This document shows, one piece after another, positions 1 through 64,000 of a stretch of 64,000 nucleotides of DNA. The notes under the pieces were generated by a model that was not told the DNA's origin, searched no databases, and worked only from the letters and a program-made list of their open reading frames with translations. The stretch comes from Malacoraja senta (lineage: Eukaryota): NCBI GenBank assembly GCA_038087875.1, contig CM075985.1, positions 12,524,001-12,588,000 on the forward strand. The letters are read 5' to 3'. Each line of letters opens with the position of its first letter. Positions within the stretch are counted from its first letter, which is position 1. Position numbers and translations under genes: made by a program.

Positions 1-1062
1 TATCAGTGACTGAGTATGTGAGCATAAGACTATGTATAAGTAAGTGCAAGTTAGTGGCTGTAAAATTCAGCTCCATGTTTCCTGTTGTTGCAGTTGCAAA
101 TTGATTCTAGCATGGTGAACAAAATGTGCAAGCATATTTGTTGCATACGCTGCACCAAGAGACATGTTGGTAAGGACATTAGTGCTGGTGACGATAATGC
201 CCACTGGCAGTATACAGTGTCGGCAGATGACAATATCACTCAGTATGCAACACTGATTTGACACCAGCTCTGCTAAATCAGAGTTCAATGCTTCAGTTCT
301 CTTATTCTAGGATAGCTGAACATGCACTCAGCAGCAGAAAGCAACCTCCACCCGCATTAATAGTAGGAATCATCAACAATGTGTTTGGCACGGTCGAGTT
401 GGGCCAAACGGCCAGTTTCCACATGTGGATAAATGACTCTAAAACTTGCAGGTTAATAATCTATTGGTTTCTAGTGGTCATTATAATTCAAAAGATTTCA
501 TAAAGTCTACAAGGAGCGGTTTGCAAGTGGCTGAATAACATTCACCTGATGTCAAGGCTTCTGGGCAAATCTGTTGATCCCAGTTACGGGTGCATGGATA
601 TTCTCCTTGGGGGATAACCAAGAGAATAAGCAGAGGGTACTCAGAGCAGAACAGAAGTGGGACAACAGAAGAGGAATAGGGGCATTGGCGTTCGGCAAGA
701 GACTACATTCACCCAGAGTTTTCAGGGAATAATTCTCCCACCTGAATTATTGAGAGGAACCATGCATGAGAAGGAGGCATGGTAAGGATGTCCTTATTGA
801 AATGTGTCTTGTTCCAATTGTAACCTCAGAGCCTAGTGAGGATTGCTTTTCCACCGGCTGTCAAGGTGATTGTGGTCATGAACTTTTATGCTTTGGGCTG
901 CCTCCAGGCTGGAGATATTTAAAATGTCTTGAAATGTGATCCATACTTTTCCAAGTGGACTGAGTATCTCTTTTTCTCTCTCAACAGAAAGTTACAACCG
1001 GAATGGAGTTATGAAGATTATAGATTTTCCCATGCTATAGGATGCATCTCATGTGGGACCTT

Positions 1063-2165
1063 TGATAAGGTCCCACATAGGAGATTAGTTGGCAAAATTA
1101 GAGCACATGATATTGGGGGTAGGGTACTGACATGGATAGAAAATTGGTTGGCAGACAGGAAACAAAGAGTAGGGATTAACGGGTCCCTTTCAGTATGGCA
1201 GGCAGTGACTAGTGGGGTACCACAAGGCTCGGTGCTGGGTCCGCAGCTATTTACAATAAACATTAATGATTTAGATGAAGGGATTAAAAGTAACATTAGC
1301 AAATTTGCAGATGACACAAAGCTGGGTGGCAGGGTGAACTGTGAGGAGGATGCTATGAGGATGCAGGGTGACTTGGACAGGTTGGGAGAGTGGGCAGATG
1401 CATGGCAGATGCAGTTTAATGTGGATAAATATGAGGTTATCCACTTTGGTGGCAAAAACAGGAAGGCAGATTATTGTCTGAATGGTGTCAATTTGGGAAA
1501 ATGGGAAGTACAACGAGATCTGGGGGTCCTTGTTCATCAGTCACTGAAAGTAAGCATGCAGGTGCAGCAGGCAGTGAAGAAAGCTAATGGCATGTTGGCC
1601 TTCATAACAAGGGGAGTTGAGTATTGGAGTAAAGAGGTCCTTCTGCAGTTGTACAGGGCCTTGGTGAGACCACACATGGAGTATTGTGTGCAGTTTGGGT
1701 CTCCAAATTTGAGGAAGGTCATTCTTGCTATTGAGGGAGTGCAGCGTAGGTTCACGAGGTTAATTCCCGGGATGGCGGGACTGTCATATGTTGATTATTA
1801 AGGTATTGGACATGCTAGAGGCAGGAAACATGTTCCCAATGTTAGGGCAGTCCAGAACCAGGGGCCACAGTTTAAAGATATGGGATAGGCCATTTAGGAC
1901 GGAGATGAAGAAAAACGTTTTCACCCAGAGAGTTGTGAATCTGTAGAATTCTCTGTCTCAGAAGGCAGTGGAGGCCAATTCTCTGGATGCTTTCAAGAGA
2001 GAGTTGGATAGAGCTCTTAAAGGTAGCAGAGTCAAGGGATATGGGGAGAAGACAGGAACGGGGTACTGATTGTGGATGATCAGCCATGATCACAGTGAAT
2101 GCCACTACATTGTGCTGGCTCGAAGGGCCGAATGGCCTACTCCTGCACCTATTGTCTATTGTATC
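1063..2165 (+). mobile_element. CR1 (HER1-like) LINE, 5'-truncated RT/3' end with internal deletion near 1790
   Basis: FDKVPH, GVPQGSVLGP, KFADDTK motifs and a CR1 3' UTR ending ctcctgcacct plus short-repeat tail. Confidence 0.93.
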
Positions 2166-3754
2166 AGTTTACAGATAGCAATCCTAAGTTAGATTGTTCA
2201 AACAGTGATGTTGCTGCATGAACTACTTTACGGGAGCTCCGTGGAGCTCAGAGAAGAAGGTGCCAAGATCTATTGTGGTCTGTCACTGTTGCACAACCTC
2301 AACAACATGAGGATTCAGCCTTTCCTGTCAGAGATACAATGAGCAGCTATAAGAGAAGAGGAGGGAATGTAGAAAGAATTGGAGGAAGGTGAGTTGACTT
2401 GTTCAGCCCCTAAACACACAAACTAGCATTAGTGTCCGATTTCTGCTGGGGGTGACCTTGGACCTGGAGTTGGGGGTAGGGGTGGGAGGGCGGCATCATT
2501 TGAATGATTTTCCAGAAGTCGTTGAGATGAGCTCCATTCTGGCAGAAGCTTGGGGACAGCAGTTCATTAAACATAAAAATAATGTGTTAGTGTGCCACTA
2601 CATTATGCTGCTCCAAAGACAAGTAAAAACCTTGGACTGCACATTTTCAGCTCAAGCAGCAGTCGTCAGGGTTGTTTGGCTGATACTTAACATCATGGGC
2701 ACTGGCAGAGTGAGATCAGCCTGGTGGAGGACAAGCTATTCCTGCTGCATGGAGCAACTGCTACCATCCCTGTCAGCGAACCAGCAATCCTGCGACCTGT
2801 TAGAGAATGGCTTGCTGTATTTCACTGGCACCCCATCAGCCCATTTTAACACAACCATTTAACAACAATAATTGTAGCAATCTCAAGCCGTGAGACAGAA
2901 ATCAACACTTCCAATACAGCAACAAGATATTGAGTGACCTCTGCTGACCTCATTCCCTCTTTTCTCTTCCTGTTCTCTGGTGCTGGGAAAATATGGAGCC
3001 CAACATCTCAAGTTACTGTCGCAAGGTTTGATGAGTGCACTTCTTGGAGCTGCAATCCACCTCCTTTGTGGGAGATGCAAGCTCATTTTGATAATTTCCG
3101 TTAGTTTAATCATGTTTACACTTTAAAAATTGGGTCCCCTTTGAGTGCCTGGACAATTGACAGCACATCATGTTGTGGCTAGAGATTAAAACTATTATAA
3201 TGAGCAGGCAGAATGAAAGTTGGTGGGCTGTTTGAAGAGAACCAAACCAAGCTGTTCATTGTGATCTGCTTTCCGGTCTCAAGAGCTAAAGATTGTATAT
3301 ATATATATGTATGTGTTTCTTTGAGAATGTTTGGAGTGAGAGGCCATGCATGAATTTGAAGTAGCAGGATTGAGCATGTGTGTGCGAGCGAGAGAGAGAG
3401 AAAATAAGTGAGTATATTTGGGGGCACATGAGTGTAAGCACATCATAGATTTAGTTACTAATAAATGCATCAATGAGTGTGCAAGTGGTTGTGTGTGAGT
3501 GTTAAGTGTGAGAGTAAGAATGTATAAGGTGACTAGGTATGTGAGTCAGGGTGGAAGAAGCATGTGTGTGAGAGCATGAATGAGCATAATGGTGAATTTG
3601 TGTTCAAGTGTATATAAGTGTGTGTTTTTTAATTAATAAAGGTGTTTGTGTTGTGTGAATGCGTGTGAATACATGTTTGTTTATGTGTATACGAGAGAGA
3701 GAGAGGGTGCAAGCCTTACGTACAGAAGCATACATAACAGTTAATTTGTCCTAC

Positions 3755-3872
3755 CTGCAATAATGCCGTTCCATTTGCTGCAGTCTTTCCCTCAGCTGTT
3801 TGTTATCATTCTGCAGAACTCGACATTCTTGAGCCAGATTTCGACACTCAACCTGCAGGCACTGTACTGCAC
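3755..3872 (-). CDS. CCDC136: 118-nt coiled-coil exon (GAVQCLQVECRNLAQECRVLQNDNKQLRERLQQMERHYC)
   Basis: Acceptor tgtaacag, donor AG|gtagga, phase 1-2, heptad pattern. Positionally equivalent to the segment after the 321-nt exon in SLMAP/CCDC136. Confidence 0.8.
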
Positions 3873-4404
3873 CTGTTACACACACAGCTTAAATAGCAAC
3901 ACACACATGCAAGGAGATAATAACGTCTGGTCGAGAATTCCATACTCTAAAAAACCCTGCTAAAAAAGGCATTGTTTTAGCCACTTCCTTCATTCCTATC
4001 GTGATGGATTTACACTGAAATGTGCGGGGGTTGTGACAGAAGACATTTAGCCGGACAAGTTTGTTTGGGCATTTAACCATCCCACACAGAACCACATGTT
4101 TATAACACGTACATATATCCCACCAACCCTTCCCATCTCCCCCACTTCTCAAATCTAATTGATAGCATCCTCTCCTTCCACAATTCCACGATATTAATTT
4201 TATGTTCAAAATATGTAAAATGTTTTTCCTTTTGTATTGTTTTGATGTCTTTTCTCAACGTGTCTTCTCCTGTTGCCTTATTTTATCTGTTTAACTGCAT
4301 TCCCACACACATAATTGATAATTCTTATTATGTCCAATTGTTTTTCCCTCAACATCAAAAAATTAATTGTAATTTCCTTTTTTTTATGGAACATACTAAT
4401 TAAC

Positions 4405-4870
4405 AGAATCATAGTGTGGTAGAGCTCAGACAAAGAGCATTTAGCACATCATGGCTGTCGACTCTGTGAAAGAGCCACCCAGTTAATCTCACTTTCCTCA
4501 ATGGCATATAATTATTTTCATTAATTTTCTTCCTGAAATAAACCATTTAATCTATTTTTGCCACGTTTTCAGGCTGTGCATTCCCAATCACTACAACTTG
4601 CTTTGTCCAAAACGGTTTCCTCCTGTTGCCTGGTACTTCCGCTAATCACTTTAAATCTCTAAGCAACCTCCTATCTCTTTTTATCTGTTATGCCAACAAA
4701 GAATTTGTAATTTTTTTAATGCCCCCATAAAATCTCTTATTTTTTCAGAATTGAACACTATGCCCATAGTCAATTGTTTGTGCAATTGTGTGTGCGTTAC
4801 AATGGTTTACCATTACATCTTTTTATTCGTTTTCTACTCTACCGCCAATGTAGCTAAGAGATCCTTGGCC
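4405..4870 (-). mobile_element. Old, decayed CR1 3' fragment
   Basis: Degenerate similarity to the 3' ends of other CR1 copies in the window. Confidence 0.5.
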
Positions 4871-5289
4871 TAGAAATTGATCTTCAGCATTTTTCTGACA
4901 TTGGTGCAGGTCACCCTAATGCTGTTTGTGAAAGTCACATGAAAACCGAGAACTTTAATCGTCAGGTATAACTGCGCTGAAACTGAGTTTATTGTTTTTC
5001 TTGATGTGTTGCAAGTTCTCACATTTGTCAAAATGTAGCAAGCAGGTGCGACGATGGAAGCACCACTCAACACTCTTCCGCTGCTGAATGATTGGATGCT
5101 GCATTGATGGACGGAGGTAAGAAAGTGGTGTTACAGGACGAGAAGGACCTGGACATGCTGGTGAAGAACATACCCACCTCTGGTGTTCCTTTTTCTATGG
5201 GAGCCAAAGGGGCCACCTAGTACTACAGTCAGGAATTCCTAGCAGATTTATGGCAGAAAAAGGTTTAGGGAGAACAATAATCCATTTGA

Positions 5290-5770
5290 AAGATGAAGAA
5301 ATCAAATGTCCCTACAAATGCTATGATTGATTTCTGAGATGTAAAGATTAGCTTGTGAGGAAATATTAAGCAGGAGGTGTATATACTGGTTGAAATTTAG
5401 AAAAATGAAAGGCAGTCCCATTGAAATATATAAGATTCTGATTGTGACAGAGAAGATTCTGATTATCTGTTTCCCATGGCCGGAGAGTGTAGAACAAGAG
5501 GGCCTTGTCTCAGGAGAAAGGGCTGAGATAAAATGTTTTTTATTCCTCCGAGGCTTATGAATGGTGTGGAATTCTCTGCTCGAGAGCGCTGTGGACATGA
5601 GTTGTTGCGTCTATTCACTGGCTGAGTCAGCTTTATTTTTGAACAACAAATGCATATGAGAGTGAATTAATAGTGGACTTAAGGTAAAAGACCAGGCATA
5701 ATCATGTAGAAAAACAGAGGAGACCGAGATGTCTCAAGGCCTGTACCTGGTCTTGTTTACTTTCTTAAAC
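5290..5770 (+). mobile_element. Old, decayed CR1 3' fragment
   Basis: Degenerate match to the LIETYKI...LFP...WNSL coding region and 3' UTR. Confidence 0.6.
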
Positions 5771-6251
5771 TATGGCTCCGCAGTCCAGTGAATCGATAAC
5801 TCTTTCCACCTCACAACCACCAACATGTCTTTATACATACTGTAAGTCTGCCCAAAACTCATCCTATCTTCCAGTTTTTGTACAAATATTTTTCCCTTAC
5901 CATTTGGATTTTAAATCTAGTACTGGGGTCACTGTCTTAATCTAGTTCATCTACAAAATCCATTTTATTAGTTCTAGTGACGTCTTTGTCCTTGTGGGCT
6001 GAATAACACATTGCTGGAGGGAGAAAACCTTTATGTAATTTAGGAATTTCATTCCTATTTCTTTACTAACTCACTTTCTGCCCAGTGAGAAAGAATCATT
6101 AAAAATTTCTAGTCACAACAATCTGATTATTCTTTACTCATCTTTCTAATTAGACTAGAATCCTTTCACTTCCTTTCAATTGGGGGAGGTGTTAATGCCA
6201 TTACTGTAACAAGATGTTTTAAGCTTTGTGTTAATATTGACTCTGCATCAG

Positions 6252-6534
6252 TTTCGTTTATAGAGCGTGGAAACAGGCCCTCGGGCCCACCGAGTCCCCG
6301 CCGACCAACGATGACCCGTACACTAGTTCTATCCTACACTCTCGGGACAATTTACAGTGGCCAATTAACCTACAAACTTGCACGTCTTTGGAATGTGGTA
6401 GGAAACCGGAGCATCCGGCGAAAACGCATGCAGTCACTGGGAGAACGTGTAAACTCCATACAGATAGCACCCAAAGTCACAATCAAACCATGGTCTCTGG
6501 CGCTGTAAGGCAGCAACTCTACCGTTGTGCCACC
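6252..6534 (-). mobile_element. HE1-like V-SINE
   Basis: tRNA-like head (ggtggcaca...ggtagagttgctgcctta), V-domain ctccggtttcctaccaca, CR1-like tail agggcctgtttcc. Confidence 0.88.
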
Positions 6535-7886
6535 CACATCATTTCCATGTCTATTCCCACCTTTTCTCTCAGTTACTCATATTGATACAGAATCTCAATT
6601 TTTTTTTTGTTTTCCTCCTAAAATATATTGGCTGAATTGTCTCAGTTGAGTGTGTTCTGTTGGACCTTTCAATGCCCATTACTCAATGCTCTCCCTATAT
6701 ATATGTACTAATGTGGCACAGATGGTTGGGTCTATTTCACCCTGGGCCTCCCAAATCGGAAGTGAGACAGGCATAGCATGGTGTCAGCAGCTAGCTAGCA
6801 TACAGCTGGGACATTACCCCAGATATCCCGACAGCCCTTGACAGGAGACAAGGTCGGAGATTGGGTGTGGGGATGTATCTCTGTCTCCGGCTCTGTCAAA
6901 TGTTATGCAATTTTGCACGGATTTTTAAATGTCTCAATCATTTGAAATATTACAAAAGGCAAAATAACTAGAGTATTTTCACATGCATTAAAACAATGAA
7001 ATTATATAAAGTGAGTATAAATGAAATAATTGAAAGGGGACTCTGATCCAACACTAGTTCTGACTGGTGTGAGATTACAGAAACACATTTGCTGGTTTCC
7101 GTCACTCAGCTCATCCATTACTAACGGTGGGTCTGCATCAGATCTGTGATTTACTTACCTGCAAGCAGTTGAACACTGAATTTCTTTTGAACAGCTGGCC
7201 ACAGCCTGCTCAGTTCAATCCATCGTATTTTTATATGCTCTTTTTGCCTTCACATCTTTAGTTATATATAGTTATTAAATAATGCAGCTCGAGGTTGGCC
7301 ATTTGGTCCACAGTCTATATGAGATATTTGGCTATCTATGATATTAATCTTATTTTCTGCCGACTGTTCCTGAACCCCCTTTTAATTCCATTCAATTCTT
7401 CTTTCTTTTCCTCCTTCTTCTTAACTTAACATTCCGTGTTGTTAAATTTGATTTGCCCATTTCACTAGTCTTGCTTTGCTTGCCTGGTCTATTTTTGCTA
7501 TTCATTCAGTTCTCTAATTTATTTTCCATAGCTCAATTGCTCCTGGAACTGGTGCTAAAGTCTAAGAGTAAAATCTCCCTGACATCTCTCCTTTCACTAG
7601 GCAGTGTCATTTCTCATTCATTCACATGACTTGAAAAGTAACAACAGGATTCCCACCCATGAAGTCTATCATCTGAACTCATCCTCAAGTACTTTGCACC
7701 TTTTTTTTAAACAGTGACTGACCCCACATGAAATTAGGTAATTAGTACCACATGAACACCAATAATAATCTCAATCTACTACTTAGCAACACACATCTAC
7801 CCACCATGTTGTTCTATATGGAATCCCCTCTCCATTTAATAAACCCCTCTGTATAGGACTCATATCATTCACTGCCTGGATCATAC

Positions 7887-8207
7887 CCTGGAGCTGAGTA
7901 ACCTCTTCGGAGTTTTTCTTCTGTCGACTGTCACTTTTCATCTGTATCTCTGCTCGGAGTGTGGTGATCTCCAGCTCATACTCCACTGTTGTCTGCTGAA
8001 GGTGTTCCAGCTCTGCCCGAATACGACATAGCTCCTCCTGCAATGTTGCAATCTCATTTTCCCGTTCTCCCGCTGCCTCCTCGGCTGCCTGACGGAGATT
8101 CACAATCTCCTCCTGTGCGCAGTGAAGTTCCTCATGTGCTTCTGTCAGCTCACTCTCCTTCTCTTCCTCCAAGCTCTCAATCTCCTCTTGAACGGACCGA
8201 AGCTGTA
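7887..8207 (-). CDS. CCDC136: 321-nt coiled-coil exon (VQLRSVQEEIESLEEEKESEL...EEVTQLQ)
   Basis: Acceptor ttgtcctattcag, donor CAGG|gtatga, phase 1-1. EKESEL, LRQAAE, LQEELCR and LRAEIQMKS match CCDC136 better than SLMAP (recalled). Confidence 0.9.
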
Positions 8208-8243
8208 CTGAATAGGACAAAGCAGATATCTATAAGTTTTGTT

Positions 8244-8470
8244 AAAGAAGGAACTGCAGATGCTGGAAAATCGAAGGTACACAAAAATGCTGGAGAAACT
8301 CAGCGGGTGCAGCAGCATCTATGGAGCGAAGGAAATAGGTAACGTTTCGGGCCGAAACCCTTCTTCAGAAGGGTCTGAAGAAGGGTTTCGGCCCAAAACG
8401 TTACCTATTTCCTTCGCTCCATAGATGCTGCTGCACCCGCTGAGTTTCTCCAGCATTTTTGTGTACCTTA
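8244..8470. mobile_element. Palindromic Penelope-derived element with hammerhead-like cores
   Basis: 96-bp inverted arms 8274-8369 and 8374-8469 (1 mismatch), flanked by the direct repeat tataagttttgtt at 8231 and 8471. Confidence 0.85.
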
Positions 8471-8627
8471 TATAAGTTTTGTTGTTGAGTCTGCTGCTTT
8501 GGTTAAAGAAACAGATTTGAGTTCAGTCATTTCAGCCAATACCTCTCAGGTAGTGGCATAATGCTATTCTAACCAATGGAGCTGAAACTCCTTGTTCTGA
8601 GACAGCAAACAAGGGAGAATGGAATGT

Positions 8628-8720
8628 GTAAGAAGGGTCTTGTACCAAAACATCATCCATTCCTTCTCCCTAGAGATGCTGCCTGTCCTGCTGAGTTACT
8701 CCAGCATTCTGTGTCTATCT
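8628..8720 (+). mobile_element. Penelope-derived short element, decayed half copy
   Basis: agaagggtc...agagatgctgcctg...gagttactccagcatt motif shared with the other copies. Confidence 0.75.
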
Positions 8721-8883
8721 AACGGAGAATGGAATACAGGACTACTCAGATAGAATTAGATGAGAAAAGATGAGAGGCTCAAGTGGATCATACATTGATT
8801 GGTTGAGCAGAACGCCCGAGTCTTTGCCATACATCCCTTATAATCCCATCTGCTCAATTAGACAGTAGCACTGTTGAAAATGT

Positions 8884-10630
8884 AAGTCAAGGGTCGAGAG
8901 TGTTTTATTGTCATATGTCCCGAGAACAATGACATTTTTATTTGCAGCAGCACAACAGACAAGTAAACATAGTACTCTGTAAGCACCATAATAAACAACA
9001 AAAACATTTAGTATATAAAAACAAACAAATAATAATAGCGCAACGACAAAATAATGCCCCCACATCTATGTAGTTCGGAGCATAGTTGGAGCGTTTAATA
9101 GCTGGTTGTTGGAAAGAAGCTGCTCCTGAACCTGGATGTGACAGTTTTCAGGTTCCTATACCTTCTTCCCGATGGCAGGAGTGAAATGAGTGTGTGGCCA
9201 GGGTGGTGTGGGTCTATGATGATGCTGGCTGCCTTTTTGAGGCAGCTCCTCCTTAGATCTTTTGATGGTGGGGAGGTCAGTTCCTGTGATGTTCATGTTC
9301 ACCAGTTTTTGCAAACGTTCTCCTTCCTGGGCATTGGAGTTTGCTGAACCAGGCCGTGATGTAACCAGTCAGTATGCTCTTCACTGTACATTTATTCTAT
9401 TCCTTGGAGCACAGGAGGATGAGGGGTGATCTTATAAAGGTGTACAAAATCATTAGATCATATGCAGAATAGGGGAATCTAGGACCAGAGGAAATAGGTT
9501 CAAGGTGAAGGGGAAAAGATTTAATAAGAATCTGAGGTGTGACTTTTTCACACAAAGGGTGGTGGGTGTATGGAACATGCTGCCCGATGAGGTAGTTGAG
9601 GCTGGGACTACCCCAACGTTTAAGAAACAGTTAGACAGGTACATGGATAGGACAGGTGTGGAGCGCAGGTCCAAGCGCAGGCCAGTGGGACTAGTGTAGC
9701 TGGGGCATGTTGGTCGGTGCGGGCAAGTTTGGCCGAAGGGTCCGTTTCCACACTGTATCACTCTATGACTATGGCTCTATCTGCAGAAGTTCAAGAGAGT
9801 ATTCGTCGACATACTGAATCTCCGTAATCTTCCAAGGGAGTAGAGGTGCTGATGGGCTTTCTTTATGATTTCATCAGTGTGCTGTGTTCAGGACAGATCT
9901 TCATAGATATGCATGCCCACCAATTTGAAATTTTTGATTCTCTCCACTACCGTCCCATCGATGAGGACAGGTTTGTGCATCCTCGGCCTTTCCCTTCTAA
10001 ATTCAACAATTGGTTCCTTGGTTTTACTGACGTTGAGAACAAGATTGTTGTTCTGGCACCATTCGGTCAGTCAATCGATCTCCCTCCTGTATTTTGACTC
10101 ACCATCATCCGTAATTCGTCCAACAACGGTAGTGTCATCGGCGAATTTAAAGATGCAGTTGGAACTGTGTCTGGTTACACAGTCATGGGTATAGAGTGAG
10201 TGGAGCAGGAGGCTGAGCACACTGCCTTGAGGAGCTCCTGTGCTTATGGTTATCAAGTTGCTGCCAATCCGTACAGATCGTGTTCTGTTAAAGGGGAAGT
10301 CGCGGATCCAGCTGCAGAGGAATACACAGAAACCCCGTTCCCTAAGCTTAGCAAACAGTTTGGAGGGGATAATAGTGTTGAATGGCGAGCTGTAGTCAAT
10401 GAACAACAGCCTGATATATGTGTTTTTATTGTCCAAGTGGCCCACTGCAGAGTGGAGAGCCAGCAAGATCACATCCTCCGTTGCCATGTTGTGGCGGTAG
10501 GCAAATTGTAGTGGGTCCTGGTTCTTGTTGAGGTAGGAGTTGATATATGCCATAACCAACCTCTCAAAGCACTTCATCACCACGGATATTAGTGCCACCG
10601 GTCGGTAGTCATTGAAGCATGTCACCTTAC
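8884..10630 (-). mobile_element. Rex1/Babar-like LINE, 5'-truncated
   Basis: ORF 10071..10625 has NDYRPVAL..VMKCFERLV, DPLQFAYR, LFIDYSS.FNTI, GAPQG, KFADDTT. 3' tail atgacaataaa near 8905. Confidence 0.88.
9393..9780 (+). mobile_element. CR1 3' fragment nested in the Rex1/Babar copy
   Basis: FFTQRVVGVWN motif and ctatga tail. Interrupts the host sequence ...ctgtaca/tctgcagaagttc. Confidence 0.85.
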
Positions 10631-10734
10631 TCTTTGTGTTATTATTATTGTTGTGAATGCACTCTATGAATGGAGATCTTTCTCGAGTAATATAATTGAA
10701 AAGTTGGGAAATTATGCTAAACTTGTGTCATATA

Positions 10735-11255
10735 GTCAGAGTTATACAGCACAGAAACAGGCCCTTCAGCCTAACTTGTCCATGCCAACTAAATTGTCTA
10801 CCTGAACTAGTCCCATTTGCCTGTGTTTTGCCCGTATCACTCTATACATATTCAAATGGCTTTTAAATGCTGTAACTGAAACTGCTTCTGCAACTTTGGC
10901 AGCTCTTTTCACATGCCCACTACCCTCTGTGTGAAAAGGTTGCCCCTCTATTCCTTTTTAAAATCTTTCCTTTCTCACGAATCTATGCCCTCTAGTTTTA
11001 GACTTCTCCACCTTGGGGAAATAATTGTTTCTATTTGCCATATCTATTCCACTATAATTTTATATACCTCTATAAGATCCCCCCCTCTGCCTTCATGATC
11101 CACAGAAAAAAGACCCAGCCTATCCAGCCACTTCTTATCTCAAGTCATCCAGACTCGGAAACATCCTTGTAAATCTTTTGTTCACCGTTTCCATGTTAAT
11201 GGCATCCTTCCTATAGATGGGTGACCAGAACTGCACTAAATACTCCAAATGCTGC
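10735..11255 (-). mobile_element. Older CR1 3' fragment
   Basis: Decayed RT C-terminus and 3' UTR. Confidence 0.75.
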
Positions 11256-11649
11256 ACCATTCCAGACATGACTTGAGCACACAACTCCAGGCTTGGGATG
11301 TCAATGTCTTATCAACTAGATCATTAGAATTGTTGTTTATAATCACACATGGAATAACACATATGATCATAGATGGGAAGAATGCAGAGAAGATTTAGGG
11401 GAATACCAGAAATGTGAAGTTATCTGTATCAGGAAAGATTTCCACTCAGTCCCAGTGAGCTCATCTTTTATAGAACTAGTTTTGTACCATTCTCATCCAA
11501 ACATTAGGCATGCTGCCCACAAATGTATTCACTAGTCAGCTGAGGCCATTCAGCACTCACACACCCTCTATCATTTTGTGCCACGTTGCCTTGTTATGAA
11601 TCCAAGAAATTTATTAGCTCTTCAGCCGAGTTCACTTACTTTATAGAGA

Positions 11650-12590
11650 TACATAGACAATTGGTGCAGGAGTAGGCCATTCATCCCTTCGAGCATTCAA
11701 TGTGATCATGGTTGATCATCCACAATCAGTATCCTGTTCCTGCCTTCTCCCCATTTCCTTTGATTCCGCTAGCCCTAAACAGCTCTAACTGTTTTGAATG
11801 CATCCAGTGAATCGGCCTCCACTGCCTTCTGAGGCAGAGAATTCCACAAATTCACAACTCTCTGTGTGAAAAAGTTTTTCCTCATCTCAGTTCTAAATGG
11901 CCTACCCCTTATTCTTAAACTATAGCCCCTGGTTCTGGACACTCCCAACATCAGGAACATGTTTCCTGCATCTAGCATGTCCAATCTCTTAATAATTTTA
12001 TGTTTCTATAAGATCTCCTCTCATCCTTCTAAATTCCAGTGAATACAAGCCCAGTTGCTCCATTCTTTCATCGTATGACAGTCCTGCCATCCTGGGAATT
12101 AACCTCATGACCCTACGCTGCACTCCCTCAATAGCAAGAATGTCCTTCCTCAAATTAGGAGACCACAACTGCACACAATACTCCAGGTGTGATCTCACCA
12201 GGGCCCTGTACAACTGCAGAAAGACCTCTTTGCTCCTATACTCAACTCCTCTTGTTATGAAGGCCAACATGCCATTAGCTTTCTTCACCGCCTGCTGTAC
12301 CAGCATGCTTACTTTCAGTGACTGATGTACAAGGACACCCAGGTCTCATTGTACTTCCCCTTTTCCTAACCTGATACCATTCAGATAATAATCTGCCTTC
12401 CTGTTCTTGCCACCAAAGTGGATAACCTCACATTTATCCACATTATACTGCATCTGCCATGCATCTGCCCACTCACCCAACCTATCCAAGTCACCCTGCA
12501 TCCTCATAGAATCCTCTTCACAGTTCACACTGCCACCCAGCTTTGTGTCATCTGCAAATTTGCTAATGTTACTTTTATTTCCTTCATCTA
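11650..12590 (-). mobile_element. CR1 LINE 3' portion
   Basis: ORFs 12346..12528, 11998..12306 and 11775..11984 encode the CR1 RT C-terminus. Confidence 0.93.
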
Positions 12591-12767
12591 TGAATTGAGA
12601 ATGAGGAATTTACATTTATGCCAGGGCCTCCAGCCATGCTGCTGGGCTCTGCTCATATCCTCATATGGCATTGCACTTCTCTGCTTCGTATTGCTTAACC
12701 CAAGCCTCAGTTACTGTGGTATGTTTGCGTTCTACAGCTCAGCTCAAACCCAAGAACTGTCACTCAC

Positions 12768-12842
12768 CTTGGAGACGCTGGATCTGTTTGGCAAAGTTTT
12801 CAGTCTGTTGCACATTGACCAATCGTTGTTCCTCTAGCAATC
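12768..12842 (-). CDS. CCDC136: 75-nt exon (RLLEEQRLVNVQQTENFAKQIQRLQ)
   Basis: Acceptor ...ccaaacactgcag, donor CAAG|gtgagt, phase 1-1. Matches CCDC136 [25 protein letters not shown] (recalled). Confidence 0.9.
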
Positions 12843-13995
12843 CTGCAGTGTTTGGAAAGGCAAGAGATTGATATGACAGCGGCTAAATACATCGTGAATC
12901 TCCCTCTACACTCTTCCACTGAACATTGCCAGGGGAGGTAGAAAGGTAAAGCTCACCAGAGTGTTCCAGAAAGCAGGATGGCAGTGGGAGCTGAGGTCAT
13001 GGACCTGCAACATTAACTCTATTCTCTTCTCACAGATGCTGCCTGACCTGCTGAATATTTCCAGCAATTTTAATCTTTGAGTTGCAAGAAAATGTAGGGA
13101 GCTATAAGGAAATAAAAATGGTTGATTGGCTGAGTAGGGACATAGCACATGAAATACAAAGTGGGATAATGTGAAGTCCTCCATTTTGGAAGAAAAAAGT
13201 AGAAATGTTGATTTAATTTTTTTAATTGGGTGTTGAAAAGATCTGCTGTTCAGAAGTACTTGGACCAGTTTACACAAACCCTACGTGTAGGTTCAGCAAA
13301 TCAGTAGGAAGGCAAATGGTATGTTGCCCCTTTTACAAGAGGTTTAAGTGCATGAGCAAAAACCGTTCATCCTGCAATTACAAGGGCAATTTGTGAGACT
13401 TCAACTTCTCCAGATGCCTTCGTGATAATATGTTTTCAGTTAGATATAATTCTATGGCCCAAAGGATGTAAAAGTGACTGTCTCTTGCAGTCCCATATTG
13501 AGAAAGCAGGTCCTTCACTTTCCCTGTTTCTTCTGTCTGTATGTGCTGAAAGCTCCTAACATGACTAATGCTCAAAATTGTAATGTCTTCTAATGAGAAC
13601 ATACTCAATTTTCCTCACCTCTGACTTTTATATATGCTACATGATGCTCAAAACATCCTGATATTTCTTCCCTACTGACTCCCCAACATGTCTCCCCAAT
13701 TCTTGAAACTGTCCATAAAAACCCTACATCTCCAACTCTCATTCCTATATCCAACTCCCTGACCACCTTAAGTCAGTTCCTTCAGTCTATGCCTTACCCT
13801 TCCAGCACAGCATGTCAAAGTCTGATTCTCACAACTCCCCACCAGTGCTCAGCTTCACACCAATCAGGACTATTCTTGCCAACCCTAAAACCCCCATCTC
13901 ATTCCCAGGACTGAGCATGGAATGCAGAACATCTGGTCTCACCCCCCCCTCCCCCGCCCCTCCAAAAAACCCTTTCTTTTATGAAATCCACTTAC

Positions 13996-15963
13996 TTTGT
14001 AAGTCCAAATAGCTCCTCTGGTGCCGGGCTGCTTGTTCCTGAGACTCCTCCAATTCCTTCCGTAGCTGCTTAATCTGCAACCTCAACTCATCCAATTCCA
14101 ACATACAAAGCACATTGTTGCACGATTTTGGACCAGATGACCTCATGCTACATATTTCTGGTTTGCTTAATAATTGGTCGTAAGACTTATGGAAACGTGC
14201 CACCATATCACAAAGTTCTAGATTAGCTGATATCACTGTAGATACTTTAGGATCAGTTGAGTTGATCTCAGCTGTTTTGGTAACAGATAACGCATCCTCA
14301 CCTGGGTTAGGAATAGCTAACATGATCCCAGGAACCTTAGGAGCAACGAATCTAACGTCAGAATTCTTGGGAGCAGCTGACTTGATCTCGGAAGATTTGG
14401 GATCAGCTGCTTTGGTGTCAGACATGTTGAATACAGCTGCCTTGATCTCAGAAACTTCGGAAGAAGCTGGCGTGACCTTGGAAAGTTTGGGATCAGTTGT
14501 TTTGGTCTCAGATATGTTAAGTGCAGATAACTTGACGTCAGATGTCTTGGGAGCAGCTGAATTGACCTCATATTCCTGGGAAGCAACTGACTTGACTTCT
14601 GCCTCATTGGGACCATCTGATTTGATTTTGTAATCAGTCGGCATGACTGATGTTATCTTCATATCATTGGGAGCAGATAATGTGACCTCAGAAGGCTTGG
14701 GATCAGCTGCCTTGGTCACTGACCCATTAGAAGCAGTTGACTTGATCTCAGACAACTTGGTAGTGCTTGACTTGACCTCAGAAAGTTTGGAATCAGTAGA
14801 TGTGACTTCAGATGGTTTGAGATCAGTTGACTTCACTTCAACCATCATGGGGCCAGCCGACAATACCGTAGATTGGTTAGGATCTATTAACTCTATTGTA
14901 GATGGTTTGAGAGGTGTTGATCTAACCTCAGATTGTTTGAGATCACCTGACGTGACCCTAGATGGTTTGGGATCAGATAACTGAACTTCTGTTTGTCTGA
15001 GATCAACTGGTTTCACCATGGATGGTTTGAAATTTGTTGGGTTAAATTCAGGCACAGACGAATCAGTTGATTTGACCTCAGCTGGGATGAGATCAGCAGA
15101 CTTGAATTCAGGCATTTTAAGATCAATTGACTTGACGTTGTATGGTTTGGAATGTGTTGATTCAATTTCCACTAATCTAGAATCAGCTGACTTAACTTCT
15201 GACTGTTTAGCATCAATTGCTTTGACCTCAGATGATGTAGAATGAGTTGTCTTGATTTCAGATGGTTTGGAATCTGCTAATTTGACTTCTGATACTTCAG
15301 AATCAATCATCTTGGCATCAAATGGTTTGGGATAAACTGTTTTGATCTCGGGTGGTTTGGAATCTGCTAATTTGACCTCTGACACCTTAGGATCAATTGT
15401 CTTCATCTCAGATGGCTTGTGTTCAGCTAATTTGACCTCTATCACTTTGGGATCAATTGTCTTGATATCAGATGATTTAGAACAAGTTGACTCATTCTCA
15501 GATGGTTTGAAATCAATTAACATGATCTCTGAGGCATTAGAATCAACTGCCTTGATGTCGGGTGATTTAGGGCATGTTGAATTGATTTCAGATAGTTTGG
15601 GATTATCTGACTTGATCTCTGCTATTTTAGGATCAATTTTCTTAACCTCACATGGATTGGAATATGTTGACTTGACCTCAGAAGATGTGTGAACAATTGA
15701 CCTGACCTCAGATGTCTCAGAATTAGTTGACATGACCATGGTTGGTGTGGGATCAGGTAATTTGACATCAGTTGACTTGGAATCAGGTGAACTGATCTCA
15801 GGAGCCTTGAGATTCATTGAATTTACCTCCAATATTTTGAATGCTTCTGATTTCACCTCACAGATTGGAATATCAGGTGACTTCATATGTGACTCTGGAT
15901 CTCCTGAAGATGAGACATTTGTTGTTGATTCATTTGCCTTGTTGTCTGCAGACAGCACATCAC
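13996..15963 (-). CDS. CCDC136: Giant 1968-nt exon: about 55 decapeptide repeats followed by the start of the CCDC136 coiled coil
   Basis: Within ORF 13979..16105. Acceptor tttatttttgttttacatag, donor CAAA|gtaagt, phase 1-1. The C-terminal ELDELRLQIKQLRKELEESQEQAARHQRSYLDLQ matches CCDC136 [34 protein letters not shown] (recalled). Confidence 0.85.
14210..15859 (-). repeat. Coding 30-nt degenerate tandem repeat (consensus about EVKSxDPKxS), about 55 units
   Basis: Residues 83-632 of the ORF divide into exact 10-aa blocks with E/D1, V/I2, K3, D6, K8, S10 periodicity. Confidence 0.92.
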
Positions 15964-16518
15964 CTATGTAAAACAAAAATAAACCCAATGTAGACAACAC
16001 GATCAAAGGAGATACAGCGCCAGAAGCCGATTCAATAGAATCTCTAAAGTGTTTGCCCTTGTGTGTCAGTGTGCTCAGTGTTGCCCCTGCCTGAGTGGAG
16101 AGCACAGGACCAGATTCTCACTGCACAATGAGCACAGAGCCTATCTCTTCTACATAGTGTGCCACAAGCCCAGAGTCAACCCAGTTCTGGTCACCATGAC
16201 CTGACCACCCATCATTCAATAGACCATGTTCCATGCCATTTGTCACTCACTCGCCAATGTCCTGACAGTGAGTTCCTCCTGGACAATGTGTCAAAGTCCG
16301 CATTTCTCAGCATGTCATGTCCAGAGCCCCTTCTCTCACTGGTCTGTGCTCCAATGCTGTTGTTTACACAACTGAGGCCAGTATCAACCCTGATTGGACG
16401 GCATGCCCAGAGCACATATCTCATGGGACATGCACTGAATTTATTCACCGTGCAAAAAGCCTAATTGCCACTGGACTGTGTGCCCAGAACCACCCCTCAA
16501 TAGATAATTTCTCTCTAG

Positions 16519-16666
16519 GGTAGCACAGTGGCAGAGTTGCTGCCTTAGAGCACCAGAGACCCAGGTTCGATCTTGACCTTGGGCACCGTCTGTATGGAGT
16601 TTGTACGTTTCCTTTGGATGCTCCAGTTTCCTCCCACATTCCTAAGACATACAGCTTTATAGGTTA
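16519..16666 (+). mobile_element. HE1-like V-SINE 5' half
   Basis: tRNA-like head and V-domain ctccagtttcctcccaca. Confidence 0.8.
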
Positions 16667-16668
16667 AA

Positions 16669-16872
16669 TGTGTAGAAAGGAACCGCAGATGCTGGCGTAT
16701 ACCAGAGATAGACACAAAATGCTGGAATAACTCAGCGGGTCAGGCAGCAACTCTCTAGAAAAGGAATAGGTGTCGTTTTGGGTGGAAACGCGGGTGTGAA
16801 GATGGGTTCTGACCTGAAACATCACCTATTCCTTTTCTCCAGAAATGCTGCCTGACCCGCTGAGTAATTCCA
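16669..16872. mobile_element. Palindromic Penelope-derived element
   Basis: Imperfect inverted arms (ctcagcgggtcaggcagca / tgctgcctgacccgctgag). Confidence 0.8.
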
Positions 16873-17593
16873 AAATCCTTTTGTAAGAAAGGCCAACATA
16901 TGAATTGTCCTCCATATGGTTGCTGCACCTAGATGTTAGCCTTCAGTGACCTTTGCACAAACACACGTAGGTCCCCAATTTCTCACTTTTAACACTGTTT
17001 TTCAGTTATGTACATCTCAATGGATAGTGTCATTTTTTCCCCACATTATTGTTCATGTCACATTCTCCCACCTTTATTCAGTTTGTCCATAACCTCTTAA
17101 ACCCTCATTCCATCCTCCTCCATACTTATAATCTCACAAGCTTGAGCATCATGAGCAATGACGTTTCATACCCTCAGGAAAATTATTGGTATAGATTGTG
17201 AATAGCTGAGGTTCAATTAGATTTAGCAATTTTCATAACCTGAGAAGCATCTATTGATTCCTTGCGTTCTGCCTAACAATCAATCTATGTAGTGTATTAC
17301 TATAATGTATTCCATCACACTCCGAATTTTTAGATGATGGAAAAGTCTTTGGGTGTCTTGAGGCGAGCCACAAACCGCAGGTGATTCAGCCTTTGATCTG
17401 CTCCTAAATTCATGTATTTATGTGCTTGCACCAGTTGAGCTTCTGGTACTTGGTGACTCCCAGGATGCTGATAGTGAGAATGGCTGGATAGCAGTGTTCG
17501 TTGCATTCCTGTACTATACTATCTACCATCAGGAGACACCTCAAACCAGTAGAGAGAGATAACACCAATCCTGTCTCTGCAGAATAAGCTCAC

Positions 17594-17653
17594 CAATATT
17601 AGCATCCTCTCTGAGCCCACCATAGCTGGCATCAAGGCTCTTCACTGAGCCAG
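17594..17653 (-). CDS. CCDC136: 60-nt exon (AGSVKSLDASYGGLREDANI)
   Basis: Acceptor ctctactttgcag, donor G|gtgagc, phase 1-1. GSVKSL resembles human CCDC136 GGSVGSL (recalled). Confidence 0.75.
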
Positions 17654-18127
17654 CTGCAAAGTAGAGCCATATTATTTGCCTAACTCCCAAATCAGGTGCA
17701 CAATTGCAAGTTCCATCACAATAAGAAATGACTAAAAGAGCAAATAAAGGAGCATCCTCACTGATTTATCAGAATTGAAATAAAATAGCATCCTCATTGG
17801 CTGGTGTCTCAAATGTGTGATTATCATTCATCTTTGCTGGTTAGTCTATTTTTCTCTTGTTCAATCATTGGCCAGTTCTTAGTGTTGTTACGTTGCCACA
17901 TGATCCTCTGTCTGGATACCACACTATGCCGCTGCAATGTTCTCATTCCAGCCTGGTTTCCAAACACTGCAGGGCAGAGGGTCCATTGTGGCACAGATAT
18001 GTACCTACACAGGATGAACCTGTCAAATGGCATACCATGAAAATCTGTTTTTCAGCTGTACGACTATCATCTATGTACAGAGAATCATGTGAGAGAGAGG
18101 AATATATAGAAAAATGCGTACTACAAA

Positions 18128-18128
<1 letters not shown>

Positions 18129-18163
<35 letters not shown>
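18129..18163 (+). repeat. (GA)n microsatellite
   Basis: Seen directly. Confidence 0.95.
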
Positions 18164-18166
<3 letters not shown>

Positions 18167-18829
18167 GGGAGTGTGCAGCTCCTTGGTGGTGCTATTTGAA
18201 GCGAGTATGTGCAATGTTGATCCTGTTCCACATCCTTCAAAGATGAGGCATGACATACGAATATAATTTAACAACCCCTGTCACGGTGTGATCCACACAA
18301 GGCTGCTGCCTGGCACTGTAGTATCAGTTATAACAGCCGCCTGTATTTCCAACATGCAGTAAGATGTGGCAGTGAGGTTTCATATATAATATCGTGGTTA
18401 AACATTTGCTTTCAGTTTAGAAATCTTGCAGCAATAGCTCAAATGGAGTCAGGGTGATTGGTGCAGCAGTGAGTTTCAGGATGGTGGAGAGTGTGCCAGA
18501 GGTTATGATGGTGAACAACTGAAGAGAGTGTGACACCAGGTGCGAGTATTTTTCCATTCTGCACTTGTTGGGCGAGAAGGCAATTGCACATTTGAGACAG
18601 TAGCAGTTGCTGAGAGATTCGAAAGGGAGAAGACTGTGAGAATGAAAGAAATGGTTGAGCAGTTGATATTGCCCAAGAAATATCTCCTTCTTCCAAAAGA
18701 AGGCCTATGGGGTTGAGCATCAGCTTCTACCACTCAGTCACCGTGTTATGCAGTGGCAGATGAGGCCAATGTGGAATCTGCAGATTCTCCTTCAGCTAAG
18801 CAATGCATTTCTAACTGGGTTTAAGCAAA

Positions 18830-19640
18830 AACTATTAAATATAGGGGTCATAACTAAATATAGGGGTCATAATTAAGAAGTTTACTAATTATACCAAATT
18901 TGTCATTGTGATCGATAGGTGGGAAGAAACTTACTTGACTAGTAGGCATCACTGGAATGGTTGGGAATTCACAGAAATAGCAAACAAAATTCATTTCCGA
19001 GAAGTGTGAGAAAGTATTTGTAAATGGCAACAAAGGAAAGGAATGCATGATAAATGGTAAGATACTAACAAGTGCGGAGAAACAGAGGTATTTTGAAGTT
19101 CATGTCCACAAATGAACTTTGTGAATTTGTTACACAAAGATATGAGTCAATAGATAATAATCAAGGCTTGTGGAATACATGCTTTTATTAGCTGAGACAG
19201 AGAATAACAAGCAGAACTGTTAGAACTGTGTAAATAAAATCAGTTTGGCCATGGCCAGACTAGACTCTATAGTTCTGGTCATGATGAGAAAGAACATAAT
19301 TCCATTAGAGAGCTGTGGAGGAGATTCATGAGGCTATTTCTAGGGCTCATGAACTACAGCAATGAGAAAATATTATATTGGCTGGGAATGTTTTCTTTGG
19401 AACAAAGATGACTAAGGAGAAATGATGAGTTTGAATTGTATAAAATTATGAGGCCCAGACAGTAAACAAATAGAACCTACTTCCATCAGCAGAGGGGGTC
19501 AGAGACTCTCACTATATTTTAAAAATCCGGGATGAGCACTTAAAGATCAGTAACTGAAAGGTCACATCAAATTCTCAGATGTGTGATTCCAAAAGGTCAA
19601 TTTTTGACCAGCAGCAGTTTGTCTGGCCTCCTTCTGCGCT
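18830..19640 (+). mobile_element. Old, decayed CR1
   Basis: Degenerate similarity to the CR1 RT C-terminal region. Confidence 0.6.
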
Positions 19641-19773
19641 GTCATTTTATATGATTCTGGCTTTTCAGAGCACACACTCATCAAATACGACCTGTAATAT
19701 GGCTCATGTCTGCAATCTCACACACACCAAGACCACCAACATTCTTCTGTCAGTAGCCCAGCATCCTCTCAGT

Positions 19774-19788
19774 GGCGCCCCCTGATGG
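19774..19788 (-). promoter_or_regulatory. CTCF-like motif CCATCAGGGGGCGCC
   Basis: One mismatch to the CCAGCAGGGGGCGC core. Confidence 0.55.
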
Positions 19789-19849
19789 TGGAGTGTCCCC
19801 AGTGCAGCAACTGGGAAAGCAGCTGTTCCTCAGTTCCACGCCCTGACAA

Positions 19850-20110
19850 CTTAGTACTTCCCCTCACACCGATGCACTGCAATGCAGTGCGAGTCGGGTC
19901 TCTGACAGTGCTGCAGTCCCTATATCCTGCCCGTTAAACAGTGGAGCACTCCCTCAGGGCTACTCCTCTGACAGTGTGGTGTTCCCTCTATACTCCTGTC
20001 TGTGTCATCTTCCCTCAGTGTTGTTCTTCCGACAATGCACTCTGGGCATACACTCAGATTGGGAGTTCAAACCTTCAGAACCTAGAACCTTCTAACTCCG
20101 AGGTGAACAA
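19850..20110. repeat. Degenerate 33-bp tandem repeat within a Deu-domain SINE-like remnant
   Basis: Repeating tctgacagtg..gcactccctcag units followed by gaaccttctaactccgagg, like reverse SacSINE1/AmnSINE-type sequence (recalled). Confidence 0.5.
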
Positions 20111-20789
20111 CAGGAGACCCAGGACTATTGGCAGCATCAACCAAGACTTGCTGTCTCAGCTAATGTGCGACAGGCTGCTTGTGCCATCTAGTAGGTCACC
20201 TCTAGTAAAGTCCTTGGAGAGAACTTTCACTGGGGCTTCAGCACAACAGTGTTTTGTTTATTCAGGCCATCCCCGAGTTAAAACAACCTTAAATTATAGA
20301 TACTCCTGCATACTAACAAGTTCCCATTATATTATTACATTCAAAAGTCCACCATACATGCATACATTGTTCCTACAAATAGCAGAACTGCTTCTCTTTC
20401 TCTCTCTCTCTCTCTCTCCGCTTTTAGTAATTGTGCTTTCTAATCAGCCGTATGTGCTTTTGATGACATTCACCACAATAATAATGGTGACCAATATAAT
20501 AATAATACATTTTATTTATTTATTTATTTATTTTTTGGTGACCATATGGTGACCATAACAAATCATTCTAGTGCATTTCCAATTTATGGACAAAATTGAT
20601 ATAAATTGATGTCTGTAAACACAGAACCCATTTGTTATCTGGACCTGGCCTGTATTTTTAATCTCAGAATGTTTCTGATCATTTAATTTTCCTTTCTCAG
20701 ATTCTTGCACTAAGGGACATTTTGGCTACTCCTCTGGGCAGTTACGAAGCCAGCCATGTACGGGACTGCAGTAATGTTTCCTCTGTCCA

Positions 20790-23345
20790 GATATTAGTAG
20801 TAAGCACAAGGTAGTGATTGTGGGAGATTTCAATTTTCCACACATAAACTGGGAAACACATTCTGTAAAAGGGCTGGATGGTTTGGAGTTTGTAAAATGT
20901 GTGCAAGATAGTTTTTTGCAGCAATACATAGAGGTACCTACTAGAGAAGGGGCAGTGCTGGACCTCCTGTTAAGAAATGAGACAGGGCAGGTGGCGGAGG
21001 TATGCGTCGGGGAGCACTTCGGGTCCAGTGATCACAATACCATTAGTTTCAATATAATTATGGAGAGGGTCAGAACTGGACCTAGGGTTGAGATTTTTGT
21101 TAGGAGAAAGGCTAACTTTGAGGAGATGCGAAAGGATTTAAAAGGAGTGAATTGGGACATGTTGTTTTATGGGAAGGATGTAGAAGAAAAATAGAGGACA
21201 TTTAAGGGTGAAATTGTAAGAGTACAGAATCTTTATGTCCCTGTTCGGTTGAAAGGAAATAGTAAAAAATGGAAAGAGCCATGGTTTTCAAGGGAAATTG
21301 GACACTTGGTTCGGAAAAAGAGAGAGATCTACAATAATTATAGGCAGCATGGAGTAAATGAGGTGCTTGAGGAGTATAAAGAATGTAAAAAGAATATTAA
21401 GAAAGAAATTAGAAAAGCTAAAAGAAGATATGAGGTTGCTTTGGCAAGTAAGGTGAAAGTAAATCCAAAGGGTTTCTACAGCTATATTAATAGCAAAAGG
21501 ATAACAAGGAATAAAATTGGTCCATTAGAGAGTCAGAGTGGACAGCTATCTGCAGAGCCAAAAGAGATGGGGGAGATATTGAACAATTTCTTTTCTTCGG
21601 TATTCACGAAGGAGAAGGATATGGAATTATGTGAGATAAGGGAAACAAGCAGAGTAGCAATGGAAACTGTGAGATTCAAAGAAGAGGTGCGGACACTTTT
21701 GAAAAATATGAAAACGGATAAGTCTCCAGGTCCTGACAGGATATTCCCTAGGACATTGAGGGAAGTTAGTGTAGAAATAGCAGGGGCTATGACAGAAATA
21801 TTCCAAATGTCATTAGAAACGGGAATAGTGCCGGAGGATTGGCGTACTGCGCATGTTGTTCCGTTGTTTAAAAAGGGTTCGAAGAGTAAACCTAGCAATT
21901 ATAGACCTGTTAGTTTGACATCAGTAGTGGGCAAATTAATGGAAAGGATACTTAAAGATAATATATATAAGCATCTGGATAAGCAGGGTCTGATTAGGAA
22001 CAGTCAACATGGATTTGTGCCTGGAAGGTCATGCTTGACTAATCTTCTTGAATTTTTCGAAGAGGTTACTAGGGAAATTGATGAGGGTAAAGCAGTGGAT
22101 GTTGTCTATATGGACTTCAGTAAGGCCTTTGACAAGGTTCCTCATGGAAGGTTGGTTAAGAAGATTCAATTGTTGGGTATTAATGGTGGAGTAGCAAGAT
22201 GGATTCAACAGTGGCTGAATGGGAGATGCCAGAGAGTAATGGTGGATGGCTGTTTGTCAGGTTGGAGGCCGGTGACTAGTGGGGTGCCTCAGGGGTCTGT
22301 GTTGGGTCCACTGTTGTTTGTCATGTACATCAATGATCTGGATGATGGTGTGGAAAATTGGATTAGTAAGTATGCAGATGATACTAAAATAGGTGGTGTT
22401 GTGGATAATGAAGTAGATTTTCAAAGTCTACAGAGAGATTTAGGCCATTTGGAAGAGTGGCTGAAAGATGGCAGATGGAGTTTAACGCTGACAAATGTGA
22501 GGTGCTACATCTCGGCAGGACAAATCAAAATAGGACGTACACGGTAAATGGTAGCGAATTGAGGAATGCAGTTGAACAGAGGGATCTAGGAATAACTGTG
22601 CATAGTTCCCTGAAGGTGGAATCTCATGTAGATAAGGTGGTAAAGAAAGCTTTTGGTGTGCTGGCCTTTATAAATCAGAGCATTGAATATAGAAGTTGGG
22701 ATGTAATGTTAAAATTGTACAAGGCATTGGTTAGGCCAATTCTGGAGTATGGAGTACAATTTTGGTCGCCTAATTATAGGAAGGATGTCAACAAAATAGA
22801 GAGAGTGCAGAGGAGATTTACTAGAATGTTGCCTGGGTTTCAGCAACTAAGTTACAGAGAAAGGTTGAACAAGTTAGGTCTTTATTCTTTGGAGCGCAGA
22901 AGGTTAAGAGGGGACTTGATAGAGGTCTTTAAAATTATGAGCGGGTTAGACAGAGTGGACGTGGATAAGCTTTTCCCATTGAGAGTAGGGAAGATTCAAA
23001 CAAGGGGACATGACTTGAGAATTAAGGGACAGAAGTTTAGGGGGAACATTAGGGGGAACTTCTTTACTCAGAGAGTGGTAGCCGTGTGGAATGAGCTTCC
23101 AGTGGAAGTGGTGGAGGCAGGTTCGATGTTATCCTTTAAAAATAGATTGGATGGGTATATGGACGGGAAAGGAATGGAGGGTTATGGTCTGAGTGCAGGT
23201 AGATGGGACTAGGGGGAAGTATTTATTTTTAATTAAAAAAAATAAAAAATAAAAAATAAAAAACTTAAAATGTTCGGCACGGCCTTGAAGGGCCGAGATG
23301 GCCTGTTTCCGTGCTGTTATGGTTATATGGTTATATTATATGGTC
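20790..23345 (+). mobile_element. CR1 LINE (distinct subfamily), 5'-truncated within the endonuclease, stop and frameshift disrupted
   Basis: ORFs 20814..21194 (GDFN, SDH), 21249..22547 (YRPVSLTS, QHGF, KYADDTK) and 22457..23212. Tail (ggttat)n. Confidence 0.95.
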
Positions 23346-23706
23346 CAGGGACTCTTAGTGGTACAGTATTGAGGATGTTTTTCTTTGTATGTAACTTTTG
23401 CTGCATCCAAACCAGCAGTATTTTTGATGGGATTTTGTACAGGGACTTTTACTCTGCCCTGGTACTAATCAATGTCCTTACTGTGGTATGGGATTCGTCA
23501 GTTCCTTTTTGACCCTGTATAAATAAAGCGGCAGAGTTTTTTTGGTTCCTTCAGTTATTTATGTGGATCAGATTGCAGCCAATATAACAGCGGGTGAGGA
23601 AGAGAGTATCTGCCCTCTCAGTCTAAAGTTTGATATACTGTAGCCTTTCTGGCATTACAGTCACTGATCCAAGATTCCAGTGGGCTTAATCCAGAGAGCA
23701 GGCCAT

Positions 23707-23721
23707 GGCGCCACCTGGTGT
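23707..23721 (-). promoter_or_regulatory. CTCF-like motif ACACCAGGTGGCGCC
   Basis: One mismatch to CCACCAGGTGGCGC. Confidence 0.45.
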
Positions 23722-24654
23722 AACACTGAGGAAGAGCAGCGGCGTTTTGCCAACCCAGGACTGATAGTGGAAACAGGAATAGGCAAGCACTTATGGCAAA
23801 GATATATTATTTTTCCTTCATATCGTTCCATGAACTTTCATCAGAATTACAAGGTCTGTGTACTTTGCATTGAGAATTGATATACAGCAAACCATTTGAC
23901 CTACATTACAGTAGATCTTTGCTACAATAACCATAAACTAACTCACTGTTCCATTCTCTCTCTATGATCCTGTACAAAGTTAAATCTAATCTATTGCTCC
24001 ATTCACACTCCACTTCTGACTCTTCCTCAGTTGCAACAGTCTTCTAATTTTCCTTTCAAAAATACAAAGATCTCTCCATCAGACATTCCCTGTGTGAATC
24101 ATTCCATGTTGCAATGGTAGAATATAGAAAATCCATATCTCCTAACCTCATGACTCACACTTACAGTGACTGATGAACCCTCAACACTTAACTTTTTCCA
24201 GCCATGGGAAACAATTTATCTGAGGAACCAGTCCATCAATATTATAAATTTGAAAACCTTCATTAAATCTCTCCTGCAATTCTATATTCCATTGCCAAGA
24301 TTAAGAATGTCTGCAGAAACTCCCAACAACTCTGAGTTTCCATTCCTAAAATAATTGACGTAAACCTTCTGCTGACAAAAACCCTTTGGGCCTTTTTAGT
24401 ATAAGAAAGCAAAAATGAACACTGCCTCTGTCTGTCAAATAAAGGATGATTCATAGATCACTAGCCTCTACCCATTCAATACCAATCTGCAGTTAGAACA
24501 AGTATGTGTGCTCTTGTCCTGCAGATATATATTGCTGCAAGGAATGGAATAATTCTCTTCCTCACCGACCTCATCTCCAAGAGGACACTAGTGTGAATAT
24601 TGTCGGTGAGCACTCTATTGCATGACTCAACACAGTAACTAAACACAGACTCAC

Positions 24655-24714
24655 CACTCATATCTCGGACAATCGCTTGTTGTCGCAGCACCTTCACCTC
24701 TGGGGGACCCCTCT
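24655..24714 (-). CDS. CCDC136: 60-nt exon (ERGPPEVKVLRQQAIVRDMS)
   Basis: Acceptor tcttcaatattttttag, donor G|gtgagt, phase 1-1. Confidence 0.78.
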
Positions 24715-24839
24715 CTAAAAAATATTGAAGATAAATATGGATTATTGCCAATGTACAGGAGGTAAACAAAGGTAGATTTTCTTTTGGCCAAATGCAATAA
24801 TGGAAAGCCTGTCAAGGATAGAACTGATCTAGAATCTCC

Positions 24840-25230
24840 AGGAAGAATATCGAAAGTCAGAACCTTCAGAGGAAGATGCAGGGGGCAGAAGAGTCAATGG
24901 CTTCTAGGAAGAATATAGAGAGTCAACATGATGGAGGGGAGAGTGAGTCAGCACCAATGAGGGAGGGGAGAGAGAGTCAGCACTTTGAAGGAAGGGAAGG
25001 GGCACATGGGAAGGGGGAAAAGAGTCAGCATTAGGGAAGGGGTGAGAGAGTCAGCACTGAGGGAAGGGAGAGAGCACCTTATGGGTGGGGAGGGGGGGGC
25101 GGAAGGGTTAGCATCTTCAGGGAAAGGAGATGGAGTCGGCACTTTTCAGGAGGTAGGGGGAGATAAAATCTGCAGTTTCACAGGAGGGGAAGAGAGTCAA
25201 CTTCGAAGGAGGGGATGAATGGAGAGTTGA
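24840..25230 (+). repeat. Degenerate purine-rich minisatellite (gagagtcagcact..gggaagggg)
   Basis: About 10 diverged units of 25-30 bp in the intron between the duplicated exons. Confidence 0.7.
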
Positions 25231-25300
25231 ATGCACAACTGCAGTAACTGTGGGGTTTTAATTGTAAAGCAGTATTGTGCTGAAATGGATGTACTGTTAC

Positions 25301-25360
25301 CGCTCATGTCTCTGATCATAGCTTGTTTACGGAGAATCTTCGATTCCTGGAGTCTTTTTT
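25301..25360 (-). CDS. CCDC136: 60-nt exon (EKRLQESKILRKQAMIRDMS)
   Basis: Acceptor tttgtctgttacag, donor G|gtaaca, phase 1-1. Paralogous to the next 60-nt exon. Confidence 0.75.
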
Positions 25361-25887
25361 CTGTAACAGACAAATATCAAGAAGCTAAATTGTAATTATT
25401 TTAAAAGGACATTTCAGTCAAACATTTAAATAAAAAAGTTACGTACAAGAGAGACAAATAACCAACCCACAAACCCCACACATCGTATCCCCACCTCCAT
25501 ATACCCCATCCCCACCCTACACACCTAAAGCCTTCAAACACCATCACAACCCCCGCTCATTACACCCCAACCCCACATCCAACTCCCCTCCCCATACACA
25601 ATCTTCACCTCCACAAACCTCACCCAAACCCCATCCCACACACACCATCGCCATCCCCAAGCACTGTCCACAACATCATGGTCGCCCCATCAAGATCCTA
25701 GGCCCTAGTCAGTCAATGTCCCACATCCTATCCTTTAGCCCAAAATGCCCCATTCCCAGCGCAGGATCACCTTTTCTCCAAAGCCCCATGTGTTTATTTT
25801 CCCACCCCCCGAGTTCTCACGTACCCTACACCCACGTTTCCAGATATCCCAAGCTCAGTTCACAAACCACGCACCCCGAGATCCTAC

Positions 25888-26164
25888 CTTTCCGTAGAGT
25901 TGGTCTTCGACGTTTCCTGTTCAACCCATCCTCCACATCATTGTCAGGTGAAGCCATTTCTTTTTCTTCTGGAATCTCCTCGCCATCTTTATTATCTCCT
26001 TCTGTGTTTCCTGTCTTTACCTCCATAAGCTTCTCCGGTTCGGTTTTACTGTTCAGCTCCTGCACCTTTACATCCATGTTTTTGTGATTAGTCTTGATAT
26101 CCAAATCTGATCGGAATGATCCCCTGTGCTTCAATGTCAGATTTGCACACTCAGCCTGAGTGTC
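25888..26164 (-). CDS. CCDC136: Exon, 277 nt, charged low-complexity linker (DTQAEC...NRKRRRPTLRK)
   Basis: Acceptor ccttcctctgcag, donor AAAG|gtagga, phase 0-1 bridging the flanking exons. Open frame matches ORF 25826..26134. Confidence 0.75.
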
Positions 26165-26401
26165 CTGCAGAGGAAGGTATCCATTAGTAAGTTCATTGCC
26201 ACCCTACTCATGAGAAATAGCCTCCCCTGCTACACAGGTAATAACGACAGCAGGGCAGCTGGATAGGATCTGAAACATGAAGCAAAGTAAGGGCCACTCA
26301 GCCCTTTAAACCTACTGATTTCACAACCCCTGCATCATATATCTTCAATGAACACAAACACACTTATTTAATTGCCCAAGGGAATGCAGTGGCAAAGGAT
26401 T

Positions 26402-26676
26402 TACAGGACCAAGGGTCGATCCTGACCAAGGGTGTTGTCTGTGTGGAGTTCGCATGTTCTCCATGTGACCACGCAAGTTTTCTCCAAGTGCTCCGGTTTT
26501 CTCCCACATCCTAATGACATGTGGGTTTGTAAGTTAATTGGCCTCTGTAAATTGCCCCTAGTGTGTGGAAAAGTGAATAACATTGAACTCATGTGAATAG
26601 GTGATCGATGATCGGCGTGGACTCGGTGGGCTGAAGGGCCTGTTTCCATGCTGTATCTCTAAACAAAATTAAACTA
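26402..26676 (-). mobile_element. HE1-like V-SINE (sequence reads head-to-tail on the + strand, antisense to the gene)
   Basis: gtctgtgtggagtt..ctccggttttctcccaca..gaagggcctgtttcc. Confidence 0.6.
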
Positions 26677-26950
26677 AGTCCTTAAAAAGGAAACTTCCAA
26701 GTATTGCAAGAGTGATTATCTGGTCATTGCTCACAGAAAGAAAGGGATTAAGGATGAGACTACAAGGTGTCCATATAACATTTTGTGGAAGTGGAGAGTT
26801 TCTCTTTTTACACAGATACTGTCAATTGAACTACCTTAATAAGGGAACAGGGTCAGTCAGAAACATCTTGGTATACATTGTCTGCATTGTCTTGATACAT
26901 TTACCACAGTCAAATAAATGGCATGTCAGTCATATACATTTCAATACAGT

Positions 26951-27087
26951 ATATGTTGGAAGGAACTGCAGATGCTGGTTTAAACTGAAGACAGACACAA
27001 AATGCTGGAGTAACTCAGCGGGACAGGCAGCATCTCTGGATAGAAGGAATGGGTGACGTTTCGGGTCGAGACCCTTCTTCAGTCTGA
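26951..27087 (-). mobile_element. Penelope-derived element with intact hammerhead core (27055-27082)
   Basis: Minus strand reads CTGAAGA-AGGGTCTCGACCC-GAAA-CGTC. Confidence 0.85.
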
Positions 27088-27344
27088 ACATGAACATGAA
27101 CAGGTCTGGACATGAATTTGAGTAACAATGGTGGCTCACTTAGCATCTCACTAGCATCAGGTGCAATTGCAGGATCAAGAGTAGTGATGGAACCAGCACT
27201 GAAATGGATGATTTTACTTTTTGTATAGAGAGAGATATGTGTTATCTACAATGATGCTGCATCGAGACCCTGGCACTACCCCAGCAAAAAATCATCTAAA
27301 GCCCATTGGAGATAAGTACACAACCTATTAACATCATTACCAGT

Positions 27345-30268
27345 CTTACATTTTTGAATTGATAATATTGTCAATTATTATTACATTGTCTCCAATACCT
27401 TTTGCCTTTTTTGATTTTTTAAACTAGATAGAACTAAAAAGATAGATGAAGTAAAGAAAGAAAAGAGAGAGAAGAAAAGAGAGAGAAAGGAAAAAAAACA
27501 AAAACAAAAACAAAAAAAAACCCCAAAACAAAAAACAAAAAACAAAACAGAAAAGAAAAAGATAGTTAAAGAAGAATGGAAAAATTTATTAAAATAAAAA
27601 ACTTCATTCGAGATATATTCGTACATTTCAGAGTATAGCATTTCATCCATTCTTTAGCCTGAGTGTTAGTCAGGTTCCTGTGCTGAACCATTCTGACCCT
27701 TTAAATAATCAATAAAGGGAGACCATGTTCCAACGAATAATTCCTGTTTGTCCAACAGGGAAAATCTGATTCTTTCCACGTTTAAGGTCTCCGTCATTTC
27801 TATAATCCACATTTTGATTGTGGGGGTTATAGGGCCTTTCCAAAATTTTAGAATTAATTTTTTTCCTGTTATTATACTATAATCAATAAAGTTTCTTTGT
27901 GTTGTTGTAAATGTTTGATTTAATTCTAATGTTCCGAGTATTATTAATTTTGGATCCGGGTCCAATTGTGTGCTGGTCACTTTAGATATTATACTGAAAA
28001 TATTTACCCAGAATTTTTTTATTTTTATACAGTTTGCAAACATATGAGATAAGTTAGCTTCTAAATGTTGACATTTATCACATATAGGTGAGATATGTTG
28101 AAAGATTTTATGTAATTTTGTTTTTGAATAATGTAACCTATGTATTACTTTAAATTGTATTAAAGAATGTCTGGCATTTAATGAACATTGATGTATGTGT
28201 TGTAAACTTTCTTCCCAAGTATCTTTCGTTATTATTTGATTTAATTCTTTTTCCCATGTTTGTCTGTGTAAGTCCGTCGATGGAATGTCACTGTCTAATA
28301 AAATATTATATATATAAGATATTAATTTTTCTGTATTAGGATGTTTATTCCAACATTCGTCAAGAATTTCTGAATTTCTAATTCGAAAATTTTGAGTATT
28401 CGATTTTACATAATCTCTGAGTTGAAGATATCTGAAAAAATCATTTCCTCGAAGTCCATAAGTCTGTTGCAACTCCTGAAATGTCAGAAAAGTGCCTTCC
28501 TTGTAAAGTTGTCCCATATTTTTAATTCCATAATTCTTCCATTGTGTAAAACCCCTGTCCAACCATGAGGGCTTAAACAAAGGGTTATTCACAATTGGAA
28601 GAAAAAGTGATAAATTATCTAATTTTAATGTATTTTTTAATTGTTTCCAAATTCGTATAGCACTAAATATTATAGGGTTTTCCCTATAAATTTTTTTGTT
28701 TAATTTAGACGTAGCAAATAATATCGAGCCGATATCAAAAGGTAAACAATCTTCCTTTTCCATTTTTAACCAATCTGGTTGTTGATCTATTTCTTCCAAC
28801 CAGAAATTCATATTTTTAATATTAACTGCCCAAAAATAAAACAGAAAGTTTGGTAAAACCAAGCCTCCATTTATTTTTGATTTACACAAATGTCTTTTGT
28901 TTATCCTATGATTCTTATAATCCCAGATAAAATCATTAACAATGGAATCCAATTTTTTTTTAAAGTTTTTTGACAAATATATCGGAATTGTCTGAAAAAG
29001 GTATAATATTTGCGGTAAAAAAAATCATTTTTACGGCATTAATTTTGCCAACCATTGAGATAGGAAGTGTTTTCCAATATTGAATATTCTTATGTAGTTT
29101 GTTCAGTAATGGGGGAAAATTTGCTTTAAATAATGATGTATATATCTTAGTTACGTAAATGCCTAGGTATTTGAATTTTTCGTTTACTATTTTAAATGGA
29201 AATTGTTGTATTATCTGTTTGTTGTGTTCCCTTATTGGCATAATTTCACTTTTATTCCAATTTATTCTGTATCCTGAGAGTGAACCAAATTGGGTTATTA
29301 GCTTTAATAAGTTTGGAATACTAATTTCTGGTTTTGTAATGTAAATTAGTACATCATCTGCGTATAGAGAAATTTTATTCACTGTATCCTTTGTGTTATA
29401 CCCATGTATTTCCGGATGACCCCTAACTCTTTCTGCGAGTGGCTCAATAGCAAGCGCAAATAATAATGGAGATAACGGGCATCCTTGTCTAGGCTGAATT
29501 TAGATGACAACCTTTGGTTTGTTAATATTCTAGCCGTAGGGTTTGTATATAACAGTTTTATCCATGTGCAGAATTTCTCCCCTAGCTGCATATTTTCCAT
29601 CACCGAAAATAAATAGGACCATTCAACCTGATCAAAAGCTTTTTCAGCGTCAAGTGAGATTATTGCTAGATCTTCATTAATAATTCTCTTAGAATAAATA
29701 ATATTAAATTATCTTCTTAGATTATAATATGAGTACCGTTTCTGAATAAAGCCTGAATAAAGGGTGTATTAATTTATTCATCACTGTACTTAATCTATGC
29801 GCTAGTATTTTAGTTAATATTTTCTGATCTGTATTTAAAAGTGCAATTGCTCTATATGATCCCGGATCTTCCGGATCTTTATCAAATTTAGGAATAAGTG
29901 TTATTATAGATTCATTTAAAGTATCTGGAAGTTTCTGTTGAGTATAGATATGCTCATACAGCCTTTGTAAACGTGGGGAGAGCAAGTCATAATTTTTTTT
30001 ATAGAATTCAGAGCCTAAACCATCTGGTCCTACTGCTTTACCATTTTTTAAAGAGCCAATAGACTCCTCAATATCCTTTATCGTAATCTCCCTTTCTAAT
30101 AATTCTCTATCGTTTGAATCTAAACCTTTTAAATGACATTTTAGTAAAAAATCTGCTATTCCTTCTGGTTGTACAATAGTTTTAATTGAATAAAGATTAT
30201 GATAGTATTGGAGAAATCTTTCGTTTATATCCTTGGGCATTTTTAATAATTCTCCTGTTCTAATTTTA
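27345..30268 (-). mobile_element. L1/Tx1-clade LINE ORF2 3' part, frameshifted, 5'-truncated
   Basis: KAVGPDG, SYRAIALLNTDQKIL, ISLYADDVLIY, SGYRINWNKS, GGLVLPNF and C-terminal CxxC...H..C motifs. T-rich 3' UTR. Confidence 0.93.
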
Positions 30269-30389
30269 TGGCTGCCAGTTCTGCTAGACTATCACTTGCA
30301 TACATCGTCACTACTGAGGTAGAGACTGTGGATATTATCTCTGCACCAATATGTTCTATCGGTGATGTCTCTGCCATGACATGGCCCAT

Positions 30390-31505
30390 AGGTCATAAGA
30401 TCATAAGTGATAGGAGCAGAATTAGGCCATTTGGCCCATGAGGTCTACTCTGCCAGCCAATCATGGCTGTTTTATCACTCCTAACCCCATTCTCCTGCCT
30501 TCTCCCCATAATCTATGACTCCCATACTAATCAATAATTTAGGTATTGTTTCTCCAGAGGTGCTGTCTGTGGGTACTGTCAATGCAAGGTTGTGATGTAT
30601 GGCTGTCATCTCATAAGGTCATAAGTGATAGGAGTATAATTAGGCCATTCAGCCGATCAAGTCTACTCCGCCATTCAATCATGGTTGATCTACTTCTGCC
30701 TCCTAACCCATTCTCCTGCCTTCTCCCCATAACCTCTGACACCTGTACTAATCAAGAATCTATCTATCTCTGCCTTAAAATTATCCACTGACGGCCTGCA
30801 CAGCCTTCTGTGGCAAAGAATTCCAGACTCACCACCCTCTGACTAAAGAAATTTCTTCTCATCTCCTTAAAAGAAAGTCCTTTAATTCTGAGGTTATGAC
30901 CTCTAGTCCTAGACTCTCCCACTGGTGGAAACTTCCACTCTACATCCACTCTCTCCAAGCCACTCACTATTCCATATGTTTCAATGAGGTCCCCCCTCAT
31001 TCTTCTAAACTCCGGCGAGTACAGGCCCAGTGCCAACAAATGTTCATCATAGGTTAACCTACTCATTCCTAGGATCATTCTTGTAAATCTCCTCTCGACC
31101 CTCTCCAGAGCCAGCACATCCTTCCTCAGATATGGTGCCCAAAATTGCTCACAATATTCCAAATGCGGCCTTACCAGTGCCTTAAAGAGCCTCAGCATTA
31201 CATCCCTGTTTTTGTATACAAGCCCTCTTAAAAAATAAATGCAAGCATTGAGTTTGCTTTCTTTACCACCAATTCAACTTGCAGATTAACTGTTTGGGAA
31301 TCGTGCACCAGCACTCCCAAGTCCCTTTGCACCTCCGATTTCTGGATCTCTCTCCATTTAGAAAATAGTCTACGCCTTTATTCCTACTACCAAAACGCAT
31401 GACTCCACAGTTTGCTACACTATATGGAACTCAGCTAGACACTGGCAGCCAACCAGAAAAAGCCCCCTTTATTACCACTCTTTGTCTTCGTCCATCCAGC
31501 CATCT
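30390..31505 (-). mobile_element. CR1 3' fragments (two tandem 3' ends)
   Basis: ORF 30764..31198 (LVRPHLEYCEQFW). Tail copies at about 30390 and 30610. Confidence 0.9.
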
Positions 31506-31767
31506 CAGTTGGGGTTAGGTTTAAGAGCTAGATAGGGCTCTTAAAGATAGCGGAGTCAGGGGATATGGGGAGAAGGCAGGAACGGGATACTGATTGGTTT
31601 GGTCTAAGCTGTTGTCTCAATAGGAGCATGATCAAAGGATGCTGCCTGTGCTGGGCTACAGTATACTGTATGAGCGTTGCATCTTCTCCGGTATCGTCTG
31701 TGGGTGCTGATACACCTAGGTAAATGGAAAGGCAGTGTTGCGAGGGATATATTGCTGGACACAATGG

Positions 31768-32330
31768 GCGGCATGGTGGCACTGCGGTAGAGTTGCTGCC
31801 TTACTGTGCCAGAGACCCGGGTTCGATCCTGGCCGATCCTGAAAGGCAGTGTTGCTGTCTGTACGGAGTTCGTACGTTCTCCCCCTGACTTTTTCACCCA
31901 GAGAGTTGTGAATTTATGGAATTCCCTGCCCCAGAGGGCTAGTGGAGGCCTAATCACTGGATGGATTTAAGAGAGGGTTAGATAGAGCTCTATGGGCTAG
32001 TGGAGTCAAGGGATATGGGGAGAAGGCAGGCACGGGTTATTGATAGGGGACGATCAGCCATGATCTCAATGAATGGCGGTGCTGACTCAAAGGGCCGAAA
32101 TGCCTCCTCCTGCACCTATTTCCTATGTTTCTATGAACTGCGTGAGTTTTCTCCGGGATCTCCGATTTCCTCCCACACTCCAAAGACGTACTGGTTTGTA
32201 GGTTAATTGGCTTGGTAAAAATAGTAAATTGTCCCTAGTGTGTGTAGGATAGTGTTGGTGTACGGGGATCGCTGGTCGGCGCGGACTTGGTGGGCCAAAG
32301 GGCCTGTTTCCATGCTGCATCTGTAAACTA
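31768..32330 (+). mobile_element. HE1-like V-SINE with a nested CR1 3' end (about 31889-32135)
   Basis: SINE head, then CR1 UTR and tail, then the SINE V-domain resumes. Confidence 0.88.
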
Positions 32331-32928
32331 AAGTACATAATAGTATACTCGCTGGATATGAATCAGAATGATGCTGTTTCTCTCAGGAACATGAGCACCA
32401 GAAGATTCATTGTAGTGCACCAAGGACGGCTGGCCATTCAGCTTGTTACCCTCGAGCAACCTCCGGCTGGGTGAGGCCAATATAGCCAAACAAAGAGAGG
32501 GGGATTCACCAGCTTCCATCATGTCCAATGGGAGGTGATGGGAATGACTGTAAACTCTGGGTTAATGCAAGGAACAGCAATGGTCCATGCTCATCATGCC
32601 AGCCATGGAGCAGCAAGAGGTGTCCCTGCTTGCCGTGACCCACCCATCACCAACTCTCACAAACAGCCTCTCCATACCAAGGAGTAATTCATTCATGTCA
32701 GCTTCCTGGAAGCAGGGAGGCCTGGGGCTCACACCAGGTTTCCAGTGCAGCCGCTGAGTCGTTGTCTTTGTTTAGTGTGCAGAGAAGTACATACCCATGT
32801 GCTTCCGGATCGGAGGACTAGCACACTCTAGTGGTTTGCGGAGTACCGTTAATGAGAGCCAGTATTTGCTGGATACACCAGCTATAGGGGACCAGGGCAC
32901 AGTACCATACAGAAGAAGAGGTTTGTAC

Positions 32929-33024
32929 CTGCCAGACATTGTCAGAGAGGACCTGTGTGTTGGTCAGTAAATACTGCAGCGTCTCCAACTTCTGTTCCAG
33001 GAGCTGCTCACGCTGCAAAGCCTC
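32929..33024 (-). CDS. CCDC136: CCDC136/SLMAP-family exon, 96 nt (EALQREQLLEQKLETLQYLLTNTQVLSDNVWQ)
   Basis: Acceptor ctgttttctgttgcag, donor CAG|gtacaa, phase 0-0. Strong similarity to SLMAP EALHREQMLEQKLATLQRLLAITQEASDTSWQ (recalled). Confidence 0.85.
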
Positions 33025-33149
33025 CTGCAACAGAAAACAGAAGACATTGACGTACCTGTGCTACAATCTGCACAAATGGTAAAGGCCATTGGGCCATCAT
33101 GACTTTATTACACACAATCACTATCACAGACCTATGAAAACACAAGCAA

Positions 33150-33665
33150 CACAATCATTGTCATAGGGATCCTGCTACCCAAGCAGGATATACTTGCTGT
33201 CATAAGACCCATGAGATTCAGCAGAGCATGCTGGCTGCCATTTATCCTGTGGGAACACACTCCCTAAAATTCTTCATAACCATAACACATTGCCAGCTCA
33301 GGGGCCGATAGGAAACTTCCAACACATTATGGCTGCCATTGGACCCAAGGTAACCATACCAATGACTCTCAAAGGGTATGATAACTTCAGCAATGCACAT
33401 CAACCGTTGTTAGGTATAATATACCTGGAAATGCATTCTGGCTGTCACAAGATGCAAAAGCGCCAACAATACAAGTTGTGCATCAAAGGGGGTAGTAACC
33501 ATAGTAACGCACGAAAGCTCTCGCTGGCAATGGTAACCCTACCAACATACACTGGCTATCAAAGGGTGTGGTGATAGCATAGCATACTGGTATAATTGGT
33601 TATGGTAATTTCAGCAATACTTGCTCATTGTAAGATGTTATGGTAATCTCAGCAGTGTATGAGAC
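33150..33665 (+). repeat. Highly degenerate 38-bp minisatellite
   Basis: Recurring ctggctgtca....atggtaac..cagcaatgcat units. Confidence 0.5.
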
Positions 33666-33704
33666 GTTAACTTCAGAAGCACACACGGAGTGCCTTAGGA
33701 CCCA

Positions 33705-35950
33705 TGTAGATGGGAAGTATTCTAGTTATTGAAGGAATTAAGGAAGGAAGTTGCAGGGCCACTGACCATAATATTCTAAAGACCTATGGATTCAGAGTTA
33801 ATGACCAGGAATTGTAACATTAAGATCATTGGAACCCTGTTAAAAAACAGTGCAGGAACGAAAATAGCATGAATTTTGTTAAAGGCAAATTATATCTAAT
33901 TAACTTGATTGAGATTTTTTTAATGAAGTTACTAAAAATGCTGCAAGAAGGAATTGCAGTTGATGTGGTATATGTGTACTTCCAAAAGGCATTCAATGAG
34001 GTACCACATAATAAGTTTTGTCATCAAAAGGACATGTTATAAAAGGGGCTGTAGTAGCACTTTAGAGAGTAAAATTAAACATTGTGTTTTGATTGAGAAG
34101 GAAGTGTAGAGTAGTGTTCCCTCTGGGTCTGTACTAAGATCACTGTTTTTCTTAATATTGTACAAGTTAATTATTTGAATGTTGATGTACCGGGCATATG
34201 GCAGATACTTGATGTCATGGTGAACTGTAAAGAGGAGGGTAATAGACAACATGGTTGTGGAATAGGCAACTAGATGATAGAAGAAATTTAATACAAAGAA
34301 ATATAAAATGTTACATTTTGATAGAAAAAAAATTGAAGAGTCAATGTAAGCCGAAAGGTACAATTTTAAAAGGAGTGAAAGTACAGGGGGGCAGTGTTAG
34401 CTGTGAGGAGGATGCTAAGAGGCTGCAAGGTGACTTGGATAGGCTGGGTGAGTGGGCAAATGCATGGCAGATGCAGTATAATGTGGATAAATGTGAGGTT
34501 ATCCACTTTGGTGGCAAAAACAGGAAAGTAGACTATTATCTAAATGGTGGCCAATTAGGAAAAGGGGAGATGCAACGAGACCTGGGTGTCATGGTACACC
34601 AGTCATTGAAAGTAGGCATGCAGGTGCAACAGGCAGTGAAGAAAGCGAATGGTATGTTAGCATTCATAGCAAAAGGATTTGAGTATAGGAGCAGGGAGGT
34701 TCTACTGCAGTTGTACAGGGTCTTGGTGAGACCACACCTGGAGTATTGCGTACAGTTTTGGTCTCCAAATCTGAGGAAAGACATTCTTGCCATAGAGGGA
34801 GTACAGAGAAGGTTCACCAGATTGATTCCTGGGATGTCAGGACTTTCATATGAAGAAAGACTGGATAGACTCGCTTGTACTCGCTAGAATTTAGAAGATT
34901 GAGGGGGGATCTTATAGAAACTTACAAAATTCTTAAGGGGTTGGACAGGCTAAATGCAGGAAGATTGTTCCCGATGTTGGGGAAGTCCAGGACAAGGGGG
35001 CACAGTTTAAGGATTAAGAGGAAATCCTTTAGGACCGAGATGAAAAAAACATTTTTCACACAGAGAGTGGTGAATCTCTGGAACTCTCTGCCACAGAAGG
35101 TAGTTGAGGCCAGTTCATTGGCTATATTTAAGAGGGAGTTAGATGTGGCCCTTGGGGCTAAAGGGATCAGGGGGTATGGAGAGAAGGCAGGTACAGGTTA
35201 CTGAGTTGGATGATCAGCCATGATCATATTGAATGGCGGTGCAGGCTCGAAGGGCCGAATGGCCTACTCCTGCACCTATTTTCTATGTTTCAATGTTTCA
35301 GAGGAACTGGTGGGTATTTCTGCACAAATTGCAGGGTTGGTTAAGACAGAGGTTAATAAAAGAATATGTCATGCTGGACTTTATAAACAGAAGCAGCACA
35401 GAAGAACAAGGTCATGATGAACTATCTTAATATACTCATTCGACGACAATTACATTATTTTGTCTACACTTTAGAACAGATGTGAAGAAGGTGCAGAAGA
35501 CAATTATCAAACTAATTCCAGGGATGACAATCCACATCCTGTGGATGGACTGGAGTGCCTAGACTTGTCCTCCTTAGGACACAGGAGGTTGTGAGGAGAG
35601 CTGATAGCGTTATTTAAAATAATGACGGGGAAAGACAATAAAGATAAACAGAAACTGATAGTGGCAGAGTGGTTAAGAATTAGGGGACGTACAATAATAG
35701 TAATTGTCATAAAAATAACTTAGGTGACCCAAGGAAAAATATTCTTACACAGTGAATGGTTAGGGTCTGGAATACACTACCAGGGGTTAATAGTAGAGAC
35801 AGATCGAATTGGGATATTTATAAGAATTGGATAAATATTGAAAATAAATTAATTTACTGGGTTCAGAGAAGAAGGCAAGAGAGTGGGGCAGGCTGGATTG
35901 CCTTTGCATAGAGCACATAGCTTATTTTCAAGCTGTAATCATTCTGTGTT
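33705..35950 (+). mobile_element. Old CR1 hosting a young CR1 3' insertion (34386-35299)
   Basis: Decayed RT on both sides. The nested part is near-identical to 52237-53154. Confidence 0.88.
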
Positions 35951-36065
35951 TCTGGTATACTAATACTACACTGCAGCAAGTATAATAGGAAGCCATCTCC
36001 ATTTGCCTCACCTGAAGAAACAGTGGAAAAAACAGCAGATCCCATCAGGTCTTGCTAAGCACCTA

Positions 36066-36901
36066 GGAGCGCCGTCGAGTATGGCTGCCCTGCCAGCAGC
36101 TGTTAGTCTTTTCACCCTTTTTTTTATTTTTAGTTAGTTGAAAGTGTTTGTTTTGGAGGTCTTTTAGTCTTTTTATGTGAGGGGTGGGGGGGGGGGGGAA
36201 AGGGGGAAACTATTTCTCAGTACCTACCTGGTCGGAGTTGCGGCTTTTCTCCGAGCCGTATCTTTGCCCCTTCCTCGCGGCCTACGGGCAGACTGGAGCG
36301 GCGTTTTCCTGCCGGGACCGGCCAGGACTTCAGCTTCGGCGGCGGCACAGCGCTGAAGCACCATCGCGGAGCGGGCGATGCCTAACCCGGGTCACCGTGC
36401 AGCAAGCTCCGGAGTGCTGTGACAGCCGGCACCAACATCGCGGAGCTGCGGTCTGTGGTCTGCGGTCAGCGGTCTGCGGAGCTTCCAGCCGCGGGCGGCG
36501 CTGAACCCTAAACACCGCGGAGCCTGGGATCTCACGACGAGGTTGCCAGAGCTCCGACCAGCGCGGCTCGTGGACTTCGGGAGCCGCGGTCTCCTGGGAG
36601 GTAGCGGCCGCTCCAGACACTCCGGGCCGCTGAGAGTGTTCACCCGACGCCAGAGCTCCATCCTCCGGCGAGAGGACCTGAGGCATCGGGCTGCCGTATC
36701 GGCGACTGCAGAGGCCTCAATAGGCCCCAACTATGGGTGAACTGGGGATGGGACTGGACTTTGCTGCCTTCCCCCACAGTGGGAACCATTGTGGGGGGAT
36801 GTTTTTATGTTATTGTTAAATTCTTTGGTGTTATCTTTATTTGTGTGCTGCATGGCAAGTCAAATTTCACTACACCAATTGGTGTTAGTGACAATAAATG
36901 T

Positions 36902-36960
<59 letters not shown>
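36066..36960 (+). mobile_element. GC-rich non-autonomous retroelement (variant B) with (TATC)n tail
   Basis: Shares the 5' gccctgccagcagc, the G-run and the 3' hairpin plus gtgacaataaa with the copies at 51086 and 60672. Confidence 0.75.
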
Positions 36961-37352
36961 AAAAATACCTTCTGCTGTGAATCAACACTGTAAATAATAG
37001 CAGGCTGAAGGTGACAGTAACATGTGGGAGTGGATGCCTCATCATAAACATGGAAAAGTCTACTCTGGTCAACAGTGTCCCAGCAAGTCCTCTGATGGGA
37101 AGAGGAGTCATGTTTGAAGTGGTAACAGGATTCATGTTTGTGCTTCATTGTGGCGGGACATCAATCAGAGGCCAAAAGCAGTCACACCATCAACTATTAT
37201 TGCCAAAAGTCATTGTCCTGCTCAAATGCCAAGGGGCAACAAAGCTCTTGATATTTATTAACAAACACATTTAGTGGTGGAATAGATCTCATGATCTAAC
37301 AATGGAACAGAAATCCCCACAAAGTGAATCCTTAAAATAAGGTGTTGCTTAC

Positions 37353-37415
37353 CTTAAGATACTCCGCTAGTTGGTTCAGCTCCCGTGAGAATGGATTCAT
37401 GCAGTCAATCGAGTG
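37353..37415 (-). CDS. CCDC136: CCDC136/SLMAP-family exon, 63 nt (HSIDCMNPFSRELNQLAEYLK)
   Basis: Acceptor ttccttttctatctcctcag, donor AAG|gtaagc, phase 0-0. Resembles SLMAP ...SMYSQELFQLSQYLQ (recalled). Confidence 0.75.
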
Positions 37416-38399
37416 CTGAGGAGATAGAAAAGGAATTAATAGAATGTATAACCCATGTCTGGAAGCATGTTAGAGATAGGAATTTGTGACTCAAGGGGAA
37501 TTACCGAACCAGTGGCTTGGTGAGTGTGATACGTACATAACTCGGTAACTGGGGTGAGATATGGGCAGGAATTGTGGTAATCTAGACTGCATTACCAGAA
37601 ATGGTCATGGTCAATTCAACAAGAACTTCAAAAGTAACATAGATATGTATTTGAAAGCGGGGGCATTTGTAGGGCAATGTAATAAGAATTTTGTTTGAAC
37701 TTAGGTTCAAATGACAACAAATAAATATCTAAAATCTAAAGAGCTGGGGAGAGGGATTGTTGTTCTCTCAAAGATTTGGCACAGGCTGATGTCTTCAATC
37801 TATGCTCTGAAACTTTAAGATTTAGTTCTTTGCTATATGAAACCTTATTGTACACCAGTTATCTACCATTGTTACATAACAACAGGGACTGACTTTTAAC
37901 AAGTCATTCGTTGGTTGTGAAGACCTCTGTGCTGTCCAAGAATGTGAGGCTATCTTAAAAATGGAGATTTTCCCCTCTCATTCACTTTTTTCACTGGTCA
38001 CCTCTTCATCGTTTATACCCTTGAACAAGGCTAAATCGCTGAATATATTCAGGGATAACTTGATGCAAATCACGCAACACGTCAGGCAGCAGCTTTGCTC
38101 TATTTATTGTCCTTGGGTATCATGTTTGTATTTATGTACAGTATATCTGATCTGTTTGGGTAGCATGCACGACAAAGCTTTCCAATGTACCTCGGAACAG
38201 GTGACAATAAGTAAACCTAAATCTACACTGTAGTCTCTCTGTGGTCTGATCTAGTAAGCTCAAGTCCTCCAGCTGTAGTTAAACCAGATTTTGTATGACA
38301 GAAACATAAATTATATTCCCTTGTTTTAAAATCATCTGGAGGCAACAATTCAATAATTTTGATTCTGCTCTATATCCTTTCTGGTCCAAGCACCTAGAC

Positions 38400-38921
38400 C
38401 AGGAGTGGGGAACCTTTTCATGTTGGAATGCCGCATTAAGTTAGCTGTAATCTAATAAGGCCGCATCCAAGAAACTTCAATTAGATATACTTCAAAATGT
38501 ACATTATTTTGCTAAAATAGCCCTCATGACTTACTAATGTTTTAATTGTGGTCGTCGTAGAATCTTCTTTTATTCTTTGGTATTTTAAATACGTTCATTT
38601 TAAGATTAAAATAACAATAATAAATGACGAACAAAAACATATTAATGAAAATAAAAGGTAGACAAAAATGCTGGAGAAACTCAGCGGGTGAGGCAGCATC
38701 TATGGAGCGAAGGAAATAGGCGACGTTTCGGGTGGAGACCCTTCTTCAGACCTCACCCGCTGAGTTTCTCCAGCATTTTTGTCTACCTTCGATTTTCCAG
38801 CATCTGCAGTTCCTTCTCAAATAAAAATAAAAGGATTTGTTCTACAAAACTTGGATTCATTCAAAAGGCCTTACTTAATGGCCTAGAAGGTGGCCTTAAG
38901 GCTGCAGGTTCCCCACCCCTG
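38400..38921. mobile_element. hAT (Charlie-like) non-autonomous DNA transposon with nested Penelope-derived element (38655-38818)
   Basis: TIRs caggagtggggaacct / aggttccccacccctg and a perfect 8-bp TSD acctagac (38392-38399 and 38922-38929). Confidence 0.92.
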
Positions 38922-38940
38922 ACCTAGACCCTAGCACCTA

Positions 38941-39073
38941 GGTATGAAGAAGGGTCTCGACACAAAACGTCACATACTCCTTTTCTCCAGAGATGCTGTC
39001 TAACCCGCTGATTTAATCCAGCCTTTTGTGTCTATCTTCAAGTTAAATCAACATCTGCAGTTCTTTCCTACAC
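38941..39073 (+). mobile_element. Penelope-derived short element
   Basis: Decayed hammerhead core plus conserved body, flanked by cacctag repeats. Confidence 0.8.
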
Positions 39074-40285
39074 ACCTAGACCCTCACGTCTCTTAAGACC
39101 TCCACTAATCCATGCATTTTATTATTTAGACAATAAACTCTCCTTTTTAGATGCAAAGTTTAATGCCAATTGATGTAAATCATAATTTTTGCCTGCCTTT
39201 TATTGAAACTAATTTAATTAATTAGTTCCTAATTTCCCTTGCAATAGTACTGGTGAGCCACTGTTGTCCTTCTGGAGAAAGTACTTCTACACTACTGTTG
39301 GCTAGGGAATTCCAGGATTCGGTCCCAGCAAAAATGAACAGTGATAACATTCCCATATCGAGAAGATATGTGGTTTGGAGGAGTTAATGTGTGAAGGTAT
39401 TCCCATACACTTGCTGCCCATGTTTATTTTGATGGGACAGTTTAGGATAAGCTGTCAGAATAATGTAGATGAGTAGCTGCAGTGTATGTGATGCATGTTA
39501 CAAACTGCAATCACTGTACACCAGTGGTGAGGAGAAGAAGTTTCAACATCTCGTAATGATGTTGACCACAGATGATGACACAGAGGGCCACGGTAAGAAT
39601 TCTGCCTGGCACTGAAAGTTCTTTAATTTATGGGTATCTTTGTTGATTGTTTGAATTGTTAACTATTTTCTAAAGACGTTGAAAGAGAAAGATATGGAGA
39701 CATGATGTTGGTCAATAGAATTCGGTTGCCAGGCTTGAGTTCGAATTCCGTTTCAAAAACACATTTGAATAACCATTAAGCTGTAATTTCATCAAATGCC
39801 TTTAAGAAATCTGCACAAATAACATCTGTGGGAATTCCCCATTGACTAATTTAGACACAGCTTCAAAACCTAAAATTAGGTTTCCCATGTAATAGTTATA
39901 GCAAACAAATCCACGGTGGCTTCTACTCAGTTGCAAAAATGTCAAGGTGTTTAGTCCTTTATTTTAAACTAGTGTCAAGTAAGAATAAAAAAAGATTATA
40001 ATACACCTTTCTTTTTTAAATATCATAATTTTCAAACTAAAGTAATGGTTCTGAACGAAGAACATTTTGGTAGATTTTGAAAGGGCATTTACAACATTCC
40101 TAGGTGCTGAAGAATTGTTATTTTAACTCCATTATTTTCTTCTTCAATATTATTTGGCTTATAATAATGTTGGTGTGTCCCACTCAATATTAGTATCCTT
40201 GTGTTGGCCAACATGCTATACTCTCTCTCTCATGCGAACTAAAGATGCAGAATAGTTTATTCAATGTGCCCACAATTTTTCTTGC

Positions 40286-40545
40286 TTAGTTTAGTGATAC
40301 GGCAAGGAATCAGGCCCTTCGGCCCTCGCCAACCATCGATCATACTATTTCGATGTTAACCCATTTTCACATCCACTCACTACACACTTGGCACAATTTA
40401 CAGAGGCCGTCTTTGGGATGTGGCAGGAAACCGGAGTACCCAGCGAAAACCAATGCAGTCACAGGGAGAATGTGCAAACCCCACACAGGCAGTACCAGAG
40501 GTCAGGATCGAACCTGGGCCTCTTGCGTTGTGAGGCAATTGTTCT
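40286..40545 (-). mobile_element. HE1-like V-SINE
   Basis: Reverse V-domain and tRNA-like head. Confidence 0.82.
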
Positions 40546-40807
40546 AATTTACAATCTCACTGCTTAGTTTTCAAGTGTCCCATTGCTCATGATGATTGTT
40601 TTTTGCCCCTTTTGCCCCTGCAAAATAAAATTAATATTGATCTACCTTGTGAATGCTTTTCATTATCCCTATTTGTGATTTTTACTACCTGTACTTGAAC
40701 TTGTATCGTCACCTCCTGCTTCTCTTGACAGTTCTCCCAGTCACTAAGATCTGTACTAGTTTTGGTCAGTCATACGTTTTGTCTTCTGGTTTTATGTTAA
40801 TTTACAT

Positions 40808-41148
40808 TAATCCTGGCCACACACTCATCTCCCTGCTACCTTCAGGTAGAAGGTACAGGAGCCTGAAGACTGCAACAACCAGGTTCAGGAATAGCTACTT
40901 CCCCACAGCCATCAGGCTATTAAACCTGGCTCGGACAAAACTCTGATCATTAATAACCCATTATCTGTTATTTGCACTTTATCAGTCTATTTATTCATGT
41001 GTGTATATATATTTATATAATGGTATATGGACACACTGATCTGTTTTGTAGTAAATGCCTATACTATGTTCTGTGTGCTGAAGAAAAGCAAGAATTTCAT
41101 TGTCCTATCAGGGACACATGACAATAAACTCACTTGAACTTGAACTTG
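40808..41148 (+). mobile_element. Rex1/Babar-like LINE 3' end
   Basis: HTLISLLPSGRRYRSL..TTRFRNSYFPTAIRLLN, then atgacaataaa and (cttgaa)n tail. Confidence 0.88.
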
Positions 41149-41550
41149 TATCCATGGCTGTTTTTAGGTAAGAACAGCTGATCCACATAAAATTATTTTC
41201 TTGTAATTCATTTCATTATTCTTTGGCCCATTAACATATTTATCATTGACAGTTTCTGTTACATAAAAAGGGATGGCAGCCTTTAAATATATCTACAATC
41301 TTAAGAGTAGTTCTGTATTTCGCCTTTATGAACATTAAATTGAAACATAATCATATTCTGTCTTAATTAGACATTTGGTTATTGTTCAACTACTAACTAA
41401 ATTTGTTTTATTACTACATCTAACATCCACGTCTAACTACTGCCTTGTTGGTTCTATAACATATTACTGCAGTAAATTATCCTCAAATCACACTCGAAAA
41501 GATCACCATCTTTCTAACAGGTCTGCTTACCTCAATCCATTTGAAATTTA

Positions 41551-41647
41551 GAAGATAGACACAAAATGCTGGAGTAACTCAGCGTGACATGCAGCATCCC
41601 TGGAGAGAAGGAAAGGGTGATGTTTCGGGTTGAGACCCTTCTTCAGA
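41551..41647 (-). mobile_element. Penelope-derived short element
   Basis: Minus strand reads CTGAAGAAGGGTCTCAACCCGAAACATC. Confidence 0.8.
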
Positions 41648-42030
41648 ATTTCCCATTAAAGGACATTATTAACTAGGCACCAGTTTGAAAAGACATACTA
41701 AATTATAAAGATTAATGTATGCACTGCAACCTCAAAAACATGTCTGAAAATGCAGTACCTAATTTTCACACTCTACTGAGAGGAATAACCAATTGATCTG
41801 CTTGACGTAACAAGATTTCTCCTTAGTGTTTATTCGCATTTACACTTTTGCTTCAGAAATGTACCACTGCACACCTCCTTGGATTCCCATAAACCTTGGC
41901 ACAATTTCCAACTGTGAGTGGGATGTTATATTTCCCACTCAAGCTCCCCAGCAATAGGCTAGATTTCCATAAATGAATCAAACTCCACATAGATTTCCAT
42001 AACATCATCCAACTCCGCACATAGGGGATG

Positions 42031-42390
42031 TCATAAGATCATAAGTAAAAGGAGCAGAATTAGGCTATTTGGCGCATCGTCTACGTCATTAAATCAAGGC
42101 TGATCTGTCTCTCCCTCCAAACTCCACTCCTGCCTTCTCCCCATAACCCCTGACACCCGTACTAATCAAGAATCTGTCTATCTCTGCCTTAAAAATATCA
42201 ATTGACTTGGCCTCCACAACCTTCTGTGGCAAAGATTTCCACAGATTCACCATCCTTTGATTTAAGAAATTCCTTCTCATCTCCTCCCTAAAGGAACGTC
42301 CTTTAATTCTGAGGCTATGACCTCTAGTCCTAGACTCTCACAATTGTGGAAAAATCCTCTCCACATCCACTCTATCCAAGCCTTCCATTG
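42031..42390 (-). mobile_element. CR1 3' fragment
   Basis: ORF 42089..42280 (RRNFLNQRMVNLW). Confidence 0.88.
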
Positions 42391-42869
42391 TTCCTTACTA
42401 ACTCAAAGGAGAACTGTATTTTTCATCCTATTTTTTTGTTTTGTAGTGTGTCATGTTACCCCTTCCTGTTATGTGCAAGGAACCGCCCATCAGAAGATTT
42501 CCCTATTCTACAATGGGTTTTTTTTTGCGGTAAACTGGGTTGAAAGATCAAGCGTGGCATTTTGAGTTATTCTTTCATTTAATTCACATTGCAAGGCACT
42601 CCTTCCACTTCATCATTAAATCATCTTTCGTAGCATTGAATCTCCTCAGGGAGTGGAATGAAAAAGAAAATACCTACCTACACAAAAGGCATACCATGGG
42701 GCAATAACACCAGAAAAGTAAATCAGCACAATACTACACGACAAACCCCATTCTCCAGAAATGTCTCACCTAATCCCCCAAACTCGGTTCAACCGACCAA
42801 ACAAATACCATTCCTTGATCTGTGAAAAAAACATTCCCCCAATACTCCCAACAACAATACCACACATTC

Positions 42870-43555
42870 CACTTAAATGAAGAACAGTACCTCATTTTCC
42901 ATCTGGCTGTTGTACAATCCAATGGTATAAACATGTTATTTTCCAAATTCAGGTAACCCGCACTCAGTGCTCCTTTCTCCCTCTTCATGATCCACCCAAA
43001 CTCTCCCAGCCCCCCATTACACAGTTCTATTCCCCTCCCCACCTGGGTCCAATCATCTGTCACCCACACATAGCCTAGTGTCTCGCCTATCCCCTTCTGC
43101 AACTGCTTCCATTTGCCCATCTTCCCTTCTTTATATGGTTCCACTTTTCACCTTCCTTACTTATCAGATTCCAGGATCTGCAGGCTGTTGTCTCCACTTA
43201 ACACCTTCCAGCTCTGCTTCTACCTCCAACCTTCTCTCACCCCACCTGGTTCTCTTTTTTTCTCTCTCTCCTTATCTGTCTCTATCTATCTATCATCAAC
43301 CAACTCCTATGTCCTAACCACCCCTCCTCTTCCTCCCCAACCTGCCTATCATTCCCCTCCACACCTGGTTCCACCTATCACCTGCCAGCCCCTGCCTCAA
43401 AAGAAGGTAAATTAATCTGTGGAGGCAAAGGACAGTCAGCATTTCAGGTCAAGGCCCTGCATCAAGACTCTTTATGCAAGATCTCAACCTGAAACATTGA
43501 CTGTCCCATTGCCTCCATAGGTGCTGCCTGACCCATTGAGTTCACCAGCATCCAC
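42870..43555 (+). mobile_element. Penelope-like element 3' end (GIY-YIG C-terminus plus pyrimidine-rich UTR and terminal repeat)
   Basis: 42879-42956 reads EEQYLIFHLAVVQSNGINMLFSKFR*, like the Penelope EQHLIFRLGTLQP.G.N..F ending (recalled). Decayed hammerhead palindrome at about 43430-43510. Confidence 0.72.
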
Positions 43556-43849
43556 ATCAGATAAACTACATTTTAACAGGATTTTATACTTATAATTTAA
43601 TGTTAAGAAATGCCCCCAAAAGAGCATATCTCAGATAAATGCTGAAGCGGAAGAGACAATGTTTAGGAAGGGTGAAGAAAAGCTTGAATGGAGAAATGGA
43701 TTTCGAATAGATTTCAGGACTAAGTGCTAATGTTGAAGGATCAGTTACTTTGATGGGTGAAGAGTCAATCAAGAGGCAATATGTCAAAACAAATGTTGGT
43801 TCGAGATTTATATATAGCATGGAAGGACATTGTAGAGCAAATATCACCG

Positions 43850-44120
43850 ATGGAATAATGCATGCTCACTGAATAAGAATCCAGAAACCTAGGCTATTGG
43901 TCTAGCAACATAGATTTAAATCTTGCAATGGTAATTAAGAAATTTAAATGCAAGGAATTAAGTAAATTTAGAATTCAAAAACAGCCAGCATCAACACTGT
44001 GACCATAAAATTACTGAAGTAGCACATAAGCCAATCTTGTTCACTTATGTCCTTCAGAGGGAGCAAATCTGCCATCCTTACCTGATTGGCCTTTTCATGA
44101 GTCCAGACCCACCACGTGCC
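43850..44120 (+). mobile_element. Old chondrichthyan tRNA-SINE remnant
   Basis: gttcact.atgtcctt.ag..gg..aaatctgccatccttacc..gactccaga motif (recalled family). Confidence 0.55.
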
Positions 44121-44596
44121 TACGTCCTGTGAATGAACGAATGAATGAATGAATGAATGAATGAATGGATAAAGAAAAATATAATGGAGTAGAAAGTCAA
44201 GGATGAGCAGGACATCACCTTGCGTTTAGAACATGGTGTATAATTTGGATGGAAGACCAACAAGGAAAGAAAAGAGGCAGTCAAATGTGTTGATGATATA
44301 AGCATGTGTAGATCTATGGAAATAGATGGAGGCCATTCAGTTCCGTGATACATTACTGCCACTCAATGAAATCATGCTAACCTGTGCTCTAATTTCAACC
44401 AGCTACCCTGGTTCCTTATCATTTTATAGTCCTGTCAATAGATTCCTATCAATCACTGAAATAAGATTATGTTAAGCTGGGAGAAATTAGAGCAGTAGGA
44501 GGCCACAGTATAAATTGTCATGAACTTGTATTCAAGGAAGTTTGTCGACGCTTTAGATTTGGTTACTCATGACAATGATGGGAATAGAAAGTGCGA

Positions 44597-45250
44597 CATA
44601 GAAACATAGAAAATAGGTGCAGGAGGAGGCCATTCGGCCCTTCGAGCCAGCACCACCATTCATTGTGATCATGGCTGATCGTCCCCAATCAATAACCCGT
44701 GCTTGCCTTCTCCCCATATCCCTTGATTCCACTAGTCCCTAGAGCTCTATCTAACTCTCTCTTAAATCCTCCATTGGCCTCCATCGCCCTCTGTGGCAGG
44801 GAATTCCACAAATTCACAACTCTCTGGGTGAAAAACTTTTTCCTCACCTCAGTCTTAGATGGCCTCCCCTTTATTCTAAGACTGTGGTCCCTGGTTCTGG
44901 ATTTGCCCAAAATTGGGAACATTTTTCCTGCATCTAGCTTGTCCAGTCCTTTTATAATTTTATAATTTTACATGTTTCTATAAGATTTCCCCTCATCCTT
45001 CTAAACTCCAGTGAATACATGCCTAGTCTTTTCAATCTTTCCTCATATGACAGTCCCGCCACCCCAGGGATCAATCTCGTGAACCTACGCTGCACTGCTT
45101 CAATCACAAGGATGTCCTTCCTCAAATTAGGAGACCAAAACTGTACACAATACTCCAGATGTGGTCTTACCAGAGCCCTATACAACTGCAGAAGAACCTC
45201 TTTACTCCTATACTGAAACCCTCTTGTTATCAAGGCCAACATTCCATTAA
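44597..45250 (-). mobile_element. CR1 3' fragment
   Basis: ORFs 44952..45242 and 44689..44922. (ctatgttt)n tail. Confidence 0.92.
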
Positions 45251-45707
45251 TTTCAATTCCTGGATGTACTGTCTGATGTATATGTGACCCAACAGGAGGG
45301 GGGAGAGTCGGCAGCTGGAAATAAATTAATGGCGTTGGATATCAGGCAAAGAACCGGTGATTGGGAGCAATACCCCAGAATCAGCCAATTAATGCTTTTG
45401 GGTAGGATATTCCTGTTATCTGTGCAGAGATCCCAGTGATGGGTTGCAGATTCCTATAATTGGGTCAAACCCCTGATTATCAACCAAGAAATCCCAACGA
45501 CGAAGTCTGAGATAATGGTGATTGGGAGTGAAATGTCCACAAATGGGCATGACATCCAGGTGATCAAGCTGACATCCCAGTGTCTTGTGGGGCCTTGACA
45601 AAACAAGCATGAAAAATTTCTGATCAAGTGCTCACCCAGTTAATTGGGTATGAAACCCTCAAGAATGGCTACAAGATAGCCTGATGATAGTCAGAGATAG
45701 TCAGATG

Positions 45708-45945
45708 GTCTTTAGTCAGAGGGTAGTGAATCTGTGGAATTCATTGCCACAGAAGACTGTAGAGGCTAATGGATATTTTTAAGGTGGAAATTGACATACT
45801 CTTGATTAGTATGGGTGTCAGAGGTTTGGGGGAAAAGGCAGGAGAATGGGGTTGAGAGGGAAAGACAGATCAGCCATGATTGAATGGTTTAATAGACTTG
45901 ATGGGCCGAATGGCCTAATTCTGCTCCTAAAACTTATGAACCTAT
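45708..45945 (+). mobile_element. CR1 3' end
   Basis: 3' UTR matches the other copies. Confidence 0.85.
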
Positions 45946-46157
45946 GATAGAAAGAGAACTGGTAATGAGATGTGGAACCTTGATGGTTAAGCAGTGGCCC
46001 GGTGATCAGGCACACTGCCCCGTGGTTAAGCTGCCATTAATGGCTCCCTAGCCAATCATCTCTCCCAATGCTCATGTTTCTCCTGCCTTCCCACACTTCG
46101 TGCGGTGTTGCTGGGCGACAGTTTTTCACTTGCTGCTTTTGAGTTTTGAGCAACATC

Positions 46158-46171
46158 ATTACCATGGTAAC
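46158..46171. promoter_or_regulatory. RFX X-box-like palindrome (GTTACCATGGTAAT)
   Basis: 13/14 match to GTTNCCATGGNAAC in unique sequence. Confidence 0.45.
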
Positions 46172-46823
46172 TGCTGAGCACAGTCTATAATCATACGCAA
46201 GCTGCTGCCAGTCCTCCTCCGTAGGACAGGCCCCTTTAAAAGAACCTAACACACGCTCCAACAGTTAACACTAGAATTTCTGTGCACAAATTCACAAAGG
46301 ATTTTAACTAGTGCCAATCGGACTCAGCCTCAGTGCATAGTCTCCCTGTAGCTAAAATCAGAAACCATTGCAGTCTGTCATCCTCTGATCTGGAAATTAA
46401 TCGATGCTCCATCTCTCAAAACTCCTGCCTGAGTCCCAGCAACCCCATAAGCACTTAACCTCCCCTTCTTCCCTCTCTCTCCCACTTGAACTGCCACTTA
46501 TTCCATTCCTCCCAAGGTACACACTCTCTACCCTGAAGGTGTTGACTCACAGCGCTTCCCTTCCTCCGATAGGAGTCATGGTGTCATACAGTACAGAAAA
46601 GAGGTCGCTCGACCCACCATATTCACACAATTATAAATAAACAATTAACCTTCCAATAAACACGTTCTTGGTATGAGGAGGTAACTGGAGCAACTGGAAG
46701 AAAATCAAGCAGTCAACAGAAGGATGTGCAAACTCCACTCTGACAAAATCTAAGGTTAGGATCAAGCCCAGGTCTCTGGAGCTTGGTGGCAGCAGAACTA
46801 ATTGATGCATCTTTTTAACTTAC

Positions 46824-46841
46824 CTTAAGACGCTGGCCCAT
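46824..46841 (-). CDS. Candidate first coding exon (MGQRLK) of the CCDC136-like gene
   Basis: GGA-ATG-G (good Kozak), in-frame upstream TGA, consensus donor AAG|GTAAGT, phase 0 matching the phase-0 acceptor at 37415. No homology support. Confidence 0.4.
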
Positions 46842-47437
46842 TCCTAAAGATGCTGTCTCTCTCTTTCCCGTGAAGGTGGTGACTCACTTCCCAGTTCCCT
46901 TGAGGAACTGAACTCCCTCCTTTCATTCCTGATATCGACTCTCCCTCCCACACCTCTCCCGGAAGGAACTGACACCTTCCCTCCTCCCCTCGTGCTAACT
47001 GCCTTTCCAAAAAACAATGGACTTTAAGGACAATATAGCATGCACCAGTGAAAAGCCCCATCTCTTTAACTCTGGGAGATTAGCTTTACGGTTCATAAGT
47101 TATTTGAACAAGCAGCAAAACCTAGTGGAATATTTTACAATCTGAAAATGTAAAACTGCTTAAACAAAGGCTTCCGTAAATTCCCATTGCACTGCCAAAT
47201 GTGGAAGTCAACAAATTAATCAGTAAGATCTCAAATTGACTGCTGACTTCAAGATGGCCAAATACAACCCTCGGCAATCCATGGTTAGGTACAAATCTGA
47301 GCCTTTGATCATATACTGCTCTGCCACTTTGTTGCGGGAGCAGGACAGGGGTTGGTGGGAGGGAAGGAAATGGGCATCCTCGGTTCACAACTATAAAAGT
47401 AACAATAAAAAGCGATGCTGCATGAAGTAGAGACTGT

Positions 47438-47620
47438 GGTCCCAGTGAGAGTCAGTGTGTCTGTGAAACTGCACCCCAGTCAATAGGTGTGGAACTACAC
47501 CCCATTCAGTGTATCGTATTATGGAGAGTCAGTTCCTGAGGAACTACACTCCAGTGGCAGTGGGTGACTGGCGGAACTTTAACCCAGTGAGAGTTGGTAC
47601 CTGCTGTAATTTGTGAGAGT
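47438..47620 (+). repeat. Degenerate 30-34 bp minisatellite
   Basis: Recurring cccagtgagagtcagt...ggaactacac units. Confidence 0.6.
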
Positions 47621-50074
47621 ATGGGAAAAGGTAAAGTTACATTTACCTGAGTTTCTGCTGTTATCACTCAGCTATTTACTACAGAATGTCTGGTATTAGG
47701 GAACAACGCAGCGAAAAGCAATTCAAGAATGGAATTAACATTTTATCACAAGCAACAGCAATAAAAATATTGCTCCACACATACTAAAACATTACAATGG
47801 GCAATATTTCTTCACTTTAAAATGATTAATATTACGTTAAATTCCCCACAATTTTAAGGTTTAAATAGTCACCTGGACCAGGCACTATAAAACTGGTTGA
47901 GAAACAGGCATTATATGAACTAGTCAACCACAGATTAATATAATTCTCACCCGCCTTCAAGGTAGACATTATCCGTAGGACAGTAAGAATAAGGAGCGCA
48001 GACTTCACTCACACACGCAAGTTGCCTCTCACCTCTGGCTCTCCCTTCAAGTGACAATCTTTTCAGTGGAGATTAGGAACTCTGACACATTTCTGCTAAT
48101 TTCCTGAGCATGCTCAGATTGTTTAAGGAGTCGAAGGCTTCCCACCACTAGGCTATTTTTGGAAACCAGCTTGTCATTATTGTGCAAAGAGCTGCTGGTA
48201 GGCCCAGTAATGGAGCAGAGTGACACAGCACTGCACCACAGTTCTCCCCAGAACGAGAAAGGCGATTGAAAGCACTGAGATAGACCCAGCGAAGTAACAT
48301 CTCTTTCCTTCCTTGTGGTCTCTTGGGCTAATCAAGGGAGTTAAGCTCTTCACAAGCATATGTTAACTCTTTCCCTCTCACCAAATATCAGTGCAATGCA
48401 TATGATGCAAGAATTCTCAGCGGAGGATTGTTAATATATATTGCTCCTTGTATTGAACTGCAATTGACTAGCTGTCAGTGTTCGACTCTACTCAAAAGGT
48501 CTGATAGCTCGAGCAGTCTAGACTCTGAGACTCACTTTGTGAGTGCAAAGTCATTCACTCTGTTCTTAGACCTTCGTTAAAGATCCAGTGATTGTTGGTA
48601 TTTGATCCATAACTCTGGTCTATAGTTGGACCTTGCTTAAAGTGGCATATAAATCTGAGTCAGTGGATAAACCCTGTTTAAAGAATGCAGCAGTTCCTGT
48701 TCTGTGGTCAGACTCTGGAGCTGAGGCTGATTGGAATAGGTGATGCTACGAGTTAGAGAATCTCTATCTAGAATCATAGAGTCATGAAGAGATACAGCGA
48801 AGAAACAGAACCATTGGTCCACTGAGTGCACGCCAACCATCAACCACCAAAATACACTAATTGTATATTCATTCTTTTTTAAATTATCTGCACATTCTTC
48901 ATCCAATCCACACAGATTCTACCACTCACTTACACAGCAGAGTGTGCCAAATAACCGACTCAAATTTAGGATATAGGGGGAAACCAGAGAACCCAGAGGA
49001 AATGCACACAGTCATAGGAAAAACATGCAAACTCCACAGAGACTGCACCAAGGTCATGATTGAACCTGGGTTATGTGGTATTGCACCACTGTACTCTCTG
49101 GTGATTGAGTGGGACTAAAATTATGATAGAATGGCAATGGCACAGAGGTTGTGATTTCCCGGCTCCGTGCATGAGTAATACTGGTGATCCAAGTCCCAAG
49201 CTCTAGTCGACTACTTTCCCCTCATCTGAACAACAACCATTCACATTATCTTCCCCTCTTCTGTACCAAAACGGTTTTCAGATCCATACTGCCACTGCCC
49301 TTTTTATTCCATAAACTGTAACCTTGTAGGCAAATGTATTATGAGGCACTGTATCAAATGTCATTTGGAGATCCATTGCATTGACCTCATCAACTGTCTC
49401 TGCTACTTCTTAAAAAAAACTAATTCATGTTAGTTAAACACAATTTGCCTTTAACAAATCCCTGCTGTCCTTCATTAATTAATCCAGACTCATCCAAGTG
49501 GCTGCTAATTTGCCCTGAATTGTTTCTAAAAGCTTCCCCACTGCTCAGATTTAATTGACTTCATTCTAATAAAGCACTTCTTCTTCCTCTCCAAGGCTCT
49601 GACCTTCTTCTCAAAGTACGCTGCCTAGAATTAGAGACAACTCTCCAGCTAGGGATAGAAAACACAATGGTTTATAGCTTCCTTAGTTCTATACTCTCCG
49701 CCACCATTTACTTCAATTGACGAGATTTATTTTAAATCTCATATCTCCCATGGTTCTTTCTGCACTCGATCTGAACTCTCTTACTTCCTACCCTACTGCT
49801 GCTAAAGTTTCAAACCCATCTTAATATTGAAATACTCTGTTACGTTTCCTCTCTCTGTTCTAAGGAGAACAATAACAGCTTCCCTCCAGATAACAGTAGT
49901 CTTCTGTCCTGTACCATTCTAATAAACCTCCTCCAAATTGGCTTCCCTAAAAAAGTAAATTGCCTAGATTAGCCACAATACCTCAGCTGTGATCTGTAAA
50001 TGTTTAGCAAAATGTCCTTACTTTTATATTCCATGACAGTTTTGTTATTGATCCCTGGGTTGGCCAAATCTGCA

Positions 50075-51065
50075 ACAATGGTGAGACAAAGTACAGGACA
50101 GAGATAAAAAATCGAGTGTTATGGTGTCACAACAGTAATTTAGTTCTTAACATCAGCAAGACAGAAGAATTGGTTGCTGACCAAAGGAAGAAAAGGGATG
50201 ATCACTATCCCACCCCACAAGTTTCAAGTTTATTGACATTTATATCACCAAAAACCTCACTAGTCCCTTCACACACATGCAGTGATCAAGAAAGTGCATC
50301 CGCGAATTTACTTTTTCTGGCATCTAAGAAGCTTCGGCATGTCCATGAAGATTCTTTTGAACATCCACACATTCACTTCAGAGCGTATTCTCCCAAGATG
50401 CATCTCAGCCTAGAATGCAACTGCTCTGCTCCTGACCACCTGACCCTGCCCAATTCATCACAGCCTTGTCACCTCCTTCCATTCAGTTCATCTTTAAGCT
50501 GGGTAGGAAGGAACTGCAGATGCTGGTTTACACCGAGACCCCACAGTCTGAAGAAGCGTCTCAACCCAAAACATCACCCATTTCTTCTCTCCAGAGATGC
50601 TGCCTGGCCCACTGAGTTCCTCCAGCATTTTGTGTACACCTTCAAAGAGGGTTGCATCAGGAAGGCTAGAAGTATCATCAAGGTTGCCTGCAACACTGAC
50701 CATTCCCTTTTCTCTCTTCTACCTTCTGGGAGAAAATACAGGAGCTTGAAAGCTCTGATCTCCAGACTTAAGGATCAGCTTCTGACCCACTGCTATTTGA
50801 CTTCTGAACTAAGCATCTCTTTCATACAAGATGCTGCCATATCCTCTTACACTTAACTCTACCACATTCAGTTATTCGGTTATTGTACTTCAATATTTTT
50901 TTGCACAACTTGGATCTTGTATTACAATTTTGCACCATTTTGCTGTTTAGCATTTATCACTGTATTTATTGTTGTATTTATCATTACTGCATTTTACTGT
51001 TTAATCTGTGAGTTTGTGTGAACAAAGAATTTCATTACATGTCAATAAACTAAACTGAATCTGAA
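50075..51065 (+). mobile_element. Decayed Rex1/Babar-like 3' fragment with nested Penelope-derived element (50500-50645)
   Basis: WC..NL.LN.SKT.EL and HSLFSLLPSGRKYRSL motifs. Tail gtcaataaa. Confidence 0.78.
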
Positions 51066-51085
51066 CGTGAAAAAAACATTCTTCC

Positions 51086-51851
51086 CAAGTCAAGTCAAGT
51101 CAAGTCAAGTTTTATTCGTCACTTGCACATAAAGTGCAAGTGAAATGAATTTGCCAGCAGCGGTACAATAAAAAAAGAACACATAATACACAATAAACAT
51201 TTACACAAACATCCACCACAGCATTCATCACTGTGGTGGAAGGCACAAAAATTGGCCAGTCCTCCTCCATTTTCCCCCGTGGTCGGGACCTCAACCCTCC
51301 ACAGTCGCCGCTGTGGGCGTCCAGATGTTCAGACAAGGTCATTCCAGATAAGTCCTGAATCGGTGCCTCCCCACCGGAGACCGCGGCTTCAAGTTGGTGT
51401 AGGCCGCCATGCCGCAGCCATAAGCACCGCAGACCGCAGGGCCGGCGGTTGGAGCTCCTCTCCAGGGATCCCCGGTGAGGGATCCCGCTCCGGATGGTAA
51501 GTCCACGCCGCGCCCGCAGTAGAAGTTGGCCGCGGGCTGGCGGTCGGAGCTCTTCTCCTCCCGGGTCCACAACGAGGGATCCCAGGCCCAGGACGCCGCC
51601 AGCTGGAGCTCTGCAGACCGCAACTTCAGGCTGCTGCAGGCCAGCGAACAGAGCACTCTCCTCCGGCGCCCCCCCGGTGAGGGCTCGCCCGCTCCACGAC
51701 GAAAGAGTCCTCGCTGCGCCCGTTGCTGAAGCTGAAGCCCCGCACGCGTCTCCGGGAAAGGCCACACCGATTCTTGCTGTTAGGCCACGAGGGAGGCGAC
51801 ATGGAAAAAGTCACCTCTCTGTGGAGGAGGTGACCAAAACGGTTTCCCACC
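51086..51851 (-). mobile_element. GC-rich non-autonomous retroelement (variant A), 5'-truncated, (acttg)n tail
   Basis: Reverse complement of 60790-61580. Confidence 0.82.
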
Positions 51852-51944
51852 TATTTTCTATGTTTCTATGTTTCTATGTACAATACTCACTTGTAGTCTC
51901 CCCGAGGTCCCAAATAAATACCATAAGACATTTTCACGCTTACA

Positions 51945-53154
51945 TGTGGTGTATCTGGACTTCCAGAAGGCTTTCGATAAGGTCCCACATAAGAGATTAG
52001 TATACAAACTTAAAGCACATGGCATTGGGGGTTCAGTATTGATGTGGATAGAGAACTGGCTGGCAAACAGGAAGCAAAGAGTAGGAGTAAACGGGTCCTT
52101 TTCACAATGGCAGGCAGTGACTAGTGGGGTACCGCAAGGCTCAGTGCTGGGACCCCAGCTATTTACAACATATATTAATGATCTGGTTGAGGGAATTGAA
52201 GGCAATATCTCCAAGTTTGCGGATGACACTAAGCTGGGGGGCAGTGTTAGCTGTGAGGAGGATGCTAGGAGACTGCAAGGTGACTTGGATAGGCTGGGTG
52301 AGTGGGCAAATGTTTGGCAGATGCAGTATAATGTGGATAAATGTGAGGTTATCCATTTTGGTGGCAAAAACAGGAAAGCTGACTATTATCTAAATGGTGG
52401 CCGACTAGGAAAAGTGGAGATGCAGCGAGACCTGGGTGTCATGGTACACCAGTCATTGAAAGTAGGCATGCAGGTGCAGCAGGCAGTGAAGAAAGCGAAT
52501 GGTATGTTAGCTTTCATAGCAAAAGGATTTGAGTATAGGAGCAGGGAGGTTCTACTGCAGTTGTACAGGGTCTTGGTGAGACCACACCTGGAGTATTGCG
52601 TACAGTTTTGGTCTCCAAATCTGAGGAAGGACATTATTGCCATAGAGGGAGTGCAGAGAAGGTTCACCAGACTGATTCCTGGGATGTCAGGACTGTCTTA
52701 TGAAGAAAGACTGGATAGACTTGGTTTATACTCTCTAGAATTTAGGAGATTGAGAGGGGATCTTATAGAAACTTACAAAATTCTTAAGGGGTTGGACAGG
52801 CTAGATGCAGGAAGATTGCTCCCGATGTTGGGGAAGTCCAGGACAAGGGATCACAGCTTAAGGATAAGGGGGAAATCCTTTAAAACCGAGATGAGAAGAA
52901 CTTTTTTCACACAGAGAGTGGTGAATCTCTGGAACTCTCTGCCACAGAGGGTAGTCAAGGCCAGTTCATTGGCTATATTTAAGAGGGAGTTAGATGTGGC
53001 CCTTGTGGCTAAAGGAATCAGAGGGTATGGAGAGAAGGCAGGTACGGGATAATGAGTTGGATGATCAGCCATGATCATATTGAATGGCGGTGCAGGCTCG
53101 AAGGGCCGAATGGCCTACTCCTGCACCTAATTTCTATGTTTCTATGTTTCTATG
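51945..53154 (+). mobile_element. Young CR1, 5'-truncated, uninterrupted RT C-terminal frame
   Basis: ORF 51868..53052 (YLDFQKAFDKVPH...KFADDTK). (ttctatgt)n tail. Confidence 0.95.
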
Positions 53155-56100
53155 TAAATACTCTTGCAATAAAGGCCAACTTTACATTTGCCTCGTCTGC
53201 ATGTTATCTTGCATTAACTTGTGTACAGGGCCATCCAGGTTCCCTTGAAAATCAACATATCATAATCATTCACCATTTAACACAACTTTTCAGTCTTTTC
53301 AACTAAAGCGGATAACCTCACATTTTTGACCACATTGAAAACTTCTTAAGAGTCCAAATATACCACATCCATTACTTTCCCCCCACATCTACTCTTCTGG
53401 ATTCTTAAAGAACTACAATGAATTAGTCAAACATGATTTCCTTTTCAAGCTGCACATTTACTCTGTTCAATCATGTTATAGCCTTCTAAGGTGCCTGCTT
53501 TCATATTCTTCAAGATAGTTCCTGCATTTTCCCTCTTAATGATGTTAGGGTTATAAGTTAGTAGTTCCTCATTTGCTGAGATCACATTTTTTACTTGCAG
53601 GAACTATTCCATAATTTCAAAACATTGGAATGCAGATCATGAATACCTTTGAATCTTTCTGTTTTTTAGCATCGTTAATTATAGCTAGAAACTGCGTTCG
53701 CTGGAAAACTGAAACAAAATGCTGTAACATTTTCAGCAGATCAGGCATGCATCTTTCTCTCTCCATAGATAGCACTTTAACAGTTGGGCATTTCAAACAT
53801 TTTATGTTTATATTTCAGTCATTAACCCCTAGCAGTATTTCCTGTTTCTCTCATCCATTGGAATTCTTTAAGAATCCAGTGGAGTAGATGTGGTGGGATC
53901 CAATGGATATGATATGCTTGGACTTTTAAGAGATTTTTGATTATGTACTTCACTTATTTTACTCTTTTTTGCCCTGATCACTTGGTTTTATCTTGTTTCT
54001 GGGAGGCTTTTTGTGTCTTCTGTGAAGGCAGACACAAAGTATTTGTTTAACTCAACTATTTCCTTATTCCGCCTAATAAATTCTCCCAGGTATGCCCACA
54101 TTTGTCCTTGATAGTTTTTCCTTCTTATATATGTACAGCTTTCATACTCATTTTTTATATTTCTTGCTACACTGCACAGTATTACACTGGAGTATTACAG
54201 TGGTATTTTACCTAGAGTGTATTATGGAATTGTAGAATGACTTACCTGGATCCAGTACATCCAGCATGTGGACCAGACCTTGGACTTTTACTTGTTCTTT
54301 TGTAAATGGCGGCAAAATATGGCGATGGGTGCAAGAGTTTCACTGTGCAGTGCATAAGTGACAATAAAGAACCATTGAAAAGATACCTGTAATAATTGGC
54401 ATTCAATCAACTTGCAGCTTAATCAGAACTCTCATACAAATGTTAAACCAAAGTAATACGTGGGATACTACATGTGAAAACATGAACTCATTCACAAGTG
54501 AGGTATACTGGAACTGCAAAATAACCTTTGCAAAAACATAATATAAAACCAGTTGCAATATGGAGACCTGAATAGCAACTGCTATGTGCCATGGAAACCA
54601 GCATAGCAACCTGGTGAATCATCCTGTGCTCCATGCAGCTACCCCAGAACCACATCCAAATACTCAGCTGGATGAGAAAACTGAGCTCCCAGTCGCTCGA
54701 TCCATAACTGTGTGCATGAGACCAGAGGAGTGGAGAGTGAAAGAGAGAATCAGGTCAAAAGAAAGAACAGGTTAGATTGAAGGGATATTGTGGGCAGAAA
54801 AATAAACTAAAATGAGGATAAAAGAGAGAAAGGATCAGAGAAAGGGAATGCAGAAGCAAGAAGAAATAATGGCAGACGGAAAATAGTAACTGTGTTAGAC
54901 TACTGAAAATAAAAGGAAAAATCTGACATGAATAGAGAAGCAAAAAGGGAGGGAGGGAGTAAGATGTGGGAGAGAGAAGGAGAGAGAGAGATGGTGCTGA
55001 GAATTTGGGTATATCAAAATCAGAATAAACAGACTGATTGATTCAGCTTACTGCCAAGTGTATCCTACCAAAAAAGGTTGCGATGATCTCCTTGGAGACT
55101 GGTCTGAAGAGACTGATCCTCTCAAACTAATATTCAACATTTGATTAGAAATGATTGCGTCTGCCTCGTAGGTCTCCTTCCTATCTAACTACACAGACTC
55201 AGGAACAGCAGAGAGCTGGGCATTTCCTGAGTATTACTGTGCATGGTCGTTGCATACATTCCTTTGTTGCTCTCAGTTGTTCCAGCTAGGGGTCTCTGTG
55301 GGTGTGAATATATCTGACCTTCACAGCCCACTTAATGAAGGGATCGTGAAGCAATATGTGAGTGTTTATTTTCAGTCGGCTCTGATCTTTTGCTTACAAT
55401 TTTCGATTCCAGTGCCTACTGAAATCTTTTTTGTGAATTAGTCAGAGCTTAACTCTCATTAATGAGGTTCCACTTGCCTGAAATCAATCACCAGTGGCTG
55501 AATTATGGATGCATAATTTATCCTCATCTCTCCTCTGGTTCTGTTCTTCATTTTTACACTTGAAAACACTTTCCACTGATTTCTCCATCAATGAAGATGA
55601 GCTTGGAATTGGTGGAAGCCAACGAGAATAACATGGAGAAAGGACGGTGGTCGGTTTACTTCAGGTATGATGCAGGTGCATAAGAAAAGAAAGGAAGTGG
55701 TATATTAGTATAGGATTAATTTAGGAGAATGTAGGAAAATAGGATTTATTTGGGATTAGCAAAGCCCATGAAGAGAGAGCAGTCTTGAAATTAGTTTATC
55801 ATTGAACAAGGTTAGAGCTGTAAAAAATGAGGCTTACACGTTCCCCTTGTAAATAAATTACAGTGTTCTCATTTATTGGCACTAAGAACACGGAATCGAA
55901 CCATTAGTACACTACTTTCACATGGTTTTGCAGAAAGTTGGAATCACTGAATCTAAAGTCATATAAACAAACGATCTTAATGGAGATATCCCAGTAATTA
56001 TAATGTACCATGGCATCTTAATAACAGGCTTCTACCATAGCCAGTTTCTGTCCAGCGCTGTGCTATATTTTTCATCGCCAGCACAATCCCAATCACTCTG

Positions 56101-56394
56101 ACTTCCAGTCAATAACAACTAGTATCCAATGTGATTCACAAAATTACTTGCTTAACCAACAAATAACGCAACAAATAACATTCTAGAAGAACGAGTGTTC
56201 ACGAAGAGCCAAGCAGTCTTCTCTTATTACTTCAAATCCTACAGAATCTTACATTTCTAATTCAGGAATACCGACTATTTGGAATAAAATCAATATACTT
56301 GGGGTCCAGGAATCTTAAGTATGGTCTATAGAGTTCAGCAATGCATCACAGTGCAATTTCATACTTTGTAATTCGGGTGGGTTTGGTGCTGACA

Positions 56395-56945
56395 AGAGTT
56401 TAATTGTCATACGCACAGACAGCGGAACAACAACATTCATACTTTCTGCAGCTTAACAGGCCCATAAAAATAATAACACACAGATAATATATAATAACCA
56501 AAAAATATGATAAATTAAATAACCAGTAATACTTGGAAACCATAATAATGCAAAAATACCAAAGTCTGTAGTGCAACCAATAGATAAAGTCCCTAGAAGA
56601 TCATAGTTGCTGAGGATAATGTTGTGTAGTGTTCAATAGCCTGATTGTTAGGAAGAAGCTGTTCTTGAATCTGGTGGTCATAGTTTTCTGGCTACTGTAT
56701 ATTCTTCCTGTTGTTCGTAGCGAGATGAGAGCATGGCCAGGATAGTGTGGTTCTTTGATAAAACTGGCTGCCTTATTCAATGGTGGGGAGGTGAGTACCT
56801 TGATGGACTGGGCATTGTCTACCACCTCTGCAATCTCCTTCATCCCAGGGCATTCTAGTTACCGAACCAGGCTGTAATACAACCAATCAATATGCTCTCC
56901 ACCGTACATCTGTAGAAGTTCGACAGAGTATTCGTCATCATACCA
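56395..56945 (-). mobile_element. Rex1/Babar-like 3' fragment
   Basis: NFYRCTVESIL.GCITAWFGN and TTRFKNSFF motifs. Confidence 0.85.
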
Positions 56946-56946
56946 T

Positions 56947-58945
56947 ACATAGAAACATAGAACATAGAAAATAGGTGCAGGAGTAGGACATTTGGCCCTT
57001 CGAGCCAGCACCACCATTCAATATGATCATGGCTGATCATCCAAAATTATTCCCTTTGCCCTAAGAGCTAAATCTACCTCTCTCTTGAAAACATCCAGTG
57101 AATTGGCCTCTACGGCCTTCTGTAATAGAGAATTCCACAGATTCACAACCCTCTGGGTGAAACGTTTTTCCTCATCTCAGTCCTAAATGGCCTACCTCTT
57201 ATTCTTAAAATCTGTGACCCTTGGTTCTGGACTCTCCCAACATCGGGAAATTTTTTCCTGCATCTACGCTGTCCAATCCTCTATGAATTTTATGTGTTTC
57301 TATAAGATCCCCTCTCATCCTTTAAATTCCAGCTAATACAAGCCCAGTCGACCCATTCTTTCATCATATGTCAGTCCCGCCATCCCGGGAATTAACCTGG
57401 TGAACCTACACTGCACTCCCTCAATAGCAATAATGTCCTTCCTCAAATTAGGAAATCAAAATTGCACACAATACTCTAGGTGCGGTCTCACCAGGGCCCT
57501 GTACAACTGCAATAGGACCTCCTTGATTCTAAACTCAAATCCTCTCACAATGAAGGCCAACATGCCATTAGCTTTCTCACTGCCTGCTGTACTTGCATGC
57601 TTACTTTCAGTGACTGATGTACAAGCACACCCAGGTCACATTCCACCTCCCCTTCTAATCTGACACCATTCAGATAATAATCTACCTTCCTGTTCTTGCC
57701 ACCAAAGTGGATAACCTCACATTTATCCACATTATACTGCATCTGCCATGGTTCTGCCCACTCACTCAACCTATCCAAGTCACCCTGCAGCCTAATAACA
57801 TCCTCCTCGCAGCTCACACTGCCACCCAGGTTTGTGTCATCTGCAAACTTAGAGATGTTACATTTAATTCCCTCATGTAAATCGTTAATATATATTGTAA
57901 ACAACTGAGGTCCCAGCACCGAGCCCTATGGCACCCCACTAGTCACTGCCTGCCATTCTGAAAAGGACCCATTAATTCCTACTCTTTGCTTCCTGTCTGC
58001 CAACCAGTTCCTTATCCATGTCAATATCCAACCCTCAATACCAAGCTCTAATTTTGCACACTAATCTCTTGTGTGGGACCTTGTCAAAGGTTTTTTGAAA
58101 GTCCAGATACACCACATCCACTGGCTCTCCCTTATCCATTCTACTTGTTACATCCTCAAAAAATTCCAAAAGGTTAGTCAAGCATGATTTCCCCTTCATA
58201 AATGCATGCTGACTTTGACCGATCCTGTCACTGCTTTCCAAATGCGCTGCTATTACTTCTTTAATAATCAACTCCAGCATCTTCCCCAATACCGATGTAA
58301 GGCTAACTGGTCTATAATTTCCTGTTTTCTCTCTGCCTCCTTTCTTAAAAAGTTGAGTTACTTGGCTACCCTCCAGTGCACAGGAACTGATCCAGAGTCG
58401 AGAGAACATTGGGAAATGATCACCAATGCATCCACGATTTCTATGGCCATCTCCTTGAGTACTCTGGGATGCAGACCATCAGGCCCTGGGGATTTATCTG
58501 CCTTCAGTCCCAACAGTTTACCTAACACCATTTTCTGACTAATGTGGATTCCCTTCAGCTCCTCCATCTCACTAGATCCTCGGTCTCCTAGTGTTTCTGG
58601 GAGATTGTTTGTGATTTCCTTAGTGAAGACAGAATCAAAGTCTCGTTTAACTGTTCAGCTATTTCCTTGTTTCCCATTATAAATTCACCTGTCTCTGACT
58701 GTAAGGGACCTACGTTTGTTTGTCTTCTCTAGTATTTTCCTTTTTACATTCCTAAATAAACTTTTACAGTCAGTTTTTATATTTCCCGCAAGCTTTCTTT
58801 CATGCTCTTTTTTCCCCTTCTTAATTAACCCCTTTGTCCTCCTCTGTTGAGTTCTACATTCTTCTGGTCAATTTATATGCCTCTTCCTTGGATTTAACAC
58901 TATCCTTGACTTCCCTCGTCAGCCACGGTTGTGCCGCCTTCCCAG
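56947..58945 (-). mobile_element. CR1 LINE, 5'-truncated, frameshifted
   Basis: ORFs 58358..58567, 58035..58409 and 57545..57919 (KSPGPDGLHP, NYRPVSLTS, KFADDT). Confidence 0.94.
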
Positions 58946-59060
58946 TTTTATTTTATACGATAATATAAGTGTTTCTATTTTATAGAAAAAAATTGAAATT
59001 TATAGAAAAGTGCCCCAAATGAGTAAGATCATAAGAGGTAGTAGGCCTTTGACATCAGGT

Positions 59061-59328
59061 GTTAAAGAAGGAACTGCAGATGCTGGAAAATCGAAGGTAC
59101 ACAAAAATGCTGGAGAAACTCAGCGGGTGCAGCAGCATCTATGGAGCGAAGGAAATAGGTAACGTTTCGGGCCGCAACCCTTCTTCAGACTGATAGGGGG
59201 TGGGGAGAAGAAAGGAAAAAAGGAAAAAGGCGGAGGAGGAGCCCGAGGGCTGGGGGAGGGAAGGAGACAACCAGATGGCTGATGAAGGGGAGGGGACAGC
59301 AAGGGCTAGCAGAATTGGGAGAATTCAG
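59061..59328 (-). mobile_element. Penelope-derived element with hammerhead core and pyrimidine-rich upstream part
   Basis: 59061-59189 differs from 8241-8369 at one position. Minus strand reads CTGAAGAAGGGTTGCGGCCCGAAACGTT. Confidence 0.85.
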
Positions 59329-60671
59329 TCATCCTGACCTCTAAAGTGCTCAAGTTTTAAAACACACACATTAGCCATGACTGCAGGAAGCCAAGAGGAA
59401 GTTAACACTGCATAATAATAGGACTGACAGTGTGAGAATCTTGGAGAGTCTGACAATGCAGCTTAATTATCCTGAAGTGTGCAGAGGTACAAAGTAAGAA
59501 TGTGTGTTTGTTAGTCACAGCAAGCATGATTCACCGTTATTAACAAAAAAGGTGATGGCCTTTAGGCTGAATCGTGACAAGCTGAAGTGGTTACTCAGGA
59601 TTTAATATTCCTGAACATGGACATCTATAGACTGCCTGAAACATTCACACAACAGCCCACATTCCAAGTTCTATTTAATCAGCTACTCATTACAGACCAT
59701 CACCCACATTTAACAAAACTAAACAATGCCTTCTATAACACAACTTTAATGTACCAATCATACCCAAAGCTGAATTAAGCAGCAGGCTTGGTACATTAGG
59801 GTTTTGCACAACAGGAGTGAATGGCAGGAGGTTATTTCTTGTAGGTGTAAATGGGGATTTGATCTATTAGTTTCTTTTTATTACGACTCATCTGTCTCCA
59901 ACAGTACATAATTTCTGACGGGAATTAAAACACAGCTTTTTATCAACTGATGTGGCCTCTGTCTCAGCAGGATGCAGTCCAAGGCCCAAGCATACCATTT
60001 TTAGATGGTTATTATCAGCAACCCTTTTAACCCTGGACAGTGTTGTGCAACAAAGTGAATGCTGATGTTCACACCTTTCCCAACTCCACCAGACCTAATA
60101 ATCCTGTAAAACCACAGGTAGCTGAGTCTAAATCTGCCCAAAATTCCCAACCAATGTCACCAGCACCATTCCATTCTGTCAACACCATTAGGATCAGTCA
60201 ATAACTCCTACTCCTGTACTTTGATCATAAATATAAGTACTAAGATGGGGATGGATGCATGATGCAGAATAAAAATGAACAATGAAAGGATATTGTCTTG
60301 CTCATCAAAAAACAAACTGCTGGAGGAGCTCAGCAAGTCAGATAGTGAAGGGAATGGACAGACTATGTTTCGGGTCAGAACATGGAGAACTTGATGCTGT
60401 AAAATGATGCCTCCACTGGGGATGCATCTCGAGCGTGAATTATTAGTGCACTACAAGTGCAGCAAATTTAAACCTCACATCTTAAATCTAATATGTAGGG
60501 ATCTATACAACTTTCCCAGATGTGCAGGAAGTTCTCCAATGACATCAAATAAAACCTATTGTACACTGGCAGATATACTATGTCCATTCCCTGCACAGAT
60601 ACTGTCTGAACTGTTGAATTCCTTGGTTTTATTTACTATCATACTATTGTAAAGTATCGTTGAGGTGGGTC

Positions 60672-61595
60672 GGTGGGGGCGCTGCAAGCCGGCAGCCCTG
60701 CCAGCAGCGTGTTAGTTTTTTCCAGTTTAATGTCTGTTTTTTATGTCTCTCTGTGTGTCTTGTGTGGGGGGTGGTGTGGGGGGGGTAAGGGGGAAACCGC
60801 TTTGGTCGCCTCCTCCACGGAGAGGCGACTTTTTCCATGTCGCCTCCCCCGTGGCCTAACATCGAGGAACGGGCGGCCTTTCCCGGAGAAGCGCCCGGGG
60901 CTTCAACCGCGGGCGCAGCGTGGACTCTCGTCGCAGAGCGGGCGAGCCCTCGCCGGGGTTCGCCAGAGGGGAGAGCTCCGTTCGCTGGCCCGCGGCAGCC
61001 TGAAGCCGCGGTCTGCAGGGCTCCAGCTGGCGCGGCGTCCGCAGCCTGGGATCCCTCGTTGGGGACCCGGGAGGTGAAGAATCTCCGACCGCTGGCCCGC
61101 GGCCAACTTCTAACCGCGGGCGTGGCGGGGACTTACCACCCGGAGCGGGGTCCCTCGCCGGGGACCCCTGGAGAGGAGCTCTGACCGCCGGCCCTGCTGT
61201 CTGCGGTTCTTCTGGCTGCGGCGCGGCGGGGACTTTAAATCTTCGACCGCCGGCCTACACCAACCTGAAGTCGAGGTCTCCGGTGGGGCAGCACCGATTC
61301 AGGACTTACCTGGACTTTATCTGGACTTTGCCTTGTCTGAACTTCTGGACGCCGCAGCGGCGGCTGCGGAGGGTTGAGGTCCCGACCACGGGGGGAAATG
61401 GTTGAGGTCCCGACCACGGGGGAAACTGGCCAATTTTTGTGCCTTCCACCAGTGATGAATGCTGTGGTGGATGTTAATGTTTTTTAAAAAAATATTGTGT
61501 TTTTGTGTGTTCTTTTTCATTGTACCGCTGCTGGCAAATTCATTTCACTTGCACTTTATGTGCAAGTGACGAATAAAACTGATATTGATATATAT
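60672..61595 (+). mobile_element. GC-rich non-autonomous retroelement (variant A), apparently full length
   Basis: CpG-rich body, 3' hairpin cacttgcac/gtgcaagtg, gacgaataaa and (gatatt)n tail. Internal 26-28 bp tandem duplication at 61372-61425. Confidence 0.82.
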
Positions 61596-61926
61596 ATTAT
61601 ACTATCAGATCCACCTCAGTAGTCCTGAGTAAATGTGGCAGCAATTGTAACAAGACGTGTGCACTGTACAAAATTTGAAAGATGTAATGGATGCATGTTC
61701 TCTGCATAAATATATAGATGCATTCTTCAGAGATACCAGATGTACGAATCAATGTATTTGTATGGATACCAGATATATTTATATATATTGCAGACGAAAG
61801 AGGCTGAATGACGTCATTTTCAATGCCGTTGCCGAAAGCAGAGGCTAACTTTGTATCTATTTTATCTCGCATGGTTACAGATTCCAAGCTCCAATTGAGC
61901 ACTGCGTTGATAACATTGAACATATT

Positions 61927-61940
61927 GTTTCCATGGTTAC
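61927..61940. promoter_or_regulatory. RFX X-box-like motif GTTTCCATGGTTAC
   Basis: 13/14 match to the X-box consensus. Confidence 0.4.
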
Positions 61941-62788
61941 TAGGAGCTGATGCTTATAAATACTGACAATTATAATACAAATAATTTCACGAATCCATAC
62001 AATTTAACTCCTTGAGCATATAACTCCTACATATTAAGAGCATAAAAAAGAGCAAAAAGTTAAATCTATTGATCCTAAATTCTACTTGTGATTTGACTGC
62101 CGACGGACTGACAGAAATTATTGATTACTATGTGTGGGTCAGATGACGGGTAAGCCCTATGTATTAAGAATAAGGAGAGGCCGGTCACTTCCCAAATCTG
62201 TTTACCATTCAATTCGCTTATAGAAGATCTCTATATATTAACTCCTTTTACTCATCTTAACAATTTTTTTATTTAGCATAGAATATGCTACATTTATTTA
62301 TTGCCCATCCCTGCACATCTTTGAGGCGATGGTGATCCATCTTCCTGAGCTGCTGCAGTTTGTGCAATGCACGTACGTCCACAGTATTTGCTAGGTAAGG
62401 AGTTCTAGGATTCAATTAATATTTAAAAAAGACAAAATATTTAAAAGTCAGGATGATGTACTACATGAGAGGGAAATTTGTAGGTGGTGACTTGGAGGGG
62501 AAATTGAGCTTATGCAGGCTATTTTTATGTGTTTACCACCCTTGTTCCTTCATGTGGTAGAGATCATGGCTTTGGGAAATGGTGTTAATTGAGTTTCAAT
62601 GAACTGCTGGAATGCATCTTTCAGATAAAATATTCTATAGTCACAGCATGGAAGAAATCCTTGTTCAAGCAAAGTGAATGACATCCCAAGCAAGCCGTTT
62701 CACTCTGGTTTGCACAATGCTTCATAAGCACCAATGGAACTAAATTTATTCAGATAGGTGGAGAGTACTCCATCACATTCCCGACTTA

Positions 62789-63900
62789 AAGGTCTGTCTC
62801 ACTGTGCGACTTGACCCACGAGTGACCCCGAGTGAAAGACTCGTGGTTGCGTACGAGACTACAAGTTTATGATCCAGAGTTTAACCGAGTTCCCACGGGT
62901 ATGTCTACGTTTCCCGTTTACTTCTCATTTCTGCGATGTTCCAAGTTTGTCTCCCGAGTGTACCAAGTTCCTCTCCCGTTAATCTTGAGGCAACAATGTA
63001 TATCGAAGTGTTGAAAAATCATCACACGTTAAAAAAATGATGTCATGCCAGCCAAAGAACATAGATACTATTGTGTTTGCTGCATGTGTTCTGCACAACC
63101 TGATCCGTATCAGAGGTGCAGCTTCAGGATCAGCGACAGCCATGCAGCACGGTGACTTAGTGGACAGTCAAACAGGGAGAATAACACTAGGTGCGTGGAG
63201 GAGTGGTACAAACGACGAGACTTTGGTGCCACTGCAGTGTTTTCGAGGTAACACGGGGACCAACAGTGCAAAAGAGCAGAGAGACCATCTCTGCTCCTAC
63301 TATAATTCAGAATTGGGCAGTGTGCCGTGGCAGGACAGCTTATTTTGAGCGGCTGCCGACCACAGGTACATCACTGCATGAGGAGAGCCCACATGCAGAA
63401 AAATCCAGTTAATTTCATGTTTAGTTTAAATCCTGCTGACTTTTCATTGTTTAACTTTAAGTGTGGATTATATTTTTTATTGTGGTGTAAAAGTAATTTC
63501 ATTGCATCTGTCTTTCCTTTAAAACGTGGTTATCATGCATCTGCTTATCTGATTGTAGATCTCAAAATTTGTCATTTAGCGCATTGCATTGTATCTTTTA
63601 TTGCCTGAATTTAGACTAGTGCATTTCTCAGCTGAATTAGTATATAGTGGAAATACTTTTATTTGTGCTTCATTTGTTGATTTTCATGTATGAGAAGCCC
63701 TTTTTCAGACCACTGCGTTGTTTGCTGTGGTGCTTCGCCGTGATATGGGTTTGCAGGAAATTACGCATATTTCTCAATATGCGCAAAAAAGCGTTTTTTA
63801 TATTGAACAATAATAAAGACTTTGTTTCACATTCAAGACATTTGTTTCACATAAGACTTTGTCTTATTTTCTGATCTACTGAGAGGGGACAATTTTAAAC
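62789..63900 (+). mobile_element. PIF/Harbinger DNA transposon remnant
   Basis: ORF 63037..63348 with ACVLHNL and AKEQRDHLCSYYNS.GSVPWQ (Harbinger transposase C-terminus). TIR-like aaggtctgtctcac after TTA at about 62789. Right end not identified. Confidence 0.75.
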
Positions 63901-64000
63901 ATTTAAAAAGCACAGCATATGAGGCAGCTGAGTCCTTAAATCTCACAAATGATTGTGAGAATCAAGATGTGAATATATTTTGCCTTCCTCTATTTTGTGT

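Follow-up and report, generated by a model that had tools for sequence, protein, structure and literature searches.

A 1968-nt exon of a CCDC136-family gene carries 55 in-register decapeptide units and probably encodes a disordered spacer before a coiled coil

The window (the whole 64,000-nucleotide stretch of Malacoraja senta DNA that was analysed) contains on its minus strand an internal exon in which 55 consecutive ten-residue units stand ahead of the conserved start of a coiled coil (Table 1). At moderate confidence, the encoded chain is read as a disordered, charge-alternating polyampholyte spacer before the coiled coil, the disorder being predicted by AlphaFold2 (AF2) models built without a real alignment, and we infer both the spacer function and the inclusion of the exon in mature mRNA. 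The array is lineage-specific in the sense that it is absent from the bony-fish orthologues examined, a comparison that covers teleosts only. Its units constitute a new repeat family, and the array is a fairly ordinary case of repeat expansion, itself a well-known phenomenon.

Table 1. Coordinates of the exons and repeat features in the window
Feature	Position	Strand	Remarks
Repeat exon, internal, 1968 nt, 656 codons	15963..13996	-	AG/GT ends, phase 1-1, stop-free
Core array, 55 decapeptide units of 30 nt each, exact register	15859..14210	-	DNA consensus GAGGTCAAGTCAACTGATCCCAAACCATCT, giving EVKSTDPKPS
Single degenerate unit (HMKSPDIPIC) flanking the array on its 5' side, still in register	15889..15860	-	
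Three degenerate in-register units DMVARFHKSY, DQLLSKPEIC, SMRSSGPKSC	14209..14120	-	Partly overlap the predicted helix at exon residues 571-599
Coiled-coil start, conserved (ELDELRLQIKQLRKELEESQEQAARHQRSYLDLQ)	14098..13996	-	AF2 helix, pLDDT 82-95; homologous to teleost CCDC136 ELEVLRSQVVQLLLELEETREVSQRHEESYNELQ
Putative upstream 60-nt exon encoding GSVKSLDASYGGLREDANI, phase 1-1	17653..17594	-	Read directly from the sequence
Downstream 75-nt exon, (R)LLEEQRLVNVQQTENFAKQIQRLQ, phase 1-1	12842..12768	-	Matches LLEEERLASAHQAESFTRQIQRLQ of carp ccdc136b
321-nt exon, CCDC136_middle region, phase 1-1	8207..7887	-	Places the gene in the family
Coiled-coil exon (EALQREQLLEQKLETLQ)	33060-32821		Seen in the window

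The preliminary description of this DNA had reported a 1968-nt exon with GT-AG ends and phase 1-1 and with no stop in its repeat blocks, and all of these features were confirmed. On the minus strand the acceptor reads ...ttttgttttacatAG/GTGATG, with 15963 as the first exon base, and the donor reads ...TTACAAA/GTAAGT, with 13996 as the last; the junctions themselves read ttttgttttacatAG/GTGATGTG at 15965-15963 and GACTTACAAA/GTAAGTGG at 13996-13994. The first residues of the exon are G/DVLSADNKANE, where the glycine codon is assembled across the junction from the last base (G) of the exon ending at 17594 and the GT that opens the repeat exon. The coding frame holds no stop codons, and the two other frames hold 29 and 91. 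Phase 1-1 is common to all four consecutive exons. The coiled-coil exon at 33060-32821 may resemble SLMAP, the family to which the preliminary description putatively assigned the protein.

The gene is assigned by homology to the CCDC136 family because of the proteins matched by the 321-nt exon and because annotated CCDC136 proteins are collinear with the exons of the window, two results that also bear out its earlier description as CCDC136-like. A search with the 321-nt exon found 40 proteins, all of which carry the precomputed Pfam domain PF28341 (CCDC136_middle). Named CCDC136 or ccdc136b proteins were matched at E values from 1e-21 to 1e-54, the named matches being carp and piranha "coiled-coil domain containing 136b" and Betta "CCDC136-like", and further matches are a catshark fragment with 78% identity and a relative that is 97% identical. 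Annotated proteins of carp, Aldrovandia and Betta (P0133, P0134 and P0136) are collinear with four exons on the minus strand of the window, over the stretches 14098-13994, 12861-12766, 8208-7837 and 3873-3778. This alignment takes in the 3' end of the repeat exon, and the junction between the 13996 donor and the 12842 acceptor is confirmed by homology to annotated teleost CCDC136 proteins. A C-terminal transmembrane anchor is present in P0158, the tail of which has no match in the window, and the gene probably extends at its 3' end past position 1 of the window. Mammalian CCDC136 is linked to acrosome formation.

Division of the core array into 55 exact ten-residue blocks, from 15859 to 14210, was upheld, and in 55 of the 55 units no other of the 10 possible offsets scores as well as the register given in Table 1. 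The unit consensus is E-V-K-S-(T/A)-D-P-K-P-S, with column majorities (n = 55) of E in 36, V in 29 and I in 17, K in 31, S in 28, T and A in 14 each, D in 25, P in 21 and S in 16, K in 32, P in 15 and S in 30. Residue identity is 0.29-0.32 at lags of 10, 20, 30 and 40, 0.11-0.14 at lags of 5, 15 and 25, and approximately 0.04-0.05 at most other lags; the lag-10 identity of 0.29 compares with 0.086 in shuffled sequences (z = 17.8, 2000 shuffles). The statement that no two units are identical also held at the protein level, as there were no identical pairs among the 55. The further proposal that each decamer consists of two pentamers fared poorly, with a lag-5 z of 2.8 and a pentamer pattern, [ED]x[KR]x[ST], that fits 24 of 110 pentamers.

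At the DNA level, the units share a mean identity of 55% (maximum 90%) and depart from their consensus at 31% of positions, and a minimum spanning tree that joins all 55 takes 435 substitutions or more. The mean identity and the number of substitutions agree with the earlier view that the repeat is old. Identity between units hardly changes with the distance between them. A 90-nt higher-order repeat suggested by TRF was weak, with the best three-unit blocks 70-76% identical. The array is found in no other place within the window, and the repeat exon is single-copy, with flat depth in two related genomes. A confidently predicted helix begins within about 40 residues of the end of the 55 units and continues into the coiled-coil exons.

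The homologous region was compared in three named or carp-like teleost loci (L002 and L004, with a product almost the same as carp ccdc136b, and L006 of Betta). The teleost exon with the matching coiled-coil start has a phase-1 acceptor and begins DDVCDLKAE or DELCELKVE, and the start D/DVCDLKAE resembles the start of the repeat exon. From the beginning of the exon to the coiled coil, these three loci have approximately 55-75 E/D/K-rich residues with no 10-residue periodicity, and the linker is shorter still in a second teleost paralogue (L005). In the window, about 620 residues precede the coil, roughly 550-590 of which are in decamers. More broadly, the teleost CCDC136 and ccdc136b proteins (carp A0A8C1JPI4 and Betta), which are orthologous or paralogous to the gene described here, have the same exon order, phases and coiled-coil sequences and a similar exon start, D-[DE]-[VL]-C-[DE]-L-K, and differ in having an acidic low-complexity linker of approximately 55-75 residues in place of the roughly 620 seen here.

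Because the teleost exon has the same phase, a similar start and a short linker, the acceptor and the exon are ancestral and the decamer array has arisen within a short acidic linker by internal expansion. The earlier reading of the repeat as an expansion is borne out in that the teleost orthologues are without the array. The short acidic linker of a conserved tail-anchored coiled-coil protein would then have grown about ten-fold in one lineage and have long been kept open. A K-E-V-K-E motif lies just before the coil in the teleost linkers, and the E-V-K core of the unit may have been seeded from it, although this is a hint only.

Searches for relatives of the array itself returned no homologue. 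An exhaustive HMMER search of the repeat against 1.84 billion representative proteins gave no match at E < 1e-30, and its best matches (a giant-virus-like protein, a bacterial DVKPADKKPT-repeat protein and an AEPKQAELQS-repeat protein) were rejected as unrelated compositional matches. A word-indexed protein search found only extensin-like PF02095 proteins, which were set aside as low-complexity matches. A protein search restricted to the coiled-coil tail of the exon (residues 586-655) gave no match, a feature search of the ESM Atlas gave no usable match, and a Pfam scan of the exon gave sub-threshold matches only. Among Pfam entries, PF25296 ("Decapeptide repeat region") scored 20.7 bits against a gathering threshold of 45, with no single stretch passing, and the exon is not a member. 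No description of the array was found in the literature on CCDC136 with repeats, SLMAP and elasmobranchs.

The closest known arrangement is that of p180/RRBP1 (ER ribosome-binding protein 1), a membrane-anchored protein in which a long coiled coil is immediately preceded by 54 (dog) or 41 (human) decapeptide repeats (PMC3362647, PMC8732269). Disorder is predicted for the p180 repeats, and they are missing from one splice form, p180s, as opposed to p180L (PMC3362647, PMC8732269). The two systems are alike in having approximately 40-55 tandem ten-residue units before a coiled coil, here about 55 units with a length of 10. The units of p180 are uniformly positive and bind ribosomes and microtubules (PMC8732269), whereas the units here are charge-balanced, with a net charge of -11 over 550 residues. 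The searches also found no sequence homology between the two, the gene is a different one and the expansions are independent, and p180 is anchored N-terminally whereas CCDC136 proteins are anchored C-terminally, as seen in P0158. The likeness of the array to p180 goes no further than architecture, and the array does not belong to the p180 family; it would represent a second independent instance of the layout of some 50 decapeptides followed by a coiled coil. Other proline- and charge-rich disordered tandem repeats that serve as extended, flexible spacers or springs are the PEVK region of titin and the KSP tails of neurofilaments. The titin PEVK region has approximately 70% P+E+V+K as opposed to 38% here, with a different unit length and consensus, and neurofilament tails are built on KSP motifs, of which there are none in the array; neither shows homology to it.

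From the single sequence, AlphaFold2 gave a pLDDT of about 30 and no secondary structure over exon residues 1-567, and helices appeared only after the array, at residues 571-599 and 614-654, the latter with a pLDDT of 82-95. A second run with a five-row self-alignment gave a pLDDT of 51.6 and a pTM of 0.13, again with no secondary structure; the self-alignment consisted of five non-overlapping rows of 11 units, and both runs are weak tests made without a real alignment. The solenoid suggested in the preliminary description finds no support in these models, as they contain no strands or repeating secondary structure, within the limits of so weak a test.

The composition of the chain is 16% S, 12% K, approximately 8.5-8.7% each of V, P and E (P 8.7%), 7.8% T and 6.7% D. 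Over the 550 residues of the array there are 73 K+R and 84 D+E, with two acidic and two basic residues in the consensus unit, a fraction of charged residues (FCR) of 0.285 and a net charge per residue (NCPR) of -0.02. The charge patterning parameter kappa is 0.083, below the values of all 200 shuffles (0.187 +/- 0.019). In the polymer theory of polyampholytes, evenly mixed charges together with about 9% proline lead to an expanded, soluble coil. Hydrophobic residues make up approximately 30% of the chain and column 2 is almost invariantly V or I, which is more than is usual in a spacer and hints at some contact function.

We envisage that a 30-nt coding minisatellite would have expanded inside the short acidic low-complexity linker between the exon start and the first coiled-coil heptads, giving some 55-59 decamers or roughly 600 residues. 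The product would be a P/S/T-rich disordered chain with charges alternating as E-x-K-x-x-D-x-K-x-x, expanded and soluble. Such a long flexible spacer could keep the N-terminal region tens of nanometres away from the coiled-coil rod, and many weak repeated contact sites along it are also possible. Selection would maintain the open frame, the composition and the approximate length of the chain and not its exact sequence.

The reading frame is under selection, because no stops were observed where about 20 are expected: 2000 neutral simulations gave a mean of 20.5 stops and a minimum of 8. Shuffling bases within columns gave a mean of 4.3 stops, with a probability of 0.0025 of observing none. The repeat exon is spanned at approximately 3.4% divergence by genomic contigs from two related species (runs X7 and X9), and the frame is intact in X7: its only indels within the exon, a 12-nt deletion at 15626-15639 and one of 6 nt at 15484, leave the net frame unchanged, and the length of the X7 contig agrees exactly with this balance. 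For X9, the indel rows listed include the 6-nt deletion and an 8-nt gap at 15626. The deletions in the relatives leave a 6-residue unit 8 (-12 nt) and an 8-residue unit 13 (-6 nt).

Comparison with the surrounding sequence points to modest purifying selection on the repeat exon, much weaker than that on the coiled coil. The flanking introns have diverged by approximately 5.7% (82 differences in 1445 nt). By shared 31-mers with one relative (C), the repeat exon scored 0.33 (approximately 3.5% divergence) and the coiled-coil exon 0.72 (approximately 1%), so that the repeat exon evolves about three times faster. Six of the 12 exon differences listed are synonymous and six nonsynonymous; the dN/dS between relatives estimated from these 12 and from the exon and intron divergences is approximately 0.3-0.45, and that between units is approximately 0.73. 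Moderate constraint of this kind is typical of disordered regions.

The register is a separate matter from the frame, and the preliminary description had claimed selection on it and had called the array indel-free. The latter holds in this genome, with 0 indels, and does not hold in the related species, which carry the 12-nt and 6-nt deletions in units 8 and 13. Under assumed ratios of in-frame indels to substitutions from 1:100 to 1:33, the second being the ratio between the relatives, approximately 4-13 off-register indels would be expected in this genome and none was seen, for which the probability is between 0.013 and 2e-6. This favours some purging of partial-unit indels, and the clean register could alternatively come from slippage that favours whole units. 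Support for selection on the register is weak, as units of 6 and 8 residues are tolerated in the relatives and a global register is thus dispensable; selection on the frame is supported. With 435 or more substitutions and not one off-register indel, the array is more regular than a model based purely on length and composition would lead one to expect, which counts against that model in its purest form.

This clean register would fit a periodic binding scaffold or molecular ruler, in which each decamer or pair of decamers would contact a subunit of a periodic partner such as a cytoskeletal filament or a membrane coat, possibly adopting an extended beta or PPII-type structure upon binding in a p180-like mode, with unit length under selection. 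Strong conservation of columns E1, V/I2, K3, D6, K8 and S10, a charge alternation more regular than in any of the 200 shuffles, and the precedent of p180 (PMC8732269) would also fit a scaffold. We nevertheless regard it as unlikely, as the irregular units in relatives C and D indicate that a global register is not essential, the dN/dS between units is approximately 0.73, the AF2 models contain no regular structure, and whole-unit slippage may yield a clean register in the absence of selection. More doubtful still is the specific version in which a register-selected, charge-alternating ruler of about 55 units, of an origin independent of p180, docks a periodic partner (filament, coat or organelle surface) onto a tail-anchored coiled-coil protein; if that were true, ten-residue arrays before coiled coils would be a convergent design principle of membrane tethers. 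With its clean register and well-mixed charges, the array is a natural test case for distinguishing mere spacers from periodic binding platforms.

A search of sequencing runs by shared 31-mers found no run on record as RNA that contains the repeat exon. Sequence from portions of the repeat exon and of the coiled-coil exon is present in three small 2018 runs from a related organism (X1-X3), which are guessed to be RNA and may be DNA. Within the stretch compared, contigs from X1 and X2 lie on exon parts 14018-14183, 14793-15481, 15227-15411 and 15872-15964, and none lies on unique parts of the intron. One 310-nt contig from X1 matches up to 15964 only and continues for 217 nt that are unlike the intron, while genomic contigs of other relatives align straight through the intron upstream of 15963. 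This suggests a spliced transcript that uses the 15963 acceptor and possibly skips the 60-nt exon, although X1 itself is flagged as probably DNA. A Logan contig from the 97%-identical relative (L001) was considered as a transcript and found to be genomic, and the remaining Logan matches were single-exon genomic ORF calls.

These data bear on the possibility that the repeat is mostly absent from the mature protein, through exon skipping or an internal in-phase acceptor, and persists as a near-neutral minisatellite in a minor isoform. The frame would survive skipping of a phase 1-1 exon, the more so as all four consecutive exons are 1-1. The lack of a recorded RNA run with the exon, the unusual length of 1968 nt for an internal exon, the 58 in-phase AG sites within it (including tatctacAG/TG at 14236/14235), and the existence of a repeat-less splice form of p180 (PMC8732269) point in the same direction. 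We consider this improbable, as the complete lack of stops together with in-frame indels implies that the frame is translated often enough for selection to act, and as divergence is lower in the exon than in the intron. The better pyrimidine tract, a run of T, belongs to the 15963 acceptor, which corresponds by homology to the teleost acceptor in both phase and sequence; the X1 contig match ends exactly at this acceptor, and with a skipped exon the conserved first part of the coiled coil would be lost as well. When this gene is annotated, an internal exon of 2 kb could be missed or truncated.

Least probable among the alternatives to a disordered spacer would be a platform for multi-site modification, in which Ser/Thr phosphorylation, O-GlcNAc or Lys SUMOylation switches the properties of the linker; it may draw on the abundance of S+T (approximately 24%) and K and on the enrichment over shuffles of [ED]xK-hydrophobic (19 vs 3.2), [ST][DE] (38 vs 20) and Kx[ST] (31 vs 16) motifs, but the canonical SUMO motif is not enriched (3 vs 2.3), [ST]P (5 vs 11) and CK2-type [ST]xx[DE] (9 vs 20) are depleted, and the three enrichments are not independent evidence because they are implied by the unit consensus.

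The four consecutive exons listed in the table, which include the decapeptide-repeat exon of the CCDC136-family gene, are each in phase 1-1, and therefore skipping any one of them could keep the reading frame. Upstream of the repeat exon, two related species that carry deletions within it (C and D) have 11 nt inserted at 15974/15975. The insertion interrupts the pyrimidine tract at a distance of 11 nt from the 15963 acceptor, and the proximal stretch gttttacatAG separates it from the exon. The frame of the exon stays open for another 142 nt into the upstream intron (15964-16105), which is why a 708-aa open reading frame appears in the ORF listing; this intronic extension is probably due to chance.

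Very high-copy interspersed repeats occupy the introns on both sides of the exon, with a summed contig depth of approximately 10^5 to 10^7, compared to approximately 73 for unique sequence, in a run from a related species (X7). Numerous joints connect the two copies. The gene's introns and flanking sequence also contain many ORF fragments of reverse transcriptase (LINE-like).

Teleost CCDC136 linkers contain a K-E-V-K-E motif just upstream of the coiled coil (in the forms EKKEVKEE and EEKEVKEEK), and the decamer's E-V-K core could have grown from this motif. At the Betta splendens locus (L006, LR132023.3), the CCDC136-like exon block is present twice as identical copies 6.7 kb apart; the block was either duplicated in tandem recently or duplicated in the assembly.

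The antisense ORFs inside the decamer array have a 10-residue periodicity of their own, LTSDxLGSxx; most likely they are not genes but arise as a by-product of the repeat.

Coordinates of features in the window and at three teleost loci (L002 and L004, with products nearly identical to carp ccdc136b, and L006)
Feature	Sequence	Positions	Remarks
Consecutive phase 1-1 exons	window	17594-17653, 13996-15963, 12768-12842, 7887-8207	60, 1968, 75 and 321 nt
High-copy interspersed repeat	window	16374-16874	intron on one side of repeat exon
High-copy interspersed repeat	window	12867-13200	intron on other side
Reverse-transcriptase (LINE-like) ORF fragments	window	929-1801, 10071-10625, 21249-23212, 27666-30240, 51868-53052, 57545-58409	
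Antisense ORFs	window	14262-14633, 14643-14984, 15342-15692	+ strand; 113-123 aa
K-E-V-K-E-bearing linker	L002	7100-7230	
K-E-V-K-E-bearing linker	L004	7340-7466	
K-E-V-K-E-bearing linker	L006	10330-10397	
CCDC136-like exon block copies	L006	10001-11106, 16679-17800	each adjoins SCO1-like gene
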